Shown piece by piece: positions 1 to 34,126 of a stretch of DNA of 34,126 bases. The stretch covers positions 1-34,126 of the forward strand of contig JARFOE010000009.1 in the NCBI GenBank assembly GCA_031763465.1, given 5' to 3'. Numbering within the stretch: position 1 is the stretch's first letter; each line of letters opens with the position of its first letter. Under the pieces are notes generated by a model. It was not told the origin of the DNA. It saw only the letters and a list, made by a program, of their open reading frames with translations, and ran no database searches. Origin of the DNA: Squatina squatina (Eukaryota). The translations under genes were made by a program, and so were the position numbers.

Positions 1-234
1 CAGTGCAGGAGTCACTCCTTCAGCACTGCACTGGAGTGTCAGCCTAGATTTTTGTGCTCAAGTCTCTGGAGTGGGACTTGAACCGACAACCTTCATTATG
101 TAGTGCCCTTCACGACCTCAGGATGTTACAAAGCACTTTACAGCCAATGAAGTGCGTTTTGTAGCGTAGTCACTGTTGCAATGTAGGAAACACAGCAGTC
201 AATTTGCTCACAGCAAGCTCCGACAAACAGCATG
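1..234 (-). mobile_element. Two abutting DeuSINE (SacSINE1-like) fragments: head at 1-94, tail of another copy at about 95-234
   Basis: Reverse complements match the head (gaaggttgtcggttcaagtcccactccagagacttgagcacaaaaatctaggctgacac) and tail of the + strand copies at 922 and 6946. Confidence 0.8.
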
Positions 235-775
235 ACATATGCTAAAGGAACCAGATAATGTAAACCATGAAAAGGTGTTTCACCTTGTCCAGAACGGTAG
301 AACCAGGGGACATGGCCTGCGCTTGAAGAGGGGTAAATTTAAAACTAACCTACGGAAACAATATTTCAGTGAGCGAGTGGTTAATCTATGGAACAGGCTC
401 CCGAGGGAGAGAGTTGAGGCAGTTATTGATTCATTCACATGCAAATGAGATAGATTTCTTTCAGAAAATAACATTTTTGGATAAACTGAATGAGTAATTT
501 GTGACATGGAATGTGGTAAGTGTAGCGTGCCTGAGATGAGCAGGTGATTTTGGACCTCTGGTTCCCAAAGCTCTCCGCCACCCGGGGTTTTCCCTCGTCC
601 CATGTCTGGGTCTGTTGTAGACTAACTGTTGCAATGTAGGAAACACAGCAGTCAATTGGAGATTGATTGCTGTGATTGGTCAACAACTCCATTATCATTG
701 TATCATACACCTATCAGGATGGTAGAAGGCGAACAAGATGGATTTAGGTCTTTTTGCCATCCTCGGTTCCTATGT
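235..775 (+). mobile_element. CR1-clade LINE 3' end (ORF2 C-terminus and 3' UTR)
   Basis: Translation RTRGHGLRLKRGKFKTNLRKQYFSERVVNLWNRLP is the typical CR1 ORF2 C-terminal motif; the tail ends in ttcctatgt. Confidence 0.8.
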
Positions 776-921
776 GAGCAGAGGATGAGCCAATTATTCT
801 CTGTGTAGAACTCAGTAAAGTGAAAAAGCAACAAAACCTAACTGTGTTGAGAGACTGATTTAAAGCTAATGAAATATGAGCAGAGAGATATGATATATAT
901 ATATATATGCAAGTTGTTACC

Positions 922-1342
922 GTCAGTTGTGGCTCAGTGGGCAGCATGCTCACCTCTGAGTTAGAAGGTTGTGGGTTCTGAGTCCCATTCCAGGGACTTG
1001 AGCACAAAAATCTAGGCTGACAGCTCCAGTGGACTGCTGCCCTGTCAGAGGTGCCGTCTTTCAGATGAGACGTTAAACCGAGGCCCCCGTCTACTATTTT
1101 GAAGAAGAGCAGGGGAGCTATCCACGGTGTGCTGGGCAATATTTGTCCCTCAACCAACATAACAAAAAACAACTTTTCTGGTCATTATTGCATTGCTGTT
1201 TGTGGGACCTTGCTGTGTGCAAATTGGCTGCCGTGTTTCCTACATTACAACAGTACTCCACAAGTACTTCATTGGCTGTAAAGCGCTTTGAGACGTCCGG
1301 TGGTTGTGAAAGGTGCTATATAAATGCATGTCTTTCTTTCTT
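922..1342 (+). mobile_element. tRNA-headed DeuSINE (SacSINE1-like), near full length
   Basis: A-box gtggctcagtggg, B-box-like gggttctgagtccc, central body shared with other copies in the window, L2-like tail aaaggtgctatataaatgca followed by (tttc)n. Confidence 0.85.
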
Positions 1343-2251
1343 TTGCTGTGAAATTTGCGTTCATTAATTCAGAATTAGATGGCTAACATCTGCATGGACT
1401 ATCCTGGTCGTTGATCCTGAGGTCTACCATGGGTTCAGTCCGCCCGATTATCCTGCGCTTGGACTAAATTGATGGTTGCCATGAGAAGATGCCCACCACC
1501 AAGGGCCTAACTAGGGCACAACAGAGCATCGAGGCTGGACATCATGCCAGCACCCTGTCCTTGATGGTATGTGATCTCAGCCATGTTTTCTTCTGCTGCT
1601 TCTCCGTGTCAAACACTTTGAGACGTTCCTTACCCTGATATCTGATCATCGGGGAGGGCATGCGAGGATCAGCTTCGACGCTACACGATTTAGCCTCTCC
1701 TGTCCACTCTGACAGCTGCCTTGGGAACTCAGACGGCAACGCTGGCAACGTTGGCAGCTAACACTGCTACCATGGAAACACACAGCCCGCTGGGCCAGAC
1801 TGCCCCGGTCCACGCCATGATGCTGCAGTCTGTGGCCGGGCCCTCGAGGCACAAATCTGTTCGTGGTCGCCCGCCATGGCCACCTGAAGTGTCCTCAATA
1901 GATGCTCAGCAGCCTTGCACCTGGTAACATGTCACCAATGGTGAAACACTTTGTGGGAGCACCAGAATGGGAAAAGAAGCAGACAAGGCACTAAGGGCTT
2001 GCACAAGAGTGAGTCCCGATTCTATTGTTTATTGCTGAGAAGATGATAGAACATAAGGGGCACCCAATTCGTGTTCTGGGCGTTTCTAGCGCTAAGCACC
2101 GAATTTCACGCTGGAAATGGGACTCCTTGAAAATTTGCCTTCAATCCTCCANNNNNNNNNNNNNNNNNNNNNNNNNNNNNNNNNNNNNNNNNNNNNNNNN
2201 NNNNNNNNNNNNNNNNNNNNNNNNNNNNNNNNNNNNNNNNNNNNNNNNNNN

Positions 2252-2482
2252 AGGAACTTTTTTACACAGCGTGTGGTAATGACCTGAAACCTGCTGCCTA
2301 TGAAGGTGGTGGAAGTGGAGATGATCAATAATTTCAAAAGAATATTGGATAGGCACTTGAGTGAAATAAATTTGCAGGGCTACGGGGATAGTGGGACTGA
2401 CTGGATTTCTCTACAAAGAGCCGGCATGGACTTGATGGGCCAAATAGCCTCCTTCTGTGTCATAATGACTCTATGACTCTAT
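2252..2482 (+). mobile_element. CR1 LINE 3' tail
   Basis: FFTQRVV..WN.LP-like remnant, then gatgggccaaatagcctccttctgt and terminal (atgactct)n repeats. Confidence 0.75.
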
Positions 2483-3097
2483 ATATTAGATACTGGTCAT
2501 TGTTCAGTTAATAAATTTGTTATCACCCAAATCGCTGCTCCTATAGTTTTTATGACTGTTCCTAGCCTTTAATGTCCTGATGGAATATATGTTTTGACTT
2601 GCAAAAATGGTGTTCTTCTCTTAACTTAGCATCCGTACAATGTTCCATTATAATTGGGATTGGTGCTGTCAAGGCTAATAAGATTTGCTCTCACCTGTTT
2701 TTAATGATACTTTAGGCCTATAAAATTGCTGTAATAGTCACTGCAGTTATTATTCAATGTGGAAAATGCAGACTTGCAATAATTACTCTAATGCCTGCGT
2801 TACCACCAGTGGAATTTACATTCTAAACATTAAGAAGTCCTGCACAGGGAGCTAATCCAGACACTGTTTTTTCTACTAAAAATAAAATGATACAATTGCG
2901 TTTCAAAATGTACTGAAATGCTTCCCTGCGTGTTGAAGCAGAATGAAGAGCTTTAAAAAATTAACATGGAGGCAATGCTTAACGGTTTCATAACTAANNN
3001 NNNNNNNNNNNNNNNNNNNNNNNNNNNNNNNNNNNNNNNNNNNNNNNNNNNNNNNNNNNNNNNNNNNNNNNNNNNNNNNNNNNNNNNNNNNNNNNNN

Positions 3098-3722
3098 TTT
3101 ATATACTTAAAGAAGCTCTTATTGTCAGTTTTTATATTCCTCGCTAGTTTGCCCTCATAGTTTATTTTCTCTCTATTATCTTTTTAGTCCTCCTTTGCTG
3201 GATTTTGAATTTATCCCAGTCTTCGGGTCTACCGCTAACTTTTGCCTCCTTATATGTTTTCTCTTTTAACTTTATACCCTCCTTAACTTCCTTGGTTAGC
3301 CATGCTAAGAATCTTTCCTCCTTACTGGGATATGTTTTTGTTGAGAGTCGTGAATTACCTCCTTAAATATCTGCCACTGCCTGCCTACTGTCTTTCTTTC
3401 CAATCTATCTGCCCAGTCCACTTTAGCTAACTTAATCCTCATTCCATTGTAATTCTCCTTATTTAAGTTAAACACAGATGTTTCCAACCCAAATTTCTCA
3501 CTCTCAAACTGAATACAAAATTCTATCATGTTATGATCACGACTTCCGAGGGGGTCTTTTACTGTGAGGTCATTTATTAAACCTGCCTCATTACCCATTA
3601 CAAGATCTATGATAAGCTGTTCTCTGGTTGGCTTCATGACGTATTGCTCTAGGAAACTATCCTGAATGCACTATATGAATTCGTTCTCATAGCTACCCTT
3701 TCCAACTTGATTGACCTGACTT
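3098..3722 (-). mobile_element. CR1 LINE ORF2 fragment (endonuclease C-terminus and linker), degenerate
   Basis: Minus ORF 3305-3637 reads PTREQLIIDLVMGNE...DPLGSRDHNMIEF, the APE endonuclease SDH-type motif of CR1 elements. Confidence 0.8.
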
Positions 3723-3724
3723 GA

Positions 3725-4160
3725 TTATATACTGTGGAAGAATGTGTGGTATATATTGCAAAACCGTGTATGATGTAGAGTACAAGATTGTACAGTATTT
3801 ATTGCAAAAGTGTGTGTGATATATTTTATAAAAGTGTGGTATGAAAATGGATTGTATATATTGAGTATATGGCATATAGTAAAAGAGTTTGCAGTATATG
3901 TTCAGAGAATATGGTATGTATTGAGAACAGGTGCATGATATAGATTAAAATAGTATACGGTGCATATTAAAAGTTTGTAGCATGTATTAGGGATATATAT
4001 GTCATATAATATAGAAGAATGTGATGGTATATATTACAAGAGTTTATAATATTTATTGAAAGAGTGGGTGGTATATATTGTAAAAGGGTATGTGTTATAT
4101 ATCGTAAAAGGCGTGTGACATATATTGTAAAGCATGGTATATTAACACTTATTGCGCACA
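3725..4160. repeat. Degenerate AT-rich minisatellite, unit roughly 30 bp (gtgtggtatatattgtaaaa core)
   Basis: gtgtggtatatattg / gtgtgatatatttt variants recur through the interval. Confidence 0.55.
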
Positions 4161-5222
4161 ATAGGTAGATGTACAGAGTAACGGTTTACTGTTAGCAATG
4201 ATCAGGACGATTTTGAGCATCAGATACTTGACAGAACAGATCAACACAAAAACAAATAAGAACTATTTTATCTGGGAGTANNNNNNNNNNAGCATGAGTG
4301 GATTCAATAAGTAGGAATCAGTTCCACTTCTCAGCGCTGTAATCCATGGTAGAACACACACAGACATACAAACTATCCAGTGCCAAGGAAACACAGCTCC
4401 ACCAATCACCTGAATACCACTGTGAAATCTATTGATAACCTGGTGTAACTACAGTGTTAAGATGCCAAGGCTCATATTAGCTCGCTATAGTAAGCACTTC
4501 TGGGGATCATAATGTTTAATAATGAATTGCTTCTTTTTAACGCAATTGTGGCTAAAAGACAATTTGAAAGGTGATTGATATGCAGTAATTTTGTTGTCTT
4601 AATTACATTCTGTGTTCGAAGATTTCAAGTAATTTGCTGTTAAATTTGAACACAGTATTTTGATGCCGAGCTGGTATTTTATTGCATTTGATGTTAAATG
4701 CATATATGGCATCAGTACTATAAATTTTATTTATTATATGACGACATGGAGCTGTGAAGAATAATGGCAGAATTTCTAAAATTAGTTTATTCAGTTGTGA
4801 TTCAACATGTTACTTATCAAGCTATGAAATAAGCTTATTTCTGTTAAAACCCAATAGTTTCATATTGCTAGTGAGGCTCAATATCTCCACCTCTGAACAA
4901 AATTCTCAAAATGTTTTGCTCTCTCTGGAAGGAATATGAACAATGTTAATAAGGTCATCATTTGAATCTTACTTATGTTAGGTTAAAGAGCAAAGATCAG
5001 CCAAATGAATCAGCATATAAAGTAGCAGAGAAACGGTACTGCAGCTGAATATAGTTCCCCATAAGAAATAGTTTGTAATCTTAAGTGGGTTTTATTATGC
5101 TGTGCAACTAGATTTTATCATTNNNNNNNNNNNNNNNNNNNNNNNNNNNNNNNNNNNNNNNNNNNNNNNNNNNNNNNNNNNNNNNNNNNNNNNNNNNNNN
5201 NNNNNNNNNNNNNNNNNNNNNN

Positions 5223-5491
5223 AATTCTGCCCTCTTGAGCACCCCTGATTATAATCGCTCAACCATTGGTGGCTTTGCCTTCTGTTGCCTCGGCCCTGAG
5301 CTTGGGAACTCCCTCCCTGAACCTCTCTACCTCCCTTTCCTCATTTAAGAAGCTCCTTAAAACCTATCTCTTTCATCTGCCATAATTTCTTGTGCGGCTC
5401 GTTGTCAAATTTTTGACTTCTAACACTCCTGTGAAACACCTTGGGACGTTTTACTATGTTAAAGGTGCTACATGAATGCCAGTTGTTGTTG
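5223..5491 (+). mobile_element. L2-clade LINE 3' end
   Basis: IGG.AF....P.LWNSLP-like remnant, then tgtgaaacaccttgggacg...aaaggtgctac and (gtt)n; the tail resembles the SINE tail. Confidence 0.7.
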
Positions 5492-5496
5492 ATGTG

Positions 5497-5773
5497 ATAA
5501 TGACCAGGTAATCTGTTTTTGTGATGTTGGTTGAGGGATAAATATTTACCAGGACACTGGGAATAACTACCCTGCTTTTCTTCGAAATAGTGCCACAGGA
5601 TCTTTTACATCCACCTGAGAGAGCAGACGGGGCATTGGTTTAATGTCTCATCCAAAAGACAGCACCTCCGACAGTGCAGCACTCCCAAAGTACTGTACTG
5701 GAAGTGTCAGGCTCAAGTCTCTGGAGTGGGACTTGAGCCCACAACCAGAGGCCAGATGCTACCAACCGAGCTG
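5497..5773 (-). mobile_element. DeuSINE (SacSINE1-like) partial copy
   Basis: Reverse complement of the SINE head and body. Confidence 0.8.
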
Positions 5774-6945
5774 TAAGGTGAAAGGTCAGTGTCTAGCTCC
5801 CACAAGAGATGGATTATACATTCGATTTGTTCCCATACAGAAACTGACGCTGTGCACGTACGTGGAGCGTTAACTGACTCACTGGAGCGGGTCTATCACA
5901 AATGAAGACGTTCTGAAAACAGGAACTAACAAGATCAGAGTAGCCGTTTGCTTCACATGCTGGAACTGACTTGCACCATGAGGGTAGATGTCAAAGAACG
6001 GCCTCATCCCCCGCGGGGTTCAACAAGGACTGGATGATCACCACAAAAATGGTATGCAATGCAAAAAGGACAGAAATATAACAGATGCTAAGCTCATATT
6101 CCTGTAAAACCCCAAGCCAGCAGCCAGTTTCAACGCACTCTCCCTGCCTGCCAGGACTTGCCATTTCATGAGTGCGAGTGCTCTGTCCAACACAAGGATA
6201 TGCTCTGGAACACATGGCCCAACGCCAGGCCATTACAGCAAACAATTCTATATGCAGAAATTCCGGAATGATTTATGGTGCCCCAGATTATGTGCCGGGC
6301 CACTTTGTTCTGGGTTACTTATAGCAGGGCTCTAAAATGACGGGACTCCTGTGTTATTTAAGATGGATAACTAGGTCATTGTGGAGCAGAGTGCGAAGCA
6401 TTCCTTTAATCATTTTGGACTCAGGAAAGGGTAAAACGCTGCACCGCCACCCAATGTAATGGGGACGGGGGAACTTGATGATGAAAACAATGGAGCATGC
6501 CTTCTGAACTAAAAAAAAAAGAGCGTGTATCTTTTAAAAATTGAAACTTGATTAAGACTTTTTATAGTTAAGAATTTGCATTTGAGTCTTGCAGCTGATG
6601 TTACGTTATCCTAGTACAGTGGAAATGTGTAGTATTCCTCTCCCTTCTAAGCATACAATTTGATCTCCCATTACTAGCTGGCTTTTTCCCTGTACCGTGC
6701 TCTCTACAACAATGCAGACTGCTGTAGTACAACCATTCTAAATGATTACCTCCCTACTCCATGAACTATTCCAGGTCGAAATTAACTGCAAAATGAAAAC
6801 ATCCTCTTACAGAGGACATGGCAAGAAAACTAGAAACACAGGAGCGGAGGTTCAGAATATCGCACGCCATGTAATCTCAGAGTCTACTCCATCGTCTATC
6901 CTCTGTCCAACCCATCCTACACACTGATTTCAGTCTCCACTTTGT

Positions 6946-7334
6946 GTCAGCCGTGGCTCAGTGGGTAGCACCCTCGCACCTCTGAGTTAGAAGGTTGTGG
7001 GTTTGAGTCCCGCTCCAGAGACTCGAGCATAAAAATCTAGGCTGGCACTCCAGTGCAGTGCTGAGGGAGTGCTGCACTGTCGGGGGTGCCGTCTTGCGGG
7101 TGAGACCTTAAACCGAGGCCCCGTCTGCTCTCTGAGGTGGATGTAAAAGACCCCATAACACTACTTCAAAGAAGAGTAGGAAAGTTATCCCCAGTGTTCT
7201 GGACAATATTTATCCTTCAATCAACATCACTGAAAAAAAAAAATCTGGTCATTATGGCATTGCTGTTTCTGCGAGCTTGCTGTGCACAAATTTGCTGCCG
7301 CGTTTCCTACATTACAATTATGACTTTACTTCAA
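6946..7334 (+). mobile_element. DeuSINE (SacSINE1-like), 3'-truncated
   Basis: gtcagccgtggctcagtgggtagcac head with A and B boxes; body matches 922-1342. Confidence 0.85.
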
Positions 7335-7432
7335 ATAAAAGTAAGTTCAAAAGATCAAAAGACTTCCCCTTAAAGGGCACCTTGAATCCGACCAGCAAAC
7401 TGATCTCAACCAACAGGAATGTTTCAGTTTTC

Positions 7433-7537
<105 letters not shown>

Positions 7538-7637
7538 NNNNNNNNNNNNNNNNNNNNNNNNNNNNNNNNNNNNNNNNNNNNNNNNNNNNNNNNNNNNNNN
7601 NNNNNNNNNNNNNNNNNNNNNNNNNNNNNNNNNNNNN

Positions 7638-7922
7638 CCCGTCTGCTCTGTAAGGTGGATGTAAATGATCCAACAGCGCTATTTCGAAGAAGAGCAGGGG
7701 AGTTTTCCCCAGTGTCCTGGACCAAAATTCATCCCTCAACCAACAAACAGATTACATGGTCATTAATGCATTGCTGTTTGTGCGAGCTTGCTGTGCGCAA
7801 ATTGGCTGCCGCGTTTCCCACATTACAACAGCGACTACACTTCAAAAAGTACTTCGTTGGCTGTAAAGCGCTTTGGGACGCCCGGTGGCCGTGAAAGGCG
7901 CTATAGAAATGCAAGTTGTTCT
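7638..7922 (+). mobile_element. DeuSINE 3' half
   Basis: Matches the body and tail of other copies; ends aaaggcgctatagaaatgcaagttgtt. Confidence 0.85.
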
Positions 7923-8593
7923 TTTTGTCTGGTGCAACAGGCCTTCAGGTGCTTGGTCCTTCTGTAACATCCACTGTCGACCATGCTCCCAGTCCTTCGC
8001 GTGGCAGGGTCTGCAATGGTGTTCGGTCAGGGCCACCTGGTGTGGGTGTGTTCTGCGCACGGACCTGGTGTCGGGCGAGGTCACTGCGGTTCGGGGCCGG
8101 TTCGGGTACCAGTGTGCTGCGTTGGAGGGTTGCTGTTCTAACCCTTTGGGTTAGGTTGTATTCAAGGGTTCGCAAACGGAATGTCTGATTTTGTATATTT
8201 CATAAAACTTTATAATTTTAAATAAATAAAAGTGCAAAGATAAAAATATGATTGTACAATTCACTAAGTTCCATTGATGACAAATCCAACAGCGATTCAG
8301 CAATGCTGTCAGCAGGTCACTGGTGCCTGGTGTGGAGGAGGTGGGGAATGGGGTTTATATTCATTCTGGGGATGTGCTGTCGCTGGGATTTATTGCCCAA
8401 CCATCCTTTCCTGAGAAGGTGGTCCAGGCCTGTCTTGAACCCCTGCACGGTTTTGATACAATTGGCACCAGATTGTTATTTTCAGGTTTTTTTNNNNNNN
8501 NNNNNNNNNNNNNNNNNNNNNNNNNNNNNNNNNNNNNNNNNNNNNNNNNNNNNNNNNNNNNNNNNNNNNNNNNNNNNNNNNNNNNNNNNNNNN

Positions 8594-8730
8594 GGTGCAA
8601 ATTGGCTGCCGTGCTTTCATGCCTTAGAACAGCGATTGCACTTCTAAATGTACTACATTGGCTGTAAAGCGCTTTGGGATATCCTGAGGATGTGAAAGGC
8701 GCTATAGAAATGCAAGTCCTTCCTTTCTTT
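8594..8730 (+). mobile_element. DeuSINE 3' tail (intronic, abutting the VARS acceptor)
   Basis: gtgcaaattggctgcc...aaaggcgctatagaaatgcaagtccttcctttc. Confidence 0.8.
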
Positions 8731-8752
8731 ATCTCTGGTTGGTGATTGGCAG

Positions 8753-8834
8753 GAAGGGAGACGAGATCTACCGACAGTTGCGGCGTTTGGGCTCCTCGCT
8801 GGACTGGGACCGGGCCTGCTTCACCATGGACACG
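8753..8834 (+). CDS. Valyl-tRNA synthetase internal exon (VARS1 or VARS2)
   Basis: cag|G AAG...ACG|gtgagt exon encoding KGDEIYRQLRRLGSSLDWDRACFTMDT, the ValRS LGxSxDWxRxxFTMD motif. Confidence 0.9.
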
Positions 8835-8954
8835 GTGAGTCACAGCGCGGGGATGGGCCACGGTCGTGTGCCGGTGGGTCAACTTTCAAAGCCCCTGTCC
8901 CGCCGGGCCCCAGTCCAGATCTAAAAAGAAGCTCGTATCCGTAACGGTGGCCAT

Positions 8955-9320
8955 TGTTAGTATTTTAAACCGGAAACAGGACTACAGTCCTTGAGTGACC
9001 CCGGCGGAATGTCTGTTTATACCAAGATCGTTCCCTTACGTGGGTGGTCGACGAATATTGACCTTACAGATACAGACTCAAACTTTAGTTCAAGCGAAAG
9101 ATTTATTAAGTTATCAGTAAGATGTGCAAAACTAATACTTAACACAGGCAATAGGCTTCAACGATGATCAGGTCCGACGGTTCCAGCTTCCGAACTCGCA
9201 GAAGCACAGTCTTCTGTTCTTGCTGTGTTCGGTTGACTGAAGTCTTTTTTCCTTCCTCCAACAATGTCCTGTAGCCCCTCTCTTTTATCCCCCCTCGGGG
9301 TGCGAGAGCCTCACCTTATC
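8955..9320 (-). mobile_element. Possible LTR fragment
   Basis: The minus strand has TATA-like ggggataaaag (about 9282-9292), AATAAA (9102-9107) and ends ...ctaaca at 8955. The other end lies in the gap. Confidence 0.3.
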
Positions 9321-9420
9321 NNNNNNNNNNNNNNNNNNNNNNNNNNNNNNNNNNNNNNNNNNNNNNNNNNNNNNNNNNNNNNNNNNNNNNNNNNNNNNNN
9401 NNNNNNNNNNNNNNNNNNNN

Positions 9421-9550
9421 CCAAACCCTTCACCCCAACTCCTCTTTCACCCCAACTCTCCAACCCCTCACCCCAACTCCTCTTTCACCCCAACTCTCCA
9501 AACCCCTCACCCCAACTCCTCTTTCACCCCAACTCTCCAACTCCCTCTCA
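9421..9550. repeat. C-rich minisatellite, unit about 39 bp, about 3 copies
   Basis: ccctcaccccaactcctctttcaccccaactctccaa repeated. Confidence 0.8.
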
Positions 9551-10314
9551 TCTTCCATTCACTTCAATTGAAAGGAAAATGACAGATTGTACCAGTCAGG
9601 ATCGGAATAATATCTGGAACAGATTCGAGATGTTCTTAGAGTTGGGATCTTTCTTTATCTTTACTCCACTCGAGGAGTTAGATAACAGACCTTCTCCTGT
9701 GAATACAGAGCTGGACTATTGGGCCATGATGTGTTCACTTGTCCATTTTGCTGACTCTAAATCTTTGCCAATTGTTTGGTGTGATCTGTTCACTTTACGA
9801 ATACACTTGCTGACTGGACTCCAATTTGAATTGAAACCAGATTTGCAGGCATGATGCTCTATTCACCCATCGAAGGTGAGAGAGATGCTGTGGGGCTCAC
9901 GCTAAGTCCAGTAGCTGATAGTGATGAACAGACTGGGTTTTGTTTTTAATGATCCCGAGCATGTTACTGACACCTTCCTTGGGTACCAGGGCTAGGAGAG
10001 GCACTCCGGGGAGCAGGGACTTGTCCATGAGAGAACCCGAAGGTCTCAGAACTGAAAAAATCTCCAGTTAGAAAGAAGAAAAGGCCCAAAAATAGAGCAG
10101 TCAGTACCTGGACATCAATTAGTCTCACCTGGGAAAAATCAAACATTCGACACATTGTGTGTTTGACACAAAGCTGATTTTTTTTGAAATATCAAAATAT
10201 CAAACTCAAGTCCAGTTAATGGTTATTAACATCAGCAGAAACAAATTGTCAGAATGAACATGGTACAGTCTGGGATGCGATTAACAACAGCAATAACAGC
10301 AGAATTCAACCCCT

Positions 10315-10856
10315 GCAGTCACTTATGAACTGGCTGGTGACTCAGCAGGCTGGATGACTGAGTAAATCCCTTCCCAGTCAGAACTGGTGAACGCCCTCTC
10401 CCCACTGTGAACTCGCTGGTGTCTCAGCAGGTGGATTACTGAGTGCACTCCTTCCCACCCTCAGAGCAGGTAAATGATCTCTCCCCACTGTGAACTCGCT
10501 GGTGTCTCAGCAGGCTGGATGACTGAGTGCACTCCTTCCCACCCTCAGAGCAGGTGAACGCCCTCTCCCCACTGTGAACTGGCTGGTGTCTCAGCAGGCT
10601 GGATTACTGATTGCACTCCTTCCCACCCTCAGAGCAGGTAAATGATCTCTCCCCACTGTGAACTGGCTGGTGTCTCAGCAGGCTGGATTACTGAGTGCAC
10701 TCCTTCCCACCCTCAGAGCAGGTGAACGCCCTCTCCCCACTGTGAACTCGCTGGTGTCTCAGCAGGCTGGATTACTGAGTGCACTCCTTCCCACCCTCAG
10801 AGCAGGTAAATGATCTCTCCCCACTGTGAACTGGCTGGTGTCTCAGCAGGCTGGAT
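10315..10856 (-). pseudogene. Degenerate C2H2 zinc-finger array amplified as an 84-bp tandem repeat
   Basis: Units read [19 protein letters not shown](R/P)VHSGER: the second Cys is lost and most units carry an in-frame TAA. Confidence 0.85.
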
Positions 10857-11289
10857 NNNNNNNNNNNNNNNNNNNNNNNNNNNNNNNNNNNNNNNNNNNN
10901 NNNNNNNNNNNNNNNNNNNNNNNNNNNNNNNNNNNNNNNNNNNNNNNNNNNNNNNNTCTGGGTCATTTGACTGTGACACGATGGTGGCCATTTTTTTGCA
11001 GCAGGCAGCAGAAAACCACGAACAGGGAGACCCGTTGAGGAGGATACTGAAGAGACAGCCCGAGCTCTCAAGACAGTAGAACCTATGCTTGGCGAGTCCC
11101 ATCGTCTACCCTATTATGTTCCTTGTTTCGGCAGGGTACTGAAGTAACAGTGGCTGCAGAGATACATATAAGCTTCTGAAGATTATTGACAGAGTAGCTG
11201 CTGAGCGAGTTTTCAATGATGGCGGCAAAAGGGGTCGGCAATTTAGGACTGAGGTGAGGATGAATTTCCGCAATCAAATGAGTGTGTGT

Positions 11290-12290
11290 CATTTGAATTA
11301 TCTACCACAAAGGGCTGTGAATACTGAGTCGTTGAGCATATTATTGGCATAGAGAGGTACATTTCTGGAGTCTGGGGAATTCAGGAATATGGGATCGGGT
11401 GGAAAAGTGGAGATGAAGTGAAGCTAACAATGGTCCTATTAAATTCCAGAACAAGCTCGACGGTCTGTATGCCCGACTCCTGCTCCTAATTCTTGTACTC
11501 TGATATTCTTATCCTGAATTGGCTGAGAGACAGAAAACAGAGTGTACTCTTGAACTGTTGTCTCTCAGACTGGGTTGGTGCGCGTGCAGGGGCCTTCACT
11601 CACCTCCAGTGGACGGTGCTGAGGGCACTACACTTTCATGATATATATCAATGACCTGGACAAGTGTACACAGAGCATAATGTTAAGTTTTCACATTTCA
11701 CGAAGATTGGAATGCAGTAAAACGTGAACGTGGCAGATGTCAGGAGGAGCTAGATGGATCAGTGAAATTGGCAGAATCATGGCAGTGGAAATTTAATCCA
11801 GAGAATTGTGCAGTGATGCATTCTGGAGGTGTGAAATGAGGAGAAACAATATAATCTAAACGGTATAATTTTAGAGAGATTACAAAAACGGGGATCTTTT
11901 ACTTCACAGGTCAGTGAAGGTTGGGGTGGATTGAGTTGTGCTGTTCAAAAGTGTGAAAGGTCTTGCTGGAGCAGAGAGATGAAAATTGGTTCCACTGGCA
12001 GAACTGGCAGTAACTAAAGGAAACAGAGTTAATATACTTGACAAGAAATCTATTGGGGAAATCAAGAGTTTTTTAACATAAGAAATTATTATCGTGCAAG
12101 CATATTCTGGCAAATGTTCAGGTAGCCAGTTCAGTACTAAATGGCAAAAGGGAATTGGATAAATACTTGAAAGGGGGAACTTTGCAGAGTTATGTGGAAA
12201 GATTAGCTGAGTGTTCTAATTAGACAGCTCCTTCAAAGAGATGACAAATACACAATGGGATGAATTACCTGCTTCTGTGCTGTATGACTG
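11290..12290 (+). mobile_element. Two degenerate CR1 LINE fragments (tail at about 11290-11510; RT to tail at about 11511-12290)
   Basis: First tail ends ccgactcctgctcctaattcttg. The second has NWLRDRKQ and FMIYINDLD RT motifs and WQWKFNPENC, with a tail near 12240-12290. Confidence 0.75.
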
Positions 12291-12685
12291 GATGAATGGA
12301 CACAGTGTGTGCCCTAAGCGTGTCATCTTGATTGGCCATGACATCCTGGTGGAATCCCCTGAAGGACTTTGGTGCATAGTATAATTTATCAGATTAATTA
12401 TATCCTCATAATGTGATACTATTATGATAACATATGCTCCGTCTTGTCAGTATGTGAGTGTGTCAACCTTCAATGTCACTAAGTCATGTAACGTTTACTT
12501 TCAACGTGGCTGGTGCAATATCATTTATATTGAGTTAATGGTTCTTTGCGCATGAGAAACCACCGATATCCATCATTACCTTCTCCTCTTATCTACTTTC
12601 ACTGCATCATATACGAAGCCCTGTTCAGGTCATTGAGAATATGAAAGAGAATTGAGTTCTGATTTTGGAAAATCTTCATTTCTTC

Positions 12686-13581
12686 TCAACATTTAATCAA
12701 CTGAACAATTAGAGAAAATGGAAATTTCACCACACTCTTCAACTGCTCTCTGAACTTAGTCTGTGTCATGGCATCAATGCAAGTGTTTGTGCAGCAATTC
12801 AGGAGCTGGAGCATGAATCCTATTTCCTTCATAAAAACAGGCTTATATATAGTGGTGCCACCTGAAAGGTGCATCCGGTTCCAGATAGAATTCACTGTAA
12901 ACACAAACCATAACAGAATAAAGTTCCCCGAGATAACAAGCAGTAAGATGATTGATTTTCTTCGTCTCTCAATCTCCATGTCGGTGGGATTCACCTCGCT
13001 GCTGTGATGCCGGAATCTCCTGCGGGCTCTGCTGGACACTAAAATGTATCTGATGGTTAAAACATTGAGCAGAAGAATCAGAGCAAATGCGATGCACGGT
13101 GTTAGAAAAGAATGAAGAACTTCGATTGCTGCCCACGAATTTGAAACCATTACACGAACACTAACGTAACTGAACCAGGGTGTATTGCTCAAACGGTACC
13201 AAGGCACATACATAAAGTACCAGAAACTGTTCTTTAAACAGCTCAGCACAGTAACTGTTCCGAGAACCAGAGCTGCAGTTTTCTTGCTGCAATATTGTTT
13301 TTTCAGCTTCTGACAACAAATGGCCACAAAGCGATCAAACGTGAAAGTGACAGTGAACCAGACAGAACAGTCTGTGGCTGCATAAAGCAGGACAGCGTGG
13401 ATATTACACACGGGGATGAACCGCACAAATAGTAAATGATGAGCAATTGGAATCTGCCTCAATATCAGGTCGGTGATAATGACCAGTAGATCCGCCGCTG
13501 CCATGGCCACCAGGTAGTGAGTGACACATTTGGAGAGACCGCAATTTCCCCGAGACAGGATCACAATCGTCAGGACATTAA
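12686..13581 (-). CDS. GPR139/GPR142-like class A GPCR, large final coding exon (TM1 end to stop)
   Basis: Acceptor tttcccttcctcacag| then VNVLTIVILS, YLVAMAAADLLV, SVWFTVTFTFDRFVAIC and RRKSIILL motifs in an open frame to TGA. The first exon is not visible. Confidence 0.88.
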
Positions 13582-13834
13582 CTGTGAGGAAGGGAAACAA
13601 ACAGACAAATTAACACAAGTTGATGAAAATGGAGTCAGCGGGTGATGGAGTTGTGGTGAAATTTCAAAATGTTTCACTTCTTTCAGTGATGGAATTAAAT
13701 ACCGTTCTGAGAAAGGGCTTTCTGCTGTAAACAGGGGCTCATCATGGGTTTCAGGCAAACAGCTGCCATATAACAGCGGATGATCGGGTAAATCAAAAGT
13801 GGCAATTAAACAAGCGTGTCCATGGAGATCAGAT

Positions 13835-13970
13835 CTCTGACCAGGGAGAGTGAGCCACTGACCAGTGAGATTGAGTCTGTGACAGGATGTTGTAATTGAC
13901 TGACCAGGAACATTCTGATAGTGATTTGAGTGAAAGAAAAAGTAACCAGGGAAAGTGAGTCAGTACCAGG
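13835..13970. repeat. Degenerate part of the 21-bp gagagtgagtcagtgacc minisatellite, separated from the main array by a LINE
   Basis: gaccagggagagtgagccactgacc and gggaaagtgagtcagtaccagg. Confidence 0.6.
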
Positions 13971-13979
13971 AAGAGGATT

Positions 13980-14790
13980 TTTATTCGTTCTGGGATGTGA
14001 GCATATCTGGCAAGGAAAGCTATCATTGCCACAGTGAGTGGCAATAAATTGGGCTTTGAAAAGGTACTGCTCAGCAGGCTTCTTGAAATGATGAATTTCC
14101 TGTGGTGAAGATACTCCCACAGTGCTGTTTGGGAGGAAGTTACAGTATTTTGATCAATCAACAATGAAGGAACGGTAATATAATTCCAAGTCAGGATTAG
14201 GTGCAACATGAAGGGGAAATTGCAGGTGATGGTGCTCCCATGGACCTGCTGCCCTTTTCCTTCTAGTTGGTGGATGTGGCAGGTTTGGGATGTGCTGCCA
14301 AGGAAGCCTTGGCGAGTTGCTGCAGTGTGAGTGTAGATGGTGCACCAGGCAGCAATGGTGCACCTGTGCTGGAGGGACTGAGTGTTGAAGGTGGTAGATG
14401 GTGTGCAATTCTCGTGGACTGCTTTGTCTGGGATGCTGATGAGCTTCTCGAGTGTTGCTGGAGCTGCTCTCATTCAGGCAAATGGAGATTGTTCCATCCA
14501 ACTCCTGACATGTGACTTGTCGGTGTTGAAGGATTTGATGAACTACGAGGTAAGATAATCACCATAGAATACCAAGCCTCTGACCTGTTCTTGTTGCCAA
14601 GGTGTTTATGTAGATGCTCCATTTAAATTTTTGGTCAATGGTGACGACCAGGATTTTGACGATCGCAATGAGTGCAATACCGCTGAATATCAATGGAGCT
14701 GATTAGACTCTCCCTTTTGGTATACAGTCAGTGCTTGGCATTTGCATGGCGTGTATATTACTTGCAACTTAGCAGTCCATGCTTAAGTGT
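13980..14790 (-). mobile_element. CR1/L2-group LINE 3' part, frameshifted
   Basis: Minus frames give AAPATLEKL..I.DKA, SLQHRCTIAA and HCSNSPRL...HHHLQFPL...YYRSF, the C-terminal ORF2 pattern of an abundant shark LINE. Confidence 0.7.
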
Positions 14791-14799
14791 TGTCCAGGG

Positions 14800-15727
14800 A
14801 ATGGGTCAGAGACCAGGGAGAATTGGCCATGACTGGTAATCGTGTGTTAGAGACCGGGGAGACTGAGTTAGTGACCGGGGAGAGTGAGTCACTTACCGGG
14901 GAGAGTGAGACAGAGACCAGAGAGATTGAGTCAGTGACTGTGGTGGGTGAGTCACTTACCGGGGAAAGTGAGTCAGTGACCATGAGAGTGAATCACTGAC
15001 CAGGGGGAGTGAGTCCGTGACCATGGAGAGTGAGTCCGTGACCATGGAGAGTGAGTCAGTTACCATGAAGAGTGATTCAATCATTCGGGTGAGTCAGTGA
15101 CCATGGTGAGTGAGTCAATCATTATGGAGAGTCAGTCTGTGACCGGGAAGAGTGCATCAGTTACTGAGGAGAGTGAGTCAATCACTGGGGAGAATGAGTC
15201 AGTGAAAAGTGTGAGTGAGTCAGTGACGTAAGTTCTGAATCAGGGACCAGGAAGACTGAGTAAGTGACAGGGGAGAGTGAGTCAGTGACCGGGGAGAGTG
15301 AATCAGTGACCATGGAGAGTGAGTCAGTTCTATTGGAGAGTGAGGCAATCATTCGGGAGAGTGAGTCAGTGACCATGGAGAGTGAGTCAGTGACAATGGA
15401 GAGTGAGTCAATCATTATGGACAGTGAGTCAGTGACCGGGGACAGTGAGTCAGTGACCGGGGAGAGTGAGTCCATCATTCAGGAGAGTGAGTCAGTGAAG
15501 ATGGAGATTTAGTCAGTCACCATGGAGAGTGAATCAATCATTCCAGAGAGTGAGACAGTGATCGGGGAGAGTGAGCCAGTGACCACTGAGTGTGAGTAAG
15601 TGACCATGGAGAGTGAGCCAATCATTGCAGAGAGTGAGTCAGTGACCGGGGCCAGTGAGTCAGTCACCAGTGAGTGTTTGTCAGTGACCGTGGAGAGTGA
15701 CTCAGTCATTCGGGAGAGTGAGTCAGA
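14800..15727. repeat. 21-bp minisatellite (gagagtgagtcagtgacc[ggg/atg])
   Basis: Tandem units directly visible; they produce the spurious ESESVTG / TDSLSPV ORFs. Confidence 0.92.
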
Positions 15728-16389
15728 ACCCCTTGAGGTGGCATCTGGAAGAGCATGATCAAAACAAACCCGAGGAAAGAGAGTATGGACTTTGGAGTGA
15801 ATTTGGGCTGTGCTCCCCACTGTGCTGTTTGAAAGACTCCGTGGGTTCAAGTCCCAGAAACGAGTGGCCGTTTGATGTGAAGAAGGGACAATTATACGTC
15901 GTAAATCAGGACAATGATTCCATTTCCACTTAAATCTGAAATTTCACATCCATTGAAAGTAAAAGGTTCTTGAGATAGATTTTATATGACTTTCCAACCC
16001 CAGAATCTCGAATCAGTTGCAAATAGTGTCGACTTTAAATGTCGTCATAAGATGACAAGCCATGTTTTGTGAAGGGCCCTCACCTGACCTGGTCAGTTTT
16101 CCTTATCCCACTGATGCTTGGCGTATTTGTAATTGTAGGAGATGTTCCAAATGTAGAATATGCGCCCAGTCCCCCCTCATAGTCCCAGCATTAATGTGAA
16201 GGAGAATTGGGCCTGGTGAATAACCAGTGGCTGGCTATAATCGGCAGCTTTCCAACATTGCCGTGTTATCCCCAGCTCTGTGGTTGAAAAGTTTTCTGAG
16301 TGTGCCACAGATTAACTTGACCACTTTGTGACTTGTGAAACTCTCTGTATGCAAATCGACCAGTGTTAAACTAGAGTTCTTTAACTGTC

Positions 16390-16600
16390 GCTGAGATTTA
16401 ATTGAGAACCTGATCCCAAATCGATCAGCACTAAACTGGCGTTCTCTATCTGTTGGTGTGATTTGATTGGGCATCTGAATCGTACTGGATCAGCACTAAC
16501 CCGGAGTTCTGTAGCAGTCGGTGAGATTTAAATAATTGTCTGAACCCAGCTAGATCAGCGCCAACCCGGAGTTCTGCAGGTGTTGTTAAGATATGATGGA
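16390..16600. repeat. 65-bp tandem repeat, about 3 diverged copies
   Basis: gatcagc core at 16423, 16488 and 16553, each followed by aacccggagttct-like sequence. Confidence 0.7.
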
Positions 16601-17215
16601 AATCCAACTGATGCGGTGAATCTGGTTGAATAAAGAGATTTCACCGTTCCTTGTTCTCCAGTGACAATCAACATGAATCAGTTACACGGTAGTAGAGAGG
16701 GAGATGGAACAGAGCGANNNNNNNNNNNNNNNNNNNNNNNNNNNNNNNNNNNNNNNNNNNNNNNNNNNNNNNNNNNNNNNNNNNNNNNNNNNNNNNNNNN
16801 NNNNNNNNNNNNNNNNNCTGCACCTCCAGTGCTGACTTTTGTAAACTCCTTTTACAGGGCATTAGAAGAGGAGGATTTGCAGCTGAAAAAACTCGTACCA
16901 AACATGGTGTCAAGATTTAACACAGTCTCTCGATTCATCGGGACCTGAATATCATCGGCTTTTGAATGTGGAAGGAGACATGTTTGTCTGTTCTGTCTGT
17001 GGGAAAAGATTTCAAACATCAGTGTGACTGGAAAAGCACCGAAACACACACGAGAGTGTTCCAGTGTACTGACTGTGGAAAGAGCTGTAACCAGTTACAC
17101 AGCCTGAAAAAACATTGCACCATTCACAGTGGGGAGAAACCGTACACGTGTTGTGTGTGTGTGGACGAGGCTTCAACTGATTTCCAACTTGGAGAGGCAC
17201 AAGGACACCCACACC

Positions 17216-17818
17216 ATGGAGAAACCGTGGAAATGTGGAGACTGTGGGAAGGGATTCAATTACCCATCCCAGCTGGAAATTCATCGGCGTACTCATACCG
17301 GGGAGAAGCCGTTCACCTGCCCCGTGTGTGGGAAGGGATTCACTGAGTCATCCAGCTTCACTGTACACAAGCGAGTTCACACTGGGGAGAAGCCGTTCAG
17401 TTGCTCTCAATGCGGGAAGAGGTTCAGGCAGTCATCCAACCTCACTAAACACCAGCATGTTCACACTGGGGAGAGGCCGTTTACCTGCTCCATGTGTGGG
17501 AAGGGATTCACTTGTTCTTCACACCTCATTGAACACAAGCGAGTTCACACTGGTGAGAGACCATTCCTCTGCTCCGTGGGTGGGAAAGGGTTTGTCAAAT
17601 CATCTCATCATCAGAAACACCAGCGAACTCACACTGGAAAGAGGCCGTTCATCTGCTCTGTGTGTGGGAAGGGATTCACTGAGTCATCCTCCCTGCTCAG
17701 ACACCAGCGAGCTCACATTGGAGAGAGGCCATTCATCTGCCCTGTGTGTGGCAAGGGGTTCACTGAGTCATCCGCCCTGCAGACACACCAGCGAGCTCAC
17801 ACTGGGGAGAGGCCATTT
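17216..17818 (+). CDS. C2H2 zinc-finger protein (7 fingers visible, 3'-truncated by gap) with decayed upstream fingers at 16858-17215
   Basis: [14 protein letters not shown] start and TGEKPF linkers; finger 5 is CSVG (Cys lost). The upstream fingers are frameshifted at a (gt)n run near 17152-17163. Confidence 0.8.
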
Positions 17819-17918
17819 NNNNNNNNNNNNNNNNNNNNNNNNNNNNNNNNNNNNNNNNNNNNNNNNNNNNNNNNNNNNNNNNNNNNNNNNNNNNNNNNNN
17901 NNNNNNNNNNNNNNNNNN

Positions 17919-18650
17919 CCCACACACAGGACATTTAACTGGCTTCTCTCCCCTGTGAACCCACTGGTGTTCCACCAGGTTAGCAGACTGAGTGAATCGC
18001 CTCCCACATACAGGGCAGGTGAATGGCCTCTCCCCTGTGTGACTGCGTTGGTGTGTCCGCAGGTGGGACGAGTGCCTAAACTTCTTGCCACAGTGAGAGC
18101 ACTCGAATGGTCTCTCATCAGTGTGAACTATTGTGTGCTTCTGCAGACCAGATGAAGTACTGAATCCCTTCCCACACATGGAGCAAGTGAATGACCAACC
18201 CCCGGTGTGAATGTGCTGGTGTCTTAGTAGGTCAGATGATGCTGTGAATCCCTTCCCACACATGGAGCAGATGAACGGCCTCTTCTCAGTGTGAATTCGC
18301 TGGTGATTCAGCAGGTTCGATGATGCTTTGAATCCCTTTCCACAAACGGAGCAGGTGAACGGCCTCTCCCTAGTGTGAACTCGCTGGTGGTTCAGCAGGG
18401 TAGATGACTGAGTGAATCCCTTCCCACACACGCCACAGGTGAATGGCCTCTCCCCAGTGTGACAGCGCCGATGATTTTCCAGCTGGGACGGGGAACCAAA
18501 TCCCTTCCCACAGTCCCCACATTTACACCGTTTCTCCCTGGAGGGACTGCATTTGTGTGTTGACAGGCCAGGTGACTGGTTGAAGCCTTGTCCACACACT
18601 GAGCACGTGCATGGTATTTGCCCGTTGAGATTGGTGCTTTTTCCTTCCAT
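17919..18650 (-). CDS. C2H2 zinc-finger protein (one degenerate, seven complete and one partial finger), 3'-truncated by gap
   Basis: Open frame with repeated CxxCGKGF...HxxxHTGERPF units. Confidence 0.85.
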
Positions 18651-18997
18651 ATTCCAAATCCGATCATAGTCAGGTCCCAGTGAATCAAGTGACTCTGTCA
18701 GATCTTGACGTGATGTTTGGTTTGAATTGCACGTCTGTANNNNNNNNNNNNNNNNNNNNNNNNNNNNNNNNNNNNNNNNNNNNNNNNNNNNNNNNNNNNN
18801 NNNNNNNNNNNNNNNNNNNNNNNNNNNNNNNNNNNNNNNACAAACTGTGTTGAGATATTCAATGTGTTTCGATTTACCACAGGGAGGAGGGACAATATGT
18901 GGGACGGGGACTTAAACTTTGGATGAACAAGAGAGGAAAGAATGTTCTGAATTTCTGTCAAGTACTTACACTGATGTGTTCTGTAATCTATTTTACA

Positions 18998-19645
18998 TGG
19001 TATTCGAAGGGGAGGATTTGCAGACCCGAAAATCAAATCAAACGTGGTATCAAGGTCTGACGGAGTCATCAGGATTTCAATATCATAGCCTTTTGAAGGA
19101 GGGAGAAGAACTGTTTGTCTTTTCTGTCTGTGGGTAGAGATTTCAAACATCTGTGTGACTGGAAAAGCACGAGACACACACACCTGAGTGAGAGTGCTCC
19201 AGTGCATTGACTATGGAAAGAGCTTTTAGCAGTTACAAAGCCTGAAAAACCATCACACCATTCACTGCGGGGAGAAACTCTATACGTGTTGTGTGTGTGG
19301 ACGAGGTTTCAATCAATGGAGAGACTTAAGGACACCCGCACCACGGAGAAACCATGGAAATGTGGAGACTGTGGGAAGGGATTCATTTCTCCATCCCAGC
19401 TGGAAACTCATTGGCGCAGTCACACTGGGGAAAGGCCATTCACCTGCTTTGAGTGTGGGAAGGGATTCACTCAGTCATCCAGCCTGTTGACACACCAGCG
19501 ACTTCACACTGGGGAGAGGTCGTTCACCTGCCCTGAGTGTGGGAAAGATTTCAGTCGGTCATCCTACCTGCTGACACACCAGCGAGTTCACACTGGGGAG
19601 AGGCCATTCACCTGCTCTGAGTGTGGGAAGAGATTCGCTGAGTCA
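18998..19645 (+). pseudogene. C2H2 zinc-finger locus with disrupted 5' part; three intact fingers from about 19343
   Basis: Homologous to 16858-17818, but the acceptor reads ttttacatg instead of ttttacagg, upstream fingers carry stops and frameshifts, and the MEKPW ATG is ACG (19343). Confidence 0.65.
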
Positions 19646-19745
19646 NNNNNNNNNNNNNNNNNNNNNNNNNNNNNNNNNNNNNNNNNNNNNNNNNNNNNNN
19701 NNNNNNNNNNNNNNNNNNNNNNNNNNNNNNNNNNNNNNNNNNNNN

Positions 19746-19868
19746 TAAGACAACCCTTCCCGACCCGGAATCAACTTAGTGAACCTTCTCTGAACTGCCT
19801 CCAATGTAAGTACATCCTTCCTTAAATAAGGGGACCAGAACTGTCCGCAATACTCTAGGTGTGGTCAT
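19746..19868 (-). mobile_element. CR1 RT C-terminal fragment
   Basis: Minus strand reads [34 protein letters not shown]. Confidence 0.8.
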
Positions 19869-20046
19869 GAATGCAACTTGTTATTGGGTCTGAAACTGCT
19901 GCGGAATTATTTCCTATCACTGCAAAGTTAGCCTCCTGAGTGTTGCGGCCTGGATTGGGATCTTTGTGACCTCTGACCTCCGCTCCGTTTCCCCACCCCA
20001 CCAGCGAGCCCGTTGATTCATAGGGGTGGGGTGGCGCACGGCTCAC

Positions 20047-20223
20047 CTTGAAAATGGCGGCGTCCTCGTCGTGCCTGTAGTCCTGCTTGCCTGCATGCTT
20101 CCACGGGATCCGGAACATTCCCAGCTTGCGATCCTCCCAGACCAGGCCCGGGTACTGCTCGCTGTCCACTTGCTCAATCATCCACTGCTTCAGCTTGCGG
20201 GTGCACCTCACCCGTCCTCCCAT
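20047..20223 (-). CDS. IRF9: Interferon regulatory factor 9, first coding exon (N-terminal half of the DNA-binding domain)
   Basis: cag|G ATG ... TTC AAG|gtgagc; MGGRVRCTRKLKQWMIEQVDS...FRIPWKHAGKQDYRHDEDAAIFK. The GR.RCTRKL N-terminus favours IRF9 over IRF4/IRF8. Confidence 0.88.
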
Positions 20224-20587
20224 CCTGCGCACAGCGGGGAAAGTAATGGGAAGAGCGGTGATGAGACAGATTCCTGCCTGAACCCCCCCTCCACGTGACC
20301 TGGCCCCTTGACCCTCTGCATGACCTGCTCGACGCCTGTGGGCACTCCCTAACGTCCGCACCCCGACTCCGACAAACTGCGAGATGAAAGACGCCAGCCC
20401 GCCCTGCCCCGCCCCCTCACCAAGCATATCCCTCTAATCTGACCCCAGGTCCCTGGGGATGAAAGGTCAATGTCTCACCCACTGCCCNNNNNNNNNNNNN
20501 NNNNNNNNNNNNNNNNNNNNNNNNNNNNNNNNNNNNNNNNNNNNNNNNNNNNNNNNNNNNNNNNNNNNNNNNNNNNNNNNNNNNNNN

Positions 20588-21441
20588 CCTCCCCGTTTCT
20601 TATGTCACAGGCTGGAAAGGCAGATTGGCCACCTCCTGGTCAGATGTAACATGTCCTGGAGGCTGAATGGCCTCCTCCTGTTCCTAAGTAACAGGCCTGA
20701 GAAACTGAATGGCCTCCTCCTGGTCCTATGTAACAAGCTCGAGGCGCTGAATGGCCTCCTCCTGTTTCTATGTGACAGGCCTGAGAAACTGAATGGCATC
20801 TCCTGTACCTATTGTAACAAGCCTGAAGGGCTGAATAACCTCATCCTGTTCCTACCTAAAAGGCCCGAGGGTCTGAATGGCCTCCACCTGGTCCTATATA
20901 ACAGACTCAAGGGTTGAATAACCTCCTCCTGTTTCTATGTGACAGGCCCGAGGGGTTGAATGGCCTCCACCTGTTCCTATGAAATAAGCTTAAGGTGCTA
21001 AATGGCCTCCTTCTATTCCTGAGTAACAGGCTCAAGGCTTAATGTCCTCCTCCTGTTCATATNNNNNNNNNNTAACAGGCTCGATGGGTGGATTGGCCTC
21101 CTCCTGTTCCTATGTAACAGGTTAGAGGGGCTGAATGGCCTCCTTCTGGTCCCAGAGGCTGAATGGCCTTCTCCTGTTCCTACTGTAACAGGCCCAAGGG
21201 GGTGAATAGCCTCCTCCTGTCCCAGCTAAAAGGCCTGAGGGGCTGAATGGCCTCCTCCTGGTCCGATGTAACAACCTCGAGGGGATGAATGGCCTCCTCT
21301 TATTCCTGTGTAAAGAACTCAAGGGGTTGAATGGCCTCCTTCCATTCCTGAGTAATGGGCTCAAGACTTGATGGGCCTTCTCCCTTTCCTTTGTAGCTAT
21401 TCCAAATGGCCTAGTTCTGTTCCAATGTAACATGTTCGTGG
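20588..21441. repeat. About 42-bp minisatellite resembling the CR1 LINE 3' tail
   Basis: Unit aacaggctcgaggggctgaatggcctcctcctgttcctatgt. Confidence 0.9.
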
Positions 21442-21790
21442 NNNNNNNNNNNNNNNNNNNNNNNNNNNNNNNNNNNNNNNNNNNNNNNNNNNNNNNNNNN
21501 NNNNNNNNNNNNNNNNNNNNNNNNNNNNNNNNNNNNNNNNNCAACATTCCATTTGCAATCTCAAATCCTCTCTAAACCTCCCACCTCTTACCCTAAATCT
21601 AGGCCCCCACATTCATTGTCTGCCCACATTCACTGTTTGCTTCACACCTGAGCAATGGAAGGAGCGATTCGTTAAAAAAAACAGAAAATAAATAAGCCAC
21701 CGAACCCCAGGCTGAGAGGTGCATTTCCAAGAGCAACCACAGGATAGCCCCAGGCCCCTTTCCACCCTCCACCTCCAAGGCCGCACCCAC

Positions 21791-21978
21791 CTGCTGCTAG
21801 ATTGCCTTTGCCCCTCAGTCGTCACGTGCTCGGCCAGAGGCGGCCGGAGTGCGTTCTGATTGGCCAGCATGTCGACCTTTGCCCTGAGACACTTGCACTT
21901 GTCCTCCATGGAGTTCAGATTGGCTTCGATGGCATCGAGCCGGAGGCACAGGGTCTTGCTGGCGGAGTACAGGAGAGT
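21791..21978 (-). CDS. BANP/SMAR1-like protein, internal exon encoding the N-terminal coiled coil
   Basis: ttctgttcccttcccacag|ACT...AG|gtgggt, a 188-nt exon encoding TLLYSASKTLCLRLDAIEANLNSMEDKCKCLRAKVDMLANQ, similar to BANP FLYSINQTICLRLDSIEAKLQALEATCKSLEEKLDLVTNK as recalled. Confidence 0.75.
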
Positions 21979-22152
21979 CTGTGGGAAGGGAACAGAATGA
22001 AACAAATCAGCGCAAAAGGTAATGAAGACCGTAATCCACTGTTAAAGTGGNNNNNNNNNNNNNNNNNNNNNNNNNNNNNNNNNNNNNNNNNNNNNNNNNN
22101 NNNNNNNNNNNNNNNNNNNNNNNNNNNNNNNNNNNNNNNNNNNNNNNNNNGC

Positions 22153-24189
22153 CCCCTCCCCGGCTTGACAGGAGGCCCCATCCCTGGCCTAACAGGAGGT
22201 CCTTACCCTGGCCTGACTGGAGGTCCCATCTCCGGCCTGGGGCTAACTGGAGGCCTCATCCCCGGCCTGGGCCTAACTGGAGGTCCCATCCCCGGCCTGG
22301 GCCTAACTGGAGGCCCCATCCCTGGTTTGGGCCTAACTGGAGGCCCCATCCCCGGCCTAACTGGAGGTCCCATCCCCAGCCTAACTAGAGGTCCTATCAC
22401 TGGCGTGGGCTTCGGAGAGGGTGAGAAAGGCAAGGGGAAGCCGGACATTGTACAGATCGACCTGACTAGTGAAGACGAGGCGGGCGAGCGGACCCCAGGC
22501 CAGGAGGAGGCAGCAGACAGGCCTGGGCCTGTCCCCGAGGTATCCATACCTGCCTCCTCATCCTTGCTCAAGCAGCCTGAGCCTCCCGCTAAAACTGGCC
22601 CCCCTCGGGAGCTAGGCCCCGGCCTTGAGCTGGACACCAATGGGCCTCTGGCCGAGGCATTCAGCCACTTCCCGTACCCGAGCCCAGCCGAGTTGGCCCG
22701 CTGCGGCCTCTCGGCGGGGCTGCCGGCCGAGCGAGTGAGAGTCTGGTTCATGGTGCAGAGGCTGCGGCACGGCATCAGCTGGACACCCGAGGAAGTGCGG
22801 GAGGCCCGGGACAAGCTGTGGCGCAAGCCAGGGACTCTGAGGCTACCCGTCCCGCCACCGCTGACCCTGTTCGCCGACAACCCCCGCCGCCCGCTTGTCC
22901 TCATTCCCACGCCGGGCCGAACTGAATCCCAGGCCTTATCTGGAGCCTATGGGGACCTGGCGAGCCGAGGCCCCAGTGGCGCCAACAGGGAGGCCCGAGA
23001 GCAAGCCCCGGGGCCTGAAGGAGGTGGTGGAGGATGCCTCCTCCCCGGTAGTCCCAAGAAGGCCCGCACCTCACCCGACGGCGCCGACTCTCCTGAGGCT
23101 TGGAGCTGCCTCCCTGGGGCCCCGCCGCTGCCTGCTGAGAGACGCTGGCGGAAGACCAAGGATCAGCTTGCTGCCTTGAAGAGCAGCTTTGCCCGCGACC
23201 GCTACCCAGACGAGGCGGAGACGAGGAGGTTGCAGGCCCGGACTGGCCTGGGCAAGTCAGAGATCAAGAGGTGGTTCAGTGACAGCCGCTATCAGCTGCG
23301 CAACCTGCCCGCCTCCTACTTCCAGCTCCGCCTCGGCGGGAGCCTGGCCTGGCAGCGCAACGGTGGACCCCTGCCCCCACAACCAGAGGCTGAGGCTGGG
23401 CCTGGCCGGGAGGGAGGCCAAGAGACGGCCGGAGAGGCGCTTCACCGCTTCAGTGAGGCCACACCGGCGCCCCAGCATGAGGTGGAAGAGGGCGATTTGA
23501 ACCAAAGAAAAGCTGAGGAGGAGGAGGAGGAGGAAGAGGCCAAGGCCGCGGCCGCAAGCCTGCCTGGCAGTTCGGTTGCCACGGAGACGGTGGCCCACTG
23601 CTCTGTTGGGAGCTCAGTCACCATGGAAACGACGGCCCACCGTGCCCAAACCCCGAGCCAAGCCCCGGCCCCCTCGCCGGGCCGCCCCAGGAAAACCAAA
23701 GAGCAGCTGGCCATCTTGAAGACTTTCTTCCTGCGCTCGCAGTGGCCGAGTGGCGACGATTACACGCGGCTGGTGGAGCGGACCACGCTGGCCCGGGCCG
23801 ACATCATCCAGTGGTTCGGCGACACTCGCTACGCCCTCAAGAACGGGCAGCTCAAGTGGGTGCACCGCAGCCCCATGGCCTTCGGGGCTGGGACGGGCCT
23901 GGAGCCTGGGCCCGGGCCTAGGACGGACTGCGGGCCTCTGGAGGAGTACCTGAGTCAGCGTGGCCGCCTGCGGCAGGAAGACCTGTACCAGCTGTGTGTG
24001 GAAACGCGGATGAGTGCCCAGCAAGTGGCCGAGTGGTTCCGGCGGAGGGCCCGGCCTCTGGAGCTGGAGCTGGAAGCCGTAGTGAGCGAGGAGGGCGGCT
24101 CTGAGGACGACGGGCCGGAGGAGGAGAGCGGTGGGGCAAGTGAAAGGAAGTTAGACCACGGGGGCCACATTGTCAGAGTGATGCTTTAA
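22153..24189 (+). CDS. HOMEZ: Homeobox and leucine zipper protein Homez (ZHX family), large coding exon, 5' end in the gap
   Basis: HD1 FSHFPYPS...VWFMVQRLRHGISWTPEEV, HD2 RKTKDQL...RWFSDSRYQ, HD3 KTKEQLAILK...IIQWFGDTRYALKNGQLKW and a C-terminal PLEEY...QQVAEWF Homez-type domain. Confidence 0.88.
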   Translation, partial: PLPGLTGGPIPGLTGGPYPGLTGGPISGLGLTGGLIPGLGLTGGPIPGLGLTGGPIPGLGLTGGPIPGLTGGPIPSLTRGPITGVGFGEGEKGKGKPDIVQIDLTSEDEAGERTPGQEEAADRPGPVPEVSIPASSSLLKQPEPPAKTGPPRELGPGLELDTNGPLAEAFSHFPYPSPAELARCGLSAGLPAERVRVWFMVQRLRHGISWTPEEVREARDKLWRKPGTLRLPVPPPLTLFADNPRRPLVLIPTPGRTESQALSGAYGDLASRGPSGANREAREQAPGPEGGGGGCLLPGSPKKARTSPDGADSPEAWSCLPGAPPLPAERRWRKTKDQLAALKSSFARDRYPDEAETRRLQARTGLGKSEIKRWFSDSRYQLRNLPASYFQLRLGGSLAWQRNGGPLPPQPEAEAGPGREGGQETAGEALHRFSEATPAPQHEVEEGDLNQRKAEEEEEEEEAKAAAASLPGSSVATETVAHCSVGSSVTMETTAHRAQTPSQAPAPSPGRPRKTKEQLAILKTFFLRSQWPSGDDYTRLVERTTLARADIIQWFGDTRYALKNGQLKWVHRSPMAFGAGTGLEPGPGPRTDCGPLEEYLSQRGRLRQEDLYQLCVETRMSAQQVAEWFRRRARPLELELEAVVSEEGGSEDDGPEEESGGASERKLDHGGHIVRVML

Positions 24190-24498
24190 CCCCTTGGGGG
24201 GGGTCAACTCTACCCGGTCCGTCTGGGGAGCTGGGGTCAACTCTACCTGGCCAGGAAGTCTTNNNNNNNNNNNNNNNNNNNNNNNNNNNNNNNNNNNNNN
24301 NNNNNNNNNNNNNNNNNNNNNNNNNNNNNNNNNNNNNNNNNNNNNNNNNNNNNNNNNNNNNNGTTTGCTACTTCCTTAAACTGAAACAGCTCTATTATTT
24401 CAATTTTTTTTGCTGACAGGAAGTGTTGATTCTTCTCAGGGCTTCTGCTCACAACACTACCTAAAAGTCATGGGGCCGCGGGATTGTAGGATTAACTC

Positions 24499-25230
24499 AG
24501 GAGGACAATGAGGTGGAGGAGGGTGAGGCAGAGGAGGACTAGGTGGAGGAGATGGAAGAGGCGGAGGAGAATGAGGAAGAGGAGGACGAGGATGATGATG
24601 ATGAGGAGGAGGATGAGGAAGAGGAGGTTGAGGAGGAGGATGACGTGGGGGAGAAGGATGAGGCAGAGGAGGAGGACAAGGAGGAGGATGAGGAGGAGGA
24701 TGAGGAAGAGGAGGATGAGGAGGAAGAGCAGGATGAGGAGGAGGAAGAGGAGGATGTTGAGGAGGAGGAAGAGGAGGATGAGGCAGAGGAGGAGGATGAG
24801 GCAGAGGAGGATGATGAGGAGAAGGAGGAAGACGAGGTGGAGGAGGAGGATGAGGATGAGGAGGAGGAGGCTGATGAGGAGGACGAGGTGGAGGAGGATG
24901 ATGAGGAAGAGGAGGATGATGATGAGGAGGAGGAGGAAGATGAGATGGAGGAGGAGGGGAGGAGGAGGATGAGGAAGAGGAGGATGAGGAGGAGGATGAA
25001 GAGGAGGAGGGTGAAGAGGATGAAGTGAGAAGGACAAGGCAGGGGCAGCGGGGAGGCAGAAGAGGGTGAGGAATAGGAGGAGGGGAGGAGGATGAGGTGG
25101 AGGAGGATGAGGCAGAGGAGGAGGAAGAGGAGGCGGAGGAGGATGGGGCAGAGGAGGGTGAGGAGTAGGAGGAGGAGGACGAGGCAGAGGAGGCAGACGA
25201 GGATGAGGAAGAGGAGGAGGGATGATGAAG
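24499..25230. repeat. (GAG/GAT/GAA)n purine-rich low-complexity tract
   Basis: About 730 bp of gaggag variants producing E/D, R, S, P and L homopolymeric ORFs. Confidence 0.9.
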
Positions 25231-25447
25231 GCAGAAAGACAATCGGCCTTCTGGATACGCTCATTGGACTCCGATTTGCATGAATGAAACCCAGGTCCTC
25301 GTAACTCACCACACCCTAACATACAATCCCTGACTTGTGCCAAATCANNNNNNNNNNNNNNNNNNNNNNNNNNNNNNNNNNNNNNNNNNNNNNNNNNNNN
25401 NNNNNNNNNNNNNNNNNNNNNNNNNNNNNNNNNNNNNNNNNNNNNNN

Positions 25448-27108
<1,661 letters not shown>

Positions 27109-27355
27109 TCAGCCCAGCAGCAGGTAGAAACTCTAGGACCCAACAGACGCACATGATTACANNNNNNNNNNNNNNNNNNNNNNNNNNNNNNNNNNNNNNN
27201 NNNNNNNNNNNNNNNNNNNNNNNNNNNNNNNNNNNNNNNNNNNNNNNNNNNNNNNNNNNNNTGATGGGTGAATGGGGCTTGGACTCGATGTGATGTGATT
27301 GGATCTGTGATGCAGCTGAGTCTCTCGGTCTGATTCTGCACCAGTTTCTCCACAG

Positions 27356-27488
27356 GAAGAAGCTCGACTTGTTTGCGAACGTGGTCCATGTCAATAGTTT
27401 GCCAGGTTACCCCACACGGCACAACAACCTGGACCTGGTGATCATCCGTGAGCAGACTGAGGGCGAGTACAGCTCACTGGAGTATGAG
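27356..27488 (+). CDS. IDH3B: NAD-dependent isocitrate dehydrogenase subunit beta exon
   Basis: cacag|G AAG AAG...GAG|gtaagg; [44 protein letters not shown] is beta-type. Confidence 0.88.
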
Positions 27489-27589
27489 GTAAGGCCTCCC
27501 CCAGACCCCCGGGCACTGGCCCGGCCTCCCCAGTCCCCAGTTCACCGGGCCCCAGCTCCAGCTCTGACTCTCCCTTTCTCTTGGGTTAG

Positions 27590-28234
27590 AGTGCTCGTGG
27601 AGTCATTGAGTGTCTGAAGATCATCACCAGAGAGAAATCTCGGCGAATCGCCAAGTTTGCTTTTGACTACGCCACGAAGAAAGGTCGCTCGAAGGTCACA
27701 GCTGTGCACAAGGCCAACATCATGAAGCTGGCCGACGGCCTCTTCCTCCAGTGCTGCCGGGAGGTGGCGTCGGGCTTCCCGGAGGTCAAGTTCACCGATG
27801 TCATCGTGGACAATGCCACCATGCAGCTGGTCGTCCGGCCTGAGCAGTTCGACGCTATGCTGATGCCCAACCTGTACGGGGTGGTGATCAACAATATCTG
27901 TGCCGGCCTGGTGGGGGGCCCGGGGCTGGTGCCGGGCGCCAGCATCGGCCGCAACTGCGCCGTCTTCCAGTCGGCCATCCGCAACACGGCCGTGAGCCTG
28001 GCCAACAGGAACGTCGCCAACCCCACCGCCATGCTGCTCGCCGGCTGCCTGATGCTTGACCACCTCAAGCTGCATGACCACGCCACGGTCATCCGGAACG
28101 CCGTTATGAAGGCCATGACAGAAGAGAAGATCCACACGCCGGACATTGGAGGCTCCGCGTCCACGACCGAAGTGGTCAACTATGTCATAAGCCAAATCCA
28201 GCAAACGCTCAAGGTGCCCGTGCAAGGCCTCTAA
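27590..28234 (+). CDS. IDH3 exon: beta-like to about 27725, then intronless gamma-like sequence to the stop
   Basis: After a 101-bp intron, ttag|AGT: [33 protein letters not shown] (beta), then [38 protein letters not shown] and HTPDIGG (gamma). Confidence 0.8.
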
Positions 28235-28349
28235 AATGGATGGTCTCGCNNNNNNNNNNNNNNNNNNNNNNNNNNNNNNNNNNNNNNNNNNNNNNNNNNN
28301 NNNNNNNNNNNNNNNNNNNNNNNNNNNNNNNNNNNNNNNNNNNNNNNNN

Positions 28350-28543
28350 TGGATGCTGAGTTGTTGAGTATGTTCAAGGCTGAGATCAATAGATGTTTGG
28401 ACTCTAGAGGAATCAAGGGATTTGTGAATCAGGCGGGAACATGGAGTTGAGGTTGAAGATCAGCCATGATCTTGTTGAATGGTGAAGCAGGCTCGAAGGA
28501 CCATGTGGCCGACTCCTGCTCCTAATTCTTATGTTCTTATGTT
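28350..28543 (+). mobile_element. CR1 LINE 3' tail
   Basis: ttcaaggctgagatcaatagat...gcaggctcgaagg...ccgactcctgctcctaattcttatgttcttatgtt. Confidence 0.85.
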
Positions 28544-28594
28544 AATGCATTTAGAAATAGAGGCCAAGACGTTTTGTGAGTTATTCTCGGTACC

Positions 28595-29117
28595 ACTCGA
28601 TTAGACCTCAGCCTGTAACCCACTGCCAGGGATCAATAATTCAAATGTAAACGATCTAAACTCTTGATTCGACCCCAGCCTGTAACCCGCTGCCAGGGAT
28701 CCATAATTTCAATGTAAATGATCTAAATCTCTTGACTAGATCCCAGCCTGTAATCCACTGCCAGGGATCCATTATTCTGTATGTAACTATGTAAATCCCT
28801 TGATTAGATCCCAGCCTGTAACCCATGACTAGGAATCCATTATTCTATATGTAATTCCCTCGATTAGATTCCAGCCTGTAACCCACTGCCAGGGATCCAT
28901 TATTCTATATGTAAACTATGTAAATCCTTCGATTAGATCCCAGCCTGTAACCTGCTGCCAGGGATCCATTATTCTATATATAAGTAGCTCAGTCCCTCGA
29001 TTAGATCCCAGCCTGTAACCCACGACCAGGAATCCATTATTCTATATGTAAACTATATAATTCCCTCGATTAGATCCCAGCCTGTAGCCCACTGCCAGGG
29101 ATCCATTATTTTATGTA
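28595..29117. repeat. About 57-66 bp minisatellite, about 8 copies
   Basis: Unit tccctcgattagatcccagcctgtaacccactgccagggatccattattctatatgtaaac. Confidence 0.9.
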
Positions 29118-29578
29118 TGAACAACAACAACTTGTATTTATATATCGCCNNNNNNNNNNNNNNNNNNNNNNNNNNNNNNNNNNNNNNNNNNNNNNNNNNN
29201 NNNNNNNNNNNNNNNNNNNNNNNNNNNNNNNNNNNNNNNNNNNNNNNNNCAGCAAGGCCAGAAGAGGAAGAAGAGGAGGAGGAGAAGGAGAGGGCGAAAG
29301 GAAACACCGCCAGACTTTTGGGGAGCTATATCCCTAGCACCCCGGCGTGGCGGGGGAAGGTCTAAACTGAGGCACCATTGGGTGTCAGGGGTCAGTAGAA
29401 GAGACCTGACGGAGTTGCGGGCATCTCCCGTGCGGACGGACCCACCTGGGAGTCGACACGCCTGACTTGGCAATACGTCAGCAAGACTGAAGGGGGGACC
29501 ACCGACCTTTGACCCCAGGCCTCTTTCCGTGCCTACCTGACCAGTTCAGAGAATTCGGAGCCTTACATTTGCCTTTAA

Positions 29579-30037
<459 letters not shown>

Positions 30038-30567
30038 TAGCGGGCTGTTCAACCGTGACCCCTTCCAGCAGTACCCAGAGACCTCCAAATATAACCCCTT
30101 CTCCCTTCATCCCCAGCTCTGGATCCATGCCCTCATTCCTAGTCTCCATCCAACTGTCTCTCTCTCTCTGTCTGGCACCTTCCCCCCTTTCCCTCTGGCA
30201 CTCTCTGCTCATCCGTTACCGCTTCCAGCGCCTTACATTGCTGAATATTAACCAAAGATTGACTGTGGCTGGGCACTGCACCCAGCAAAGACCACTTTAG
30301 AAACACAGCGACGCTTCTTATCATTTGAAGTTGCCCATCTAAGCTTGGAGCGGTGTTGACTGCACCGACCTTTCAGGGATATGGTCGCCACTCATGTGCA
30401 AGCTGATCCAGGTCGCTCACTTGCGCCTCGTTGCGCGCACCTGTCGGCGGTTTTGCAGATTTACCCTNNNNNNNNNNNNNNNNNNNNNNNNNNNNNNNNN
30501 NNNNNNNNNNNNNNNNNNNNNNNNNNNNNNNNNNNNNNNNNNNNNNNNNNNNNNNNNNNNNNNNNNN

Positions 30568-30750
30568 CATAAGGGCTGCGCAGGCTCAGTCATTGAGTAC
30601 ATTCGAGGCTGAGATTGATAGATTTTTGGACTCTAGGGGTATCAAGGAATATGGGCAGTTGATGTGGAAGATCATCCATGATCTTATTAAATGGTGGAGC
30701 AGGCTGGAGGTGCCATGTGGTCCACTCCTGTTATTTTTTTTTCCATATAT
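30568..30750 (+). mobile_element. CR1 LINE 3' tail
   Basis: Similar to 28350-28543. Confidence 0.75.
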
Positions 30751-30753
30751 GGT

Positions 30754-30846
30754 CTTGCATATGTACAGCGCCTTCCACGACCTCAGGACATGCTGTACAG
30801 CCAATGAAGTACTTTATGAAGTGTGGTTACTGTTGTAATGTAGGGA
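30754..30846 (-). mobile_element. DeuSINE tail fragment
   Basis: cagcgccttccacgacctcagga...cagccaatgaagtac...ctgttgtaatgtagg. Confidence 0.7.
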
Positions 30847-31239
30847 GAGCAAAAGAGAGACACACAGAGATTTGGCGGGAGAGAGAGAGAGAGAAGGAAA
30901 AAGCACGTACGCGAGAGAAAAGACAGGCAACCGAAGCAGACTGCAGGAATCCTACAAACGAAATAGAGAGATACAGTCACACCTCATCATTAACAGGTGG
31001 GACCTGTGTATAACATGGACCAATTGCAGCCCCTCTACCACCTGTCCCCAGCTGGAATCACTCATTTAGCAGACCAGCAAGGGTGGGGGGAGCGGAGCGG
31101 AAGAGAAATCTTGCCCCTTCCTGATCTGTGGGGCTCACAGGCGGTCATAGGTCAGCAACCTTTGCGTCACAACAATGCCACCTTCAGGACGATTTCCCTT
31201 CAACTCAACTCCTTCACAAAGCCCCAACACCCTCCCACC

Positions 31240-32410
<1,171 letters not shown>

Positions 32411-32805
32411 TTTCTCCTCCCACACCCTCCTGTAATCGCGGCAAATCTAAACTTGCCAACAACCCCCGCCTCTTGCTGCCTGTGGGCCTGCAGCGAAGGC
32501 CTGAGCTTCAGAATAACACTGCATGTTTGCTGTCGGGACCAGTCAACCTGAAGCCAACTGGAGCCTTTGGGTGAAGGGTGGCCGGAGGGCCGACGTTTGG
32601 CCTGGGGGGGCGGGGTGCGTACAGGGTGGTAACTGGCCCAGAACACGCAGCCAGAGTCCGGCCGCCATTTTGAAGTCGGTTCCTCATTTTTTCATTAAAA
32701 CTGAAAACTGCCCATGTAATCGCGTCGCGCCGTAGTTACGCCCTCTCACCAGCGGGAACACTGCAGTGCTCCCCCTCCCATTAAAGGGAACATTAAAAAA
32801 ATAGG

Positions 32806-32985
32806 AGTATGAGATTCGACCCCGAGGCTGATCCGCCTTCAATGGGATCATGGCTGATCTGATTCTGGCCTCAACTCCACTTTCCTGCCTGTTCCCCATA
32901 ATCCTTGACTTCCTTGTTGCACAAAAATCTGTCTCTCAGCCTTGAATATATTCAATGACTCGGCCTCCACAGCTCTCTGGGGTAA
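32806..32985 (-). mobile_element. CR1 LINE 3' tail
   Basis: Reverse complement of the tail seen at 28350. Confidence 0.8.
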
Positions 32986-34126
32986 NNNNNNNNNNNNNNN
33001 NNNNNNNNNNNNNNNNNNNNNNNNNNNNNNNNNNNNNNNNNNNNNNNNNNNNNNNNNNNNNNNNNNNNNNNNNNNNNNNNNNNNNGAGAGAAGTTAAAAA
33101 CCTTATTTAAAAAACACTTCCTCAGATTTTTTAAATTAAAAGTCTAACCAAAAATCAACTAAAACTAAATATATAAAATTTAAATACAAGTGCGCTTTTG
33201 AGAAATCTACTCACGCACACTGCTAAAGCTACAGATTAACTTTTTAAAAAAAGAGTATATAGCTTTTTTTTTAAAAAAAGGAAAAAAGATTATTTTGCAA
33301 CTCTTATACTTTTCAGCTTTAAAAAAGTTTTTTTGAAAAAAAATGTTGGTGCTTACTTCTGCATTCATGTTGATCTTATAGAGAGGCCCAACCAACTGGT
33401 TTTAGGGAAAAAGTGTCCACAAAACTGCGAATATAAAAAAGATTAAGAGTACAAAAGTTCAACAGAAGTAATTGAGGAAAATGAAAACTTGAAAACATTT
33501 CAATTTCGTTAAAAACTCCAGCATGAAAATTGCCGTATTTGCGATGTTAGAAGGGGTGGGGCAGGCGCCCATTGTGACACCGCTCTGACCGCCATCTTGA
33601 TCGCAGTCACGCCACGCTGCCACTGAAGCAGCGGGCAGAACGAGCATTTGCCCAACAGTAACTTCCAGGCTTCACCACACTGCATCAAATGACAGCTGCA
33701 GGCAGATGTCATCAAAATACACATATTGGTACTTTTGTTAAAAACTTAAATTCAATAGCACTAATTTAGTTCAGGAAAATCCGAGACAACGGCCACGTGA
33801 GAATTTGCCCCGAACCATCCTGGGCCTTTCTGTGATCAACATCTTGAGCGGAGCAACAAGGGGGGCGCCAACTTTTGCTTTTCCCTTTAGGAAAAAAAAT
33901 ACAAAACGTCTTTTTGTTGAAACAGCATTTCAAATTTAATTTAGAAGGACAATAATGACAGTTCATAGTGTGGACTGAAAAGACAGTACAAGAACAGGAT
34001 TAATTCTTTAGCATTACCTGGTGAGAGATTCAACACTGTATAAAAGAGCTTGTAAGGATGTGGCAAGTGAAGAGATGGCAGTGATTTCATCCCGTGCTGC
34101 AGATGCTGACTCCAATTGAATAGTTT

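Follow-up and report, generated by a model that had tools for sequence, protein, structure and literature searches.

BANP/SMAR1 is described in the part of Ren et al. 2024 (PMC11472053) used here as an activator of essential CpG-island genes that must oligomerise to be selective for unmethylated DNA. Full-length BANP was chiefly a tetramer in that part of the study, oligomers could form through the coiled coil and also through the C-terminal region, unmethylated CGCG was selected by BANP oligomers only, and DNA was read by helix 5 of the BEN domain (PMC11472053). The RhxxhE coiled-coil motif referred to below is as given in the part of PMC5940361 used here.

The DNA analyzed here (the window) is the entire scaffold G000:C9 of Squatina squatina, 34,126 nt in length. 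It carries an exon that very likely belongs to a short, BEN-less BANP paralogue conserved over sharks and rays. Like BANP/SMAR1, the paralogue has an N-terminal motif, a basic patch, a coiled coil with RhxxhE, a pre-BEN motif, and three matching intron phases. Unlike BANP/SMAR1, it lacks the BEN domain and the Q-rich C-terminal region, measures roughly 200 rather than 535 residues, ends in a conserved motif of its own, sits on a long stem branch, and lies in a different chromosome block.

Id proteins and "microProtein" decoys retain an oligomerisation domain and are missing the DNA-binding part. The paralogue resembles these in having a shared oligomerisation surface, no DNA-binding domain, and an origin by duplication, but it comes from an unrelated family, is longer than typical microProteins, carries extra motifs, and is only predicted to bind and inhibit BANP. 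Isoform X5 of canonical BANP in the zebra shark (P0052) likewise lacks BEN while having the coiled coil and the pre-BEN motif; unlike the paralogue, it has no locus of its own but is modeled as a splice form of the canonical gene, and it retains the Q-rich tail. Since this annotated isoform skips the BEN exons, a BEN-less form may come from splicing too.

Elasmobranch models labeled "protein BANP-like" or "uncharacterized LOC" in RefSeq and UniRef (XP_051865936, XP_041036839, LOC125449019) are orthologues of the paralogue. These automatic labels were already available; for the orthologous group, the BEN loss, and the paralogon position we found no description. Among the papers listed by literature searches on BANP and its paralogues there was no account of such a gene, although subscription journals and shark-genome supplements may contain one.

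The coiled-coil exon and the canonical BANP locus

The scaffold is made up of 25 pieces of 0.4–5.8 kb, mostly separated by 100-N gaps, and it ends with the window, leaving no flanking sequence beyond 34 kb. It appears to have been ordered against a reference, so that the order of its features may be informative while distances within the window are not. Feature coordinates are provided in Table 1.

Table 1. Position, strand, and supporting observations for the BANP-like exon and neighboring genes (window coordinates)
Feature	Position	Strand	Observation
Coiled-coil exon of short BANP paralogue	21791..21978	-	188 nt = 62 codons + 2 nt; phase 0 to phase 2
Splice acceptor of BANP-like exon	21979..22001	-	Pyrimidine tract and AG; spliced join to upstream exon in relatives' contigs
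Splice donor (GT) of BANP-like exon	21785..21790	-	Contigs of 3/4 runs depart from the window at 21791
Assembly piece carrying BANP-like exon	21542..22050	.	509 bp, flanked by two 100-N gaps
IRF4/8/9-group DNA-binding exon	20047-20223	-	Sequence matches
HOMEZ main exon	22153-24186	+	Best PDB match HOMEZ; head to head with BANP-like gene
C2H2 zinc-finger gene	25449-26750	-	Sequence match
Cerebellin-type gene, first exon (presumed type)	29750-30019	+	Without Pfam match
HNRNPC-type RRM exon	31752-31991	-	Best PDB match hnRNP C, then RALY

When all six frames of the window were searched with a canonical-BANP profile, the frame of the BANP-like exon was the sole match (E 1e-10; runner-up E 1.9), and no further exon of the gene rose above noise in the window. 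In a search of longer proteins (38 candidates), the exon matched 12 database proteins at 71–92% identity (E 3.5e-29 to 8e-12), of which 10 come from named shark and ray species and 2 are Logan proteins. Its first 38 residues were identical at 31–38 positions over 10 sharks and rays. By using a full-length orthologue as query, the preceding coding exon (113 nt) was located on an unplaced contig (G000:C545970:224-336); among the best-scoring candidates, this assembly yielded neither a first nor a last exon.

Four sequencing runs from relatives (~7% diverged, presumed to be RNA) were compared with the exon. Contigs from three runs matched precisely 21791-21981 and extended both ways, the fourth covered 21825-21981, and in all four both exons were covered by a contig of matching size and depth. 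In run X1, the upstream exon (record positions 638-751) abuts the window exon (749-939), and the loose end reads across. Among the differences listed between the exon and the relatives, 5 of 6 substitutions were synonymous. The BANP-like exon was thereby confirmed as real and spliced.

The only other credible match of the exon in the genome was at G000:C16:16.769 Mb (E 0.03, with 38% identity across 37 aa). Canonical BANP exons lie at this locus, among them a BEN exon for which solved BANP structures gave a match at E 4e-45; the second exon of the canonical gene was not recovered from the assembly. Another exon on the same scaffold, at 19.99 Mb and 3.2 Mb from canonical BANP, is an IRF exon that we take to be of IRF8 type. 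The paralogue is accordingly not the main BANP gene of the species, near IRF8, which is the one on C16. In named species with both records, canonical BANP and the paralogue were on differently sized contigs in 10 of 10 cases, four of these being small scaffolds. Querying the genome with the canonical BEN exon returned that exon only (1 candidate), giving one BANP-type BEN exon, on C16. A Pfam BEN scan of the genome found two other BEN exons (G000:C13:5448888-5449049 and G000:C4:1927895-1928095), which are unrelated to the BANP-like gene; that scan overlooked the C16 BEN exon and is not a census.

The first-pass annotation of the window had described a clean exon with canonical splice sites and moderate similarity to BANP, and had proposed that it belonged to a second BANP gene. 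Each of these points was upheld, by the AG/GT borders and the splicing seen in relatives' contigs, by the 38% identity to this genome's own canonical exon, and by the canonical gene on C16.

Orthologues, architecture, and absence of the BEN domain

Orthologues of the paralogue were recovered from 16 named shark and ray species by protein search and cluster look-ups. Full-length versions have ~195–225 residues, compared with ~535 for BANP, and share a common order: an N-terminal VEIAV motif and a KRRR patch precede the coiled coil, from which a variable linker leads to a GLGPGVHIVALCAD motif and, at the end, to DATNLLYQLMY followed by the stop. The short motifs stay conserved between variable linkers. 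When the profile of the short proteins was aligned to that of canonical BANP using hhalign, 101 columns were matched (probability 99.2%, E 1.3e-19, 31% identity), which places the homology in the first 100 residues of BANP. Of 20 short-form records, 19 were matched by the canonical profile, at positions of about 2–145. The intron phases at three junctions (1, 0, and 2, partly read from relatives' contigs) are the same as in canonical BANP. The coiled coil is identical to that of shark BANP at 14 of 38 positions and keeps the BANP a/d register and the RhxxhE motif.

Among 33 short-form records, 24 terminate in LLYQLMY, three have LLYQLMY and a short tail, and six are truncated models; BEN motifs were found in none of the 33, and Pfam BEN (PF10523) was absent in 13 of 13 short-form proteins. 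The Q-rich tail was absent from the orthologues, and the paralogue has no counterpart of the DNA-reading BEN helix 5. Nine of the 24 records ending in LLYQLMY are Logan-only proteins on contigs of 0.9–3.4 kb, which likely derive from transcripts. The idea in the first-pass annotation of a BEN-domain regulator of CpG islands did not survive these results. In Squatina squatina itself, whose assembly yielded no last exon, the BEN domain is presumed lost on the strength of the relatives' orthologues.

The N-terminal motif aligned with the N-terminus of BANP at scores reached by 1–25 of 1000 shuffles in four gnathostomes, and fell short of significance in hagfish and in invertebrates. When the GLGP motif was compared with the stretch directly before BEN, its score was reached by 0 of 1000 shuffles in a ribbon worm and 15 of 1000 in a shark; the other five comparisons were not significant. 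The idea that LLYQLMY descends from a BEN helix was rejected and kept as a lead only: among 7 canonical proteins, the motif scored best on that helix in 4, yet 666–962 of 1000 shuffles scored as high.

The AlphaFold model has a confident helix at residues 60-104 (pLDDT 93–97), weaker terminal helices (the terminal motif is modeled as helix H209-217), and disordered linkers. With this low-confidence model as a whole (pTM 0.29), Foldseek returned no match; the ESM Atlas gave no match of at least 0.9, and a PDB sequence search with the paralogue gave 0 matches.

Chromosomal position and age of the duplicate

In the scaffold, the BANP-like exon sits between the IRF exon, which we take to be IRF9 from its N-terminus, and HOMEZ. 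The zinc-finger gene is presumably ZNF219, and the cerebellin-type exon is presumably CBLN3. Human BANP is near IRF8 and JPH3. For 5 of the 10 species compared, HOMEZ and paralogue records were on equal-sized contigs (Pristis, 177,569 bp; Hemiscyllium, 6,180,057 bp; Stegostoma, 16,414,262 bp; Rhinoraja, 49,537,575 bp; Narcine, 257,710,454 bp); in the remaining five, HOMEZ was on a differently sized scaffold (10–275 kb) from the paralogue. In the sawfish Pristis, the BANP-like and HOMEZ RefSeq accessions are consecutive (XP_051865936-938, then 939). Linkage to IRF9 was observed in the present scaffold only.

On the presumed ZNF219, CBLN3, IRF9, and IRF8 labels, the neighbors of the paralogue belong to paralogon 10A, whose sister from the second vertebrate genome duplication (2R) is the block with IRF8. 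In the part of Lamb 2021 used here (PMC8040251), IRF9, ZNF219, CBLN3, and HNRNPC were placed in quad 10A and IRF8, CBLN1, and JPH3 in quad 10B. The quads branch as ((A,B),(C,D)), A being the partner of B following 1R (PMC8040251), and IRF9 was assigned to 10A in the relevant part of PMC12220609 as well. BANP and HOMEZ were absent from the examined portion of the Lamb 2021 tables (PMC8040251). A cerebellin search of the genome found no copy on C16 and one unplaced copy only.

HOMEZ and the BANP-like gene are arranged head to head (21791-24186), and the 5′ end of each is lost in the gap at 22051-22150. A bidirectional promoter common to the two genes is possible, provided that the scaffold is oriented correctly. 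HOMEZ has a Gly/Pro-rich coding repeat of 24–30 bp (22151-22398), because of which its shark orthologues have been automatically named collagen-, elastin-, or spidroin-like. A minisatellite of 42-bp units occupies the two pieces that separate the IRF exon from the BANP-like one.

A HMMER search of 1.84 billion representatives returned 28 matches at E ≤ 0.001; five of them were of the short form, each from an elasmobranch. Twenty-one matches were assigned, and those not of the short form were canonical BANP (mammals, teleosts, hagfish, and invertebrates) and one repeat protein; the other seven read as canonical BANP fragments. No bony-vertebrate or chimaera orthologue of the paralogue was found in the HMMER and protein searches, in which clustering at 50% could conceal one. 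Two proteins tried as bony-fish orthologues, P0075 and P0085, were rejected as belonging to a horseshoe crab and a scorpion. A repetitive ENA protein (P0068, 638 aa) gave seven matches to the coiled-coil part of the profile (E 5.5e-9).

In a tree of 80 columns, from which Lamellibrachia, Limulus, Pristiophorus, and Coryphaenoides were omitted as partial, the paralogues formed one clade (100/99) on a long stem (1.2–1.7). A chondrichthyan BANP clade excluded the paralogue (88/92, and 94/95 without invertebrates), and the paralogue itself moved from outside hagfish to beside mammals once the invertebrates were omitted. In AU tests, the paralogue was compatible with chondrichthyan BANP (p 0.29 and 0.13), with bony-vertebrate BANP (p 0.36), and with a gnathostome clade without hagfish (p 0.36); its grouping with elasmobranch BANP alone was borderline rejected (p 0.058 and 0.042). 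Five columns are fixed and derived in all nine chondrichthyan BANPs, and the paralogue shares none of them; a sixth column that it does share is ancestral by the invertebrate rows. Over the 80 columns, the paralogue is 43% identical to tetrapod BANP and 37% to shark BANP.

On these comparisons, the duplication would very probably be older than the split between chimaeras and sharks. The position in a sister paralogon favors 2R, and the paralogue is probably a 2R ohnologue of BANP, an origin that requires extra losses since no chimaera or bony-fish orthologue was found. A different history, in which the 5′ exons of BANP were partially duplicated on the chondrichthyan stem and came to lie beside HOMEZ by chance, is rather improbable. 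Partial duplications are typically truncated, as the paralogue is, the paralogue was found in sharks and rays only, and its union with chondrichthyan BANP stands unrejected by the AU test. Such a history fits poorly with a locus in the sister paralogon block, with the lack of chondrichthyan-derived residues, with the greater identity to tetrapod BANP, and with a chondrichthyan BANP clade from which the paralogue is excluded, while an origin within elasmobranchs only is the grouping that was borderline rejected. Scarcely credible is the explanation that the exon is an orphan, left by a decaying relic or by reference-guided scaffolding. It could account for a 509-bp piece between 100-N gaps with the next exon on an unplaced contig, but the exon is intact, spliced, and conserved in relatives and the HOMEZ linkage is present in other assemblies, so that for the gene as a whole this explanation is refuted.

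The placement between IRF9 and HOMEZ given in the first-pass annotation agrees with the two flanking exons in Table 1. Its expectation of two loci was matched by canonical BANP with an IRF8-type exon on the same scaffold and by the paralogue linked to HOMEZ in other assemblies, and retention in sharks by the 16 named species. Loss in mammals, which it had also suggested, agrees with the searches in that no mammalian orthologue surfaced, although the apparent loss is wider and takes in all bony vertebrates searched. Its proposal of an ohnologue from vertebrate genome duplication gained the sister paralogon block in its favor; as to the date, the tree leaves a duplication on the chondrichthyan stem unrejected.

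Predicted role and other features of the window

Quite possibly, though at somewhat less than even weight, the paralogue takes part in BANP coiled-coil oligomers as a DNA-blind subunit and tunes their binding to CGCG, which is the simplest mechanism. The KRRR patch would serve for nuclear import, and the common coiled coil for co-assembly with BANP. Mixed oligomers with fewer BEN domains would then have reduced affinity or methylation selectivity at CGCG promoters, and the paralogue would bring its own short partner motifs to them. Binding of unmethylated CGCG by the paralogue itself would be expected to be absent without BEN. Three considerations weigh against this role: a coil so different from that of shark BANP may prefer itself, the second, C-terminal oligomerisation region of BANP could buffer a decoy, and the conserved C-terminal motif, which has no supported BANP counterpart, hints at a separate job with a partner of its own.

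These same features could be read, though we regard this as fairly unlikely, as those of a gene of the same origin that works apart from BANP, i.e., a homo-oligomeric nuclear adaptor whose coil shows VEIAV, VHIVALC, and LLYQLMY to chromatin partners. VEIAV and VHIVALC appear to resemble SUMO-interacting motifs. Such an adaptor would agree with a coil that is fixed among paralogues and diverged from shark BANP, and with motifs conserved amid variable linkers, the terminal one modeled as a helix. It has no known partner, a literature search on BANP and SUMO-interacting motifs gave nothing on such a link among the papers listed, and the heptad core, RhxxhE, and three upstream motifs are still colinear with BANP. 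That the gene encodes a full BEN-domain transcription factor binding CpG islands is most improbable. In its favor, the fragmented assembly lacks the C-terminal exons, gene models tend to be truncated where the sequence is GC-rich (as the six truncated records are), and LLYQLMY can be aligned by eye with the BEN helix LLDYLF, an alignment biased by canonical rows cut at that point. Against this, the common LLYQLMY stop recurs in records from many assemblies and in transcript-type contigs, the genome has one BANP-type BEN exon and it lies on C16, the terminal motif scored no better against BEN than shuffles did, and a helix 5 counterpart is absent.

Returning to the DNA-blind subunit, the full reading joins that role to the 2R origin: a 2R twin of BANP survived in sharks and rays as a BEN-less decoy that would set the DNA valency of BANP oligomers and thereby how sensitive CGCG CpG-island promoters are to methylation, and bony vertebrates lost it. 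Taken as a whole this reading is unlikely; if it is true, BANP is not single-copy in jawed vertebrates. The paralogue is confined to one lineage, was already annotated automatically, and has a predicted function only. As a natural protein that keeps the coil and lacks BEN, it offers a ready-made test of the N-terminal half of BANP, and it flags three short motifs on which selection has acted over the long term. A GC-rich paralogon block that is poorly assembled thus gains a gene kept by sharks and rays and seemingly lacking in bony vertebrates.

Elsewhere in the window, fragments of tandem C2H2 zinc-finger arrays with an 84-bp period lie on both strands (10326-10856 and 16966-19645), and minisatellites with units of 21, 42, and 68–69 bp were seen at 14852-15726, 20597-21355, and 28596-29118, respectively. 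A GAG/GAT-rich stretch of ~720 bp (24499-25220), which separates HOMEZ from the zinc-finger gene, can be read on the plus strand as long Glu/Asp tracts with frame changes. An Iso_dh frame on the plus strand (27590-28231; E 5e-51) has 213 codons, is intronless, and is terminated by a stop, and upstream of it the similarity seemingly carries on in a different frame. Genes for NAD-IDH subunits are normally rich in introns, and this intronless frame may therefore be a retrocopy.
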